NCBI GenBank assembly: GCA_965205505.1
Contig: CBDBHB010000009.1
Location: forward strand, 896,001 to 960,000
Length of the DNA: 64,000 nt
From: Acidobacteriota bacterium
GTDB taxonomy: Bacteria > Acidobacteriota > UBA890 > WLXD01
Reading direction: 5' to 3'
Part shown: piece by piece, positions 1 to 64,000 of the stretch
How the letters are laid out: every line of letters starts with the position of its first letter
Numbering within the stretch: the stretch's first letter is position 1
The notes under the pieces: model-generated
Told to the model about the DNA's origin: nothing
The model's database searches: none
Seen by the model: the letters and a program-made list of their open reading frames with translations, nothing else
Translations under genes and position numbers: made by a program

Positions 1-1605
1 GGGAATGCCGCTCTCTACCAGCACCGTGCCGCCGGTCGGCGCTTCGCCGGCTCGGGGCGTCTCTCCCATGTGGCGCCAGCGTGCCGCATCACCGGCCTCC
101 TGCACGCTCAAGCCGAAGTCGATGAGGTTGGCCAGCACCTGTGTATGGCCCTGCGGCTGCATGTTGCCGCCCATGACGCCGAACGTCAGCCACGGCACGC
201 CGTCCTTGGTCACCATGCCCGGCATGTTGGTGTGCAGCGAGCGCTTGTGAGGTTCCAGCACGTTCAGGTGGCCCTGCTCGAGGCTGAAGCCGATGCCGCG
301 GTTCTGCATTGCGAAGCCGAGGTCTCCGGGCACCACCCTGGAACCGAACGAGTCGAAGATGCTCTGGATCAGCGATACGGCGTTGCGGTCCTTGTCGACC
401 ACCGACAGATAAACGGTGTCGCCGTGCTCGAGCGGGTCGCCTGGTGTCACGGTGAGCGCCGCGCGCGCCGCGTCGACCATGGCGCGTCGGCTGACCCCGT
501 AGGGCTTGGAGATGAGCTCCGCCACCGGCAGCGCGTTGAACTCGGGGTCGGCGACGTAATGAGTGCGGTCGGCGAAGGCGAGCTTCTTGGCCTCGATCAT
601 TCGATGTAGCGTGGCGGCGCTGTTGTGCCCCAGGCTCGCGAGGTCGTAGCCCTCGAGGATGTTGAGCATCATCAGCGCGGTGATGCCGTGACTGTTGGGC
701 GGTAGCTCCCAGACCTCGTGGCCGTGGTAGCTGGTACTCACGGGCTCGACCCAGGTCGACGTGTGCTCTTCGAAGTCGCGCTTGGAGAAGTAGCCATTGT
801 TGGCTTCGCTGAAGGCAACGATGCGATCGGCTATGGCGCCTCGATAGAAGACGTCGCGGCCTTCGTTGCCGATCGCCTCGTACACGCGAGCGAGGTTCTG
901 ATTGCGGAAGACGTCGCCCTTCTTTGGGGCGTGCCCGCCGGGGAGGTAGGTCTTGGCGGAATCCGGCCACTCGGCCAGCGCTGCCTCCTCCTCCTGCCAT
1001 TGGCCGGCGATGATCTCGCTGACCGGGAACCCGTCGCGTGCGTATGCGATCGCCGGTGCCAGCACCTGCACGAGCGTCATCGTTCCGTGTTGTTCGAGCA
1101 GCTCCGCCCAGGCGTCGACCGCGCCGGGCACCGTCCAGGGCACCAGGCCTCTGCCTGGGATCCGATCGAGATTACGCTTGCGTAGCGCTTCCAGACTCAG
1201 CGCGTAGGGGGACCTACCGGTGCCGTTGAGGGCGTAGAGCTTCTGCTGTTCGGCGTTCCAGACGATGGCGAACAGATCGCCACCGATGCCGTTCATGTGC
1301 GGCTCGACCAGCCCTAGCATGGCGTTGACCGCTACCGCCGCGTCGATGGCGTTGCCGCCCGCCTTGAGGATATCGATGCCAACTTGTGCGGCCAGCGGTT
1401 GGCTGGCGGCAACCATGCCATGGGGCGCGATCACCTCCGAGCGGCTGCCTTTGGGCGTGTGAGCCGGCCGATCGTACCCGGATCCTTGGGTGCTCGATTG
1501 ATCCTGAGCGCCCGCCGTCTCGGAGCCGGCCAGCTCAGGAAACTCACCGCTTGTGATATTCACCGCCACCATCGTGATCGCGAGCAACGCTGCACCAACA
1601 TGCAC
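1..1605 (-). CDS. ggt: gamma-glutamyltransferase (3' end runs off the window)
   Basis: Read manually. GGAGG RBS then GTG at 1605; signal-like N-terminus, then RSEVIAPHGMVAASQPLAAQVG, GGNAIDAAVA, VEPHMNGIGGDLFAIV, and later DTVYLSVVD, HTNMPGM and GVMGGNMQPQGH. Confidence 0.92.
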   Translation of the reverse strand, partial: MHVGAALLAITMVAVNITSGEFPELAGSETAGAQDQSSTQGSGYDRPAHTPKGSRSEVIAPHGMVAASQPLAAQVGIDILKAGGNAIDAAVAVNAMLGLVEPHMNGIGGDLFAIVWNAEQQKLYALNGTGRSPYALSLEALRKRNLDRIPGRGLVPWTVPGAVDAWAELLEQHGTMTLVQVLAPAIAYARDGFPVSEIIAGQWQEEEAALAEWPDSAKTYLPGGHAPKKGDVFRNQNLARVYEAIGNEGRDVFYRGAIADRIVAFSEANNGYFSKRDFEEHTSTWVEPVSTSYHGHEVWELPPNSHGITALMMLNILEGYDLASLGHNSAATLHRMIEAKKLAFADRTHYVADPEFNALPVAELISKPYGVSRRAMVDAARAALTVTPGDPLEHGDTVYLSVVDKDRNAVSLIQSIFDSFGSRVVPGDLGFAMQNRGIGFSLEQGHLNVLEPHKRSLHTNMPGMVTKDGVPWLTFGVMGGNMQPQGHTQVLANLIDFGLSVQEAGDAARWRHMGETPRAGEAPTGGTVLVESGIP

Positions 1606-1708
1606 GGGACTCCTCCTTGGACGCTGTCGATGGCAGCGAAGTTACCAGAACGAAGGGCCGAGTATCAGCGGTGAGAGAAGTCTCGCGCGGTCGCGATGTG
1701 ATCCTTTC

Positions 1709-1756
1709 TTGACAAACTGCGACAGATGCCGCACTTTAAGTGCGACAAGTGTCGCG
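1709..1756 (+). promoter_or_regulatory. probable blaI promoter (-35 TTGACA) with two palindromic operator-like sites
   Basis: TTGACA at 1709-1714; TGCGACAGATGCCGCA (1718-1733) and TGCGACAAGTGTCGCG (1741-1756) lie just upstream of a BlaI-family gene, a family that typically autoregulates. Confidence 0.6.
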
Positions 1757-1780
1757 GTTCTTGAACGAGGGAATCAGGCG

Positions 1781-2176
1781 ATGGCGAGGAAGCTCCCGCA
1801 CTTATCGAGATTCGAGCTTCAGTGCCTTCGGTTGCTGTGGCAGAGGGGAGAAGCATCCGCTGGTGTGGTCCACGCACAACTCCAAGATCCGCCCTCATAC
1901 TCGACTGTCCGGAAGATCTTCGAGCGTCTGGAGACCAAGGGCGCCATCGAGCGCGTCGGCAAGTCCGGCCGCTCGGTGGTGTATCGGCCCTCGGTCAGCG
2001 GGCCGGCAATGATCCGCAAGGAGATCGCGCGGTTGCTCGATTCGTTGTTCGACGGCTCCGCGGCTCCGTTGCTGAGCCACCTGGCACAGATGCGGGCGCT
2101 GGACCTCGACGATCTGCGTGAGATCGAGAGACAGCTAGCCGGCGAGGACGCCCTTGACCGGGAGTCGGAATCATGA
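1781..2176 (+). CDS. BlaI/MecI/CopY family transcriptional repressor
   Basis: LSRFELQCLRLLW...SYSTVRKIFERLETKG...LLDSLFDGSAAPLLSHL; ATGA overlap with the M56 gene. Confidence 0.9.
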   Translation: MARKLPHLSRFELQCLRLLWQRGEASAGVVHAQLQDPPSYSTVRKIFERLETKGAIERVGKSGRSVVYRPSVSGPAMIRKEIARLLDSLFDGSAAPLLSHLAQMRALDLDDLREIERQLAGEDALDRESES

Positions 2177-3804
2177 ACTTCCTGCAAATCGACCACCGGG
2201 CGTTCTGGGGTGCGTTCGCCATCCACATGTGGCAAAGCGCGCTCGTCGTTGCAGTACTTCTGTTGCTCGACCGCCTGCTGCGCGGCGCACCAGCCCGTCT
2301 TCGCGGCTACCTCTGGTGGATCGGGCTGCTGAAGCTGATGCTACCCGTATCGCTGCTGGCGTCCTGGGCAGCCGAATTGCTCACATCCCTCAGTGCCCCC
2401 ACGGCGAGCGTTACGGTGACGACTGCCGTGCGTGGTCTGCGAGCCGTGTTCGAGCCTCAGCTATGGACTGTTCCGGCGCCGCGCTTCGCTGGCGATGATG
2501 TTGTCTATCAGCTCCTCACCGTGGCCTGGCTGTTTGGTGCGTTGGCGGTTGCGGTGGCGCTGTGGCGTCGCAGGTCGACGCTGGTGCGGCAGCTTTCCAA
2601 TCAGGCGACTGCGCCGCTCTCCGTGCAGCTCGGTCGTGTCGCCAGCCATTATGGGGTAGATCCGGCCCGCATCGAGGTAGTGGATGAGCCAATCATTCCG
2701 AGCCTCGTCGGTTTGTGGCGACCGCGAATTCTGCTACCACGCTCATTGTGTGAGGCGCTCACCGCCAGCTAGTTGGGCGCGGTGGTGGCGCACGAAGATG
2801 CTCACCGACGGCTCGGTCATCCGCTCCAGCGGATCGTCGCATTGCCGGTACTAGTGACTTTCTACTTCTTTCCGGTTGCCTGGTTAGTGCTTGCCAGGCT
2901 CCATCGCGCCGCCGAGCTTGCTTGCGACGAAGCCGTCCTGCGCGCCGGTGTCGACGCGCGCACCTACTCGCAAGCTCTGGCGCGTACGCTCCGTCTTGGA
3001 TTCGTCCAGGGCGCTGGTGATCTTGCGCTCTTGGTACCAAGCAAATCCGTCTTCGCCGCGCGACTGCGCCACATTCACGAGATCGGGAGGCCCGTCGTCA
3101 TGACAAGACACCGCCTCGCACTGACTCTGGCGGTCATCACGTTCACCGTCTCGGTGGTGGCCGGCGCGTTCGGGACCCCGCAGGGGGCGGGCTCGGGCGA
3201 GCCGAGTCTCCCGCAGGCGCGCCGACTCGCCGCGCAGGCTGGCCTGGAGGCAGATTTTCCGCATCTGCTCGAGCTTCGAGGCGGTGGGCGTCAGGCGAAC
3301 GTCGAATTCGAGAACAGGCTGCTGCGCGATGTGCTCGAGCAGCTTGCCGGGCTGGGCGGCTTCGAGCTGGACACGTCGCAGCTTGGTGGTAGCCGGCGGG
3401 TGACGTTGGTAGCTCGCAACAGCACGGTAGTGGCCACGCTGGCGTCTCTGGCCCGATCCGCGGACCTGTGGTTCACGGTCGAGGATCGGCGGCGGTTGGT
3501 GGTGCACGAGGTGGTCTCCATCGCGGATCGCCAGAGGCCCACACGCACTCACTACGTGGCCCCGCGCTACCCGGAGCAGGCGCGCGACGACCGCATCCAG
3601 GGGGAAGTGGTTCTGGAGAGCGTCATCGGGCTCGACGGTCGGATGGAGCGCATCGTGGTGACCGGAAGCGCGCATCCGCTCCTCGACGTTACTGCGAGAG
3701 AATCCGTCGAACAATGGCGCTACGCGCCGGTCATCGTCGGCGGTCAACCGGTGAAGACGCGCCTCATGGTGACGGTCCAGTTTTTTCTGCAATCGCTGCA
3801 GTAG
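2173..3804 (+). pseudogene. BlaR1-like M56 metallopeptidase fused to a TonB C-terminal domain; in-frame TAG at 2770-2772
   Basis: GLWRPRILLP...ALTAS*LGAVVAHEDAH...ELACDEAV; C-terminal PRYPEQARDDRIQGEVVLESVIGLDG. Both ORF halves are in the same frame. Confidence 0.8.
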
Positions 3805-3988
3805 CGGCCTGTCCGCCCGCCCGGCCAGATGGCGGCAAGTTACCAGAAAGACACATCGTGCATCATGCGGCGGAAGAAAACGCGCGTGTCCTGGCCGATG
3901 GCTACTGCGTAGGCAAGATAGCTGCGTCCCTTCCGCTGCCGGGTTGGTGAGGGTCGACTTTCAGCTGCAGTAGTCGAACCCGCCGGCG

Positions 3989-5758
3989 CTATCCGACGGC
4001 GCGCAGCAGAGGATCGCTGACGCCGATCACATAGGCCGCCAGCAGGCCGAGCAGGCCGAGCACCGTCAGGTAGTAGAGGGTCGGGAGGATCGTCTTGCGC
4101 AGCGTCGAGCCCTCCTGGCCGAGCAGCCCGACGGTGGCCGACGCGGCGACGACGTTGTGGATGGCGACCATGTTGCCGGCCGCGGCGCCGACCGCCTGGA
4201 GGGCGATGATCAGCGCGCTCGACAGCGCCAGACGCTCGGCAACGCCGTACTGAAACGCCGAGAACATCAGGTTGCTGACCGTGTTGGAGCCGGCGATGAA
4301 AGCTCCAAGGGCACCGATCACGCCGGCGAAGGCGGGCCAGCTGGCCCCGACGTTCGTGGCCACCCATTCGGCCAGGGCGATGGGCATGCTCAGGTAGCCG
4401 CCGCTGTTGGCGCCGGAGTTGATGTATACGCGCACCATAGGAACGGTGAAAACGAGGACGAACCCGGCGCTGAGCAGGACGCCGGCGGATCGTGTTGCCG
4501 CTCGCAGCATCTCCGCTCCCCGCATGCGGTGTAAGAAGAATGCGAAGCCGGCTGCGGCCATGAGCACTGTGCCGGGCAGATACAAAGGCGTCGTCGCCGC
4601 GGTGATATCGGTGCCCAGAATTCCTTCCCAGTCGAAACGGGCGCGGCGGAGCCAGGCACCGAGCGGGAGCCAGGGCAGGCGCGTGAGCACCAGCATTGCG
4701 CCGACTGCTGCGTAGGGGAGCCAGGCGCGGAGCACGCTGATCGTCGGGTCGGTGGTGAGGACGTCGCGCGGGGCGCCGGTGGTGGTGGTGTTTCGGGGTG
4801 CGCCGTCGGTCTCATCCTCGAGAGGGCTTCCAGCGGTGATCTCCATGCCGCTGACCCAATCCTGCGGCCAGTTCTTGGGCGGCGGAAAATCCCAATGATC
4901 CGCCGGGACGAGCCACCCGCGTCGAATCACGGCAACGACGATAGCCAGTCCCACCGGCGCGCCGAGTAGCGAGGGGAACTCAGGCCCGAGCAGCGTTGCT
5001 GCCGCCACGTAAGGAACGGTGAACGCCAGACCGGCGAACAATGAAAGTGGCAACACCGAAAGGCCCTCGGTCCACGAGCGTCGGGCACCGAAGAACCGTG
5101 TCATCACCATCACCATGAGGGTCGGCATGAGGGTGCCCGCAATGGCATGCAGGTAGGCCGAGCGCGTCGCAACAAGGTTTACGTACTGTGCGAGCTCGAT
5201 TCCCGACGCGGCCAGTTGGGCGTCGAAGGCCGAGCTACCTACACCGCCCGCGACGCCGACCAGTATCGGCGTCCCCGCAGCCCCGAAGGTGACCGCGGTG
5301 CTCTGTATCATCATTCCGATCACCACGGCAGCCGCAGCGGGAAACCCCATTGCGACGAGCAGCGGTGCCGCGACCGCTGCCGGCGTTCCGAATCCGGCGG
5401 CGCCTTCGATGAAGGAGCCGAAGAGCCAGGCAATGACGATCACCTGAACGCGTCGATCACCACTGAGCGCACCGAAGGACCGACGAATCGCCGCCACGCC
5501 CCCGGATTCTTCGAGCGTATTGAGCAGGAGGATGGCGCCGAAGATGATCCACAGCAGGTCGAATGTGAGGAACAAGCCCTGGATCGTCGAGGCGATGACC
5601 CGGACCGGCGCGACGCCCCAGGCGCCCACGGCGATCACGACGGCGGCGAGATAAACGGCCGGCATCGCTCGCCGTGCCGGCACGCGAAAGCCGACAAGTA
5701 GGACACCGGCTAGCAGTATCGGCATGACGGCTAGTGCCGCCTGCAATCCAAGGGTCAT
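3989..5758 (-). CDS. L-lactate permease family transporter
   Basis: [23 protein letters not shown] and [15 protein letters not shown] motifs; highly hydrophobic. Confidence 0.9.
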
Positions 5759-5878
5759 CGCAGGACACTAGCCTGGGGCGCAGCATACGTACAGTTGACG
5801 TCGGCCATGGATTGCGTTGCCCCGCGGCGATAACCGGTGTCTCGACGTGGGCGGCGGGGCGGGAGCGGTGCGCTGGGA

Positions 5879-6496
5879 TCAGGCAGCTGCCGCCCTCGCA
5901 GCCTCGTCGCCGGTCACAATGACGCTGCCGGCCGGCCCGAGCTTCTCGACGTCGCGGAACAGCGTGCGGCGTTCGTAGATATCGCCTATATAGAGAAACT
6001 CCTGGGCACCCAAAGGATCCAGATCGGTGGGAGCTAGCGCAGCGAGAAGCAGCGACGATCCGCTCAGCGCTACGGTTCCGTTTCCGAGCTCGCGCACGTA
6101 GCAGCGACCGGTCCCCAGAATATCGGTGAATGCCGTGACACGGCAGTCGCGCACATTGAGATCGACGATCGCGAAGGTACCGTCGAGCTCCGCAGCCAAC
6201 GCTATGTGGCCGATCTCGCGCATCCGATCGAGCAGACCGGTCAGGTCGGTCGCGCTGCCGCGGTGAAACCAAGTGCCCGAGGCCAGTAGGCATCCGGCCC
6301 CGTTTGGCTCGAGGACGATCTCGCCGCCGCTGCCGTCTTGGCGCGCGAACGTAGCTGCTAGCATCCCGTCGCCTCGGAATACCTGGCGCGGCTCGGATCC
6401 GAGTAGGTCCCGGGCGCTGCACAGACCGAGGTCGAACGCCTCGGAGGCGGCATGCTGGCGGCTCGCTGGCGCGCTAACGACGAGGAAACAGCTCAT
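5879..6496 (-). pseudogene. N-terminal class II glutamine amidotransferase-like fragment of an asparagine synthase-related protein
   Basis: MSCFL start, ELDGTFAIV, TDILG, RTLFRDVEKLGPA; stops before any synthetase domain. Confidence 0.55.
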
Positions 6497-6704
6497 ATCG
6501 CGCGTTGGGAATAGAGGGGGGTCGACGGCTCACATCGAAGCTACGGGGCGGAGAGCCTGGCAAGCAAACCGAATCGTCCGGCTCCGGGCGGGTTGCGCAG
6601 GTGTGGCGCGGCCGACTAGGCGCCTGTTCAAGCGGTTAGACTCAGGGCGCGCGGATCTCAGTGCATGCGCGTCCGTGCAGCCTCAACAGCTTCTGGAGGA
6701 CCCT

Positions 6705-8108
6705 GTGTTTCGCCTCTGTGCCCTCGTGCTGGTCGCGGCGTCGGCGATCGGCGGCCTCGATCGAGAGGCGGCCACGGTCGACGAGCGCCCCAATATCCTG
6801 GTCATCTACGCCGACGATCTCGGCTACGGCGATCTCGGAGCGTACGGTCACCATACCCTGCAGACCCCCAGCTTGGATCGACTGGCGCTCGAGGGAATGC
6901 GCTTCACTTCGTACTACGCGCCCTCGCCGCTGTGCTCGCCGTCGCGCGCAGCGCTGCTTACCGGGCGAACTCCGTATCGCACTGGAATCGAGAGCTGGAT
7001 TCCACCGGGCACCGACATCCAGCTGGGGGCTGGGGAAGTCACCATTGCGACGCTGCTGCGAGCCATCGGCTACCAAACGGCGATGGCCGGCAAGTGGCAC
7101 CTGAACGGCGGTCCCGAGGTTGTCGAGCACACTCAGCCGGACGATCATGGCTTCGACCATTGGTTGGCGCTGCACGGCTGGCCGGTGCCGCACAACCGCA
7201 ACCCGCGCAACTTCTTCCGCAACGGCGAAGCGCTCGGCGAGCTCGAGGGATTCACCGCCGATATCGTCATCGACGAGGCCATTGATTGGTTGCAGAGGCG
7301 CGATCCACAGCGCTCGTTCTTCTTGTACGTGCCGATGATCGAGCCGCACTCGACCATCGCCAACCCACCCGAGTACAACGCCCTTTATGGCGAGTACACC
7401 GACGGTGTGCCAGAGCCGCTGGAGAACGGCCTACCCGCACCGCCCAGCAACTTGGCGGCGCGCGGGCCGGGCGAGTACTACGCCAATATCACCTATATGG
7501 ATCACCAGATCGGACGACTGCTGGACCGTATCGACGAGCTCGGGCTGCGCGAGCGCACGTTCGTGTTCTTTGCCTCGGACAACGGGCCGGTGACGACCGA
7601 CTGGCGTCGGTGGTGGGAGGTCAATCTTTACGGCAGCACCGGTGGCCTTCGCGGTCGCAAGCACGAGCTGTTGGAAGGCGGCATTCGGGTTCCCGCCATC
7701 GTTCGCTGGCCGGGCACCGTGGCCGCTGGCTCGCTCGCCGATGCTCCGGTGAGCGGCTACGATCTGCTGCCAACTCTGGCTACCGTGGTCGGCTTCGATG
7801 TGCCAGACGATCGACCGATCGACGGCGAGGACATCTCGGCAGTACTGCGCGGCGAGACGTGGGAGCGGCGGCGACCCTTGTACTGGGAGTTCGATAACGA
7901 ACAGGGTTTCGCCTACGCCTTGCGCGACGGCAACTGGAAACTGCTGGTCGACCGGGGCCTGGAGAGCCCGAGACTCTACAACCTCGCGACGGATCGTTTC
8001 GAGCTGTTCGACCTGGCCACCCAGCGACCCCAGGTTGTCGCCAGCCTGGTGACCAAGTTGCAGGAGATCAGTGAGAGCGTCACGGCCGATCCGTTGCGCC
8101 CCCGATGA
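6705..8108 (+). CDS. formylglycine-dependent (Cys-type) sulfatase
   Basis: RPNILVIYADDLGYGD, CSPSRAALLTGR, GKWHL, SDNG, LEGGIRVP; GGAGG RBS before GTG at 6705. Confidence 0.92.
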   Translation: MFRLCALVLVAASAIGGLDREAATVDERPNILVIYADDLGYGDLGAYGHHTLQTPSLDRLALEGMRFTSYYAPSPLCSPSRAALLTGRTPYRTGIESWIPPGTDIQLGAGEVTIATLLRAIGYQTAMAGKWHLNGGPEVVEHTQPDDHGFDHWLALHGWPVPHNRNPRNFFRNGEALGELEGFTADIVIDEAIDWLQRRDPQRSFFLYVPMIEPHSTIANPPEYNALYGEYTDGVPEPLENGLPAPPSNLAARGPGEYYANITYMDHQIGRLLDRIDELGLRERTFVFFASDNGPVTTDWRRWWEVNLYGSTGGLRGRKHELLEGGIRVPAIVRWPGTVAAGSLADAPVSGYDLLPTLATVVGFDVPDDRPIDGEDISAVLRGETWERRRPLYWEFDNEQGFAYALRDGNWKLLVDRGLESPRLYNLATDRFELFDLATQRPQVVASLVTKLQEISESVTADPLRPR

Positions 8109-8179
8109 CCGATCTCGCTCTGGTACGTCGCAGAGCGGCCGCCATTGAGCGTTCCGTGACATCTCAGGAGCCCATCAAC

Positions 8180-9592
8180 ATGCCTCGTTGGAAAGTACTT
8201 GCCGCGTTACTTATTGCTGCGATGTTGTCGACAGTAGCCGCGGTTCCGGCGTTCTCGGGCCGGCAGCCCGAACGGTATCGGCAGCTGGCCACCGACATCC
8301 TCCGTGAGATGGTCGAGTTCCGCTCGGCCACGGGGTCCCCGGATGAGACCGCGGCGCTGCTCGCGGCGGCCATGGGCCGGCTCGTTGCGGCCGGTTTCGA
8401 CGTCGACGACATGACGTTGGTAAGCAGCCCCGGCGACATTCCGAACCTGGTGGTGCGCTATACCGGCACCGGCGCACGCCGTCCGGTGATGCTCATGGCT
8501 CACGTCGACGTCGTCGATGCCGAGCCCGAGGCTTGGCGGCTCCATCCGTTCGCCTTCCTGGAGGAGGACGGCTACTACTACGGGCGAGGAACGAGCGACA
8601 ACAAGGCCGGTGCGACGACCCTGGTGACCAACTTCATCCGGCTGCGCGAAGAGGGCTATGCGCCCGATCGCGACCTGATCATGGTCCTGACCGGCGATGA
8701 GGAGACCACCGGCGATGGTATCAACCACCTGGTCAACGACCGGCGGGACCTCGTGGATGCCGAGCTCGCACTGAACACCGATTCCGGTGGCGGCACGTAC
8801 GACCCCAACGGCGAGCCACAGATGTTCAAGGTGCAGACGAGCGAGAAGCTATACCAGAGCTATGAGCTCGAAACCTCGAACCCGGGCGGACACAGTTCGT
8901 TGCCACGTCCCGACAACGCCATCTACCGACTGGCCAAGGCACTGGGCCGCATCGAGAGCCACGACTTCCCGATCGAGCTCAACGACGGCACCCGCCTCTT
9001 CTTCCAGCGCTCTGCAGCGTTCGAGCATGGGTCGACTTCCGATCTGATGCGTGCCGTTGCCGGCGAGTCGCCCGACGAGGACGCGGCGCGCCGGTTGGCG
9101 GCGGTCAGCCCTCTGTTCAACGCTACGCTGCGTACGACGTGTGTGGCCACGATGCTGAGCGGCGGGCACGCCGAGAATGCCTTGCCGCGCGCCGCCAAGG
9201 CCACGGTGAACTGCCGCATCCTCCCGGGACACACGCCGGAGGACACCGAGGCGGTGCTACGGGGGGTCATCGCCGACGAGGGTGTTTCGATTCGGCCGAC
9301 GGGGGTAGCAACGCCGAGTGAGCCGTCTCCCTGGGATGCGCAGCTGATGGAGCCGATCGAAGAGCTCGTGCAGCAGATGTGGCCCGGAACACCGGTGATT
9401 CCGAACATGGGGACCGGTGCCACCGACGGGCTGTACGTTCGCAACGCAGGTATTCGTGTATACGCGATCGGGGCGATCTTCGCTGACCCGGGGGACGTTC
9501 GCGCCCATGGCCTCGACGAGCGCGTCGGTGTGAAGGAGTTCCACGACGCCGTCGAGTTCTGGTACCGGATGCTGAAGACGGTCAGTAGCTGA
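8180..9592 (+). CDS. M20/M25/M40 family metallohydrolase, exported
   Basis: Signal peptide; AHVDVV, GRGTSDNK, DEET, GGHSS, GATDG, AHGLDER. Confidence 0.9.
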   Translation: MPRWKVLAALLIAAMLSTVAAVPAFSGRQPERYRQLATDILREMVEFRSATGSPDETAALLAAAMGRLVAAGFDVDDMTLVSSPGDIPNLVVRYTGTGARRPVMLMAHVDVVDAEPEAWRLHPFAFLEEDGYYYGRGTSDNKAGATTLVTNFIRLREEGYAPDRDLIMVLTGDEETTGDGINHLVNDRRDLVDAELALNTDSGGGTYDPNGEPQMFKVQTSEKLYQSYELETSNPGGHSSLPRPDNAIYRLAKALGRIESHDFPIELNDGTRLFFQRSAAFEHGSTSDLMRAVAGESPDEDAARRLAAVSPLFNATLRTTCVATMLSGGHAENALPRAAKATVNCRILPGHTPEDTEAVLRGVIADEGVSIRPTGVATPSEPSPWDAQLMEPIEELVQQMWPGTPVIPNMGTGATDGLYVRNAGIRVYAIGAIFADPGDVRAHGLDERVGVKEFHDAVEFWYRMLKTVSS

Positions 9593-9716
9593 GCTGCTGG
9601 GCGGCGGATCCCGTCACGCCGCACAGGTCGGCACGCTTCCAACACGTTTTCCATTCTGGCCTCGTCATGTTGTCAAACGGACCGCCTGCGGCCGCCGCTT
9701 CCGGCACCAAGCTGGC

Positions 9717-12420
9717 TCAATCGCGATTGAGCACCGACGCCGGATCGACGCGCGCTGCTCGCCGGGCCGGTACGAGCGCGGCGGCGCAGCCCGCAACGAA
9801 CAGGGCGACCACGACCAGAATGAACGTTGCGGGGTCGGTCGGTCGCACATCGAATAGCAGACCCTCGAGCAGGCGAGTTACTGCCAGCGCAGCGGCCAGA
9901 CCGAGCCCGACGCCGACGACGACCAGGCCGAGACTGCCGCCTACGACCATGCGGCTGATATCGCGGGCGCCGGCCCCGAGCGCCAGCCGTACACCCATCT
10001 CACGCTGACGCAGGCTGACACCGTAGGAGACCACGCCGTACAGGCCGACGACGGCGAGCGTCAGGGCGACCAGTGCGAAGGCCGACATCAGGGTGGCCAC
10101 GAACCGCTCGGCCGCCAGCGAGCCGCCCACCACTGCCTCCATAGTGCCGACATTCGAAGCGGCGAGCAGACTGTCCAAGGCGATGATCTCGCGTCTGACT
10201 GCGGGTGCCATCGAGGTCGGATCACCGGTAGTGCGGATGATCATCGTCATGAATCCCGTTGGAACCTGCGCATACGGAAAGTAGGTGGCGTTGCGCGCAC
10301 TCTGGGCGACGCCGAAGTGCTTGGTGTTGCGTGCGACACCGACGATCGTGCGGTAGGTGGGGTCGTCACCGCTGCCGAAGTAGATACGCTTGCCGACTGG
10401 ATCCGTGTCGTAGAAATAGCGGTTGGCGAGGGTCTCGTTGACGACGACGACGCGCGCTGCTTGCGCATCGTCGGACTCGTTGAAGAACCGGCCGGCGGCG
10501 AGACGCAGCCCCATAGCGTCAAGGTAGCGTGGCGTGACACGGCTGATCCATGAAACCCGTGACTCGCCGGATTCGGCGGGTGCCATTCCCTCGACGTTGA
10601 AGTCCGCGTCGCCGTTGCGGCCACCCAGCGGCAGCGAGCTGACCGCCCCGACGCTCTCCACTCCGGGTAGCGCTCGCACACGGCGCTCCAGCTCCTGGTA
10701 GAAGGTCGCCTGGTCGGTGGCGTTCGCGTATCGGGAGTCGGGTAGATTGAGGCTTACGGTGAGCAGCCGTTCGGTCTCGAAGCCGAGATCTACGGCGTTG
10801 AGCTGCTGGAACGTGCGCAGTAGCAGACCGGCACCAACCAGCATTACCAGCGCCAGCGCCACCTGCACGACCACTAGCGCCGATCGCAGCGGCCGGCCGC
10901 GCGCCGCGCCATCGCCGCTGCGACCGCCCTCCTTGAGTGCTGCCTGCACGTCGGTCCTCGAGGCGCGTAGCGCCGGCAACAAGCCGAACAGTAGCGCCGC
11001 GCCAAGGCTGGCCACGGCAGTGAAGGCCAGCACCCGAGCATCCAGCGTCACGTGCTCGATGCGCGGCGTACCTGGCGGCGCCATCGTGACCAGCAGCCGA
11101 GTGCCCAAGACCCCCAGACCGGCGCCCAGCAGTCCGCCGATGGTCGCCAGTAGAGCGCTCTCCCCCAGCAGCTGACGTACGATGCGATGCCGGCTGGCGC
11201 CGAGCGCCGTTCGCACGCCGATCTCGCCGCTGCGCGACGACGCCTGGGCGAGGAGCAGGTTGGCCACGTTGACGCACGCCATCAGCAGCACGAACCCGAC
11301 CGCACCGAGCAACACCCAAAGCGCCGTCGAGGCCGAGCTGACCAGGTCGTCATGCAGTGGGTAAATCAAGAACCCCTGGTTGGTGTTGGTCTCCGGGAAC
11401 TCGGCTTCCAGCCGTGCGCCGAGCGCGCTCGCGGCCGCCTGGGCAGTGGTTACGTCCACGCCCGTCGCGTAGCCGACCGAGGGCGAGATACGAAGCGCTG
11501 CCGCGACCACCGAAATGCTGCGAGATGTCCTCACGCTGCGGCACCCAGACATCCGCCCGAGGGACGAACGGCGGCTTCAGATCGGCAGGCATGACTCCGA
11601 CGATCGTGTAGGGCTCGCCGTCGAGTTGGATCGTCGTTCCGATGGCGTCGTCGGATGATTGGTAGGCACGCTCCCACAGTGCGTGGCTGAGAACAACGAC
11701 GCGTTCCGCGCCTGGCTTGTCTTCCTCGGGCAGGACGCCACGGCCGACAACGGGTGAAACGCGCAGGACTCGTGAGAGCAGTCCTTGGCTCATCTGCACA
11801 CCGAGGATCTGCTCTGGCTCGTCACCGTGTCCGGTGAGCGTAGGCCCCCAGAAGCTCCAGGTTCCGACCTCCTCGAATACCTCCGAGAGCTGGCGTAGGT
11901 CGTGGAAATCAGGGAAGGACAGCCATTCGCGCTGGCGTCCGTTGATCTTCGTATAGTCGGCCCAGACGGCAACCAGCTGGTGAGGTTCGGGAAAAGGCAA
12001 AGGGCGCAGCAGCACCCCGTCCACGACACTGAAGATCGCCGTGTTGGCGCCGATTCCGAGCGCCAGCGTCAGCACGATAACAATCGAGAAACCGGGGGAG
12101 CGGACCAGAGAACGAGCAGCGAAGCGCAGGTCTTTGAGTAGTAACACGAACATCTGGGCACCGTCCGGGGAGTCGAAGTAGGTTCGATGATGGAGGCGGG
12201 CCGCGCTGCTACGCTGGTCCCGGGTCACACGCCACAGGTCGCGCAGGGTCGATATCCAGAAGCGTGGCAAGGCCAATGACCGGCCCGAATGTCGGGCGGC
12301 ACGATGACCATCGCGGAAGATCGAGAGCATCTCGGCTGCCGCCTCATGCCGGAGCTCAGCCGGGGTCAGTCGCAGCAGCGCCGCGTAGGCGCGCTCTGCA
12401 CGGGTGACGTGCTGCCTCAC
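9717..12420 (-). CDS. ADOP-type (duplicated MacB/FtsX) permease with a +1 frameshift at ~11461-11463
   Basis: DLRFAARSL..GFS..LTLALGIGANTAIFS, LLMACVNVANLLLA, R.REMGVRLALGA; removing one G from GACGGGCGTG joins the two ORFs. Confidence 0.85.
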
Positions 12421-12593
12421 CGCGTCTCCGGTACCGGGACCACCAGATCAACGTTAGCCCGTCGGACCAGCTCGGCCAGGCGCCGAGCCTCCGCGGTGGC
12501 CACTTCGTTGCCGGCGGGGGTCAGCCGATAGTACTGGCGACGCGCGTCTTCTCCTTCGTCGACCGTGCTGGTGTGCTCGATCAAACCGCGCGC
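12057..12593. repeat. 537-bp direct repeat, copy 1 (padR 3' end + permease 5' end)
   Basis: Matches 22736-23272 at offset 10679; 9 substitutions seen. Confidence 0.95.
12417..12593 (-). pseudogene. 3' half of a PadR-family regulator (5' half missing)
   Basis: RGLIEHTS.VDEGEDARRQYYRLT, nearly identical to the C-terminus of 23096-23458. Confidence 0.9.
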
Positions 12594-13885
12594 CGCCCAG
12601 GAGTCGGGGCTCGATGCGGGCGTTGTTGCCGAAGTGGCTGCCGTGGTGGCGGACGCGGGCACCCGGTTGGCCACCCACAGTTGGCGCAGCGCTGCCGCCG
12701 GCAACGAGGGGGGCTGGCAAGTGGCGCGCACGCTGATGCTCCTCAACGCGCTGACCGGATCGGTGGCGACGCCCGGCGGTACCTACCCGAACGCCTGGAA
12801 CAAGTTCGTACCCCGGCCCATCCACGCACCGAGTCATCCCAAGACATGGAACGAGCTCAACTGGCCGCGGCAGTACCCGCTGTCGATGTACGAGCTGTCG
12901 TTCCTGTTGCCGCACTTGATGCGCGAGCAGAACGGACATCTCGACGTCTACTTCACCCGCGTATATAACCCGGTGTGGACTAATCCCGACGGCTTTTCGT
13001 GGATCGAGATGCTGAGCGACGAGGCCAAAGTGGGGCTCTACGTAGCGCTCACGCCGACCTGGAACGAAACCGCTTACTTCGCCGACTACGTGCTGCCGAT
13101 GGGCCACGGATCGGAGCGTCACGACATTCACTCCTATGAGACCCACGACGCCCAGTGGCTGGGCTTTCGCCAGCCGGTGACGCGTGCTGCCCGCGAGCGT
13201 CTGGGTGAAGTCGTCACCGATACCCGGCAGGTCAACCCCGGCGAGGTATGGGAGGAGAACGAGTTCTGGATCGATCTGACTTGGCGCATCGACCCCGACG
13301 GCGATCTCGGCATCCGCTGGTTCGCGGAGTCGAAAGCGCGGCCGGGCGAGAAGCTGACCGTCGACGAGTACTACGGACGGCCACATCTTCGACAACTCGG
13401 TTCCGGGCCTGCCGGAGGCGGCCAAGGCCGAGGACCTCACGCCGTTGCAGTACATGCGGCGTTACGGTGCCTTCGAGCTGTCCGACCATGTCGGCCCGCT
13501 CTACGAGGAAGAGGTTGCCGGCGATCAGCTGGTCGATATCGGCGAGGATCTCTTCGGTCGCGTCTACACCGCGGCCCCCGCCCCGGCGCCCGACAACCTC
13601 GTGCCCACCGGCGTCCCGGACCCTGATGAGGAAGGTCGCCGCCCCGCCGGCGTGCGCGTCGACGGCGTCGTCCGGCGCGGCTTCCCGACGCCGAGCGGGC
13701 GACTCGAGTTCTATTCATCGACGCTGGCGCAGTGGGGCTGGCCGCAGTTCGCGCTGCCCACCTACATCCGCAGCCATGTGCATCCCGACAACCTTGCCGA
13801 CGGGCAGGTGCCCTTGATCTCGACGTTCAGGCTGCCGGTGCAGATTCACACGCGCTCGGCCAACGCCAAGTGGCTCGACGAGATC
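12591..13885 (+). pseudogene. internal fragment duplicated from the molybdopterin oxidoreductase gene at 51126-52416
   Basis: Near-identical DNA; two synonymous SNPs seen (12916, 13266) plus a 4-bp ACGG duplication (13373-13380). Confidence 0.95.
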
Positions 13886-14190
13886 CCGGCCGCAATGCCC
13901 TTGGCCTTGTCAAACACGCTCTTCCAGGTATCCCCCTCTCCGCGAGCGGCCGTCGTGCACCGCTCTCCGCCCAGCAAGTACCACGGGTTGAGGAACTCGT
14001 CGCACGCGCTTTCCCGGTCGTCGCTGTCTCCGATTAGATCCATCCCCGAGGCGAAGCTAGCGCCCCGCTCGCTGCTCAGATAAAAGCCACTGCTCGCCTG
14101 TGCCCAGGCCGGGCCAACACTAACGCCGATAAACGCGACCAGCAGTACGCAGGTCCGTAGGATCAGTGCTCTGAAAGACCGTTTGTGCAT
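13886..14190 (-). pseudogene. 5' fragment of an exported, probably outer-membrane beta-barrel protein
   Basis: Signal peptide ending AWA-QASSGFYLS; cut off at the junction with the oxidoreductase fragment. Confidence 0.55.
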
Positions 14191-14256
14191 CGCTTACTTC
14201 CCTACTAGAGGGGATACCGTAGGGTTGCTTTATTGGAGTTCCCCATGGTCATGCCT

Positions 14257-17160
14257 TCATCCATCTAACTGGAAGCCCCAGTCATAGTTGACGCGCGCGT
14301 AGTAGTAAGCTCCGTTAAAGCCGAACGGCGAAAACTGGCCGTAGTAGTTACCTGTCCCGGCTGCAGCCAGTGGATTGACCTCCGGGTGCGTGTTCAGGAG
14401 GTTCTGGGCCCCTGTAGAGAAAGTGAGATGGTCGTTAATCGGTACGTCGAACACGACATCGAGGAGCGCCTTGCCCGCGTACAACTCGTACAGGTAAGAC
14501 ATATCGGGGTTGCCGAGCGTTGCGGACGCCCAGGCTCTGGCGTCCTCCCGGTCCCAGTATTTGCCGAAGAAGTTCATGCGTGCCATCAGGCTCCACCCGG
14601 GGGCCGTGTGGTCAACGGCGATGTTCCATCGCATCTGGGGCAACCCGCGTTCGATTGCGCTGCGACGGTCGTCGTCGATGGTGTCGGACGTGAAGGACGT
14701 GATCTTGGTCGAGGTGTAGTTGAAAACGACGCTAAAGAGAGTTTCGCCGCCCAGCCCTGTCGTGGCGTAGGTCGACACGACATCGACACCTTCCGTCTTG
14801 GTCGCGAAGTCGTTCACGAAGAAGCGGAACTTCTGCAGGTTGGCCGCCTCGGCGAACCCGCCCGCAATCAACGACATGGTCTCATCCGCCGTGAGCGAGA
14901 AGTTCTTCGTGATGGTGAGACGATCCGAGACGTTGATCCGGAAGTAGTCGGCGGTAAACGTGAAGGGGCCGGTGTCGACGACCGCGCCGCCCGAATAGTT
15001 GATTGACGTTTCAGGCTGGAGTGGTTTCCCTCCCCGCAGCGCCGCAGCCGGGGAGATCGATGGAATCGTGCCGTTATTGACAAGATCCATGAGTGCGAAG
15101 TCGTACTCGGTCGTCACGTTGAACGCATTCTGCTGCCCCGGGGTGGGCGCACGGAACCCGCTACTGATCGCCGAGCGCAAGGCGACAGTATCGCTAAATT
15201 CGTACCGTCCGGCGAGTTTGCTGTTCATCGTGGTACCGAAACCTTGGAAATCTTCGATCCGGACGGCGGCGCCCAGGGTCCACTCATTGGCTGCGTCGCT
15301 CACCTCGACATCGCCGTAGACCGCGACGTTGGAACGGTTCCAGGTGCCGGAGTTCTCGGGCCGGGTGCCGTTGTAGCCGTTGGACCCGGAGCTGAATCCC
15401 TGCGATGCATAGGGGCCGATGGCCCATGAGGCGGGGTCGCCGGCACCGAGATGGTACTGCTCCTGGCGCCACTCGGCGCCGCCCGCCACGTTGACCGTAT
15501 CGCTTGCGACATAGGATAGGTCGAGGTTCACGCTGAGATCGGTCTGCCGCAACAAGTTCGGCCTGAACTGAGTCGGGCTTTCTGGGCCGAGGGAGGCGTT
15601 CACGGTGTCATAGATGAACGTATCGACCTCGTTCCGGCCCCAGCTCACGCTCGCGTCCCAGGTAAGACCGTTGGCCATGAATCCGCGTATACCGGTAACC
15701 ACCGACGCGTCGAACAGGTCACCGCCGAACTGTGGCGTGAACCCTCCTGGAAGGCCACCGGGCGAGCCCGAGAAGGGTTGATGGAACGTGAAACAGTTCG
15801 GGTCATTGACAACCTGGCCGAAGGCGGCCGGGTCGGGAGCATTGTCGGTGATGCCTACCATCGGACAGTTGGCCGAACCCTGGCCGTTAGCGGCTAGCAC
15901 GTCGCCGACGAGCAACGTGTCGCCGCCGTCGATGCTGAAAACCGAGCCGCGGGTATTCGGGTTTCGGTAGTAGAAGCCGCCGGTCACCTTCTTGCTCGCG
16001 TAGTTGCTGTGGGCATACCACTGCAGCCTGTTGGCGAACAGGTAGCCGAAATTGCCGAAGACCTTCAGGTCGTCCTCGATCTTCGGTACGCCCCAGACCT
16101 GGGCAGGGTCTCGAACGTCCAGGTTGCCGGCTGCCCGGAGCGCCGCAGCATCGTCACGCTGGATGGCGCGGTTGGTCGGGCCCACGTTGCCGTATTCCAC
16201 GCTCAGGTTTGCGAACCCAGTTGCACCCAGCGGCAACCCAACGTTGCCGGCGACGGTGTATGCACCGCCATGGCCGCCGATGCCGTTACAGGACGTGCCG
16301 GGAATCCCGCAGGTGCCTTGGTCGCCTGTGTTGACGTCGAAGAACCGTCCGGTGCGTAACTGTATGCTGCCGCCGGAGCGGGCCTCCTTGAGCTGGAAGT
16401 TCATAACGCCGGCGATCGCATCCGATCCGTACTGCGCCGAGGCGCCGTCGCGAAGCACCTCGACCTGCCGCAGCGCGATGGAGGGGATGACCGAGATATC
16501 CGGACCTTGTGAACCGTCCGAGAGCCCGTTGCCGAGCCAGGTGATGACCGCGGCGCGGTGGCGACGCTTACCGTTCACCAGGACGAGCGTGTGGTCGGGC
16601 GCCAGGCCGCGCAGGTTGGCCGGTCGGACGATCGAGGCCGCATCGCTGATCGGCTGCGTGTTGACGTTGAAGGAAGGCACAGAGGTTCGCAATTGGTTGG
16701 TGATATCGCCGTCACCTTGGCTAGCGAGCTCATCGGCGGTGATGACGTCGACGGGCACGGCGGACTCGGTCGCCGATCGTGGCTGGGCACGACTGCCGAC
16801 AACGACCACTTCCTCGTGGAGTTGCACGGACATCTCGATATCGACAGTTACTGTCGCCCCGGCGGTGAGATCCACATCCTCGCGCACGACTGTGCCGAAG
16901 CTGGGCAGGCTGAACGTCGCGTCGTACACACCAGGCGGCAGGGCGATGGTGAACTTGCCGTCGTTGTCGGTGAACGTGGACCGCCGGACCTCACCGCCAG
17001 GCATTGCGCTGCGCACCTGCACGTTGACACCAGGCAGCCTGTGCTGCGCGATGGTAACCGTGCCAGAAATCACCGCGTCTTGCTGGGCGGCGGAGACAAC
17101 AGGCACAAATAGGAGGGCGGTGAAAACCAGCCCACCAACGACGGATTGATAGGATCTCAT
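14257..17160 (-). CDS. TonB-dependent receptor with N-terminal carboxypeptidase-regulatory-like domain
   Basis: VVVVGSR, ANLRGLAPDHTLVLVNGKRRH, VEVLRDGASAQYGSDAIAGVMNF, GFRAP; GAGG RBS before ATG at 17160. Confidence 0.92.
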   Translation of the reverse strand: MRSYQSVVGGLVFTALLFVPVVSAAQQDAVISGTVTIAQHRLPGVNVQVRSAMPGGEVRRSTFTDNDGKFTIALPPGVYDATFSLPSFGTVVREDVDLTAGATVTVDIEMSVQLHEEVVVVGSRAQPRSATESAVPVDVITADELASQGDGDITNQLRTSVPSFNVNTQPISDAASIVRPANLRGLAPDHTLVLVNGKRRHRAAVITWLGNGLSDGSQGPDISVIPSIALRQVEVLRDGASAQYGSDAIAGVMNFQLKEARSGGSIQLRTGRFFDVNTGDQGTCGIPGTSCNGIGGHGGAYTVAGNVGLPLGATGFANLSVEYGNVGPTNRAIQRDDAAALRAAGNLDVRDPAQVWGVPKIEDDLKVFGNFGYLFANRLQWYAHSNYASKKVTGGFYYRNPNTRGSVFSIDGGDTLLVGDVLAANGQGSANCPMVGITDNAPDPAAFGQVVNDPNCFTFHQPFSGSPGGLPGGFTPQFGGDLFDASVVTGIRGFMANGLTWDASVSWGRNEVDTFIYDTVNASLGPESPTQFRPNLLRQTDLSVNLDLSYVASDTVNVAGGAEWRQEQYHLGAGDPASWAIGPYASQGFSSGSNGYNGTRPENSGTWNRSNVAVYGDVEVSDAANEWTLGAAVRIEDFQGFGTTMNSKLAGRYEFSDTVALRSAISSGFRAPTPGQQNAFNVTTEYDFALMDLVNNGTIPSISPAAALRGGKPLQPETSINYSGGAVVDTGPFTFTADYFRINVSDRLTITKNFSLTADETMSLIAGGFAEAANLQKFRFFVNDFATKTEGVDVVSTYATTGLGGETLFSVVFNYTSTKITSFTSDTIDDDRRSAIERGLPQMRWNIAVDHTAPGWSLMARMNFFGKYWDREDARAWASATLGNPDMSYLYELYAGKALLDVVFDVPINDHLTFSTGAQNLLNTHPEVNPLAAAGTGNYYGQFSPFGFNGAYYYARVNYDWGFQLDG

Positions 17161-17556
17161 ATCTACCTCAGACGTATCCGGGAATGTTGCGGCAAAACGG
17201 ATCATCGTAGCCTTTACGCAGCAGTGGATAATACCATCCTAAAGGGTACGTATCCGTCCCTGGTTCGGTGACTCCTGGGGTCGGTGGGAGCTGGGTCGTA
17301 GTCAACGGGCTTCTTTGCGCGACCAGATTCAAACTCAGCCACTACCGTCCGATCCCTCTTAGGTATACACGTATATAATTCCCTAAAGAGTAGGCGCGAT
17401 CAAGAATACCCTCGAGGAAGTAACGGACCCCAGACTCCGAATCGACGATCCCATCAACGTGAAGAAGTCCAAGAAAGTGAAGAGACACAGGACGCCGAAA
17501 GTCCAAATAGTAGGCTTCATCGAGTAGCCTGATCTCGGGCAAGGAGAGTCGCTGTA

Positions 17557-19321
17557 ATGGTCGGTCGGACCATTGCGCACTACGAGATTACGGCTAGGAT
17601 CGCCCAAGGCGGTATGGGCGTCGTATACAGAGCCGTCGATCACAAGCTCGACCGCGCCGTAGCGATCAAGGTGATGCGCGAGGACGTGACCTCCGCGCTC
17701 AACTCCGCCAGATTCCTCCGCGAGTCGCGGATCGTCGCCCGCCTCCAGCATCCCAACATCCTGCCGGTCTACGATTCCGGTGAGGAAGAAGGGCTCCTGT
17801 TCTACGTGATGCCGCTCGTCGAGGGGGAGACTCTCGCGCAACGGTTGGCCCACGAGCGGCGCCTGCCGATCGATAAGGCCCTGCAGATCACGCGTGACAT
17901 TGTCGAGGCGCTTGCTTATGCGCACGCGCGGGAAATCGTGCATCGCGATGTCAAACTGTCCAATGTGCTCCTCTCTAGTGGGCGTGCCATGCTCGCTGAT
18001 TCCGGCGTAGCTGTCGCGCTGGGATCACGGCAGGACGACAAGCTAACCGGTACGGGCTTTGTGCTGGGAACTTCTTCGTATATGAGCCCCGAGCAGGCAA
18101 GCGGAAGCCTCGAGATCGGCGGGCGCAGCGATCTCTACAGCGTTGGTTGCGTACTTTTTGAGATGCTGACCGGAGCACCTCCGTTCACAGGAGAGACTCC
18201 TGCGGCGATTCTCAAGGGTCACCTGTTGGACGCGCCGACTATGCTGCGGACCGTCCGACCGCAAGTACCCGTTGCCGTCGAAGTAGCGGTCGATCGGGTC
18301 CTTTCGAAGAAAGCCGCAGATCGGTTTCCCAACGCCCGACGGTTCTTGGATGCCCTTGCAGGCGAAAGTGAAGGGATGCCCGAGGTGCAAACGGATGCGG
18401 TGACGATAGGTGCCGGCGACCCCGTCGCCGTTGCTCGCCCGACAGCGGCGTCTCTCACATTTCGGCAGGCCATGGCGGGGGGCCTGACCCTCGGGCTGGT
18501 CGTTGCTGTCGCGCTTTGGATGTTCCTTCCACTGGGACAGCCGGCCGTGAGCGAAACACCGTTGCCGATTGTCGCCGTTCTTCCATTCGAGAATCTCACC
18601 GGAGACGCGTCGCTCGATCACGTGGGAATCGGAACTGCCCATGCGCTGGTGTCGGCGCTCTCGACACTGTCCGGCGTTACCGCGATTTCTCGCGCCGCGA
18701 CCCTTCAGTACGGCGCCGACAGCACGAACGTAACCGAGTTGGCGCGAGGCCTTGGCGCAACCTTCGTCGTTCAGGGGGTGGTGCAGGCGGTGGCGGCGCG
18801 GATACAGGTCACGGCGAGTGTGGTTCGCTCGGACGAATCGGTCATCTGGGGACAATCCTACGAAGGCGGTCTTGAGGATTTGTTCGATATGCAGCGCAGG
18901 CTTTTTAGAGGCGTTAGCCAGGCTCTCCAGGTGAGTCTCCGGCCGGAGGACCTTGAACGGTTCAATCAGCCGCCTACGCGCAACAGAAATGCCTACGCCG
19001 AGTACTCGCAGGGTCGGGCCTTTCTGGAGCGCACGGACGTTGCCGGTAAACTCCAGCGAGGAGCTCGCCTTTTCGAGAGTGCGATCAGGCGCGACCCGAG
19101 CTTTGCGTTGGCTCACGCGGGTCTTGCGGAGTCTTTTTGGGAAACGTATCGAGATACCTTGGATCAACAGTGGGTCGAACGTGCCATGGATTCGGCGGAA
19201 GAGGCTCGACGCCTCGAGCCAACGCGCCCGGAAGTCCGCCAGACACTCGCCGTGATCTACGAAGGGATGGGACGTTACGAAGAGGCGCTGCTGGAATTGG
19301 ACGGTGCGCTCGAGCTGCAGC
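17557..19321 (+). pseudogene. Ser/Thr protein kinase with TM, TolB-like and TPR region, truncated by IS21
   Basis: QGGMGVVYRA, VAIK, HRDVK, D(S)G in place of DFG, YMSPEQ, VAVLPFENL; the IS starts at 19322 inside the TPRs. Confidence 0.85.
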
Positions 19322-19463
19322 TGGTAGCGGCAGACTGAAAAGGGACCCCGTGGCGGGTTGAAAAGGGACCCCCTGAGAAGCGCTGGACTGGCCCCCCCTG
19401 GTGGGGTAGCGAGACGGAAGCAATAGAGCGTTTCGGATACCCGATCCAGGAGGACCCGAGGAG

Positions 19464-20092
19464 GTGATCAGAGTGTCTCAGTGGGCCGAGATTCGGCACA
19501 TGCACGTCGTGGATGGGATCGCCAAGAAGGAGATAGCCCGACGGCTGGAGGTAAACATCAAGACCGTGCGTCGGGCGCTGGACAAAGACGAGGCGCCGCT
19601 GCTGCGGGCAACGCCCCGGCGTGGGCGGCGGCTGGATCCGTGGCGGGAGCAGATCGAGGGCTGGTTGAAAGCCGATACGCCCGTTCGTTCCGACAGGGAG
19701 CCAAGGTGCTGGAGCCGCTACACGTGCTGCCGTTGCTGGAGCGCAAGCACCGGGCGGTGGGCGAGGCGACGGCGCTGCAGGGCTGGGAGCTGCCCGAGGC
19801 GTTCGGCGAGCTCAGAAGACAGCTCCACCAGTGCACCCGCAAACCGGACCGGGAATGGGTGAAGGTGCTGCGGCTGTTGGAGGAGCACGAGCAGCCCGAG
19901 GTGGAAGCCGCGGTCCAGGAGGCGCTACGGAGCGGATCGCCCCGCTACGAGACCGTGCGCTTGTTGCTACGTCGAGCACAGCGGGCGGGGATGCCCCAGG
20001 TACGCCCGGTGCCGGTACGCGCTGAGCTGGCGGCGATGAGGGTCCCAGAGCCGGTGCTGGAGGCGTACGACGTGCTCTGGAGGACAAGCTGA
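19464..20092 (+). pseudogene. istA: IstA transposase with the central catalytic region deleted
   Basis: N-terminal HTH (KKEIARRLEVNIKTVRRAL...LDPWREQIEGWL) joined at ~19680 to the C-terminus (PLHVLPLLERK) in another frame; only ~630 bp. Confidence 0.8.
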
Positions 20093-20871
20093 TGGCGGTG
20101 GCCAAGATCCAGGAGCCACCGCATCTGCTGGAGGATCTGCGGACCCTGTACCTGACGAGCATGGCCTCACAGTGGCGAACGGTGGCGGAGCAGGCACGCA
20201 GCCACCGGCAACCCTATGCGGAGTTCTTGGCCGATCTGGCGAGGCTCGAGGTAACGGGTCGGCGAGAGCGACGCATCCAGCGGCGCGTGAAGGAGGCGCG
20301 CTTCCCGATGCTCAAGACGCTGGATGCCTTCCAGTTCGAGGCGCAGCCGACGCTGGATCGGGACGAGGTGCTGGAGTTGTTCCGCTGCGAGTGGGTCCGA
20401 GAGGCGGCCAATGTGGTGTTCGTCGGCTCCGTCGGTACCGGCAAGACCCACCTGGCGATCGCGCTCGGGATGGCCTGCTGCCAGCAGGACTACCGGGTGA
20501 AGTTCACCACCGCTGCCGAGCTCACCAACATACTCGTGGAGGCCAAGCAGGACGGCCGGCTGTCCAGAAAGCTCGAGCAGATGGCGCGCTACGACGTGGT
20601 CATCCTCGATGAGCTCGGCTACGTGCCGTTCGACAAGCAAGGAGCCGATCTACTGTTCCGCTTCATCACCCGGGTGTACGAGCGCCGCTCCGTGGTGGTG
20701 ACCACGAACCTGCCGTTCGCCAAGTGGTCCGAGGTGTTCTTGGATGCCACGGCGGCCGCTGCGGTGATCGACCGGATCGTGCACCACGCTACCGTGCTCA
20801 AGACCGAAGGCAACAGCTACCGACTCAGGGCCGCTAAGGACAGAGGCCGACGTCGAAAGGGAGGACCATAA
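20092..20871 (+). CDS. istB: IS21 helper AAA+ ATPase
   Basis: GSVGTGKTHLA, LDELGY, TTNLPF.KW, DRIVHH. Confidence 0.95.
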   Translation: MAVAKIQEPPHLLEDLRTLYLTSMASQWRTVAEQARSHRQPYAEFLADLARLEVTGRRERRIQRRVKEARFPMLKTLDAFQFEAQPTLDRDEVLELFRCEWVREAANVVFVGSVGTGKTHLAIALGMACCQQDYRVKFTTAAELTNILVEAKQDGRLSRKLEQMARYDVVILDELGYVPFDKQGADLLFRFITRVYERRSVVVTTNLPFAKWSEVFLDATAAAAVIDRIVHHATVLKTEGNSYRLRAAKDRGRRRKGGP

Positions 20872-21327
20872 CGCTGCAGGACCCCGCGGCCGTGGAAACC
20901 GCCTCTACGACTACATAGGGGGTCCCTTTTTAACCCGCCGCAAAGGTCCCTTTACGACTTGCCATTACCAGTAGGACACCCAAAGGCGCAACGGTTTCGC
21001 TCCGGGCGCTCTTTTTTACCCATGAGACAGCACCGGCACGATGGTCTGGATCGGGGCGGGCAACCTGGAGTGCGGCCCGGGCCCACTGATCGATGGGGAC
21101 AGCAGCATCAGGCCCAGGATGACGGCCGGAATCAGCGTCAGTGCACGGCCCGAAAGGTTGATCCTGGGCGAGCGGAGATCGCCCATCCGCACGTTGCCGA
21201 GCTCACCTCTGTCCATATCATCTCTCCGTAGGCACGGGGGCGGTGGGGTAGACACGTCTTCAGGGTAGCGTGCGTGGCCGTGTGCCAACCCACTTCAGCT
21301 GGCAGGGAACCGACCCGGTACTGCTCC

Positions 21328-22572
21328 CTAGACAGGGCGCAGCATCGGCACCACCTTGCCGCCCTCAGCACTCAGGTAGGCGGCCCAGTCTTCCATCAGC
21401 TTCCGGCGCCGCTCCAGCAGGTCCGAGCGCGCATAGGCCGCCTCGGTGGGGTCGCGCACCGCATGCGCCAGCGCCGCCTCCATGACCGCCCGCGGTGCGT
21501 TGGTGCACTCCGCCGCCCAGTCCCGGAACGATGAGCGAAACCCGTGCGGTACCGCTTCAATGCCCAACTGCCGCAGCACCCGGGAAAGGGTCGCGTCCGC
21601 CAGCGGCCTGCCGGCCCGTGCACCGGGAAACACCAGCCCCTCGCCATCCCTGAGCCCCCGCGCCTGGCGCAGGATCTCCATTGCCCGGCCCGATAGCGGT
21701 ACCCGGTGCGCCCGGTTCGACTTCATGCGCTCGGGTGCAAGAGTCCACTCCCTCGCCTCCAGGTCCATCTCCTGCCAGGTAGCCAACCGCACCTCGCCGG
21801 AGCGGGCCGCCGTCAACACCAGAAACTCCAGGGCCAGCTTCACCACCCCGGAGGCATCCGAAGCCCGTACCGCCTCGATCGCACCGTCCACCTCGGCATG
21901 CGGCAACGCCCGCATATGCTGTCGCCGCTTGCGGTGCCGTGGCAGCGCCTGGGTGATCGCCTCACCAGCCGGGTTGTCGCCACGGTACCCCTGCGCCATG
22001 GCCCACTTCATCACCGCACCGATGCGCGCCCGCACCCGCCGTGCGGTCTCGGCCTTGTCATGCCAGATCGGACCCAGTACCTCCAACACCTCGGCCGTCG
22101 TCACCTCCGACACCGGCATCTCACCGATGCGCCCGTACGCATAGGTGCGCAACTCCGTTTTCCATTGCGCCGCATACTTGGCGTTGCGCCACCCGGGGCG
22201 GTGCATCTCATACACCTTGGCCGCTGCTTGCGCGAACGTCGGCATGCCCTCGGCCCGGCGCTTGTCTGTCAGCGGGTCACCGCCGGCACGGGCCAGCTTG
22301 CGGTTGGCAAATGCCACCTCGCGCGCCTCCGACAGCGACACCAAGGGGTAGCCTCCGAGACCCAGTTCCCGGCGACGGCCCTGGATCACGATCCGCTGTA
22401 CCCAGCTGCGCGCTCCGCTCGGGATCACGTTCAGGTACAGGCCGTGTCCATCGCAGTACCGGCCCGGCTTCATTACCGTGCGTACAAACGCCGGCGACAG
22501 GGCCCGCTCCGGGTGCTTGCCGCTCTTGCGCCGAGGGCTGGGTTTCGGTGTAGTTGCTTGCGCATCGGCCAT
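21328..22572 (-). CDS. P4-like tyrosine integrase with arm-binding domain
   Basis: PGRYCDGHGLYL, LGLGGYPLVSLSEAR, TAARSGE, MKSNRAHRVPL, HGFRSSFRDW, LAH...AYARSD. Confidence 0.93.
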   Translation of the reverse strand: MADAQATTPKPSPRRKSGKHPERALSPAFVRTVMKPGRYCDGHGLYLNVIPSGARSWVQRIVIQGRRRELGLGGYPLVSLSEAREVAFANRKLARAGGDPLTDKRRAEGMPTFAQAAAKVYEMHRPGWRNAKYAAQWKTELRTYAYGRIGEMPVSEVTTAEVLEVLGPIWHDKAETARRVRARIGAVMKWAMAQGYRGDNPAGEAITQALPRHRKRRQHMRALPHAEVDGAIEAVRASDASGVVKLALEFLVLTAARSGEVRLATWQEMDLEAREWTLAPERMKSNRAHRVPLSGRAMEILRQARGLRDGEGLVFPGARAGRPLADATLSRVLRQLGIEAVPHGFRSSFRDWAAECTNAPRAVMEAALAHAVRDPTEAAYARSDLLERRRKLMEDWAAYLSAEGGKVVPMLRPV

Positions 22573-22735
22573 ATTCTGCCTCCCCCTCTCATTCCACCAT
22601 TAGAGGCTGGAACGTAGCGGATTTCACGGGAACACGCAAGATGGACGAATACTCGTAACTGTCTGACTATACTGATGCTTATGGACTAATAGGTCAACTC
22701 AGGAATGCACCGGATCTGGACGATGGCAGAGATTT

Positions 22736-23099
22736 CGAGCGCCAGCGTCAGCAAGATAACAATCGAGAAACCGGGGGAGCGGACCAGAGAACGAGCAGCG
22801 AAGCGCAGGTCTTTGAGTAGTAACACGAACATCTGGGCACCGTCCGGGGAGTCGAAGTAGGTTCGATGATGGAGGCGGGCCGCGCTGCTACGCTGGTCCC
22901 GGGTCACACGCCACAGGTCGCGCAGGGTCGATATCCAGAAGCGTGGCAAGGCCAATGACCGGCCCGAATGTCGGGCGGCACGATGACCATCGCGGAAGAT
23001 CGAGAGCATCTCGGCTGCCGCCTCATGCCGGAGCTCAGCCGGGGTCAGTCGCAGCAGCGCCGCGTAGACGCGCTCTGCACCGGTGACGTGCTTTCTCAC
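22736..23099 (-). pseudogene. 5' fragment (~120 codons) of the ADOP-type permease
   Basis: Same N-terminus as the gene starting at 12420; diverges after LTLAL. Confidence 0.9.
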
Positions 23100-23272
23100 C
23101 GCGTCTCCGGTACCGGGACCACCAGATCAACGTTAGCCCGTCGGACCAGCTCGGCCAGGCGCCGAGCCTCCGCGGTGGCTACTTCGTTGCCGGCCGGGGT
23201 CAGCCGATAGTACTGGCGACGCGCGTCTTCTCCTTCGTCGACCGCGCTGGTGTGCTCGATCAAACCCCGCGC
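22736..23272. repeat. 537-bp direct repeat, copy 2
   Basis: Matches 12057-12593. Confidence 0.95.
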
Positions 23273-23458
23273 GCGTAGCTCCTTGAGCGTTCGGTAGAGA
23301 GTGCCAGGACGGAGGATCGCCTGCTGCCCGACGTGCTCGTTGGCCCGCAGCATGATTCCGTAGCCGTGCAGCGGCGCCTCGCGAAGTACCACTAGGATGC
23401 TGAACACCACGGGCCGAAGCGGCAGGTGGGCTTCGGGGTCGATGATCGTTCGCGACAT
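23096..23458 (-). CDS. PadR-family transcriptional regulator
   Basis: HGYGIM...PGTLYRTLKEL...RRQYYRLT. Confidence 0.9.
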   Translation of the reverse strand: MSRTIIDPEAHLPLRPVVFSILVVLREAPLHGYGIMLRANEHVGQQAILRPGTLYRTLKELRARGLIEHTSAVDEGEDARRQYYRLTPAGNEVATAEARRLAELVRRANVDLVVPVPETR

Positions 23459-23564
23459 GGCGTACTAGATGAGATGAGAAGGCCAACCTCCTGACGCAGT
23501 AGTCTGACGGCTCTGCAAACGTTTCTTCAAACGTAACGGGCTCGAAGCCCAAGGAGGTTGGCCG

Positions 23565-24612
23565 ATGAGGAGTGTAACGATTGGACTGGACGTAAGCGAC
23601 CGGTACAGCCGTATGTGCGTGCTCGACAGTAAGGGCAGGGTGATGGAGGAAGGGCGGGTGAGGACGAGCCCGGAGGGGCTGGCGAGGCGGTTCGGGTGCG
23701 AGGAGCCCGCTCGAGTTAGTGCTGGAGGTTGGAACGCACTCGCCGTGGATGAGTGAGCAGTTGAAGCAACTGGGTCATGAGGTGCTGGTGGCTAACCCGA
23801 GGCGGCTGAAGCTGATCTATGGCGAGCACGACAAGACCGACCGGTTGGATGCCGAGCACCTGGCACGAGTGGGCAGAATGGACCCAAAGCTGCTTAAGAC
23901 GGTGCAGCATCGAGGCAGACAAGCGCGAGCGGATCTAGCCGTGATTCGGAGCCGAGATGCTCTGGTAAAGAGCCGCACGCAGTTGGTGAGCCATGTGCGT
24001 GGTGCGGTCAAGTCGGCCGGTTGTCGTATTCCCAGGTGCTCGACGCCGGCGTTCGCGCGCACCGCGCCAGAGCACATACCGGAGCGGCTCAAGGGAGCGC
24101 TCGAGCCGGTGCTTGAAACGATCGCCATGCTGACGGGCAACATCCAGCAATACGAGCGTCAGATCGTGCAGCTGTGCCAGGGGCGATACCCGGAGACACA
24201 GCAGCTCCAGCAAGTGGCCGGGGGCGGAGCTCTGACCGCACTGGCGTATGTGCTGACGCTCGAGGAGCCGGAACGGTTCAATACCTCCAGAGCCGTGGGC
24301 CCGTACCTGGGACTGAGACCGAAGAAACGGCAGTCGGGGGACAAGGACCCTGCGCTACGAATAACCAAGGCGGGCGACAAAATGCTCCGACGCCTGTTGG
24401 TGGGCTCGGCGCATTACATCCTGGGCCCCTTCGGGCCCGATACTGAGCTCAGACGCTGGGGGCTCAAGCTGGCCGGACGCGGTGGTCCTCATGGCAACAA
24501 AAAGGCAGCAGTTGCTGTCGCCCGTAAGCTCGCCGTTGTGCTGCACCGACTGTGGCTGAGTGGAGACGAGTACGAACCGTTGCGCGCACCTGTAGAGGTT
24601 TCAGCAGCATGA
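23565..24612 (+). CDS. IS110-family DEDD recombinase/transposase with a +1 frameshift at 23716-23717
   Basis: IGLDVS, VLEVGT, KTDRLDA, LGLRP...QSG, AVARKL; AGGAGG RBS. Confidence 0.88.
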
Positions 24613-24659
24613 ACTAACCCGCAACCAGGAGGTCGGTAGGGCGACGCGACCCAACGGTT

Positions 24660-24815
24660 ATCGATCTGACCGCCCGGTCCGGGCGACTGCGAAGGTCACT
24701 ACGAGCTTCGAGCTCGGCAGCTAGATTGCAGCGCCTCGATCGGGACGGACCCCAGAATGCACCGGACGACCTAGAACCCTCGTCCACCAGAGTGCGAATA
24801 GGAGCATGGCGTGCA
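24660..24815 (+). ncRNA. candidate bridge/seek RNA of the IS1111-type element (boundaries approximate)
   Basis: Structured non-coding region 3' of the transposase; internal-loop strands AGGTCACT and CTAG match the two sides of the insertion site. Confidence 0.6.
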
Positions 24816-24871
24816 GATCGCTAATCGAAGGGCACCATGTTGCCCTTGACCGAGCTAGGCCTTCTCATAGA

Positions 24872-25128
24872 AGTGGCCTGTAACAGATCATCGTTGCATA
24901 TCGTGGTGGCGAAATGGGTCCGGATGCCAGGCGCGACGACGAGACGATGTTTGCCCATCTTGGAGGAGGAGCAACGCCGCAGACGGGCTGATTTCGCCGC
25001 CAGTTGCGGGCGATATCGGCGTTGCGCCTCGTCGACGATGCCCACTGCATCGCCTTCCTCGCCGCGCCTTGATCTCACCCGCAAATCCCATCTGCGATAT
25101 GCAACGATCATCTGTTACAGGCCACTAG
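24872..25128. mobile_element. MITE-like element, family A (~260 bp)
   Basis: 32-bp TIRs with one mismatch (AGTGGCCTGTAACAGAT(C/G)ATCGTTGCATATCG), CTAG at both ends once the IS is removed, internal imperfect palindrome. Confidence 0.8.
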
Positions 25129-25159
25129 TTATGCTCGAGGGGAAAAGCCTTTGCTTACG

Positions 25160-25188
25160 AATATATCCATTATCGAATGGATAAGCAA
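25160..25188 (-). promoter_or_regulatory. sigma70-like promoter TTGCTT-17-TATATT with an overlapping palindromic operator, pointing toward padR
   Basis: -35 at 25188-25183, -10 at 25165-25160; palindrome TATCCATT-N4-AATGGATA at 25164-25183. Confidence 0.6.
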
Positions 25189-25320
25189 AGCGCTCTTGAT
25201 CCCGGTGCGGAGGGCTCGGTCGCCGTGTGGGCGCGCCCGGAGCTGCTCGCGCGAGATCGACGGGTGACCGGTAGACTACTGGCGCTCGTGTCGTCCGTAC
25301 CCAGACTTCGAGGTAACCAT

Positions 25321-26091
25321 ATGCGCTGGCTCTGCTCCGTGTGGATGTTGTCCTTGTTGGCGATCCTGGTCGCTTGCGGCGGGGCCGAGCCTGCCGCCGA
25401 GGACGCAGTCCCTAGCGTCGAGCCACCGGCGTCGGCCGAGCCACCGTCGGTCGAGCCACCGGCGGCGCCGCCGTCTCCCGAGTCGGAGCCGGAGCCGACA
25501 CCAACCGTCTTGCCGCCCCTGCTGAACCCGGCGCACCCCGACGCTAACGCCACGGCCCCGACGGAGTATCGGGTCGTCCTCGACACCACCAAGGGCGACA
25601 TCGTGCTGCAGATCTATCGCGATTGGGCGCCGCGCGGGGCGGACCGTTTCTACAACCTCGTGCGCGCCGGATTCTTCACCGACGTGCGGTTCTTCCGGGT
25701 CGTCGACGGGTTTGTAGCGCAGTTCGGAATGAACGGCGATCCTGAGGTGAACGCCGCCTGGGACGCGGCCGAGATGCCGGACGATCCGAGCATCGGCGAG
25801 ACCAATTCGCGCGGCCGCATAACTTTCGCGCACGCCGGGCCGAACACCCGCACCACACAGCTCTTCCTCAGCATCGGCAACAACGCGTTTCTCGACCGAC
25901 AGGGCTTCCCGCCGTTTGGCGAGATCGTCGAGGGCCTCGGTGTGCTGGACAGCCTCCATCAGGGGTACGGCGATTTCCCCCCGTCAGGTAGTGGACCCGA
26001 CCCGGGGCGGATTGGTGTGCAGGGCAACCGGTACCTGGAACGCGAGTTCCCGATGCTCGACTATGTGCGTCGCGCGCGCCTGCTCGAGTAG
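25321..26091 (+). CDS. cyclophilin-type peptidyl-prolyl isomerase, lipoprotein
   Basis: LVAC lipobox, Pro/Glu linker, DWAPRGADRFYNLV, FFRVVDGFVAQFG, NTRTTQLF. Confidence 0.9.
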   Translation: MRWLCSVWMLSLLAILVACGGAEPAAEDAVPSVEPPASAEPPSVEPPAAPPSPESEPEPTPTVLPPLLNPAHPDANATAPTEYRVVLDTTKGDIVLQIYRDWAPRGADRFYNLVRAGFFTDVRFFRVVDGFVAQFGMNGDPEVNAAWDAAEMPDDPSIGETNSRGRITFAHAGPNTRTTQLFLSIGNNAFLDRQGFPPFGEIVEGLGVLDSLHQGYGDFPPSGSGPDPGRIGVQGNRYLEREFPMLDYVRRARLLE

Positions 26092-26172
26092 CGGGGCCTG
26101 TCGGGTGTGCGCCCACCGGTCGGCCAGTCGACAGCACACTAGTGGCCAGATCCCGGACGGCGGCCGATCAAA

Positions 26173-27942
26173 GTGACGTTCGAGATCGGCATCCTGCTGT
26201 TTCTTCTCGTCGGGGCCATGGTGGTCTTCTCGATGGAGTGGCTGCCGATCGATGTGGTTGCCATCAGCCTGGTCGTGGCGCTGGTGCTACTGGGTATCCT
26301 CACACCGGCCGAGGCGTTCGCCGGCTTTGCCAGCGACGTGATCTTGGTGCTGTGCGCGATCTTTATCCTGTCGGGCACCCTGGTGCGCACCGGGGTGATG
26401 GAGGCGGTCGGCCGCTGGCTACACCGCTTGGCGGGCAACAGCGAGCGCCGCGTGGTGGCGGCGGTGATGACGCTCTCGGCTGCCATGTCGAGCTTTCTCA
26501 GCAACACGAACTCGACGGCCGTGTTGACGCCGGCGGTCATCGAGTTCTCGCGCCATAGTCAGCTCAGCCCGAGCCGGTTTCTCATTCCGCTGGCCTACGC
26601 GTCGATGCTCGGTGGGGCGTCGACGCTCATCGGCACGTCTGCCAACCTTGCCGCCAGTGGCTTCATGGAGCGCGCCGGTCTCGAGCCACTGGGCCTGTTC
26701 GAGCTCCTGCCGGTGGGGGCGGCGATGAGTCTTGTCGGGATCGCCTACACCGTTCTATTTGGCTACCGCCTGTTGCCAAAGACGGCGAAGCCATCGTTGA
26801 GCGAGGAGTATGACCTCGGGCGCTACCTGTCCGAGGTGGTGCTCGATGCCGACTGCGAGCTCCTCGGCCGCGACTTGATAGCGCTCGATCTCGCGGATCG
26901 TGGGGTGTACGTGTTGGCGGTGCGACGAGCCGGGACGCGGATACTGCCACGTCGTGCCGGCGTCTTGCGTGTCGGCGATGTCATGGTGATCGAGGCAGAC
27001 CGCCAGGCTTTGCTCGATCTCGAGGCGATGCCGGGGCTGGACTTCCAGCGCCCGATGCCGCTGGTCGACGAAGATCTGGAAGGTGACGCAGTGGAGCTGG
27101 TGGAGGCGATCATCATGCCAGGATCGTTGTTTTTAGGGCGAACGTTGCGCGATATCGGTCTACGTAGTCGCTATGGCGCCTCGGTTCTGGCGATCCATCG
27201 TCGCGGCGTGCCGTACGCGATCGGACTGCGCGACTTACGTCTCGCGGTCGGCGACATCATGCTGGTGCGCGGTGGCGCGGAACAGCTGGGTCTGCTCGAG
27301 GCCACCGGCGACCTGCGGTTGATCGGCGAGGTGGCGCACGAGCCTGCTGCGCGACGCAAAGGGCTCATTGTGCTCGGGGCACTCCTGGCTGCGGTGCTGG
27401 CGGGGAGCACCGGGATCATGCCGCTCTCGATCAGCTTTCTACTTGCCGTGTTGGTAATCGTGTTGTCTCGGTGCGTGGCGGTCGACGAGATGTATGCGAT
27501 GATCGACTGGCGGGTCATCGTGCTCATCGGGGGCATGACCTCGTTCGGGGTGGCGCTTCAGAAGACCGGCACAGCCGACTGGTTGGCGAGGTTGCTCGCC
27601 GACGCGGTCCTACCCTTCGGCACCTACGCAGTGATGGCCGCCTTCATCGCCCTGACGATGGTGCTCACGCAGCCGCTGTCGAATGCCGCCGCGGCCCTCG
27701 TAGTGCTGCCGGTAGCGCTGTCGGTGGCGGCGCGCATCGGCGTCGACCCTCGCGCCTTGGCGATTCTCGTGACCCTCGCGGCGTCGCTATCGTTCATTGC
27801 CCCATTCGAGCCGGCGTGCCTGCTGGTGTACTCGCCGGGCAGGTATCGCTTTCGCGATTTCATCGTGGCTGGCGTACCGCTGAGCCTCCTCGCCGTGGGC
27901 GTGCTGTTGCTTCTCGTTCCGGTCTTCTGGCCGCTCGGCTGA
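26173..27942 (+). CDS. SLC13/CitMHS-type permease with TrkA-C domains
   Basis: SSFLSNT, LGGASTLIGTSANL, two soluble RCK-C-like repeats, LSNAAA. Confidence 0.88.
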   Translation: MTFEIGILLFLLVGAMVVFSMEWLPIDVVAISLVVALVLLGILTPAEAFAGFASDVILVLCAIFILSGTLVRTGVMEAVGRWLHRLAGNSERRVVAAVMTLSAAMSSFLSNTNSTAVLTPAVIEFSRHSQLSPSRFLIPLAYASMLGGASTLIGTSANLAASGFMERAGLEPLGLFELLPVGAAMSLVGIAYTVLFGYRLLPKTAKPSLSEEYDLGRYLSEVVLDADCELLGRDLIALDLADRGVYVLAVRRAGTRILPRRAGVLRVGDVMVIEADRQALLDLEAMPGLDFQRPMPLVDEDLEGDAVELVEAIIMPGSLFLGRTLRDIGLRSRYGASVLAIHRRGVPYAIGLRDLRLAVGDIMLVRGGAEQLGLLEATGDLRLIGEVAHEPAARRKGLIVLGALLAAVLAGSTGIMPLSISFLLAVLVIVLSRCVAVDEMYAMIDWRVIVLIGGMTSFGVALQKTGTADWLARLLADAVLPFGTYAVMAAFIALTMVLTQPLSNAAAALVVLPVALSVAARIGVDPRALAILVTLAASLSFIAPFEPACLLVYSPGRYRFRDFIVAGVPLSLLAVGVLLLLVPVFWPLG

Positions 27943-28061
27943 GCTGACCGCCGAGCGAAGTTCGCATTTGCCGAAGAAACCCTCGACTTTCGCCGCCGAT
28001 GCGGCATCGCATCAGAGGACGGGCGCATTCCCGACGAACGGCCCGACATCGGAGAGTCGAA

Positions 28062-28385
28062 GTGAGAGGCAAGCACCTGGGCGAGCTCGAGGAGTTGGTG
28101 CTGCTGGCCGTGCTCGGACTAGGCCGGCAGGCATACGGCGTCGGGGTACAACAGCAAATCGAGCAGCGCACCGGCCGCAACGTGACGATTGGTGCGGTCT
28201 ACTCGGCGCTCGATCGCCTGGAGCGCAAGGGGTACCTGCGCTCACGCGTCGGGTCTCCTGGCACGGACCGCGGTGGCCGTCGTAAGCGGTTGTTCGCCAT
28301 CCGACAAGCGGGCCGACGGTCGCTAGAGCAGGTGCGCGCCGACCGCGCGGCGATGTGGCAGGTCGTCGAGCCGCACGATGCGTGA
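28062..28385 (+). CDS. PadR-family transcriptional regulator
   Basis: LGELEELVLLAV...AYGV...GAVYSALDRLERKG...RGGRRKR. Confidence 0.88.
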   Translation: MRGKHLGELEELVLLAVLGLGRQAYGVGVQQQIEQRTGRNVTIGAVYSALDRLERKGYLRSRVGSPGTDRGGRRKRLFAIRQAGRRSLEQVRADRAAMWQVVEPHDA

Positions 28386-31224
28386 CCCGCAGCCGTCGCC
28401 ACCGGCAACGGCCGCTTGGTTGCTGCGCCGGCTGTGCCGCCCACGCTATCGGGATTTGGTTGAAGGCGACGTCCTGGAGCTCTTCGAGCTCCGGTTGCAC
28501 AGCCATGGCCGATGGCGGGCGGCTGTGAGGTACTGGATCGACGTGTTGAGCCTGGCGCGAAGCCCGTACGGACGTGGCCGCCCAGACGATCGAAACGCTC
28601 CGGACCGGGGGCGGCTAACGGAGTGGATCATGAATCTGCTGCAGGACCTGCGACAGGCTGTGCGCGCGCTGGCGAAGGCGCCGGCGTTCAGCGGTGTAGT
28701 GGTGATAACCCTGGGACTGGCGGTCGGCGCCAATAGCGCGATCTTCAGCGTTGTCGACGCGGTGTTGTTGCGGCCGCTGCCCTTCGACCAGCCCGAGACC
28801 ATCGTCGTGATCAACGAGCGCGGCGGCGGTGAGCTCGAGGGACGGACGCGCTCCGGTGCGTCACAGAACCTTTTCCTCGAGTGGCGTTCCGACAGCCGCG
28901 CCTTCGAGCAGATGGCGATGTACTCACAGCAAGAGGCTACCATCACTAGCCTCGAGGAGCCGGTTCGGATGAACGGGCTCGCGGCGTCGCCGGCGCTGTT
29001 CACATTGCTGCGCGTCGACGCCGTGATCGGTCGGACGTTTACCCCCGACGAGGAGGAGCCTGGGCAGGACGATGTCATCGTCCTCGGGCACAGCGCCTGG
29101 CAGCGGTACTTCGGTGACGATCCGGGCGTGGTCGGCACCCAGCTCCGCCTCGATGATCGCAGTCGGACTGTGGTAGGCATCACCCCGCCGGGGGTCCAGT
29201 TTCCGGACGCCTCCATCGAGTATTACGTGCCCATGCTGGCGTCGCTCCCCGACTCGGTCGGGGGTGTCGAGGAAGCGGCGCGATCGGGAGCCTCGGTGCG
29301 CCGAGAGCGTAACGTCCGCCAGGGCGGTCCAGGTGGTCCGGGTAGTCCAGGTGCGTCGCCAGGTGGCTCCGGGCCAGCTGGAGGTGACGGACAAGACGGC
29401 GATGACGGTGGGGAGAGTGAGGACCGGCTCGAGCTCTGGGGTCGGGTGGTGGCACGGCTGAACCCCGGGGTCACGCTCCAGATGGCCAGCGAGGAGGGAA
29501 CGGCGCTGGTCCGTGGGCTGCGTCAAGAAGATGTCGCTACCCTCGGTGATCGCGGGGCGGAAGTGATCTCGATGCAGGAGGAGGTGGTCGGTTCGGTGCG
29601 CCGGTCGTTGCTGACTCTGATGGGTGCCGTCGGGTTCGTCTTGCTCATCGCCTGTGCCAACGTCGCGAACTTGGTGATGGCGCGTTCGGCGGAACGGCGC
29701 AAGGAGATCGCGGTGCGGTCGGCCTTGGGCGCCGACAAGTGGAAGCTGTCGCGTTACCTGTTCCTCGAGAGCCTGTTGCTGGCGCTCGCCGGCGGGGTGG
29801 TGGGTTTGGGGCTGGCCTTCGGCGGCCTACGGATGCTGGCCGCCTTGGGCCCCGACTTCATCCCGCGGCTCGAGGGGGTGAGTATCGATGGGCGCGTGCT
29901 CGGATTCACGCTGGTCGTGGCAGCGGTCACCGCGGTGCTGTTTAGCTTGATGCCGGCACGCGGCGCCTCACGGCTCGATCTCACACGTGCCTTGAAGGAG
30001 GAGTTCAGCACGACCGGGCTAGGCCGCGACACGCTGCGCAAGCTGCTGGTGACGGCCGAGGTCGCGTTGTCGGTGGTCTTGCTGGTCGGCGCCGGCCTGC
30101 TGCTGGCGAGCTTCGTACGGCTGGCCAGCGTTGACCCGGGCTACGACCCCAACAACCTCCTGCATCTTCACATCAGCCTGCCGGCCAACGCCTACGCTGA
30201 CGCTGCGTCACACCTGAACTACTACGATGATCTGGTGCTGCGCCTGGAGAACGTGCCGGGTGTATCGTCGGCGACGGTCGCTAATCAGCCGCCCCATTTG
30301 CCGGCGAACATTCGCGTGGCGATGTCGACGCAGCGTGACGAAGGCCCTTCATCGCCTGAGCAGCGCCCGACGCCAGTAGGCGTGCGGATGGTCGAGAACG
30401 CGTACTTCGAGACACTGCGTGCCGTTCCCGCGGCGGGTCGGCTCATCAACCGCGATGATCGCCCGGAGACGCTGGCGGTAGCCGTGCTGAGCCGCTCCGG
30501 AGTGCAGGCGATGTTCGGCGATCGCGACCCGGTGGGGGAGAAGATGCCTTTCATCGGCGGACAGGAGCTCGAGATCGTTGGCGTCGTGGGCGACGTCCGC
30601 ACCGCCGGCGTCGATCCGACACCGCAGGCCGACATTTTTCTGCCGTATCGCCAGGCGCCCGAGCGCATGGTGCCGACGCTGTTCAGCACGGCGCACGTGC
30701 TGATCCGTACCGGACCAGCCTCTTTAAGCGTTCTCCCGGCGGTGCGCACCGCACTACGGCAGTCAGAGAGCGGACTGCTCGTGCTCAGTGCCGCCACCAT
30801 CCGCGACCGGCTTTCCGATTCGGTTGCCGAGCCGCGCTTCTATGCGAGCCTCGTCGGTGCCTTCGCGCTGCTGGCGTTGTCGCTGGCTGCCATCGGGATC
30901 TACGGCATGCTGTCGTACTCGGTACAGCAGGGTGTGCGCGACACGGCGATCCGACGAGCTCTCGGCGCACCGGTGAGCGGTATCTTGCGTCGGGTCCTCG
31001 GTCAGGGAATGGGTCTGGCGGGCGCCGGCCTGGTGCTCGGTATTGCGGCTGCGCTGGCCTTGACGCGCCTGTTGGAGTCGATGCTGTACGAGGTCGAGCC
31101 CACGGATCCGTCATCGCTGACCGTCGTGGCGCTAGTTTTTCTGGCCGTGGCGCTATTGGCTGTGTGGATCCCGGCTCGCCGGGCCACACGCATCGACCCA
31201 ATGGACGTGCTGCGCTACGAGTAA
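28378..31224 (+). CDS. ADOP-type (duplicated MacB/FtsX) permease
   Basis: DLRQAVRAL..PAFS..ITLGLAVGANSAIFS, LLIACANVANL, RRATRIDPMDVLRYE. Confidence 0.9.
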   Translation: MRDPQPSPPATAAWLLRRLCRPRYRDLVEGDVLELFELRLHSHGRWRAAVRYWIDVLSLARSPYGRGRPDDRNAPDRGRLTEWIMNLLQDLRQAVRALAKAPAFSGVVVITLGLAVGANSAIFSVVDAVLLRPLPFDQPETIVVINERGGGELEGRTRSGASQNLFLEWRSDSRAFEQMAMYSQQEATITSLEEPVRMNGLAASPALFTLLRVDAVIGRTFTPDEEEPGQDDVIVLGHSAWQRYFGDDPGVVGTQLRLDDRSRTVVGITPPGVQFPDASIEYYVPMLASLPDSVGGVEEAARSGASVRRERNVRQGGPGGPGSPGASPGGSGPAGGDGQDGDDGGESEDRLELWGRVVARLNPGVTLQMASEEGTALVRGLRQEDVATLGDRGAEVISMQEEVVGSVRRSLLTLMGAVGFVLLIACANVANLVMARSAERRKEIAVRSALGADKWKLSRYLFLESLLLALAGGVVGLGLAFGGLRMLAALGPDFIPRLEGVSIDGRVLGFTLVVAAVTAVLFSLMPARGASRLDLTRALKEEFSTTGLGRDTLRKLLVTAEVALSVVLLVGAGLLLASFVRLASVDPGYDPNNLLHLHISLPANAYADAASHLNYYDDLVLRLENVPGVSSATVANQPPHLPANIRVAMSTQRDEGPSSPEQRPTPVGVRMVENAYFETLRAVPAAGRLINRDDRPETLAVAVLSRSGVQAMFGDRDPVGEKMPFIGGQELEIVGVVGDVRTAGVDPTPQADIFLPYRQAPERMVPTLFSTAHVLIRTGPASLSVLPAVRTALRQSESGLLVLSAATIRDRLSDSVAEPRFYASLVGAFALLALSLAAIGIYGMLSYSVQQGVRDTAIRRALGAPVSGILRRVLGQGMGLAGAGLVLGIAAALALTRLLESMLYEVEPTDPSSLTVVALVFLAVALLAVWIPARRATRIDPMDVLRYE

Positions 31225-31255
31225 CCGCAGCAGCACGCTTGTTACACCACGATAG

Positions 31256-31283
31256 GCAACGATCATCTGCTACAGGACATTAG
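31256..31283. repeat. solitary terminus of MITE family A
   Basis: GCAACGATCATCTGCTACAGGACATTAG vs GCAACGATCATCTGTTACAGGCCACTAG (25101-25128). Confidence 0.75.
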
Positions 31284-31459
31284 TGCTGCGCCCCACAAAT
31301 AGTGGTACGCCTGCTCTGCCCGTAGGGTAGCGGCGGGAGGGGACGATCCCTTTGTCGCGGCTCCTGAACGATGTACCAACATCGCCTCCGTCGCCGCTCC
31401 GCGGGCTCGTCCCGTCGCGCTCGCTACAGGCGTACCACTATTTGTGGGGCGTAGCACTA
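31281..31459. mobile_element. MITE-like element, family B (~180 bp)
   Basis: 33-bp TIRs with one mismatch: TAGTGCT(G/A)CGCCCCACAAATAGTGGTACGCCTG. Confidence 0.8.
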
Positions 31460-32005
31460 CTAGAACCCGATCGTGATGCCGGCGGTTACCATCTGCAGGT
31501 CCTGGAGAAAATCGACCCGGAAGCGCTCGTATTCGGCGCGCAGCGAGAACGTGCCCAATCGTAGCGCCGCGCCTGCACCGTATGCGAAGTCGGTACCCTT
31601 CGTCTCCGCGATGTCACCCGCGACGCCGGTCTCATGCTTCCATCGGAACCAGCCGCCGCGGCCGAAGATCTCAAAAGGCCCGGCCGGGAGGATCAGCAGC
31701 ATCGACCCCTGAAAACCGGTCGTGCGCGCCGTCAGGTCTGCTCCCGGGAAGATGGCAGTGAGCTCGTTTAGCGAGCGGTAGTCGATCTCGAAGGCCAAGT
31801 ATCGCGATCGATAGCCGGCGCCGGCCTTCCAGGCGATCGTCGTATCGTCGATCACGTTGATCTCGTCGATGTCGAGCCGAACTAGTGCAGCGCCGACCGA
31901 GCCGGCGATGTACAGACCTTCTGCAGCAAGCCCTCCTTGCGCCAACGCCGGGCTAGCGTAGCCCAGCAGAACGACGAGTACACTGATTCCCCACAGCCGT
32001 TTCAT
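31460..32005 (-). CDS. outer membrane beta-barrel (porin-family) protein
   Basis: Signal peptide, GLYIAGSVG, FAYGAGA, SLRAEYERF, terminal F. Confidence 0.82.
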   Translation of the reverse strand: MKRLWGISVLVVLLGYASPALAQGGLAAEGLYIAGSVGAALVRLDIDEINVIDDTTIAWKAGAGYRSRYLAFEIDYRSLNELTAIFPGADLTARTTGFQGSMLLILPAGPFEIFGRGGWFRWKHETGVAGDIAETKGTDFAYGAGAALRLGTFSLRAEYERFRVDFLQDLQMVTAGITIGF

Positions 32006-32157
32006 CGATACACCCACGATTCGCGGGGTGTGAACGTAGCCGGCGCGCAACTTGGCAGGTGTTGCGACCGGCGCGGCGTGGCCCCCACACCACATCCGTT
32101 CCAATAGCGTACTTTAGGCGCGGCCGCCGGACATGCCGGTAGCCGCGCCCGCACCCG

Positions 32158-32898
32158 TCAGCTTGCCGCCCGGCGGAACTTGAGCAGCATACGATCCATC
32201 GAAGAACGGCTGTCCCAATACGCCTGGGCAAAGTCGTCGCCGGGGTTGGCGAGTAGCTCGGAACGATCCACGAGCTCAAATCCGCGCGCCTCGATCTCGG
32301 CGATGATCAGCGCCTCCGACACGCGGTGTGTATTACTGTCGATACCCTTGCCGGGCATACGTGAGTCGATCACGCCGAGCACGCCGCCGGGCTTCAGTGC
32401 TCGCAGCAGCTCGGTAAAGATGGGGTCGGGCTGCATTCCGTACTGTTCGGCGATCTCGGGGATGAGCATGTCGTGGACGTTGCGGACGACGACACAGATA
32501 TCAAGGCTCGCGTCGGGTACGTCAGCGAGGTTCTCGTGTATCTCGACGTTGTCGAGTCCGGCGGCGGCAAAACGCTCGGCGAGCCGCTTGGCGCCGTCAG
32601 CGTTGGTGCCGACGCTATGAACGCGCCCGCTGGTGCCGACCATGTGGGCCAGAACGTGGCTGTTGTAACCGCCGCCGGGAATCAGGTCTGCCACCATGCT
32701 CCCGGGTGCCACCCCGAGCCAAGCGAAGACCTCGAGAGGCTTACTGCCGGCGTCGCGTGCTCGGTCTTCGTCGGGCCGCGACGGGTCGCCCAGGGGGTCG
32801 TGCTGAATCGCCGACACGGGTGCCACGATGATGGCCAGCGCCAGCCCTATCAACAAATAGGTGCTTCTTGCAGCAATGTTGCGAAGCGGGTAGAGCAT
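32158..32898 (-). CDS. exported class I SAM-dependent methyltransferase-like protein
   Basis: RPDEDRARD..SKP, VADLIPGGGY, ALKPGGVLGVID, LLANPGD, DRMLLKF; start uncertain. Confidence 0.8.
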   Translation of the reverse strand: MLYPLRNIAARSTYLLIGLALAIIVAPVSAIQHDPLGDPSRPDEDRARDAGSKPLEVFAWLGVAPGSMVADLIPGGGYNSHVLAHMVGTSGRVHSVGTNADGAKRLAERFAAAGLDNVEIHENLADVPDASLDICVVVRNVHDMLIPEIAEQYGMQPDPIFTELLRALKPGGVLGVIDSRMPGKGIDSNTHRVSEALIIAEIEARGFELVDRSELLANPGDDFAQAYWDSRSSMDRMLLKFRRAAS

Positions 32899-33699
32899 CG
32901 ATCGGTAACTCCAGGGGATGCGGGCGATCGGCACGCCGGCGCGACGCGCGACCGCGATGATGTTCTCTCTCTCGCTCGGCGCGCACAAGGGCGCGCCGAA
33001 TGGCTACTGGCGCAGCGACTGTAACGACTACGTTCGATCGCCGTGCCAGACGCATGGCAGCGCCGTCCTGGAGCTTGCCAGGGCTGCGCTACAGCTCACG
33101 CCTCCAGAATCGGAAGTCGCGCCGCTGCGCCACCCCTCTCCGCCGCCGCACGATCTGTGGGTATCGATATCAGTGTCGACCGGTTCCTCGATCGGGCGGA
33201 TCGAAAAAAAACCCGACAGTGTCAGCGTAGCGATACTCCACGCGCGCGCGGTTGTGCAGGTACACCGGGCCAACGGGTGTAGCAATGGCACCTCCCCCGA
33301 TACTGGTCATGCCGCTTGAGGCATGCCAACCCCCTGTTTACGACCCCGGCGCGATCCTAGACCCCTCGCGCACGTACTGAAAGCCTCTTGGCAAGAACTA
33401 TCCGCATTCTTTTCGGGACAAGAACCCCGCCCAGCGTTGTTCCGGAGGTCCGCTCAGGCGTCGGCGAGGAGCTCCCGCTTCCACGCGACGGATGCTAGCT
33501 GATAGTAATCGCTCGAAAACTGCGTCCACGATCCGAGCGCCCCAGGGACCGGGTATTCGGATTCCTCGCTGGCTGATCATCGGGCGCGTCGAGCCGGTTC
33601 ACAGGTGCTCGCCGCGGGCCGAGTATGATACGGCACGCACCGCTGCCACGAGCCATGGATAGCGATCGGCCCGCTTCTCAGGACACCGAAGGCAGAACA

Positions 33700-34641
33700 A
33701 TGAAGGTCCCCGTGGAGCCGGCTATCGTGCCCCAGCAGCCACCGCCGGCAACGGACGGAAATTCGGCGCTGGCGATCGGCTGCGCCATCTTCGCTGTGGC
33801 CATCTTCGCTATCCAGGATGCGATCATCAAGCTGCTGGTGGCCGACTATCCGATCATGCAGATCCTCGGCCTACGCAGCCTGGTGATGCTGATTCCGGCC
33901 GCGATCCTGCTGCGCGCCGAAGGTGGGCTGCGATGTCTCCGCACCCATCGGGCACGAGAGCAAGCGCTCCGTTGCTTCTTGACCCTCTTGACCTGGATTA
34001 CCTTCTACTTCGCCATCGCCAGTCTGCCACTGGGCGAGTTGGCGGCGATCGTCTTCTCGGCGCCGTTGATGATCACGGCGCTGTCAGGACCGCTGCTCGG
34101 GGAGCACGTCGGCGCGCATCGTTGGACAGCCCTGCTGATCGGTTTTCTGGGCGTGCTGCTGATCGTACGGCCGACCGGCGATGCTGCCGTCGACTGGGCG
34201 GGGGTTGCGGCGCTCGCCTCGAGCTTTTTCTACGCGCTTGCGATGATCCAGACGCGCCGGTTGACGCGTACGGATTCCGCCGCCGGGATGCTGGTGTATA
34301 GCGCCGTCTTCATGACGCTGGTGTCGATCGTCACCTGGCCTTTCCAATGGGTCACTCCCGGAAGATTCGACTTCCTCCTGCTGGTGACACTCGGCCTGCT
34401 CGGCGGCTTCTCCCACTACGCGATGATCCAGGCGTATCGTCTGGCACCGGTTTACGTGGTGGCGCCATTCGACTACACACACCTGGTGTGGGCGATGGCA
34501 CTTGGCTACCTTATCTGGGCCGAAGTCCCGAGCGTCGGGATGCTGGTCGGCGCGACGGTGATCGTCTGCAGCGGCCTCTACGTGCTGGCGCGCGAGGCTC
34601 GCCTCAAGCGTCGCCGCGTACGGCTGAAGGCGGCGGGCTGA
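33700..34641 (+). CDS. DMT/EamA family transporter
   Basis: DAIIK, FSAPL...LLGEHVG.HRW...GFLGVLLIVRP, APFDY. Confidence 0.88.
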   Translation: MKVPVEPAIVPQQPPPATDGNSALAIGCAIFAVAIFAIQDAIIKLLVADYPIMQILGLRSLVMLIPAAILLRAEGGLRCLRTHRAREQALRCFLTLLTWITFYFAIASLPLGELAAIVFSAPLMITALSGPLLGEHVGAHRWTALLIGFLGVLLIVRPTGDAAVDWAGVAALASSFFYALAMIQTRRLTRTDSAAGMLVYSAVFMTLVSIVTWPFQWVTPGRFDFLLLVTLGLLGGFSHYAMIQAYRLAPVYVVAPFDYTHLVWAMALGYLIWAEVPSVGMLVGATVIVCSGLYVLAREARLKRRRVRLKAAG

Positions 34642-34679
34642 GGGCGAGTGGGCTCGACGCCGACGCCTACCTTCGGGAG

Positions 34680-35234
34680 ATGGCAGAATCCGCCGCCGTG
34701 AGCATTACGGCGAAGATAGGTATCGTGACGGTCTCGGATCGAGCAAGCCGCGGCGAGTACGAGGATCGCGGCGGGCCGGCCATCCGCAGGTATCTAAGCG
34801 AGCTCCTTACCTCGGAATGGGAGCCGGTAGCGCGCGTGATTCCCGATGAGCGGATGGAGATCGAGAACACGCTGCGCGATCTCTGCGACAACGAGGGGTG
34901 CTGCCTGGTGGTTACCACCGGTGGAACCGGGCCTGCGGCGCGCGACATCACCCCCGAGGCCACCGAGGCGGTGAGCGTCAAGCTCATGCCGGGCTTCGGC
35001 GAGCTCATGCGCACGGTGTCGCTGCGCGTTGTTCCTACGGCGATCCTGTCGCGCCAGACCGCCGGCATCCGGGGAAGCAGCTTGATCCTGAACCTCCCCG
35101 GGCAGCCGAAGGCGATCGCCGAATGCCTAGATGCGGTGTTTCCGGCGATTCCGTACTGTGTTGATCTGATCGGTGGCCCGTACCTGACGACGGACGAGGC
35201 CAGGCTCGTTGCCTTCCGGCCCAAAAGTAAGTGA
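34680..35234 (+). CDS. mog: molybdopterin adenylyltransferase
   Basis: IGIVTVSDRASRGEYED.GGP, TTGGTGPA.RD.TPEAT, LNLPGQPKAI.ECL, FPAIPYCVDLIGG. Confidence 0.93.
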   Translation: MAESAAVSITAKIGIVTVSDRASRGEYEDRGGPAIRRYLSELLTSEWEPVARVIPDERMEIENTLRDLCDNEGCCLVVTTGGTGPAARDITPEATEAVSVKLMPGFGELMRTVSLRVVPTAILSRQTAGIRGSSLILNLPGQPKAIAECLDAVFPAIPYCVDLIGGPYLTTDEARLVAFRPKSK

Positions 35235-35278
35235 GTCATGCCGCCCGGCGTTGGGGCGCTGAGAACTAGGAGTACCTG

Positions 35279-36505
35279 ATGCAGCTGATACGCCCGTTCC
35301 GTGGCTTGCGATCGACGCCCGAGAGCGCCGGCCGCGTCGCCGCTCCGCCGTACGATGTGCTCGACAGCGAGGAGGCGCGACGCCTGGTTGGCGACAACGC
35401 CGATTCCTTCCTGCACGTGTCCAAGCCCGAGATCGACTTCCCGCCGGGCACCGATCCACACGCGCCCGAGGTCCACGCCCGCGGCCGGGCGAACCTCGAT
35501 CGGCTGGTCGACGAGGGTTTGCTCCGGCGCGATGGAGCCCCTTGTCTGTACGTTTACCGGATCGTCATGGGCGAACACACCCAGACCGGGGTGGTGGCCG
35601 CCGCCAGCATTGCCGCTTACCTCGATGGCCGCATCCGGTTGCACGAGCACACCAAGGACGACAAGGTCGACGATCGTGCCCGCAACGCGGATGCCCTCGA
35701 CGCACACACCGGCACGCTGTTTCTGACGCATCGCGCCGACTCGGAGGTCGATCGGCTGGTAGCCGACTGCCGGACGCAACCGCCGACCATCGATGTAACC
35801 GGCGAGGACGGCGTGCAGCATACCCTCTGGGTGGTTTCCGAGCCCGGGGCATTGGCGGCGGCGTTCAACGCCATGCCGGCGGTGTACATGGCCGACGGTC
35901 ACCACCGCTCGGCGGCGGCGGCCAAGCTGCACGAATGGCGCCAGGAGAGGCGTGCGGCGGGAGAAGAGGTCGGTGGCGCCGATTGGTTTCTGGCGGTGAT
36001 GTTTCCCGACGACCAGGTGCAGATCCTGCCGTACAATCGTGTCGTGTCGACGCTCGGCGGGCGCACCGCCGACGAGCTGATCGAAGCCCTCGGCGACGCG
36101 TTCACCGTGGAGCCTAGCGACGTTGCCGTGCAGCCGCCGCGCCCGGGAGTGTTCGGCCTTTATCTGGCGGCGCACTGGTACCGGCTCGAAATCGATCCCG
36201 CTCGGGTTCCCGAAGATCCGCTCGGTCGGCTCGACATCAACCTGCTTGGCGCCAATTGTCTTGGGCCGCTGCTCGGCATCGAGGATCAACGCATCGACGA
36301 CCGCATCGACTTTGTCGGCGGCATTCGCGGCCTCGAAGAGCTCGAGCGACATGTGGACAGCGGCGTGATGAAGGCCGCGTTCTCCCTCTACCCCACTCAG
36401 CTGGCCGACGTCCTGGCAGTCGCCGACGCCGGCGAGGTGATGCCGCCGAAGTCGACCTGGTTCGAGCCCAAGCTGCGCGACGGCTTGGTGGTGTTGCCGC
36501 TCTAG
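35279..36505 (+). CDS. DUF1015 family protein
   Basis: IRPFRGLR, APPYDV, HEHT, YMADGHHRSA, MPPKSTWFEPKLRDGL. Confidence 0.9.
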   Translation: MQLIRPFRGLRSTPESAGRVAAPPYDVLDSEEARRLVGDNADSFLHVSKPEIDFPPGTDPHAPEVHARGRANLDRLVDEGLLRRDGAPCLYVYRIVMGEHTQTGVVAAASIAAYLDGRIRLHEHTKDDKVDDRARNADALDAHTGTLFLTHRADSEVDRLVADCRTQPPTIDVTGEDGVQHTLWVVSEPGALAAAFNAMPAVYMADGHHRSAAAAKLHEWRQERRAAGEEVGGADWFLAVMFPDDQVQILPYNRVVSTLGGRTADELIEALGDAFTVEPSDVAVQPPRPGVFGLYLAAHWYRLEIDPARVPEDPLGRLDINLLGANCLGPLLGIEDQRIDDRIDFVGGIRGLEELERHVDSGVMKAAFSLYPTQLADVLAVADAGEVMPPKSTWFEPKLRDGLVVLPL

Positions 36506-36525
36506 CACCCTGATAGGTCCCGAGC

Positions 36526-36780
36526 GTGTTGGCGCGTTACTCGATCGACTCCACTGTGCCTACTGCCGACGTGGCTGCCTTGCACCGAGCCCTTCGGTGC
36601 GCCGGCTGGCAGGAGACCGCAGGAGACGATTGGGACTTCTATTGGGCTGGCGGGCCGCCCGACGCTGACTTCTACCGTTCGCTGCCAAAGTGGTTGGGGA
36701 GCTCGAACAACAACACGTTTTCCAGGCTCGGTAGGGCGCCCGCGGTCTGTGGGTTGCGCACCCGACGTGAGCTCGCTTGA
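36526..36780 (+). pseudogene. possible N-terminal remnant of a bacterial tubulin-tyrosine-ligase-like protein
   Basis: ALRCAGWQETAGDDWDFYWAGGPPD resembles my recollection of TTL-family N-termini; too short to contain an ATP-grasp domain. Confidence 0.35.
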
Positions 36781-36815
36781 TCGCGCCGTCGTTGCGCCAG
36801 TACGCTGCCGTCGAG

Positions 36816-37406
36816 ATGAGTATGGAACCAGTGGAGGAGGACGACCATCGGGTGACCGAGCTGTTGCTCGGCTGGAGCGAGGGGGACGACGAGTCGCGCG
36901 AGCGCCTGATGGACATTGTCTATCAGGCGCTGCGACGCATCGCCGGCGCCCAGCTGCGTGGTGAGCGTAGCGGGCACACGCTGCAGGCTACGGCACTGGT
37001 CAACGAGGCCTACCTGCGCCTCGTTGATCAGAATCGTGTTCAGTGGAAGAATCGCGCCCATTTCTTCGGCATTGCCGCGCGGCTCATGCGGCGAATCCTG
37101 GTGGATCATGCGCGCCGTCAGCGAGCCGAGAAGCGCGGCGGCGGCGCGACGGTCCTGGTAATCAACGAGGACGTCGTTGCTGGACCCGAGCGCGACTTCG
37201 ACCTCGTGGCTCTGGACGACGCTCTCGAAAAACTACAATCGTTCGATGCTCGGGCCGCTCACCTCGTTGAGTTGCGTTTTTTCGGCGGCCTTACCATCGA
37301 GGAGACCAGCGAGGTGATGGAGCTCTCGCCGGCGACCATCAAGCGCGAGTGGAGCACTGCCCGTGCTTGGCTGCATCACGAGATCGTATCCGGGGAAGCC
37401 GAGTGA
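36816..37406 (+). CDS. ECF sigma factor of the kinase-associated type
   Basis: VTELL..W..GD, HTLQATALVNEAYLRL, W.NRAHFFGIAA..MRRILVD, VELRFFGGLT. Confidence 0.92.
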   Translation: MSMEPVEEDDHRVTELLLGWSEGDDESRERLMDIVYQALRRIAGAQLRGERSGHTLQATALVNEAYLRLVDQNRVQWKNRAHFFGIAARLMRRILVDHARRQRAEKRGGGATVLVINEDVVAGPERDFDLVALDDALEKLQSFDARAAHLVELRFFGGLTIEETSEVMELSPATIKREWSTARAWLHHEIVSGEAE

Positions 37407-40029
37407 ACCCAGAGCGTTGGCGACGCGTGAAGGAGCTCTTCCAACAGACCCTCGAGATGCCTGCCGGCGAGCCTGCCGCGTTCATCGAGGCCGCCTCCGC
37501 CGCCGACGAGCGATTGCGACAGGAGGTTCACACGCTGCTGTCGTCACACGATGCAGCGACCGACTTCCTGAACAATCCACCGGAGGCGGCTGCGGCCGCG
37601 GTCACCGAGTTGCATGATCGCGCCTCGCGCGTCGGAGACCGCATCGGCCCCTACAAGGTGCTCCGCCGTATCGGGCGAGGCGGTACCGGTAGCGTCTACC
37701 TCGCAGTGCGCGACGACGACGAGTTCCAACGGCGCGTCGCCATCAAGCTCGTGCGGCGCGGCATGGCGACTACCGACATCCTGCGGCGCTTCCGCAGCGA
37801 GCGTCAGATCCTCGCTAGCATCGACCACCCCTACATCGCGCGCCTGCTCGACGGTGGCTCGACCGACGACGGTGTTCCCTACTTCGTCATGGAGTACATC
37901 GAGGGCGAGCCGATCAACGTCTACTGCGACCGCAACCAGCTGTCGATCGAGGATCGCCTGACGCTTTTTTGCCAGGTGTGCTCGGCCGTCCAGGTTGCGC
38001 ACCAGAACTTGGTGGTGCATCGGGACATCAAGCCGGGGAATATCCTGGTATCGGCAGAAGGGGTTCCCAAGCTGCTCGACTTCGGGATTGCCAAGCTGCT
38101 CAACCCAGAGCTATCGGCCGCTGTCGATGACCCGACGATGCTCGAGCTACGTGTGATGACGCCAGAGTACGCTAGTCCCGAGCAGATACGCGGCGGTGCC
38201 ATCACCACCGCCAGCGACGTGTACTCCCTCGGCATCTTGCTATACGAGCTGCTTAGTGGTCGACGACCGTATCAACTAGACAACCTGCCGATGCCGGACA
38301 TGGAGTTGGTGGTTTGCACCACCCAACCCTCGCGTCCGAGTGACGCTGTATTGCAGGCGGATGTGGCGCTGCGGCTAGAGGGATCTGTGCCACGGATCAA
38401 TGCTGCGGCCGTGGCAGAGGCGCGTGGCGAGGCGCCGGAGCGGCTGCGGCGGGCGCTTGTCGGTGATCTCGACAACATCGTGCTCATGGCCCTGCGCAAG
38501 GAGCCCAACCGACGTTACTCCTCGGTCGAACACTTCGCTGACGACATTCTGCGTCATCTGAAGGGGCTGCCGGTGACGGCCCGAACCGACACGCTCCGCT
38601 ATCGTGTCGGAAAGTTCGTCGGGCGCCATCGCCTGGCAGTCGCAATGGGAATCACGACGGTCTTGTTCGGACTGGCGCTGGCGACGACGATCGTGGTGCA
38701 GGCCGGTCAGGTGGCTGTTGAGCGGGACCGTGCCCAACGGGCGGCGGAGCGCGCCACGGCGGTGAGCGATTTTCTACAAGAGATCATGGCGTCAGCCGAC
38801 CCGATCGAAGGAATGGGTCGCGACGTGACGGTGATCGAATCCGTCGAGGCGGCGGTTCCAAGGATCGGCAGCACGTTCGCCGATCAGCCCGACCTTCAAG
38901 CGGCGGTGCGCCACACGATCGGCACGACGTTCTTTCGACTAGGGCGGCTCGAAGAGGCCGAAGAGCAGCTGCGATTGGCATTGGCGATCCGGAGGGAGGT
39001 AAACGGCCCGGCGAGTCTCGACATCGCCGCCACGCTCAACAGCTTGGGTGAGGTGCTCTACGACCGCGGTGATCCTTGAAGGCCCCGAGCAACTGTTCCG
39101 TGAGGCGCTGGAGATGCGTGAGGCGCTACTTGGCCGGGAGCATGCCGACGTCGCCTGGGTACTAGACAACGTTGCCAACACCGCTCACGATCGCGGCGAC
39201 CTCGACCGGGCCGAGAGCATGTACCGCGAGGTCCTGCAGATTCGACGTCTGGTGTTGAGCCCGGAACACGAGGACATTGCATCCAGCCTCAACAACCTGG
39301 CGTCGATTCATCACGACCGTGACGAGCTCGACGACGCCGAGCGCCTCTACCGCGAGTCGCTGTCGCTGTCGAGGGCGGCCCTCGGTAGCGAGCACCCCGA
39401 CGTTGCGATCTCGCTGACCAACCTGGCGGTGCTGCTGCTCGACCACGAGCGATCGGTGGAGGCTGAGCCCCTGCTGCGCGAGGCGCTCGCCGTGAACCGC
39501 AAGCTGCTGGGCGACGCCCACCCCGGGGTGGTCAACTCGATCGAGAACCTCGCCGGCCTACTTGACGAACGCGGTGTGATCGATGAAGCGCAGGAGTTAT
39601 TCCTCGAATCCTTAGCGAATGGCGCGACAGATCTGGGGCGATCACCTCAACGTGGTGGACACGCTCGCCAGCCTCGGCTATCTGGAGCTGAGGAACGACC
39701 AGCCGGCAACCGCCGAGCCGTACTTCGTCGAGGCCTTGCAGCTGGCACGACGCGTCGTTGACGCGGACAGCCCTCTTCTGATCTGGCTCAACGCCGGCTA
39801 CGGATCCTGCCTGTTGAAGCTTGGGCGTTACGAACAGTCGGAGCGCGCTTTGCTCGAAGTACTTGCGATGGAGCAGGCGCGGACGGAGCCCGACGTTGCT
39901 CAGCTGGCTGAGGTCGCCGCCGAGTTGGTGGCGCTGTACGAGGTCTGGGGACGGGCCGACGATGCCGACGCCCACCGTAGTCTGGCGCAGGGTGCGACGC
40001 TTGACACCGTAGACGCGGGCCGCTCGTAG
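37403..40029 (+). CDS. Ser/Thr protein kinase with TM helix and TPR repeats; +1 frameshifts at ~39074 and ~39618
   Basis: GRGGTGSVY, VAIK, HRDIKPGN, DFG, TPEYASPE; TPR repeats continue across three frames; GTGA overlap with the sigma gene. Confidence 0.85.
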
Positions 40030-40069
40030 TTCGCGCAGTCGGCCTGAACGAGCAACACCATGCACCGGC

Positions 40070-40855
40070 CTATCGACCCTTCCAGTCGGGTCGGCGTTTT
40101 TCCACGAACGCCCGCACACCTTCACCGGCGTCTTCGGAGGTGACGGCGGCGACCACCGCGGGGAGGCGCTGGGTGGCGGCCTCGCTGATGCTCAGGTGAG
40201 CCGTTTGCCGCACCGTCTGTTTGATCGCCCGAGTCGCCAGCGGCGCGCAGGCGAGGATGTCGGCGACCCAGCGATCCACTGCTTCGTCAAGCTGCGCTCG
40301 GGCGACGACCTCGTTGACCAGGCCGAGGCGCTCGGCCTCGACAGCATCGATGCGGCGTCCGGTGAGCAGGAGGCCCATGGCGGCTTTCTCGTGGATCTTG
40401 CGACTCAGCAGCGTCATTCCGCCGTCCAGGGGCAGCCGTCCAACACGCGGCTCGGGGAACCCGAACTGGGCGTCGTCGCACGCCACGGCGACATCACATC
40501 CGAGCAGCATCTCCAGCCCGCCGCCGAGCGCGTAGCCGTTCACCCGAGCCACAACGGGAGTGATCAGCCGGCCGTTCATCGCCAGGCCGGCAAAGCCACC
40601 GGGGCGAGCGCTCGACAAGTACTCCAGCCCCGTGACCTCGTCGCCCTCAGCGGCGCTCTTGAGGTCGGCGCCGACGCAGAACGCACGATCACCGGCTCCG
40701 GTCACGACGATGACCCGGACGTCTCGATTGTTCTCGAGCTCGTCCCACAGGGCCCGCAACTCTCGCTCGGTCGCCTGGTCGATGGCGTTGAGCACCTCGG
40801 GACGATCGATGGTCACGCGCGCCACGTGGTCTGCTACCTGCAGCTGAACGCTCAC
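40070..40855 (-). CDS. enoyl-CoA hydratase/isomerase family protein
   Basis: RAFCVGADLK, VNGYALGGGLE, FGFPEPRVG, AFVEKRRP.WKGR. Confidence 0.92.
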   Translation of the reverse strand: MSVQLQVADHVARVTIDRPEVLNAIDQATERELRALWDELENNRDVRVIVVTGAGDRAFCVGADLKSAAEGDEVTGLEYLSSARPGGFAGLAMNGRLITPVVARVNGYALGGGLEMLLGCDVAVACDDAQFGFPEPRVGRLPLDGGMTLLSRKIHEKAAMGLLLTGRRIDAVEAERLGLVNEVVARAQLDEAVDRWVADILACAPLATRAIKQTVRQTAHLSISEAATQRLPAVVAAVTSEDAGEGVRAFVEKRRPDWKGR

Positions 40856-42039
40856 GCTACGACACCGCGCGAGCGCAACGCAGCAATAGCCTCGGCATCG
40901 TAGCCGAGCTCATCGAGGATCGCGTCCGAGTGCTCGCCGAGTCGCGGTGGTGCTTCGGCACATCGTGTGCGCGTCCCGCCCATGACGATGGGGGTGGCCA
41001 CGGTGCGCAGACTCGACCCGCTCGGATGCGTCAGTGCCAGCACCATGTCATTGATAGCCGTTTGCTCGTCGGCCAGAGCCTCACCCAGCGATCGAACCGG
41101 AGCGCAAAGCAGATCCTGTGTCTCCAACGCCTCGATCCAATAGGTGGTGCCATGTTGCGAGAATCTTTCGCGGAAGATCGTTTGTAGCTCGCTGCGGTTC
41201 TTGACCATCTGGCTCATCGAGTCGAAGCGTGAATCTTGGGACAAATCTTCGATGCCAAGTGCCGCCGAGATGTCTCGTAGCGGGTGACGCTTGAAAGCGC
41301 CGACCATCACCAGTGCCCCGTCGGTGGTCGGGAACACGCCGGACAGTGGCATGGCGCCCCAGTTCAGATCGTGCTCGCGCATCAGCCACATCGACGCCTC
41401 CTGCATCTGCATGGCCAGCATCGCGTCGTAGAGCGAAACTTCGACCTCCTGACCCTTCCCGCTTTGCTGCCGTTCCAGCAGCGCCAGAAGAATCGCCTGC
41501 ACCAAATGCATGCCGGCAGCGTAGTCAGCCAGAGTGGTTGGGTACACGCTGAGCGGCTCATCAGGGTTCGACTTCCTGGCCATGACGCCGGAGACCGCCT
41601 GCGCGAGGATGTCCTGCCCGCCTTTGTGGGCGTTGGGACCGCTGCGCCCGAAGCCTGTGCCGACGGCGTAGATGATGCGGGGATTGATCTCCGCCAGACG
41701 CTTGTAGCTCAGGCCCATGCGCTCCATCACGCCGGCGCGAAAGTTGTTGGCGACGATGTCGGCGTGGCGCAACAGCTCGATCAGGATCTCGCGACCCTCG
41801 GCGGATTTCAGATCGAGTGCCAGGCTGCGCTTGTTGCGGTTGAGGCTCCCAAACACCGGGTTGTCGGGTCCATCGGGGTCGTCGGGTAGCGCCCACCGCA
41901 TGAGGTCGCCGCTGCCCGGTCGCTCGATCTTGATCACGTCGGCGCCGTAGTCGCCCAGAACCTGCGTTCCACAAGGGCCGAGCATCACCTGGGTCATGTC
42001 GACCACCCGGATGCCGCTCAAGGGAAGCGTGCTGCTCAA
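40852..42039 (-). CDS. class III CoA-transferase (CaiB/BaiF)
   Basis: PLSGIRVVD, GADVIKIERPGSGD, NRNKRSLALDLK, NFRAGVMERMGL; TTG start overlapping the upstream stop. Confidence 0.92.
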   Translation of the reverse strand: MSSTLPLSGIRVVDMTQVMLGPCGTQVLGDYGADVIKIERPGSGDLMRWALPDDPDGPDNPVFGSLNRNKRSLALDLKSAEGREILIELLRHADIVANNFRAGVMERMGLSYKRLAEINPRIIYAVGTGFGRSGPNAHKGGQDILAQAVSGVMARKSNPDEPLSVYPTTLADYAAGMHLVQAILLALLERQQSGKGQEVEVSLYDAMLAMQMQEASMWLMREHDLNWGAMPLSGVFPTTDGALVMVGAFKRHPLRDISAALGIEDLSQDSRFDSMSQMVKNRSELQTIFRERFSQHGTTYWIEALETQDLLCAPVRSLGEALADEQTAINDMVLALTHPSGSSLRTVATPIVMGGTRTRCAEAPPRLGEHSDAILDELGYDAEAIAALRSRGVVA

Positions 42040-43400
42040 CTCGATGCCCCCGCCGACACTCCAGCGCGAAGGGTGGCGCTCGCGGCCGGCCTGTCGCCCG
42101 GATCGGCCCCTTGTTCCCGAAGGCGGCGCTGCAGCGCCTTCACGTCGATTTTGCGAACCGCCGCCCCGGATTCGACCGCCATGGCCGCGGCCATGCCGGC
42201 AGCCTCTCCCATCGCCATGCACGGTGGGATCTCGCGCGACGTCTTCTGTGCCTCGGGCGTTGCCGAGTAGTGCCGCCCGGCAACCAGAAGCTGATCGACA
42301 CCGCGGGGCAGCAGCGCCCGGTACGGCGTGTAGTAGTCACGCCCGCGCGCGATGCTGTCGGCGAAGTGGACGCGGTTGGCAACGTCGTCGTGGGTCACGA
42401 CGTACTCGCCCCGGAGCATACGCGTCTGGCGTACTCCGGTCTGCGGCGCCACGTCGACGAGCTGGCAGCGCTCGAAGCCCGGTAGATGGCCCCTTGCGTA
42501 CTCGATCACGGCGTCGATACGCCGGCGCCCCTCGAGGACGGCAGCGGTCAGTCCGTCCACCTTGACGCCATCGTATCCGGTGAGGTGTGGACAATTGCAC
42601 CAAACGACGCCGGGCAGGGGCGTCTTCAGCCACCAGCGCGCCCACGAGCCGCCGAGTATCTTGCGCGCCGCACGGTCGAGACGCGTGAACTCCTCATGTG
42701 CCTCGAACTCGAACCTCTCTGCTGCAGCCGTATCGACGTCGCCGAGCCTGAATACGGTGGTTAACATGTATGTGCCGCCGACGAAGTCGGCACCGGCGCG
42801 CACGGCCACATCGAGATCACCGGTAGCGTCAATCACCACATCGCCGAGGATCGCCTGTCTGCCCTCCTTGGTGTCGCAGATCACGCCCTGCGCCCGTCCG
42901 TCGCTCACCACCGGCGCCGAAAACCATGAATGTAGGCGCAGACGCACACCGGTTTCGGCGACGAGATCTTCTGAGGCCCGTTTCCACGCCTCGGGATCGA
43001 ATGCCACCGCGTATGTAATGGGTTGCGGACGATCGCGCGAGTAGTAGTCGTACACTCCCCAGCGCGACCACTTGCGCCACATCTCGCGGCTCGGTTGACG
43101 GTCCTCTGGAGGCGGATATACCGCCAGGCCCATACGGTCCATGCGGTCGATGACTTCTTGGCAGATGCCACGGACCACCACCTCGGCGCCGTCGCACATG
43201 TCGTCGAGCACCAACACCTGGCCCCCGGAAGCGAGGCCGCCAAGATGCGAGTAGCGCTCGAGAAGGGTCACGCGCGCGCCGTTTCTTGCTGCGGCGACCG
43301 CTGCGGCCAGGCCGGCCGGTCCGCCGCCAACGACGACCACGTCGCAGCGGTCAACAACCGGTGTGCGCCGCGCAGGCTCTTCGATGAATTCGGAGGTCAT
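42036..43400 (-). CDS. FAD-dependent oxidoreductase
   Basis: DVVVVGGGPAG, LGGLASGG, VIDATGD, PYRALLP, LLVAGR, CMAMGEAAG. Confidence 0.88.
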   Translation of the reverse strand: MTSEFIEEPARRTPVVDRCDVVVVGGGPAGLAAAVAAARNGARVTLLERYSHLGGLASGGQVLVLDDMCDGAEVVVRGICQEVIDRMDRMGLAVYPPPEDRQPSREMWRKWSRWGVYDYYSRDRPQPITYAVAFDPEAWKRASEDLVAETGVRLRLHSWFSAPVVSDGRAQGVICDTKEGRQAILGDVVIDATGDLDVAVRAGADFVGGTYMLTTVFRLGDVDTAAAERFEFEAHEEFTRLDRAARKILGGSWARWWLKTPLPGVVWCNCPHLTGYDGVKVDGLTAAVLEGRRRIDAVIEYARGHLPGFERCQLVDVAPQTGVRQTRMLRGEYVVTHDDVANRVHFADSIARGRDYYTPYRALLPRGVDQLLVAGRHYSATPEAQKTSREIPPCMAMGEAAGMAAAMAVESGAAVRKIDVKALQRRLREQGADPGDRPAASATLRAGVSAGASS

Positions 43401-44149
43401 GGCGCCGCGTCCCAGGTGACGATGCGTCGCTCGAGCCAGCTGATGAGGGCGAAGAACGCAACGGAGAAAGCCGAGGCGAGCACCACCGAAGCGTACAGCA
43501 GCGGAGTGTCGAAGTTGTATGTCGCTTGGATGATGAGTGCGCCCAACCCCGCGGTGCTGCCGATCCATTCGCCGACGATGGCGCCGATTACCGCTGTCGA
43601 CGTGGCGATGCGCAGAGAAGCGAACAGGAAGGGCAGCGAGTTGGGTAGCCGCAACTTGAAGAACACTTCCCGGTCGCTGGCCGCCAGGACGCGCATTAGC
43701 TCCACCGAGCGTGGGTTCACGGATGACAGTCCACGCACCATGTTCACCAGTGTCGGGAAGAAGCAAATGAGCGCCGCGATGGCGATCTTGGGCTTCATGT
43801 CGTTGCCCAGCAATAGCACCAAGATCGGCGCGATCGCGACGATCGGGATCGTGTTGATCACCACGGCTATCGGAAAGAATGCGTCCTGCAGGGACCGCCT
43901 TTGGACGAAGGTGATGGCCAGTAACACCGAGGCGAGGTTGCCCAGCAGGAATCCGGCCACGCTCTCGACGGCCGTGGGTATCAGGTTGGCGAGCAAAGTG
44001 CCGGCATCGCGCCACAATGTTTCTGCGACCGCCAACGGCGAGGGCACCAGGTAGCTCGGTATTTCGAGCCACCAAACCGCGGCCGCCCAGGCGACGAGTA
44101 GCGCGGTGGCGCTGAGCAATGGCAGCCATCGTGTCGCCCTCATCCGCAT
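43397..44149 (-). CDS. ABC transporter permease (NitT/TauT family)
   Basis: PSP.AV, IPIVAIAP, KLRLPNSLP.LF, GAIVGEW. Confidence 0.9.
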   Translation of the reverse strand: MRMRATRWLPLLSATALLVAWAAAVWWLEIPSYLVPSPLAVAETLWRDAGTLLANLIPTAVESVAGFLLGNLASVLLAITFVQRRSLQDAFFPIAVVINTIPIVAIAPILVLLLGNDMKPKIAIAALICFFPTLVNMVRGLSSVNPRSVELMRVLAASDREVFFKLRLPNSLPFLFASLRIATSTAVIGAIVGEWIGSTAGLGALIIQATYNFDTPLLYASVVLASAFSVAFFALISWLERRIVTWDAAP

Positions 44150-44946
44150 TGCTCCAGCAAGGCTCTCAGCATTGCCGCCTGGCGCACGAAGGGTTCGCTC
44201 TCCCGCGCCGCAAGCCGACGGGGCTCGGGCAGATCGATGGTCGCGATGTCGAGAACCCGCCCCGGCCTGGCGGCGAGCACAAGCACTCGACGTCCCAGGA
44301 ACAACGCCTCCGAGATGCTGTGGGTCACGAACACGATCGTGGTACCGGTCTTCTGCCAGATCTGCACCAGCTCTTGGTTGAGGCGATCGCGGGTGATCTC
44401 GTCGAGAGCACCGAATGGCTCATCCATCAGCAGGAGCCGGGGACCGGTGACCAGGGCTCGCGCGATGGCTACGCGCTGGCGCATGCCGCCCGAAAGCTCG
44501 TGCGGTAGCGCCGACTCCCGATCGGCGAGGCCCACAAGCGTGAGCAGCTGCGACGGTGTCATGGCGTTAGCCGGCACGGCACGGCGAGCTCCGACTTGCA
44601 GCGGCAGCTCGACGTTCGCCCGGGCACTTCGCCATGGCAGTAGCGCATGCTCCTGGAACACGAAGCCGATCTCCTTGCGCTCCCGAGCCGCCCTTGGCGG
44701 CTGCCCAAGCAGTCGAGCGTTGCCCGACGTGGGGGCGACGAGATCGGCTATCACCCGCAACAGCGTTGACTTGCCACAACCCGAGGGTCCGATCACCGTC
44801 AGAAAGTCGCCGGAGTCGATGGTCAGTGACACGTCCTGAAGGGCAACGACAGTTCCGCGGTCGCTGGTGAATTCGACGCTCACGTCCTCGAGCTCGACGA
44901 TCGCCTGGCGTCGCCGCGTCGCGAACAGCCCGCTGTCAGCGTTCAT
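44140..44946 (-). CDS. ABC transporter ATP-binding protein (NitT/TauT family)
   Basis: GPSGCGKST, LSGGMRQR, LLMDEPF, VTH. Confidence 0.93.
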   Translation of the reverse strand: MNADSGLFATRRRQAIVELEDVSVEFTSDRGTVVALQDVSLTIDSGDFLTVIGPSGCGKSTLLRVIADLVAPTSGNARLLGQPPRAARERKEIGFVFQEHALLPWRSARANVELPLQVGARRAVPANAMTPSQLLTLVGLADRESALPHELSGGMRQRVAIARALVTGPRLLLMDEPFGALDEITRDRLNQELVQIWQKTGTTIVFVTHSISEALFLGRRVLVLAARPGRVLDIATIDLPEPRRLAARESEPFVRQAAMLRALLEQCG

Positions 44947-44977
44947 CTTGCTGCTCTCCTTGCCGCGATCGGTCGCC

Positions 44978-46018
44978 TCACGCCGGTGCGCCGAGGTGTG
45001 GACGTGCATCGCGAGTGGCGTCGAGGATGGCGCCAGATACCAGATCGCCCAGCCGCGGAGCCCGGTTGGAGAACTGCCCGAGCTGCGCGTAGGTCTCCAG
45101 CTGCTTACTCCAGGTTTCGTCCGACATGCTGCCCCAGCCAAACTCGGCGGTGCGCTCGTTGAACACATAGGGTATCTGGAGCCGGGTGGCACGAATCTCG
45201 TCTTCGAGTCGCAGGATCGGATACTCGTCGGTGAGCAACTCGGCGGCGCGTTCCGGGTTGCCGTGGACGAAGGCCCAGCCGCGGCCGGTGGCCCGCAGGA
45301 ACGCCGCGAGGATGTCGGCGTCCGCCTCGAGTGTCCGGTGGGTAGCGTAGTAGGGCATTGCGTACAACCGGATTCCAGCGTCCCAGAGTCGCATGGAGAG
45401 CTGGCGCCCATCGAGCGGTCGTAGCGATGCAGCGTTTGTCGCCCAGCCGGTGATCACGTCGACCTGTCCAGTGGCCAGGGGTATAAGCGAGGAACCGACG
45501 ACCTGCACTTCGAGCCGCGACGGGTCGATCTGATGTCGCGCCAGGAGCGCGTCGAGCAATACTCGGCCGGTCGGCTGAATACCTATCCGCTTGCCGACCA
45601 GATCGCCCGGCTCGTACACCGGGTTCTCGGGCAGCGAGAAGTAGGTGTACGGGTGCTCCTGCATTGCCACCGCGAAGCAACGAATCGGGATGCCCTGCGA
45701 GACCGCAAGCATGATCGACGGACTAGAAGTTGTCTCGCCAACCAGGTAGCGCCCCGAGGCGACGATTGCCACGCCGTCGATGTTCGCTCCCCCGGGACGA
45801 ATACGGAAAGCAATGCCCTCCTCGTCGAAGAACCCCAAGAGCGCCGCCGCCACCTCGCCGAGTTGATTGGCTCCGACCAGCCACCCGAGCTGCATCTCGA
45901 CGATTCGGCGCCCGTCCGTCGTCGTTCCTGACGTTCCTACGCACGCCCCGAGCCCCAATCCGCCCGCGGCTGTGGCGCACCCATGTAAAAAAGCGCGCCT
46001 TGTCCGAGTGCTGGTCAT
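44978..46018 (-). CDS. ABC substrate-binding protein, NMT1/THI5/SsuA-like, Tat-exported
   Basis: TRRAFL Tat motif and LGAC; MQLGW, GFFDEEGI, DLVGKRIGIQ. Confidence 0.85.
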   Translation of the reverse strand: MTSTRTRRAFLHGCATAAGGLGLGACVGTSGTTTDGRRIVEMQLGWLVGANQLGEVAAALLGFFDEEGIAFRIRPGGANIDGVAIVASGRYLVGETTSSPSIMLAVSQGIPIRCFAVAMQEHPYTYFSLPENPVYEPGDLVGKRIGIQPTGRVLLDALLARHQIDPSRLEVQVVGSSLIPLATGQVDVITGWATNAASLRPLDGRQLSMRLWDAGIRLYAMPYYATHRTLEADADILAAFLRATGRGWAFVHGNPERAAELLTDEYPILRLEDEIRATRLQIPYVFNERTAEFGWGSMSDETWSKQLETYAQLGQFSNRAPRLGDLVSGAILDATRDARPHLGAPA

Positions 46019-46068
46019 GGCGGCGAATCTATCGCCGTCGCTGGGTGGAGGACAACCAGCTGTCGAGG

Positions 46069-46217
46069 GGCGGTGGCGCCGGCATCGGTACGCACCTCGG
46101 CCAGGGTGGAGCTCCTGAGCTCGATCTGCTTGGTAGTCAACGCGTCATCGTTTGTGTTGTTCGAGCGCCGTGCTGGCGAGCCTGGCTACGGTGCGTACCG
46201 ATGCCGGCGCCACCGCC
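46069..46217. repeat. 28-bp perfect inverted repeat (REP/MITE-like)
   Basis: GGCGGTGGCGCCGGCATCGGTACGCACC (46069-46096) and its reverse complement (46190-46217). Confidence 0.85.
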
Positions 46218-46410
46218 GCGAACGTTCGAGGGATCTCCGGCGCGCGACCGGCATTCTCCGTCGTCGGGGAGCTCGGAGCGCGTGTTTCCTGGGGCGCTGA
46301 CGGAGCAGCTTGACGCCCCTCCTCGGTGTCGTCGAATGGCTCAGAGCCGCGCGCGCCTATCGGTGCCGGAGGGAGCAGAGGCATGCCTCTGCTGCCATCG
46401 CCCTCCGAGG

Positions 46411-48228
46411 TCAGACGGTCGCCGTCTTCTCCTGCGCTGCTTCCTGGAGCCGCGACCGAAGGGCGTCTAGCTGCTCCGTCAACGCCGCCGGGAGCCGGTC
46501 GGCGAACTGCTCGTAGTGCTGCTCGATCAGCGGGATCTCCTGCTGCCAGCCGTCGATGTCGACGCGCAGCAGTTCCTCGAGATCGTTCGGGGCGAGGTCC
46601 ATCCCGCTCACGTCCAAGGCGTCGACCGTCGGCAATCGGCCGATGGGTGAGTCGATGGCTTCGCTGACTCCGGCGCAGCGCTCGAATACCCATCCGAGGA
46701 CGCGCGAGTTATCGCCGAAACCCGGCCAAATGAAGCGGCGATCGGCATCACGGCGAAACCAGTTTACATAGAAGATCTTCGGTAGCTTGGCCGGGTCAGT
46801 CTTCGCCCCGAGACGCAGCCAATGGGCGAAATAATCGCCCATGTGGTAGCCGCAGAAGGGCAACATGGCCATCGGGTCGCGACGTACTTCGCCAACTTGC
46901 CCGGCGGCGGCGGCGGTCTTCGCCGACGACATGATCGAGCCAAGAAACGTGCCGTGTTCCCAGTCGAAGGCCTCGGTGACCAATGGGATGACGGTTTCGC
47001 GGCGACCACCGAACAGGAAGGCGCTGATCGGCACCCCCGCCGGGTCCTCCCATTCCGGCGCGATCACCGGGCACTGGTGGGCAGGGGCAGTGAACCGGGC
47101 GTTCGGATGTGCCGCCGGCCGATCCGAGTCGGGTGTCCAGGGTCGTCGCAGCCAGTCGACGAGCTCGGCGGGCGCTTCTGGCGTCATGCCCTCCCACCAC
47201 GCGTCGCCGTCCGGGGTGAGGGCGCAGTTCGTGAAGATCGAGTTGCCTGCCATCGACAGCATGGCGTTGGGGTTCGATTGGTCGCTGGTACCCGGCGCGA
47301 CGCCGAAGAACCCGGCCTCGGGGTTGATCGCGTAAAGTCGCCCGTCTTCGCCGAATTTCATCCAGGCGATGTCGTCACCGATTGTCTCTACCTTCCAGCC
47401 CGGCAGCGTCGGGTTCATCATCGCCAGGTTGGTCTTGCCGCAGGCGCTGGGAAACGCGGCGGTGATGTATTTCACGTCGCCGGCGGGCGAGGTGAGCTTC
47501 AGGATCAGCATGTGCTCGGCGAGCCAGCCGTTGTCGCGCGCCTGTACCGAGGCGATGCGCAGCGCATGGCACTTCTTGCCGAGCAGCGCGTTGCCACCAT
47601 AGCCGGAGCCGTACGACATGATCTCGCGGCTCTCGGGAAAGTGGGCGATGTACTTGTTGTCGGCGTCGCAAGGCCAGGGCAGGTCCGGCTGCCGGTCGCT
47701 GGTGAGTGGGTAGCCGACCGAGTGCAGCCCGCGCACGAAGCTGTCGTCGTTGCCGAGCACCTCGAGCACGGGGGTTCCCACCCGAGCCATGATGTGCAAG
47801 TTGCAAACCACGTACGGCGAGTCGCTGATCTCGATGCCGATCTTGGAGATGGGGCTGCCGATCGGCCCCATCGAATAGGGGATCACGTACATCGCGCGTC
47901 CGCGCATGCAACCTTCGTAGAGGGCGCGCAGCGTAACGCGCATGCCGTCCGGATCGGTCCAGTTGTTGGTCGGGCCGGCATCTGTTTCCGACTCCGAACA
48001 TATGAACGTTCGATCCTCTACGCGCGCCACATCGGCGGGATCCGATCGGCACAGGAAACTGTTCGGGCGTTTCTCCGGATCGAGTCGGATGTATGTACCC
48101 GAATCGACCATGAGCTGACTGAGGCGGTCGTATTCCTCGGGCGAGCCATCACACCAGACAACGGTGTCCGGTTGGCACAGCTGTTGGACCTCGTCGACCC
48201 AGGCGTTGAGCTTGTCGTTGGTGGCCAC
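46411..48228 (-). CDS. pckG: phosphoenolpyruvate carboxykinase (GTP)
   Basis: [60 protein letters not shown]; GAGG RBS before GTG at 48228. Confidence 0.95.
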
Positions 48229-48557
48229 GGAATCCTCGAATGCAGTGTGGAACACGGCAGGTCCCCGGCTAGATGTCGGATCAGCATCCGGAAGATACGG
48301 TGAATTTAAGCAGACAGGAACGGTGCGCGTCGCCCTCGGTGTGCGTATCGATTTCTGTGCGAGAGCGCGATGGGCTCGTCGCTGCTGGCGCATTGGGCCA
48401 GAATGTATCCGGGGCCCTGCACGCGGTCTACTCCTATGGTCCGACGGCTGCAAGAGTCGGGACGGCCGCGAGGCCTCCGACCCGTAGCGGTCGTGACGCA
48501 AGCGCATCGTCTGGATGGCAGACTGCGTGCTCAAGCCGGAGCCCACGGAGCTACTTG

Positions 48558-50099
48558 ATGACCGAGTTGACACAACTCGAACCGCCGCGACCGCCCAAGT
48601 GGGCGAAGGTCATCGATCACGATGTCTGTATCGGGTGCCACGCTTGCTCGACGGCGTGCAAGTCGGAGAACGCGGTTCCCCTGTCAGTGAACCGCACCTA
48701 CGTGAAGTATGTCGACGTGGGCGTGTTCCCGGACGCTCACCGAGCATTCCAGGTGACGCGCTGCAATCAGTGCGACAACCCTCCCTGCGCCACCGCTTGC
48801 CCGACGTCGGCGATGTACCAGAGGCCGGACGGCATCGTCGATTTCGACAAGTCGATCTGTATCGGTTGCAAGGCGTGCATCGCTGCCTGTCCTTACGACG
48901 CCATCTTCATCAACCCGGAAGACCACGCGGCGGAGAAATGCAACTTCTGCGCTCACCGCCTCGATATCGGCCTGGAGCCGGCGTGTGTCGTCGTGTGTCC
49001 CACCGAGGCGATCCTGGTGGGCGACATGCACGATCCGGCGTCGCGTGTCGCGCAGATCGTGCATCGCGAGCCGGTATCGGTACGGCGTCCAGAGAAGGAG
49101 ACGGCGCCGAAGCTGTTCTATACCGGTGCCACGCAGGTCACGCTAGATCCGCTGGCGGCCCGGCGCCCCGAGGGGGGCTTGTTTATGTGGAGCGAGCAGA
49201 CTTCTGACGGGCAGCACGTTGTCTCCGGTCACCCGGATCGCCCCAACAGCGCCGCCGCCGCCATGCTGTCGTACGACATCCCGCACAAGGTTCCGTGGGA
49301 CTGGCGGGTGAGCGCCTATACGTGGACCAAGGGGATCGCGGCGGGGAGCTATCTGGTAGCTGGGTTAGCGGTCCTGCTGGGCTTCCTCGAGCCTACTCAC
49401 ATGCTGTGGCAGTGGGTCGCGCCGCTGGCTGCGTTGATCTTTCTGGCGATTACCGGCGGTTTGCTGATCGGCGATCTCGAACACCCCAGGCGCTTCTACT
49501 ACATCTTCACGAGGCCACAATGGAAAAGCTGGCTGGTCAAGGGCGCCGTCATCATCACAGCCTACTCTGCGGTGCTCGCCGGGCATCTGATCTGCAGCCT
49601 GTTCGGCGCTTATCAGATCCAGCTGGGCTTGCTGCTTCCGGGCTTGCCCCTGGCTGTGATGACCGCGGTGTACACCGCCTACCTGTTCGCCCAGGCGAAG
49701 GCCCGCGACCTATGGCAGAGCCCGCTATTGCCGCCGCACATGGTGGTGCAGGCGTTGCTCGCCGGAGCCTCTGCGCTGCTTGTTTCGGCAGCGTTCGTCG
49801 CGATCCCTGACGTCGGGCAATCGATGCTCGTGGCGGTCTTGTCGTTGGCGTGCGGCGCGCATCTCGCCATGGTTTGGGGCGAGGTGACGCTTACCCATCC
49901 GACCGCCCACGCCGGCCTGGCGATCAAGGAAATGACGCGAGGCCGCTACGTCTGGTTCTTCCGTGTCGGCCTGGTGCTGACGTTTGCGGGCTTGCTGGCC
50001 CCGTGGTCGATGATTCCCTCGGCGCTGGCCGCGCTCGCCGGCCTGCTGTTGCACGAGCACGCTTACGTTCAGGCAGGCCAATCGGTGCCGCTTGCGTGA
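48558..50099 (+). CDS. 4Fe-4S dicluster subunit fused to an NrfD/PsrC-type membrane anchor
   Basis: [42 protein letters not shown]...PACVVVCP; then [18 protein letters not shown]...GA. Confidence 0.9.
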
Positions 50100-50106
50100 G
50101 GACAGG

Positions 50107-53028
50107 ATGACCGACCTGGAGAAGCTGAACGAACGGGTAAGCGCTGCGCGTCGGGAGGTCGAGGCGCGTGGCGAGACGTTCTATCCGGGTCCGAGCCGCA
50201 TCCATCTGGCCAGCTTTCCACCCAAGGAGCGCTGGGACGACTGGGTGGAGCTGGAGTCACGCGCCTGGCCCCGTCGTGAGGAACGTCGCTACATGCTGGT
50301 ACCCACAACCTGCTTCAACTGCGAATCGGCGTGCGGTCTTCTCGCCTACATCGATCGAGACACCATGCAGGTACGCAAGTTCGAGGGCAATCCGGAGCAC
50401 CCGGGGTCGCGGGGCCGGAACTGCGCCAAGGGCCCGGCGACGCTCAACCAGATCACCGATCCCGACCGCATCCTCTACCCACTCAAACGCGTCGGCGCCC
50501 GCGGCGAGGGCAAATGGAAGCAAGTGTCGTGGAACGAGGCCCTCGACGATATCGCCGGCCGCCTACGCAGCACAATCTCGGAGAACCGCCACAACGAGAT
50601 CATGTATCACGTCGGCAGACCGGGTGAGGATGGTTTTACCGAGCGGGTGATCGCGTCGTGGGGGGTCGACGGCCACAACTCCCACACCAACGTGTGCTCG
50701 GCGGGCGCACGTACCGGCTACGCGCTGTGGTGTGGAATAGATCGCCCCAGCCCGGATCATGCCAACGCCGACGTGATCTTGCTGGTGTCGGCGCATCTCG
50801 AGACCGGCCACTACTTCAACCCGCACGCCCAGCGCATCACCGAGGCGCGGCGCCGCGGCGCCAAGCTCATCGTCTTCGATACCCGGATGTCGAACACTGC
50901 CACCCACGCCGATTATTGGCTGGCGAGTTACCCGGGATCCGAGGCGGCGGTGTTGCTGGCGATCGCCAACCATCTGATCCAGAACGAGCTCTACGATCGC
51001 GAGTTCATGCGTCGCTGGTGGAACTGGGAGGAGTACATGGTGAAGGAGCGTCCGGATGAGGACGCTACCTTCGAGTCCTTCGAGACGGCGCTCAAGGGAC
51101 TCTATGCTGAGTTCACTTTCGAGCTCGCCGCCCAGGAGTCGGGGCTCGATGCGGGCGTTGTTGCCGAAGTGGCTGCCGTGGTGGCGGACGCGGGCACCCG
51201 GTTGGCCACCCACAGTTGGCGCAGCGCTGCCGCCGGCAACGAGGGGGGCTGGCAAGTGGCGCGCACGCTGATGCTCCTCAACGCGCTGACCGGATCGGTG
51301 GCGACGCCCGGCGGTACCTACCCGAACGCCTGGAACAAGTTCGTACCCCGGCCCATCCACGCACCGAGTCATCCCAAGACATGGAACGAGCTCAACTGGC
51401 CGCGGCAGTACCCGCTGTCGATGTACGAGCTGTCGTTCCTGTTGCCGCACCTGATGCGCGAGCAGAACGGACATCTCGACGTCTACTTCACCCGCGTATA
51501 TAACCCGGTGTGGACTAATCCCGACGGCTTTTCGTGGATCGAGATGCTGAGCGACGAGGCCAAAGTGGGGCTCTACGTAGCGCTCACGCCGACCTGGAAC
51601 GAAACCGCTTACTTCGCCGACTACGTGCTGCCGATGGGCCACGGATCGGAGCGTCACGACATTCACTCCTATGAGACCCACGACGCCCAGTGGCTGGGCT
51701 TTCGCCAGCCGGTGACGCGTGCTGCCCGCGAGCGTCTGGGTGAAGTCGTCACCGATACCCGGCAGGTCAACCCCGGCGAGGTATGGGAGGAGAACGAGTT
51801 TTGGATCGATCTGACTTGGCGCATCGACCCCGACGGCGATCTCGGCATCCGCTGGTTCGCGGAGTCGAAAGCGCGGCCGGGCGAGAAGCTGACCGTCGAC
51901 GAGTACTACGGCCACATCTTCGACAACTCGGTTCCGGGCCTGCCGGAGGCGGCCAAGGCCGAGGACCTCACGCCGTTGCAGTACATGCGGCGTTACGGTG
52001 CCTTCGAGCTGTCCGACCATGTCGGCCCGCTCTACGAGGAAGAGGTTGCCGGCGATCAGCTGGTCGATATCGGCGAGGATCTCTTCGGTCGCGTCTACAC
52101 CGCGGCCCCCGCCCCGGCGCCCGACAACCTCGTGCCCACCGGCGTCCCGGACCCTGATGAGGAAGGTCGCCGCCCCGCCGGCGTGCGCGTCGACGGCGTC
52201 GTCCGGCGCGGCTTCCCGACGCCGAGCGGGCGACTCGAGTTCTATTCATCGACGCTGGCGCAGTGGGGCTGGCCGCAGTTCGCGCTGCCCACCTACATCC
52301 GCAGCCATGTGCATCCCGACAACCTTGCCGACGGGCAGGTGCCCTTGATCTCGACGTTCAGGCTGCCGGTGCAGATTCACACGCGCTCGGCCAACGCCAA
52401 GTGGCTCGACGAGATCGCCCACACGAACCCCCTGTGGATCCACACATCACACGCCGCTGGTCTGGGGCTCCGAACCGGGGACCTGGTGCGTGTCGAGACC
52501 GAGATCGGCTACTTCGTCGTCAAGGCCTGGGTTACCGAGGGGATCCGCCCCGGCGTCGTTGCCTGTAGCCACCATATGGGCCGTTGGAAGCTCCACGACG
52601 AAGGGCAGCGGCAGTTGATGGCCACCGTTGCCCTCGACCGTGAGGGCAGCAGGTGGGGTATGAAACGTCGCCGCGCTGGGGGGCCGTACGAGTCCGACGA
52701 TCCGGACACCCGGCGCATCTGGTGGACCGATGTCGGCGTGCACCAGAACCTCACGTTTCCGGTTCACCCAGACCCGGTGTCGGGTATGCACTGCTGGCAT
52801 CAGGCGGTGCGTGTCCTGCCAGCGCAGCCGGGCGACACCTACGGCGACATCGCTGTCGATACCGAGCGCTCGCGGCGCGTCCACGAGGAGTGGCTGAAGA
52901 AGACCCGGCCGGCGGACGTGCATTCGCCGGACGGTACTCGGCGCCCGTTCTGGTTGGTGCGCCCGCTCAAGCCCTCACGCGACGTCTACGTGCTACCCGG
53001 CCGCGAGCCGGAGGTTATGCCGTCGTAG
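50107..53028 (+). CDS. molybdopterin (bis-MGD) oxidoreductase catalytic subunit, no Tat signal
   Basis: TTCFNCESACG...NCAKG, RILYPLKRVG.RGEGKW, HTNVCS, ADYVLP, TPSGRLE, C-terminal dinucleotide-binding domain. Confidence 0.92.
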   Translation: MTDLEKLNERVSAARREVEARGETFYPGPSRIHLASFPPKERWDDWVELESRAWPRREERRYMLVPTTCFNCESACGLLAYIDRDTMQVRKFEGNPEHPGSRGRNCAKGPATLNQITDPDRILYPLKRVGARGEGKWKQVSWNEALDDIAGRLRSTISENRHNEIMYHVGRPGEDGFTERVIASWGVDGHNSHTNVCSAGARTGYALWCGIDRPSPDHANADVILLVSAHLETGHYFNPHAQRITEARRRGAKLIVFDTRMSNTATHADYWLASYPGSEAAVLLAIANHLIQNELYDREFMRRWWNWEEYMVKERPDEDATFESFETALKGLYAEFTFELAAQESGLDAGVVAEVAAVVADAGTRLATHSWRSAAAGNEGGWQVARTLMLLNALTGSVATPGGTYPNAWNKFVPRPIHAPSHPKTWNELNWPRQYPLSMYELSFLLPHLMREQNGHLDVYFTRVYNPVWTNPDGFSWIEMLSDEAKVGLYVALTPTWNETAYFADYVLPMGHGSERHDIHSYETHDAQWLGFRQPVTRAARERLGEVVTDTRQVNPGEVWEENEFWIDLTWRIDPDGDLGIRWFAESKARPGEKLTVDEYYGHIFDNSVPGLPEAAKAEDLTPLQYMRRYGAFELSDHVGPLYEEEVAGDQLVDIGEDLFGRVYTAAPAPAPDNLVPTGVPDPDEEGRRPAGVRVDGVVRRGFPTPSGRLEFYSSTLAQWGWPQFALPTYIRSHVHPDNLADGQVPLISTFRLPVQIHTRSANAKWLDEIAHTNPLWIHTSHAAGLGLRTGDLVRVETEIGYFVVKAWVTEGIRPGVVACSHHMGRWKLHDEGQRQLMATVALDREGSRWGMKRRRAGGPYESDDPDTRRIWWTDVGVHQNLTFPVHPDPVSGMHCWHQAVRVLPAQPGDTYGDIAVDTERSRRVHEEWLKKTRPADVHSPDGTRRPFWLVRPLKPSRDVYVLPGREPEVMPS

Positions 53029-53071
53029 CGCCAGGCGTCGGGCGTGTTGGGCACTGGCCGCGAGCTGTCAG

Positions 53072-53923
53072 GTGATCGAGCTGATTCGCGCGTTGGCGGT
53101 GCTGGCGGAGCCGCCATCCGAGGCGACGCCGCAGTTGGCCGAGCTCCTCGATCTGCCGTCTGTTCCCGAGCCGTGGCAGTACACCGATCTGTTCCTCGGC
53201 CAGATGTACCCCTACGCTTCGGTGTATCTCGGGCCCGAGGGCATGCTGGGCGGGGAGGCACGCGACCGCGTCGCCGGGCTTTGGCGCGCCCTGGGCGAGG
53301 AGCCGCCGTCTGAGCCCGACCATCTGAGCGTCCTGCTCGGCCTGTACGCTCGCCTGATGGAGCTGGAGTCGGCAGCGACAGAGCGTCAGGCGCCGGCCTG
53401 GCAGCGCGCTCGCGCGGCGCTCCTCTGGGAGCATCTCCTGAGCTGGCAGGGAACCTGGCTCAGCAAGCTGGAGTTGGTCGCTCCGCCCGCCTATGCTGCG
53501 TGGGGACGCGTCTTGGCTCGCACACTTCAGCACGAGGCGTCGGGGCTGACGCTGCCCGACGAGCTCCCCGTTCACTTGGCGCAGGCTCCACCACTTCCCG
53601 AGCCGCAGCAAGAAGGCGGCGAGGCATTTCTCGAGGGTCTGCTGACGCCAGTGCGGTGCGGCTTCATCCTGACGCGCACCGACCTGGAGAACGCCGCTGC
53701 CGAGCTGCAGCTAGGGCTACGCGCCGGCGAGCGTCGTTACGCACTGCGCGCGCTGATCGGACAGGATCGCGCCGCCACCCTCGGCTGGCTTGCCGAGTAC
53801 GCGCGCCAGGCGGCCGGGCAAAGCCCCGACAACCCTACCGCTACCAGCCCGATCGACGCGTTCTGGCGACAGAGAGCGCTCGCGTCGGCGGCGCGCCTGG
53901 GGCACGCGGCGGCCTCCGCGTGA
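53072..53923 (+). CDS. TorD/DmsD-family redox enzyme maturation chaperone
   Basis: YPYASVYL, EPDHL, EHLLSW. Confidence 0.88.
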   Translation: MIELIRALAVLAEPPSEATPQLAELLDLPSVPEPWQYTDLFLGQMYPYASVYLGPEGMLGGEARDRVAGLWRALGEEPPSEPDHLSVLLGLYARLMELESAATERQAPAWQRARAALLWEHLLSWQGTWLSKLELVAPPAYAAWGRVLARTLQHEASGLTLPDELPVHLAQAPPLPEPQQEGGEAFLEGLLTPVRCGFILTRTDLENAAAELQLGLRAGERRYALRALIGQDRAATLGWLAEYARQAAGQSPDNPTATSPIDAFWRQRALASAARLGHAAASA

Positions 53924-53988
53924 TCGCGTTGTAAGATGGTTGTGTGGGTGCCGGACGGCAGTTCCGGCGGGCTGCCGTGACCCTTCGA

Positions 53989-55638
53989 CTATTCGAGCCC
54001 GTGGAGCCGCTGCCAGGCCCCCTCGAATTCGTTGCCAGGTCGCCAGCGTGGCATCTCGTCGCCGTTGGCGACAACGTCCGCGGCACGGAAGACGATGCGC
54101 AGATCGCGCTCCAGCCCGGCCAGGTTCCACTCGTCGCGTACCTCGTCGGACACCTGGTGGTAGTGCGCCTCCTCGTAGGCAAGTGGATCGAACGGTAGCG
54201 GCTCGATGTAGTCGGACCCGGGATTGAGGAACAGCGCCGGAATGCCCGCCTTGGCGAAGTTGACCTGGTCGGATCGGTAGAAGCTGCCTGCGGACGGGTT
54301 CGGATCGCCACGCACCACAACCGTCTGCCCGTCGCCTACCGAAAACTCCGCCGCCGCGGCGCGTAGCGCGTCACCTAGCTCGCTGGCGTCCTCGCCGATG
54401 GCCGCGATGTCGGCGGTCACACCGAAGATCTGCGGCATGTCGATGTTGAAGTTGGCCACCATCGAGCTGCGCGGCACGGGCGGCTGGGCGACGAACCAGG
54501 CGCTGCCGAGCAGCCCGCTCTCTTCGCCTGCGCAGGCTAAGAATAGCAGCGACCTGCGTGGTGCTTCGTCCATGTTGGCGAACGCATCGGCCAGCGCGAC
54601 GATCGAGGCTACGCCCAGGGCGTTGTCCCAGGCGCCGTTGAACACCGTGTCGCCATCGAGCTCCGGGTTGGTACCCAGGTGATCGTAGTGGGCGGTGAAC
54701 ACGACGATTTGGTCGCGCAAGTCGGGATCGCTGCCCGGCAAGAAGCCAAGGACGTTCTCGGTGCTCATGCGGCGCACGGTGGTGTCGAGATGCGCGCTGA
54801 CCCGATAGCCCGTATCGACGGGTTCGAAGTCGCGCTGTTGCGCCATCTCGAAGAGCCCGGCCAGGTCGGTGTCGATCGCACGAGCGATCTCGTCCGATAG
54901 TTGCTCGTCGAGCCAGCCCAATAGATCGACCTGGTAGCCGGCACCCGACAAATCAAGCGCGAACTTATCGGTTGACCCCGAGTACTGAACGACGCTGAAC
55001 GGGTATGAAGCCGAGGGCGTAGTGTGCACCATCAATGCGCCGACGGCGCCAAGGCGCATGGCCTGTTCGAATTTGTACGACCAGCGTCCGTAGTAGGTGC
55101 GGGCCTCGCCGCCGAAAAGCTCCTCGCCGTTCTCAACAACCGGCGGGTCATTGTTGAGAAAGAGCAGCACTTTGCCGCTCACGTCAGCGCCCTTGAAATC
55201 GTCCCACCCGTACTCGGGCGCCTGTACTCCGTACCCTACGAAGAGCAGCGGCGCCTCGTCGATATCGACCGTGTCACGCTGTGCTGACGACCAGAACGCG
55301 ACGTTGCCGGTGTCGACGAGCTCGAGCTCGTTGCTCGCTGATGCGATGCGCAGTGAGGCTGTAGCATCATCGCGCCGCATGCCAACCAGCCGTACTTCCT
55401 GGCGAAACAGGCCCTCGACTGGCGACAACCCGACGTCGCGGAAACGCTGCTCGATCCAGCTCGTGGCGCGCGCTTCGCCTGCGGTTCCGGTGCCGCGCCC
55501 CTGCATATCGTCGTCAGAAAGCGCCCGGACGTCGTCGAGCACCGCGGCGGCGCTGATTCGTTGATCGGGCGCTGGCGCGACTGCCGGAGCGCAGGCGACC
55601 GTGATCGCCAGGAACGAGATGCCGATGGTTGCTCGCAT
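53989..55638 (-). CDS. M28 family peptidase with PA domain, lipoprotein
   Basis: TVAC, GRGTG, AHYDHLG, NGAWDNA.G, EESGLLGS, NIDM, RSD, YHQVSD. Confidence 0.9.
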   Translation of the reverse strand: MRATIGISFLAITVACAPAVAPAPDQRISAAAVLDDVRALSDDDMQGRGTGTAGEARATSWIEQRFRDVGLSPVEGLFRQEVRLVGMRRDDATASLRIASASNELELVDTGNVAFWSSAQRDTVDIDEAPLLFVGYGVQAPEYGWDDFKGADVSGKVLLFLNNDPPVVENGEELFGGEARTYYGRWSYKFEQAMRLGAVGALMVHTTPSASYPFSVVQYSGSTDKFALDLSGAGYQVDLLGWLDEQLSDEIARAIDTDLAGLFEMAQQRDFEPVDTGYRVSAHLDTTVRRMSTENVLGFLPGSDPDLRDQIVVFTAHYDHLGTNPELDGDTVFNGAWDNALGVASIVALADAFANMDEAPRRSLLFLACAGEESGLLGSAWFVAQPPVPRSSMVANFNIDMPQIFGVTADIAAIGEDASELGDALRAAAAEFSVGDGQTVVVRGDPNPSAGSFYRSDQVNFAKAGIPALFLNPGSDYIEPLPFDPLAYEEAHYHQVSDEVRDEWNLAGLERDLRIVFRAADVVANGDEMPRWRPGNEFEGAWQRLHGLE

Positions 55639-55713
55639 GCCACCTGGAACCGGGTCGTACGGGTGGATGGATGCGAACACTATACCCGCGTGGTCAGGCC
55701 CGCCACACTTCCA

Positions 55714-58700
55714 CTAGGCGTCGGCTTCGAGCTGCTCGCGACAAAGTTGGATATGCTCGCGCTGCTCTGCTGTGCTCGGTATTCCGGCTGCTCCTTCCCG
55801 CCAGGCGGCGCGCGCCTCCGCGTCTCGTCCCAGAGCCTGCAACGCCACACCGCGCCAGTAACGGCCACGTGCCTCGACCGGTCGATGGGGCCGGCCGACG
55901 TTGAGATCGCGTGGGTAGGTGAGCGCGGCATCGAAATCCGCCAGGGCCGTCTCCGGGCTGCTCGCCTCGAGGCGTTGAATGCCGCGCTCGATGTGCGCTT
56001 GATAGAAGATCTCGCGCGAGCCTGTGTCGCCTTCTCGCTGGGTGAATCGAGTGTCGGAGAGCAGCACGATGGCGTCGTCGAAGCGCTCGACATCGATGTA
56101 CGCGCGAGCAAGCGTCAGAGTGACGTCGGCTCGGCGACCCGCTGGGGGCACGGATTCGAGGACCGTTGCTGTCGCCGCTGGCTCGCGCTGTTCGATGCGC
56201 ACGCGAGCCAGGTCGCGATACAACGTCTGGTCCTGAGGGCGGATCGAGACGGCCTCGGCGAGCAAGGCTGCGGCGCCGGTAAGGTCGCCATCGATGCGCC
56301 AGCGATACAACGCCAGACTGCGGCGCGCCGTGCTCAGATCGGCTGCCGACTCGACGACCGTGCTCCACTCACGTGCAGCCTCGTCGAGCCGTCCGAGGCC
56401 GGCGAGTAGGTTGCCGAGGTACAGCCGCGCTCGTGCGTCGCCCGGGGCTCGGGCCAGCGCGTTGCCGAAGACCGCGAGCGCTTCGGTCCGCGACGGAAAG
56501 ACGTACTCCGCTGAGGCGGCGGCGGCTTCGCGCAGCCAACGAGCCGCTTGCGCATCATCGCCGACTTGGTCGAGGTAGTAGGACAGATAGTAGAGCGGCA
56601 GGGGCCGCCGCTCGGCAGGCGCGATCGTCGCCACGAGCGTCGCTTCCACGATATTGGCTGCGTCACGGTACAGACCGAGGTCCGCGAGGGCGAGGCTTAG
56701 CTCGAGGAAAGCGAACTCCGGCTCGCCGACCCATTCACGCGCACGGTGCGCGAAGTCACGCAAGCTCTGATCGGAACCCAGTGCCTGAATCACATGCGGG
56801 ACGAGCCGTGTGCTGCCGGCGTCGACGCTCCGTCGGGCTAGAGCCAGGGCACTCTGAAAGTCACCCGAAGCGTAGGTCGACAGCAGGATCTGCTCGAAGA
56901 GTCGGGTCCAGTCCGCGCCGCCGGCGGACAGCCCGGCGGTGAACGCTTGTGTGGCTCCGGCGTAGTCGCCTCGCCGGGCCCGTATACGGCCTGCGAGGCT
57001 GTATCCCAGAGCCGTCGTTCCCGTACGCCGAACAGCCGCGTAGGCAGCAGCGAGAGCCCCGTCGATCTCACCTCGACGGAGCCGCGCCACGCCCAGCTGG
57101 TACCAGGTCAGGCCGTCGTCGGGATCACGCTCGATCGCTCTCGTCAACAGATCGACGGCGGCCCCGAAACGACCCGCCTCGATCTCGAGGCCGCCAAGGG
57201 CCCGCAATGTGAGCGAGTGCCCCGCGTCAAGTCGCAGGGCATCAGCGTAGCGGGCGCGGGCGCTCGGACCGTCGCCTTGCTTGTCGAGCTCGTACCCCGC
57301 GCGATACGCGCCCTCTGCTGTAGGCTTCGGCTTGTCGCGCTCGGCAGGAATTTCGCGCTGCGGCACTCGCAGTGGCGACGAATATTCCAGCAGAGTCTCC
57401 CCGTCGGCGTTATCGATCTGGATCTGCAGCCTGGCCTCGCCTGGGCCGGCGTTGCCAAGGCCAGTCTGGACGACGAACGACTCGGTCCGGGCCGGCGACA
57501 GATCGAGCTGACGACGCTCGATGCGTCCGCCGCGCAGCTCAACGATGATCTGCGCACCCAGGATCGAACGCGTCGAAGCGACACGCAGCTCGACACCCTC
57601 GGGATGATCGAGGCGCTCGATAGCCAGATCACGTGTGGCGAGCTCGAACCCCTGTCCAAGGCCATTGACCGGATACCAGGTTTCCTGCCATGACACTTCT
57701 TGCCCGGGCGCCAGCTGCCCGAAGTCGGCCTGAGTGGGCAAGGGCCCGCTCTGCACCTCGATATATGGTCCGTCCTCATCGGTAAGTACCGACTGTGCCA
57801 CCAGGCCGGCGTCGGCCTGTCCCCAGGTCCACGCTTTCTTGCCCGGCAACGCGTGGTGGTTGGCTACCTGGACGATGCCGAAGTCGCGCTCGACGTCGTA
57901 GGCGCCGAAAAAGTCGAATGTGACCTCGTAGCCGAACACCGACGTGGGCTCTGGATAGTTCCGCAGCCACCTGAGGTCGCGCCCCTCGTGCATCGGCCAG
58001 CTGAAGAACTCGGTGCCCGAATGGTCGGTGCCGAGGCTCATTGGATAGACGAAGCGCGTGCCTGGGGTATTCGGAAACGCGGTGTTGTTCCAGAAGTAGT
58101 ATGGATGGAAATTGTCGGTGGGATTGAACAGCCGGATCTGCTCGTCGAGGGCGCGAGTTTCGGGATGCAGAGTCAGCCGCACCTCCCATCCGGTACGGAA
58201 GTTCTGCTCGGTATTGCCGATCAGCAACGCCGCGGACCCATCCGGATACTGCATAGGCACCACGTCGACAGGCGAGAAGCTGGTGACGGTGTGACCCTGC
58301 GGACCACGGTTCCACTCGATACCGCCCGAGACCCAAGCGCCGCGGAGCGCGATATGGCCCGGCCGAATCACGTGGTTGCGGTAGAACATCTCCTCGCCGG
58401 TGACTTTGTCGAGGACCGACTGGATACGGCCGCCGATCTCCGGCAGGCACATGACACGTAGGTACTCGTTCTCGATGAACACAGCGCGATAGGCGTGATT
58501 CACGCGATCAGCGCCGAATCGATCCTGGGCTGTGTAGGGATAGATGATCGTGCCCTCGAGCTCGTAGAAGTGGGGGTTCACGTCGTCGGGGCCGAGCGCG
58601 TATGTGGGAATCTCGACCTCCGTGATCCACGTTCGAACAGCCGTTGGCCGGCCAGCGGCACGCCCCTGAACAGGCCGCTGCTGACTCATTGCCGGCGCCG

Positions 58701-58752
58701 CGAGTGCCAGCAAGGCGAACGCGGCGGTCAACTTGCAAGCTGGTCTGATCAT
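55714..58752 (-). CDS. DUF5107 domain protein with TPR repeats
   Basis: IENEYLRV.CLPEIGGRI, FYRNHVIRP, GAWVSGGIEWN, PGKKAWTWG, GPYIEVQSG; TPR-rich C-terminus. Confidence 0.85.
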   Translation of the reverse strand: MIRPACKLTAAFALLALAAPAMSQQRPVQGRAAGRPTAVRTWITEVEIPTYALGPDDVNPHFYELEGTIIYPYTAQDRFGADRVNHAYRAVFIENEYLRVMCLPEIGGRIQSVLDKVTGEEMFYRNHVIRPGHIALRGAWVSGGIEWNRGPQGHTVTSFSPVDVVPMQYPDGSAALLIGNTEQNFRTGWEVRLTLHPETRALDEQIRLFNPTDNFHPYYFWNNTAFPNTPGTRFVYPMSLGTDHSGTEFFSWPMHEGRDLRWLRNYPEPTSVFGYEVTFDFFGAYDVERDFGIVQVANHHALPGKKAWTWGQADAGLVAQSVLTDEDGPYIEVQSGPLPTQADFGQLAPGQEVSWQETWYPVNGLGQGFELATRDLAIERLDHPEGVELRVASTRSILGAQIIVELRGGRIERRQLDLSPARTESFVVQTGLGNAGPGEARLQIQIDNADGETLLEYSSPLRVPQREIPAERDKPKPTAEGAYRAGYELDKQGDGPSARARYADALRLDAGHSLTLRALGGLEIEAGRFGAAVDLLTRAIERDPDDGLTWYQLGVARLRRGEIDGALAAAYAAVRRTGTTALGYSLAGRIRARRGDYAGATQAFTAGLSAGGADWTRLFEQILLSTYASGDFQSALALARRSVDAGSTRLVPHVIQALGSDQSLRDFAHRAREWVGEPEFAFLELSLALADLGLYRDAANIVEATLVATIAPAERRPLPLYYLSYYLDQVGDDAQAARWLREAAAASAEYVFPSRTEALAVFGNALARAPGDARARLYLGNLLAGLGRLDEAAREWSTVVESAADLSTARRSLALYRWRIDGDLTGAAALLAEAVSIRPQDQTLYRDLARVRIEQREPAATATVLESVPPAGRRADVTLTLARAYIDVERFDDAIVLLSDTRFTQREGDTGSREIFYQAHIERGIQRLEASSPETALADFDAALTYPRDLNVGRPHRPVEARGRYWRGVALQALGRDAEARAAWREGAAGIPSTAEQREHIQLCREQLEADA

Positions 58753-59489
58753 TTGAACACCATCGGGCGAAACATCTCCGGAACGTGAAAGCTCTCGCCG
58801 GGGACGGGCGACCAGGCTGAGAGCAGCAGATCGCGGTGCGGGTCGTCGGGCCTGTGAGGCCGCTTGATCCGGAAGACGTTGAATCGCCAGCTGTCGCCGG
58901 CGAGTGGCGGTAGCCGCATGTCGGTGCCGGGAAGGGTGGCGAAGCCCGCCCACGGGAGTAGCGCGACCGCCGTCCAGCCGCTCGTGTCACTGTCCCACGC
59001 ATGCACCGCGGTTTGCAGGCCTGGGAAGTCCCAGTCCAGATCGCTCCGCTTGTCGGGATCGCCCCGGAACATGAGCAAGTCGCAGACGACGTTGCCCGGG
59101 CTGATCTCCACCTCGGCGTAGTTGCGACCATCTCCGTCCGGGTCGATGAAGATCTCGACCACCTCCTCCTCCCACAGAGGGTCGTCACGCCGTGTGTAGG
59201 TGTGCCACGGGGACGGGTCGGTGGCGTCGAACCGTATCCAGAAGCCGTCGGCACTCCATAGGGCGCGAAAGCTCGTGTTGTAGGGTGGCTCGCCCCAGAC
59301 GATGGTTGCCGCCGGCGACCAGGCAGCTTCGACACCGTCGAGAAGTTGCGGTGGCGTACTCGCAGCCGCCGCGACGTGCAGCCCGGTAGGAAGTTGGCCC
59401 AGCGCACCGGCCAGACCGAGTGCACCGGACAGCCCAAGACCTCCGGTGGCTAGCAGAACGAGCTGGCTGGCAGGGAGGGTCATGGGCAT
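58749..59489 (-). CDS. carbohydrate-binding family 9-like protein
   Basis: RDDPLWEEEVVEIFIDPDGDG.NY.E.EISP, WRFNVFR, WSP...FHVPE.F. Confidence 0.8.
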   Translation of the reverse strand: MPMTLPASQLVLLATGGLGLSGALGLAGALGQLPTGLHVAAAASTPPQLLDGVEAAWSPAATIVWGEPPYNTSFRALWSADGFWIRFDATDPSPWHTYTRRDDPLWEEEVVEIFIDPDGDGRNYAEVEISPGNVVCDLLMFRGDPDKRSDLDWDFPGLQTAVHAWDSDTSGWTAVALLPWAGFATLPGTDMRLPPLAGDSWRFNVFRIKRPHRPDDPHRDLLLSAWSPVPGESFHVPEMFRPMVFK

Positions 59490-59729
59490 GCGGGCAGTTC
59501 ATCGCCGCCGGTAGGCAACGTTAGGATAACGTGCTCCTGTACTCGTGCGCCTCGAACGAAGAGGCCGTTCGCGACAATACTGTGAGGTTCGACATGCGCT
59601 GGCGTTGCTCGATGTCCTGGGCGTTGTGGTTGACTTGTATGACGCTCTCCGCGACCCGACAGACGAGCGGAAAGTTGGGCCGGCGGTACGAGCCGCCCGC
59701 GCCTATCGAGCCACTACTCTCCCACTGCA

Positions 59730-60629
59730 TCAACCCCGGCGGATCTGCTCCCACTCCTCCACGGTTCGCGGCCAGTCTTTCTTGAGCAGCTGCGACAACA
59801 CCCTGTCGGCGTACACCTGGCCATCGGTTTGGCAGGTGGCGCAGTAGTTGGTCTCGCGGCTGCTGTAGAGGATGCGCTGCACCGGATCGCCGCAGCGCGG
59901 ACAGGGTTCACGGTAGCGTCCGTGAACCGCCATCTCGGGGCGAAAGGCGGTTACCTTTCGTGGGAACTCATCGCCAGTCTGAGTTCGGAGACGTTCGGTC
60001 CAGTCGGTCAAGACGGTGACCGTGCTAGCGTGCAGGTTCTCCACTTGTCGGTCGGAAAGGCGCGAGGTCCAGCTCAGCGGCGACAGGCGTGCGTGGTGGA
60101 GGATCTCGTCGGAGTAGGCATTTCCGATTCCGGAGAACAGTCGCGGCGAGGTCAGCGCCCGCTTCAGGGTATGGTTCTCGGAGCGAAGCCGGGCTGCGAA
60201 GTCGCCGAGGTTGCATTCCAGAATCTCGAGACCCCCGGGGTCGTGCTCGGCAAGCGCCTCGCGTCCGCGCACGACGTGGAGCGATGCACGCTTCTTGGCG
60301 CTGGCCTCGGTCAGTACCAGCGTGCCGCTGGAAAAATCGAAGGCCGCCAGACCGACCCTGGCGGGTACGAGCGCGCCGGCGTCTCGCCAGCGGAAGCGGC
60401 CGGCGATCATCAAATGGACCACCAGAAACAGATCTTCGCTTAGCGCGATGACGATTCGCTTGCCGATGCGCTCGACGCCGACCACGACCTTGCCGTAGGT
60501 TTCCATTACCGGAGGGTCGAATGTGCGCAACAGGAACGGGCTGGCGAGGCGCACGCTAGCAAGCGTCTCGCCAGTGATCCTGCGCTCTAGGCACTCCACA
60601 TAGACGATCACATCGGGCAACTCGGGCAT
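59730..60629 (-). CDS. Fpg/Nei family DNA glycosylase
   Basis: MPELPDV, HLMIAGR, GIGNAYSDEIL, C4 zinc finger CPRC...CATC. Confidence 0.92.
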   Translation of the reverse strand: MPELPDVIVYVECLERRITGETLASVRLASPFLLRTFDPPVMETYGKVVVGVERIGKRIVIALSEDLFLVVHLMIAGRFRWRDAGALVPARVGLAAFDFSSGTLVLTEASAKKRASLHVVRGREALAEHDPGGLEILECNLGDFAARLRSENHTLKRALTSPRLFSGIGNAYSDEILHHARLSPLSWTSRLSDRQVENLHASTVTVLTDWTERLRTQTGDEFPRKVTAFRPEMAVHGRYREPCPRCGDPVQRILYSSRETNYCATCQTDGQVYADRVLSQLLKKDWPRTVEEWEQIRRG

Positions 60630-60714
60630 GGGGCGCAATGTTCGCATGCCGGCGACACAACCGGCCCGGTCGCTACCTATCAACGTCGTGGAGAAACAGG
60701 ATGACCGGGCGGTC

Positions 60715-61842
60715 ATGAACACTCCCTTGACAGCTGTCGTTCTGACTGGCGGCGGGGCGCGCGGCGCGTACCAGGCAGGGGTGCTCGCCGGCATTGCCGA
60801 TCGGTCGCGTTGCGACGTCTGCTTTCCGATCATCACTGGGGTGTCGGCGGGAGGAATCAACGCCGCAGCGCTCGCCGCCAGCCGCTCCGGGTTCGATGCC
60901 GCCACCGCCGATCTGCGCCAGGCCTGGCTGAAGCTCACTATCGACAACGTGTTCCGCTCCAACTTCCGTACCCTGACCTGGAGCGCCTTGTGCTGGATGG
61001 CCAAGATCGGCAGCGGCGGCGCTCTGCCTACCGACCTGCGAGGCCTGTTGGACACGCGCCCCCTACGTGCCTATCTGACTGCAGCGATCGATTTCGACGG
61101 CATCGGCGACAACATTGCTGCAGGTCGCTTGCACGCTTTGGCGATGTCGATGACCGAGTACGCAACAGGGCGTACGGTGACCGCAATACAGGCAACGGAG
61201 CGGGTCCGCGACTGGCAGCGCGCCAGACGCCTCTCGGAGCGCAGTCGAATTACGGTCGACCACGTGATGGCGTCAGCGGCCTTGCCGGTTATCTTTCCGG
61301 CCATTCAGATCGGCGCCAACTACTACGGTGACGGCAGCATCCGCCAGTCGGCGCCCCTGTCGCCAGCTGTCCACCTTGGCGCCGATCGTATCCTGGCGAT
61401 CTCGGTGCGCTATTCGCTGGCTCCGCTGGAACGCATCCAACCGCAGATCACCGGCTACCCGCCGCCGGCGCAGATCCTGGGGATGATCCTCCACGGCGTG
61501 TTCATCGACGCACTGGAGGACGACGTCGAGCGTCTGCAGCGCATCAATCGCACTTTGGAGGCGGTGCCACCAGGAGCCGAGCTCCGGGATCGCCTGCGTC
61601 CGATCGAGACGCTGCTGCTACGGCCGTCGCGCGACCTGGCCAAGCTATCGGTCGGTCTGGTCGATGAGATGCCGCGTCCGCTGCGACTGCTGGCGCGCGG
61701 CCTCGGAGCGTCGCGAACCACCACACCGGACTTCCTCAGCTATCTGTTGTTCGAGCGTCCCTATATCGAGCGCCTCATGGATCTCGGCTTCGAGGACGCC
61801 CAAGCGCAGTGGGACATTATCGAGCCGTTCCTCGCCGGGTAG
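60715..61842 (+). CDS. patatin-like phospholipase
   Basis: GGGARGAYQAG, GVSAG, MASAALP, GDG. Confidence 0.9.
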   Translation: MNTPLTAVVLTGGGARGAYQAGVLAGIADRSRCDVCFPIITGVSAGGINAAALAASRSGFDAATADLRQAWLKLTIDNVFRSNFRTLTWSALCWMAKIGSGGALPTDLRGLLDTRPLRAYLTAAIDFDGIGDNIAAGRLHALAMSMTEYATGRTVTAIQATERVRDWQRARRLSERSRITVDHVMASAALPVIFPAIQIGANYYGDGSIRQSAPLSPAVHLGADRILAISVRYSLAPLERIQPQITGYPPPAQILGMILHGVFIDALEDDVERLQRINRTLEAVPPGAELRDRLRPIETLLLRPSRDLAKLSVGLVDEMPRPLRLLARGLGASRTTTPDFLSYLLFERPYIERLMDLGFEDAQAQWDIIEPFLAG

Positions 61843-61869
61843 TGTCCACCACACTTTCACCACGGCCTG

Positions 61870-63543
61870 CTAGAGCTCGAAACGCTTGAGCCGCTCGACG
61901 ATGTGGTTGCAGGCGCGGGCCGTCAGCGCCATGTAGGTGAGCGACGGATTCTGGCACGCCGAGCTGGCCATGGCGCCGCCATCGACGACGAACAGATTTT
62001 CGACGTCGTGGCACTGGTTGTAGCCATTGAGCACCGACGTCTTCGGGTCGCGGCCCATGCGCGTCGTCCCCATCTCGTGGATGCACAGCCCAGGTGGTGT
62101 GCCGACTGCGTTCATCCTGATGTCCTTGGCGCCGGCTGCCTCGAGCATCTCGGCGGCCTGCTCGGCGGCATCACGCTGCATCACGAGCTCGTTCTCGCGC
62201 CAGTGCATCTGGATTCGCAGCACGGGAATACCCCAGGCGTCGACCACGTCGGGATCTAGCTCGGCGCGGTTGTCATGGTAGGGAAGGCACTCACCCCACG
62301 CTCCGAGGCTCATACACCACGGCCCGGCTCGGCTCATCGATCGCTTGAAGTCAGCGCCGAAGCCCGCCTCACCCGTGCCGCGATTCCAGTCGAGGCGCGA
62401 CGCGCTGCCCTGGTACCCGTAGCCGCGTAGGAAGTCGGGGTGCTGATCCCAGACGTTGCGGAACCGGGCTACGTAGACGCCGTTGGGTCGATTGCCGACC
62501 GTGGTGCGGTCGGCCCAACCGTCGAAAGTTCCGGAGGCGCCGACGCTCATCGTGTGATCCATCAGATATCGGCCGAGCGCGCCGCTCGAGTTGCCGAGCC
62601 CGTCCGGGAAGGTCGGGTTGGCGGAGTTGAGCAGAATCCGCGACGACTCCAACGCCGCAGCCCCGAGCACCACCACCCGCCCCTTGAACTCGACTGACTC
62701 GCCGCTTTCGCGATCGATGACCAGCACTCCGGACGCCTTGCCGTTGTCGTAGGTGACGTGACGCACGACGCTGTTGGGTCGGAGCGTCATCTTGCCAGTT
62801 GCCGCCGCTGCGGGCAGCGTGGCGTTGAGGCTACTGAAGTACGACTTGGTGATACAGCCGCGGTGGCAGGGGCCACAGTAGTGACAGGCGGCACGACCGT
62901 TGTGATCTTGGGTGAGCACGGCGCTGCGACCGGGCGTCAGCACCCGCATGCCGCCCCAAGCATCGCCGATGGCAGCGCGCGCGTGTTCCTCGACACAGTT
63001 CAGTGGCATCGCCGGCAGGAACTGGCTGTCCGGTAGCTGATCGAGCCCCTCTGCCTGACCGCTGATGCCGGCGAAACGCTCGACGTGGTCGTACCAGGGC
63101 ACCAGATCCGCATAGCGCAGCGGCCAGTCGATACCGAATCCGTCGCGCGCCGCGGCTCCGAAGTCGACGTCCGACAGTCGGTAGCTCTGCCGCGCCCACA
63201 TAATCGATTTGCCGCCGACCTGGCGCCCCCGAATCCACAGGAAGGGCTTGCCCTCGGCCTGTACGTAGGGGTTGTCGACGTCGTCGACGAAGAACTTCTC
63301 GGCAGATTCGTCGCAGGCGTAGCATTCTTTCTGTACGGCCTGTCGCTCCGACTGCTTGCGACGGTCGCGGAGCCCGCGAAACCGCTTGGCAAACGGCGGC
63401 ACATGCTCTACGTAATCGCGCTCCGGAACAATCATCGGGCCGGCCTCGAGCACCAGAGTTTCGAGCCCTGCCTCGCTGAGCTCCTTGGCCGCCCAACCCC
63501 CGGTGATTCCCGTCCCGACGACGATCGCGTCGTAGACCTTCAC
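61870..63543 (-). CDS. GMC family oxidoreductase
   Basis: YDAIVVGTGITGGWAAKEL, VGGKS..W.RQ, CHYCGPCHRGC, IHEMGT.RMG, QNPSLTYMALTARA. Confidence 0.92.
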   Translation of the reverse strand: MKVYDAIVVGTGITGGWAAKELSEAGLETLVLEAGPMIVPERDYVEHVPPFAKRFRGLRDRRKQSERQAVQKECYACDESAEKFFVDDVDNPYVQAEGKPFLWIRGRQVGGKSIMWARQSYRLSDVDFGAAARDGFGIDWPLRYADLVPWYDHVERFAGISGQAEGLDQLPDSQFLPAMPLNCVEEHARAAIGDAWGGMRVLTPGRSAVLTQDHNGRAACHYCGPCHRGCITKSYFSSLNATLPAAAATGKMTLRPNSVVRHVTYDNGKASGVLVIDRESGESVEFKGRVVVLGAAALESSRILLNSANPTFPDGLGNSSGALGRYLMDHTMSVGASGTFDGWADRTTVGNRPNGVYVARFRNVWDQHPDFLRGYGYQGSASRLDWNRGTGEAGFGADFKRSMSRAGPWCMSLGAWGECLPYHDNRAELDPDVVDAWGIPVLRIQMHWRENELVMQRDAAEQAAEMLEAAGAKDIRMNAVGTPPGLCIHEMGTTRMGRDPKTSVLNGYNQCHDVENLFVVDGGAMASSACQNPSLTYMALTARACNHIVERLKRFEL

Positions 63544-64000
63544 CGCGACTCCTCCAGAACACGGCAGGGATCCCACTCGCCGGGAAAGAAGTTGTGTCGC
63601 AGCTCCTCGGTCATCCCTACCTCGGAGGTGAAGTATCCGACCAGCGTCCAGCGCTTCAACTGGTAGAAGAAATGTTCCGGTGCCTTACGCTCCGGCCGCG
63701 TGTCAGCGTCGTACGGGTCGTAGTCAGCCGCACGGTCGGCGGCCAGCAACTCGGCTACCTCGGCGTCCATCGAGGCAGTGGTCTGCACCTGTTGCGAGTT
63801 GCTGCACAGTACGAATGAAGTGCCGAAGCTCGCCTGTGCGCGCTGCTCGAGATCGTCCAGCCCGACGAGGAACGCATCGCGCTCCTCGTCGCTCATCCAG
63901 TCCGTCAGGAGCGTGTCGATGAACTCCGTGACCCCCGCATCACTGGCGCCGGGAGTGTCGGTTGCGGGAATGATGATCTCGGCGAGTATCCGCAGCGACT
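63540..64000 (-). CDS. gluconate 2-dehydrogenase subunit 3 family protein (5' end outside the window)
   Basis: IIPATDTPGA..AGV.EFID, FFYQLKRWTLVGYFTSEVG; overlaps the GMC start. Confidence 0.85.
   Translation of the reverse strand, partial: SLRILAEIIIPATDTPGASDAGVTEFIDTLLTDWMSDEERDAFLVGLDDLEQRAQASFGTSFVLCSNSQQVQTTASMDAEVAELLAADRAADYDPYDADTRPERKAPEHFFYQLKRWTLVGYFTSEVGMTEELRHNFFPGEWDPCRVLEESR

Follow-up and report, generated by a model that had tools for sequence, protein, structure and literature searches.

We read positions 23467 to 24871 of the window as one copy of an insertion sequence (IS) of the IS1111 family, and the 259 nt downstream of its transposase gene most likely encode a bridge (seek) RNA containing two internal loops, a reading that we hold with a probability of about 0.9. 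The window is the whole stretch of DNA that was analyzed, 64,000 nt of the forward strand from an Acidobacteriota bacterium (GTDB Acidobacteriota; UBA890; WLXD01; GCA_965205505.1, contig CBDBHB010000009.1, positions 896,001 to 960,000). The element lies on the plus strand and measures 1405 bp when one copy of the AG core (CT on the bottom strand) is counted at its left end. Its boundaries were set by an uninterrupted MITE end in the same window, by 27 full-length copies in the genome, and by an end architecture common to 63 of 80 related loci. Removal of 23467-24871 restored CTAG with nothing left over and joined GTACT (23462-23466) to AGTGGCCTGTAACAG (24872-24886), and the rejoined sequence mirrors the MITE's right end, CTGTTACAGGCCACTAGT (25112-25129). 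The match to that right end confirmed the proposal of an earlier, sequence-only reading that the deletion restores the left terminal inverted repeat of the MITE.

The ends of the element were those of a member of the IS1111 family, which ISfinder places within its IS110 family and for which 7-nt left and 3-nt right extensions and subterminal inverted repeats of about 11 to 13 bp are described. On the left, the 7-nt extension AGATGAG (23467-23473, plus strand), the first two bases of which are the core and which reads AGATG[GA][GA] at the same position in relatives, is followed by the subterminal repeat ATGAGAAGGCC (23474-23484). The latter forms a perfect 11-bp inverted repeat with GGCCTTCTCAT (24858-24868), after which the 3-nt extension AGA (24869-24871) closes the element, as placed by the window sequence and the ends of relatives. 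The word ATGAGAAGG was present at both ends in 63 of the 80 related loci. Relatives, the ends of which were placed by the repeat motif and not by empty sites, shared a conserved right end, ...CCTTCTCAT-[AG]GA-AG, and the sequence beyond it varied between elements. Also as in the IS1111 family, the downstream non-coding region was long (259 nt, 24613-24871) compared to the upstream one (98 nt, 23467-23564), and the 27 copies occupied a specific target in a single orientation and produced no true target duplication.

The transposase gene (23565-24612, plus strand) is frameshifted in the window copy, where one extra T at 23716/23717 breaks the frame into open reading frames of 23565-23756 and 23719-24612. 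The gene is intact in 10 of the 27 full-length genome copies and there encodes a protein of 348 amino acids. An intact copy matched PF01548 (1.1e-17), PF02371 (5.6e-17), and the NCBIfam model NF033542, "IS110 family RNA-guided transposase" (206.9 bits, against a cutoff of 140). IS1111-family transposases are 330 to 350 amino acids long and carry the motif GL-P----S(T)G, in agreement with both the length found here and the sequence GLRPKKRQSG. Among 30 homologues, residues D9, E54, D92, D95, and G258 were invariant and S257 was nearly so, and the protein combined a DEDD (RuvC-like) N-terminal domain with a C-terminal PF02371 domain. The C-terminal domain matched the IS621 and ISCro4 chains with E values of 4.5e-8 and 4.6e-9, respectively, and similarity to IS621 was detectable only over residues 188 to 340. 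We conclude that the description "IS1111-type element" is apt, as domains, subterminal repeats, 7-nt and 3-nt extensions, and the long downstream non-coding region all fit it.

Frameshifts fell into classes shared among copies: 12 carried a 4-bp deletion, 5 a 1-bp deletion, and 3 the extra T. Shared frameshifts could indicate defective lineages that were copied in trans, but eight informative single-nucleotide polymorphisms were shuffled across the classes, and gene conversion or mis-polishing of repeats in the assembly explains the pattern equally well. Because its own gene is frameshifted, the window copy would need transposase supplied by one of the 10 intact copies in order to move.

Within the downstream region, a target-binding module of the predicted bridge/seek RNA was located at 24681-24736 (plus strand). 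It is bounded by an outer stem, GGGCG.CUGC (24681-24690) paired with GCAGCGCCU (24728-24736), and the stem CTGCGA (24687-24692)/TTGCAG (24726-24731) encloses two loop strands. The putative 5' target-guide strand, AGGUCACU (DNA AGGTCACT; 24693-24700), is complementary to AGTG(G/A)CCT on the transposase strand; it perfectly complements AGTGACCT and not the MITE word, which pairs with one rU-dG wobble. An inner hairpin, CGAGCU-ucg-AGCUCG (24702-24716), the equivalent of which covaries at its base in relatives, separates the 5' strand from the 3' target-guide strand, GCAGCUAG (DNA GCAGCTAG; 24717-24724), and the last six letters of the latter, AGCUAG, correspond to the left flank plus core. The order of the strands is that of published seekRNAs, in that the complement of the top strand (24693-24700) lies 5' of 24719-24724 and the two overlap at the insertion point, and the same order was seen in relatives. 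The module was invariant in all 27 genome copies, and its outer stem was kept with compensatory changes across 20 aligned relatives. The stem, the hairpin, the loop strands, and the motif ATAGGAG had all been placed correctly by the sequence-only reading, and its assignment of the internal loop 24693-24724 as the target guide held up: the loop was conserved, and both strands covaried with the flanks of 38 relatives. The right target that it had proposed, bottom-strand AGTAC, did not, as that side was conserved only in its first two bases. The conserved target on the transposase strand is instead CT-AG-TGGCCT(G).

Inspection of insertion sites indicated what the guide strands would face. All 27 full-length copies lay between a CT-type left flank and AGTG(G/A)CCT, with the right end of the element against AGTG(G/A)CCT. 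The left target half, CT (23465-23466), is the outer half of the CTAG duplication of the MITE; CT preceded 25 of the 27 copies, and TT and TG preceded the others. The right target half, AGTGGCCT (24872-24879), comprises the inner half of the CTAG duplication and the first six bases of the MITE, and it was found at 26 of the 27 copies and replaced by AGTGACCT at 1. The MITE itself occupies 24874-25124 (251 bp here, about 270 bp in most copies) and has terminal inverted repeats of about 35 bp, and of the two CTAG words that flank it, the IS interrupts the left one, whereas the right one (25125-25128) is whole. The family has the properties expected of a MITE: it is short (251 to 271 bp), non-coding, and multicopy, with terminal inverted repeats and CTAG, TTAG, or CTAA flanks, and 25 of 54 inward-facing pairs of the repeat were spaced 269 to 271 bp apart. 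Consistent with the earlier proposal that MITE termini are the main target, a near-complete terminal repeat was present at 14 of the 27 copies and a partial one at 8, while the target word at the remaining 5 lay outside any recognizable MITE end. We conclude that the RNA reads a word of 10 to 12 nt rather than the MITE as such.

Unoccupied sites were abundant. The word CTAGTGGCCT occurred uninterrupted 109 times, compared to 13.5 occurrences expected from base composition, largely because of the MITE; 63 of the 109 were at MITE terminal repeats, and 46 were not at a near-complete repeat. The dinucleotide AG immediately before CTAGTGGCCT (positions -4/-3), which extends the match to the 3' strand, preceded 4 occupied sites and none of the 109 empty ones, whereas CA at the same positions preceded 1 of 27 occupied sites and 41 of 109 empty sites (Fisher p = 3e-4). 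The base T at -3 was also enriched at occupied sites (9 of 27), an excess that pairing does not explain and that we count against guidance by RNA. The frequency of CA before CTAG looks like an insertion preference of the MITE itself; back-to-back palindromic MITE ends were considered as its cause and rejected, as only two such arrangements were present. A search for an autonomous parent of the MITE found none, and in the two long pairs of the repeat, of 1999 and 1706 bp (L083 and L084), the open reading frames gave no Pfam match. The MITE family was present in all four genomes of the same genus, a search of 40 related genomes turned up no close copy of the IS, and the orthologous padR-cyclophilin spacer of a sister genome had neither IS nor MITE. 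We conclude that the MITE family predates the IS in the genus.

The sequence-only reading had called for comparing loop strands with insertion sites across homologues, and in that comparison both strands changed with the flanks. The covariation set comprised 38 nonredundant relatives with 49 to 60% protein identity, and a match was scored at 6 or more of 7 positions for the 5' strand and at 4 or more of 5 for the 3' strand. The 5' strand matched the element's own target in 23 of 38 cases, compared to 35 of 1404 foreign pairings, and the 3' strand matched the element's own flank in 23 of 38, compared to 25 of 1406. On each strand 15 of the 38 relatives fell below threshold, which counts against the RNA-guide reading. 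Among 50 relatives with AG at both ends, of which 8 had no simple test frame and 12 further rows were identical duplicates, the reverse complement of a 9-nt word, AG and the next 7 nt of right flank, was present in the non-coding region, at 9 of 9 positions in 10 elements and at 8 or more of 9 in 31. Such matches always stood in the frame GACUGCG-(strand)-hairpin-(left flank + AG)-AU.GCAGC, and in the 3' strand of relatives AG came directly after a repeat of 4 to 6 nt of left flank. The nearest relative, from the same order and about 65% identical in protein, had the same ends, the strands ACGGACUCU and GAGUAG, and the site GAGT-AG-AGTCCG; loci L092, L085/86, and L089 further extended the match between guide and flank. 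A metagenome scan for closer relatives returned seven loci, all at 61% identity or less, and relatives at 92 to 93% identity were seen as proteins, outside the covariation set.

The fold of the predicted RNA was also conserved. In the consensus structure of 21 pairs, 96% of cells were paired, compared to 24 to 45% when the partners were slid, seven pairs showed compensatory change, and none of 500 shuffles reached the covariation score. A tRNA scan of 18000-28000 found none. An Rfam scan of 23300-25300 gave no match by E value in the non-coding region of the IS; two microRNA models that it returned (E values of 3.2 and 7.5) were discarded, both being far below their gathering scores and inside the MITE.

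A second structured region, the putative donor-binding module (24750-24804, plus strand), consists of CCCCA (24750-24754), a stem of UGCAC (24758-24762) and GUGCG (24792-24796) that was conserved in relatives, an inner hairpin (24764-24785), and a 3' strand, AAUAGGAG (24797-24804). The earlier suggestion that ATAGGAG (24798-24804) is a guide to the donor end gained support, as its third base tracked the right terminal extension in 37 of 38 loci, the strand reading AUAGAAG where the extension was AGA and AUGGAAG where it was GGA. The other donor strand, which had been sought in vain, is probably CCCCA at 24750-24754. Covariation of the 5' donor strand was partial, which counts against guidance by RNA: it followed the left extension in L059, L064, L078, L069, and L008 but departed from it in the window element, L027, L011, L037, and L016. 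The imperfect pairing of the window element counts against it as well, as the rU-dG wobble to the MITE word is joined by one rG-dT wobble in the donor 3' strand and a C-A mismatch between CCCCA and the element's own left extension. CTCGTCC (24779-24785) was rejected as the missing strand because it forms the 3' side of the hairpin inside the module. Likewise, a pairing of CCA (24752-24754) with UAG of the 3' donor strand, drawn by RNAalifold, was set aside, as it was broken without compensation in both aligned AUAG elements.

Two further elements of possible regulatory function were noted. The 5' leader could form a hairpin (23481-23563, plus strand) in which GGCCAACCTCC (23481-23491) pairs with GGAGGTTGGCC (23553-23563), and the latter arm covers the GGAGG ahead of the ATG at 23565. 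An arm of at least 8 nt, with altered letters, recurred in many relatives, and the hairpin may have a role in translation control. Near the right end, TTGACC (24846-24851, plus strand) resembles a -35 box, and relatives keep TTGACA 16 to 17 nt upstream of the point where the right repeat ends. In the IS110 and IS1111 families junction promoters have been described, and on a circular junction TTGACC would lie opposite a GAAGAT created by the joining of the ends. A scan of the linear element for promoters gave no matches, as expected if the promoter exists only on the circle. The consensus form of the IS was present in contigs of two metatranscriptome runs of one study, although contigs can demonstrate neither transcription, with its ends and strand, nor its absence and could reflect DNA carry-over. 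The unique flanks were uncovered in both runs, and no end-to-end joint of a circle was seen in the contigs, which drop rare forms.

In the mechanism that we propose, the target loop (24681-24736) would pair through AGGUCACU with AGTGGCCT on the transposase strand and through (AG)CUAG with the opposite strand of (AG)CTAG, and the pairing would guide the recombinase to a strand exchange within CT-AG-TGGCCT, at its AG/CT core. The donor loop (24750-24804) would present AAUAGGAG, and probably CCCCA as well, to the joined ends of the element (...CATAGA-AG-ATGAG...), for which the expected circle junction is ...CTCATAGA joined to AGATGAG.... Production of the RNA and its binding by the transposase, the circle with its junction promoter, and the positions of the strand cuts would follow the published mechanism of IS1111/IS110 elements. 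As the target word combines half of the CTAG duplication with the outermost six bases of the MITE, each end of a MITE provides a site, and the right end of the IS always abuts the MITE.

One alternative is that the protein alone picks the target and that the resemblance between loop and target is coincidental. Within the window alone the guide matches only modestly beyond chance: among 20,000 dinucleotide shuffles of the non-coding region, a complement of AGTGGCCT with at most one wobble over 8 nt arose in 621 (about 3%) and an ATAGAAG-like 7-mer in 1380 (about 7%), and Rfam, as noted, did not match the region. The strength of the case therefore lies in the 27 of 27 copies at the same word and in the loop strands that covary with the flanks of relatives. 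Transposases only 49 to 60% identical sit at unrelated words while the homologous loop strands match their own flanks far more often than foreign ones, and the nearest relative combines the same ends with different strands and a different site. Moreover, dependence on a seekRNA has been demonstrated experimentally for four IS1111-family members, as reported in the sections of PMC11187229 used for comparison. We consider choice of the target by protein alone highly improbable. It is just as improbable, in our estimate, that the right boundary is misplaced, such that AGTGGCCT travels with the element and insertion occurs at little more than CT. Outside CT the left flank does indeed vary, whereas at least 8 nt of the right flank are constant across the 27 copies, and one-sided target logos are remarked in the literature to often mean misplaced ends. 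A guide whose 5' strand is long and whose 3' strand is short nevertheless predicts just such a logo, and the asymmetry recurs in relatives that are present in two copies (L027/L028, L059/L060, and L075/L076). Furthermore, CTAGTGGCCT stands uninterrupted at the 109 empty sites, of which the 63 intact MITE ends include the other end of the window MITE; the sequence past AGTGGCCT runs into the MITE terminal repeat fully in 14 copies and partly in 8; and in relatives the conserved end gives way to element-specific sequence directly after ...CCTTCTCAT-[AG]GA-AG.

An account to which we give slightly less than even odds is that the 10- to 12-nt word is the sole aim and the MITE merely its commonest carrier, the association being incidental and not that of a co-adapted safe harbor. 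The five copies without a recognizable MITE repeat and the eight at partial ones fit this account, as do the 46 empty sites away from a near-complete repeat, the difference between the MITE word and the guide's perfect complement AGTGACCT, and the many unrelated words at which relatives aim. On the other side, 22 of the 27 copies touch at least a partial MITE repeat and the MITE family is the older of the two in the genus; incidental association refines guidance by the RNA and does not exclude it. A bolder scenario, which we advance tentatively and regard as rather unlikely, is that the IS arrived recently, near-cognate to an old, genus-wide MITE, and burst to at least 27 copies in one genome. 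It would have been captured through off-target (wobble) tolerance and would depend on a target made only by MITE integration, with the -3/-4 bases already sorting which MITE ends fill.

The novelty implied by the sequence-only reading was not upheld, as publications already describe IS1111 elements with 3' bridge/seek RNAs, an IS1111 element that targets a MITE, and targeting of transposon terminal repeats by IS1111-family members. The sections of Siddiquee et al. (2024; PMC11187229) used here describe seekRNA guidance of the IS1111-family elements ISEc11, ISPa11, ISKpn4, and ISPst6. With these the window element shares a DEDD transposase of 330 to 350 amino acids with GL-P----SG, subterminal inverted repeats with the 7-nt and 3-nt extensions, and a long downstream non-coding region, as well as a top-strand complement located 5' of a bottom-strand complement with overlap at the insertion point, a likeness of strand order. 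Relatives, moreover, were naturally re-aimed by a change in the guide strands only. Unlike the elements in those sections, it has another host lineage and another target word, and it is known from sequence alone. Durrant et al. (2024; PMC11208160), in the part drawn on here, predicted that 93% of IS1111-group elements carry a bridge RNA in the right end; the IS621 bridge RNA described there likewise has a target loop and a donor loop that surround a CT core, which reads AG on the transposase strand of the window element, but it lies upstream of the gene in an element with subterminal repeats of 2 to 3 bp, whereas the window IS has its RNA downstream and repeats of 11 bp. According to the excerpts of Wachter et al. 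(2018; PMC5896051) compared here, IS1111 of Coxiella burnetii inserts into the MITE QMITE2 in 20 of 21 copies. In both cases nearly all copies are in MITE copies and the MITE, a multicopy landing site, is older than the IS insertions; the Coxiella site, as given in those excerpts, is a palindrome inside the MITE, whereas that of the window IS straddles the target-site duplication and the first six bases and leaves the terminal repeat intact. IS1111-family elements that target transposon terminal repeats were described as IS4321/IS5075 (2003). They and the window IS have in common a specific, orientation-fixed target in the terminal repeat of another transposable element. The target of IS4321/IS5075 is reportedly part of a 38-bp repeat that large resistance transposons carry. 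That of the window IS differs in being the outermost bases of a non-autonomous MITE and half of its duplication. The IS621 bridge RNA is also said to be the subject of a further study, by Hiraizumi et al. in 2024.

The present case does not change what is known of how IS1111/IS110 elements work. It appears to offer, outside the Proteobacteria, a clean natural case of an IS1111-type element with RNA-guided choice of target, in which 27 occupied and 109 unoccupied target words and about 40 relatives, with guide strands and flanks, can be read side by side. The set could help to define the pairing rules of the clade, including strand lengths, how far rU-dG and rG-dT wobbles are tolerated, and what positions -3/-4 contribute. 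Moreover, it shows that the end of a MITE, together with the duplication made by that MITE, can serve as a landing pad.

The IS1111-family element (window positions 23467-24871; 1405 bp) has the ends ATGAGAAGGCC and GGCCTTCTCAT, extensions AGATGAG and AGA, and a long non-coding region downstream. End repeats, such extensions and a long downstream non-coding region are defining features of the IS1111 family. The DEDD_Tnp_IS110 and Transposase_20 domains are encoded by two pieces of the transposase reading frame (23565-23756 and 23719-24612). Excision of 23467-24871 in silico brought ...GTACT against AGTGGCCTGTAACAG..., the mirror of the right end (25112-25129) of the MITE whose left end holds the element. 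A sequence-only reading had proposed that a loop in the non-coding region spells out this target, and its coordinates were all correct when the window was re-read: CTGCGA (24687-92) pairs with TTGCAG (24726-31) around a 5′ strand AGGTCACT (24693-24700), an inner hairpin (24702-16) and a 3′ strand GCAGCTAG (24717-24), with ATAGGAG at 24798-24804. Stem, loop and hairpin all appear as proposed in the minimum free energy fold of 24610-24875 (z = -3.15 versus shuffles). Judged on the window alone, the guide matches are modest: among 20000 shuffled versions of the non-coding region, 621 contained a complement of AGTGGCCT with no more than one wobble and 1380 contained a word resembling ATAGAAG.

A profile from 30 homologues retrieved 80 loci from many phyla at 49-60% protein identity. 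Sixty-three of the 80 shared the end architecture AG-ATG[GA][GA]-ATGAGAAGG ... CCTTCTCAT-[AG]GA-AG, and the sequence outside these ends varied from element to element. Among 50 elements with AG at both ends and sufficient flank, the window's included, the reverse complement of AG plus 7 nt of right flank was found in the non-coding region at 9/9 positions in 10 and at 8/9 or better in 31. The match fell within a fixed frame (GACUGCG, strand, hairpin, left flank plus AG, AU.GCAGC), and the target loop proposed for the window occupies the homologous position. A simple frame pattern recovered 42 of the 50 elements, 38 of them non-redundant, which were scored with the constant core left out. The 5′ strand matched its own target at no fewer than 6 of 7 positions in 23/38 elements versus 35/1404 foreign pairings, and the 3′ strand at no fewer than 4 of 5 in 23/38 versus 25/1406. 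Thus, the covariation between loop strands and insertion sites that the earlier reading had suggested looking for in homologues was found for each strand. The nearest relative retrieved (genome G011; ~65% identity) has the same extensions as the window element, carries strands ACGGACUCU and GAGUAG, and is inserted at GAGT-AG-AGTCCG; three metagenome loci show a similar pattern. At metagenome locus L088, TG rather than AG apparently lies beside the right extension and the loop strands match, such that this element may use a different core dinucleotide. Separately, five loci in Acidobacteriota genomes (L040, L050, L052, L058 and L067) have right flanks resembling CCGCG(A/C)CCGTNAGGGAG and a matching strand GUCGCGGC or UGCGCGGC, which suggests that they too are aimed at a repeated element.

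A donor module (24750-24804 in the window) lay 3′ of the target module in 38/38 elements, in the form ...CCCCA..UGCAC-hairpin-GUGCG-[AG]AU[GA]GAAG. Nine elements have the right extension AGA, and their 3′ donor strand was AUAGAAG (AUAGGAG for the window element); the 28 elements with GGA carry AUGGAAG there, and the end of the remaining element, L061, was probably mis-set. Because the strand tracks the right extension, we conclude that ATAGGAG, singled out earlier for its likeness to the right end, is the 3′ donor strand. The other donor-guide strand, previously missed, would most likely be CCCCA (24750-54). Its counterpart becomes CUCA, CCUAA or AUCAUC in five relatives with a changed left extension, and the assignment is tentative because there is no such tracking in the window element, L027, L011, L037 or L016. 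Across 20 aligned elements, the consensus structure has 21 pairs, with 96% of cells paired versus 24-45% when partners were slid, compensatory change was seen in 7 pairs, and the covariation score was equalled in 0/500 shuffles.

In the genome containing the window (G000; 9 contigs, 5.98 Mb), 27 full-length copies were found in addition to fragments. Left flanks were variable, with a final CT in 25/27, and right flanks read AGTGGCCT in 26 and AGTGACCT in 1, such that every copy shares the target word, as had been asked of the other copies. That the target is a MITE terminus held for the 14 copies with a near-complete terminal repeat (at least 24/32 bases) beyond the right flank and the 8 with a partial repeat, and not for the 5 with the word alone. 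The MITE is ~270 bp long (25 of 54 inward-facing repeat pairs were spaced 269-271 bp) and is flanked at either end by a 4-bp duplication reading CTAG, TTAG or CTAA; therefore, the element inserts mid-duplication, two bases outside the MITE. There were 109 empty CTAGTGGCCT sites where base composition predicts 13.5, and 63 of the 109 lay at MITE repeats; the guide's perfect complement, CTAGTGACCT, occurs twice in the genome. At positions -4/-3, AG, which extends the 3′ strand, was present at 4 occupied and 0/109 empty sites, and CA at 1/27 occupied versus 41/109 empty sites (p = 3e-4), a bias consistent with RNA-guided choice extending to about -4. T at -3 was also over-represented at occupied sites (9/27), for which pairing with the guide gives no explanation.

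An intact 348-aa transposase, encoded by 10 of the 27 copies, matches NF033542 ("IS110 family RNA-guided transposase"; 206.9 bits, cut-off 140) and contains the motif GLRPKKRQSG. The other 17 are frameshifted at three recurring positions (4-bp deletion, 12 times; 1-bp deletion, 5; extra T, 3), and in the window copy the frameshift is an extra T (23716/17). Eight informative SNPs are mosaic across the frameshift classes, which could reflect gene conversion, trans-mobilized defective lineages or assembly polishing artefacts. Per-copy variants in this genome may be unreliable, as SNP shuffling is expected from either gene conversion or mis-polished repeats. About a dozen differences private to the window copy cluster at 24738-24854, the linker between donor module and right end, which is unconserved among relatives as well. 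Two metatranscriptome runs, both belonging to one study, also yielded contigs with the element, and contig presence says nothing about RNA; contigs from public runs carry a further variant at 24821-24824, distinct from the window copy and the others. One internally deleted copy (C8:891216-892371; element positions 1-700 and 1063-1405) has lost the 3′ half of its transposase gene but retains the two ends together with the non-coding region, and is a MITE-like derivative of the element itself.

TTGACA is kept in relatives 16-17 nt before the right-repeat end and reads TTGACC (24846-51) in the window. On a circle it would face GAAGAT across the joint, an arrangement that fits the junction promoters described for IS families of this kind. 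At the left end (23481-23563), a perfect 11-bp inverted repeat pairs the inner left subterminal repeat with the GGAGG before the transposase start codon. The hairpin covers the ribosome-binding site, and equivalent arms with changed letters occur in many relatives, which points to conserved masking of this site by a leader hairpin.

A search of 26 related genomes found the MITE family in 18 (4/4 in the same genus), and a search of 41 genomes found a close copy of the IS in G000 only. The orthologous padR-cyclophilin spacer of a sister genome, with ~90% identity on either side, is uninterrupted and lacks both MITE and IS. We conclude that the MITE family is old and that the IS reached it late. 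In the window (23096-23466), a minus-strand gene for a PadR-family regulator (Pfam, 3e-17) has its ATG at 23458, with MITE plus IS inserted 8 nt upstream of this codon; about 1.7 kb of mobile DNA therefore displaces the gene's native promoter region. A tyrosine integrase of 414 aa (21328-22572; Phage_int_M, Arm-DNA-bind_3 and Phage_integrase), which includes an arm-binding domain, is encoded 0.5 kb to the left of the padR operon, and a scan of 18000-28000 found no tRNA gene.

For IS4321 and IS5075, the reported target is the terminal repeat of Tn21-family transposons. Siddiquee et al. 2024 (PMC11187229) showed that the seekRNA of IS1111-family elements is produced from non-coding sequence downstream of the gene and has its match to the top strand 5′ of that to the bottom strand, and that natural re-aiming occurs among relatives. 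Durrant et al. 2024 (PMC11208160) predicted right-end bridge RNAs for 93% of IS1111-group elements, and Wachter et al. 2018 (PMC5896051) placed 20 of 21 IS1111 copies inside a Coxiella MITE. A search of the literature on IS110/IS1111 together with MITEs turned up no published site that spans a MITE duplication and terminus; such a site is a detail of known biology rather than a new kind of system.
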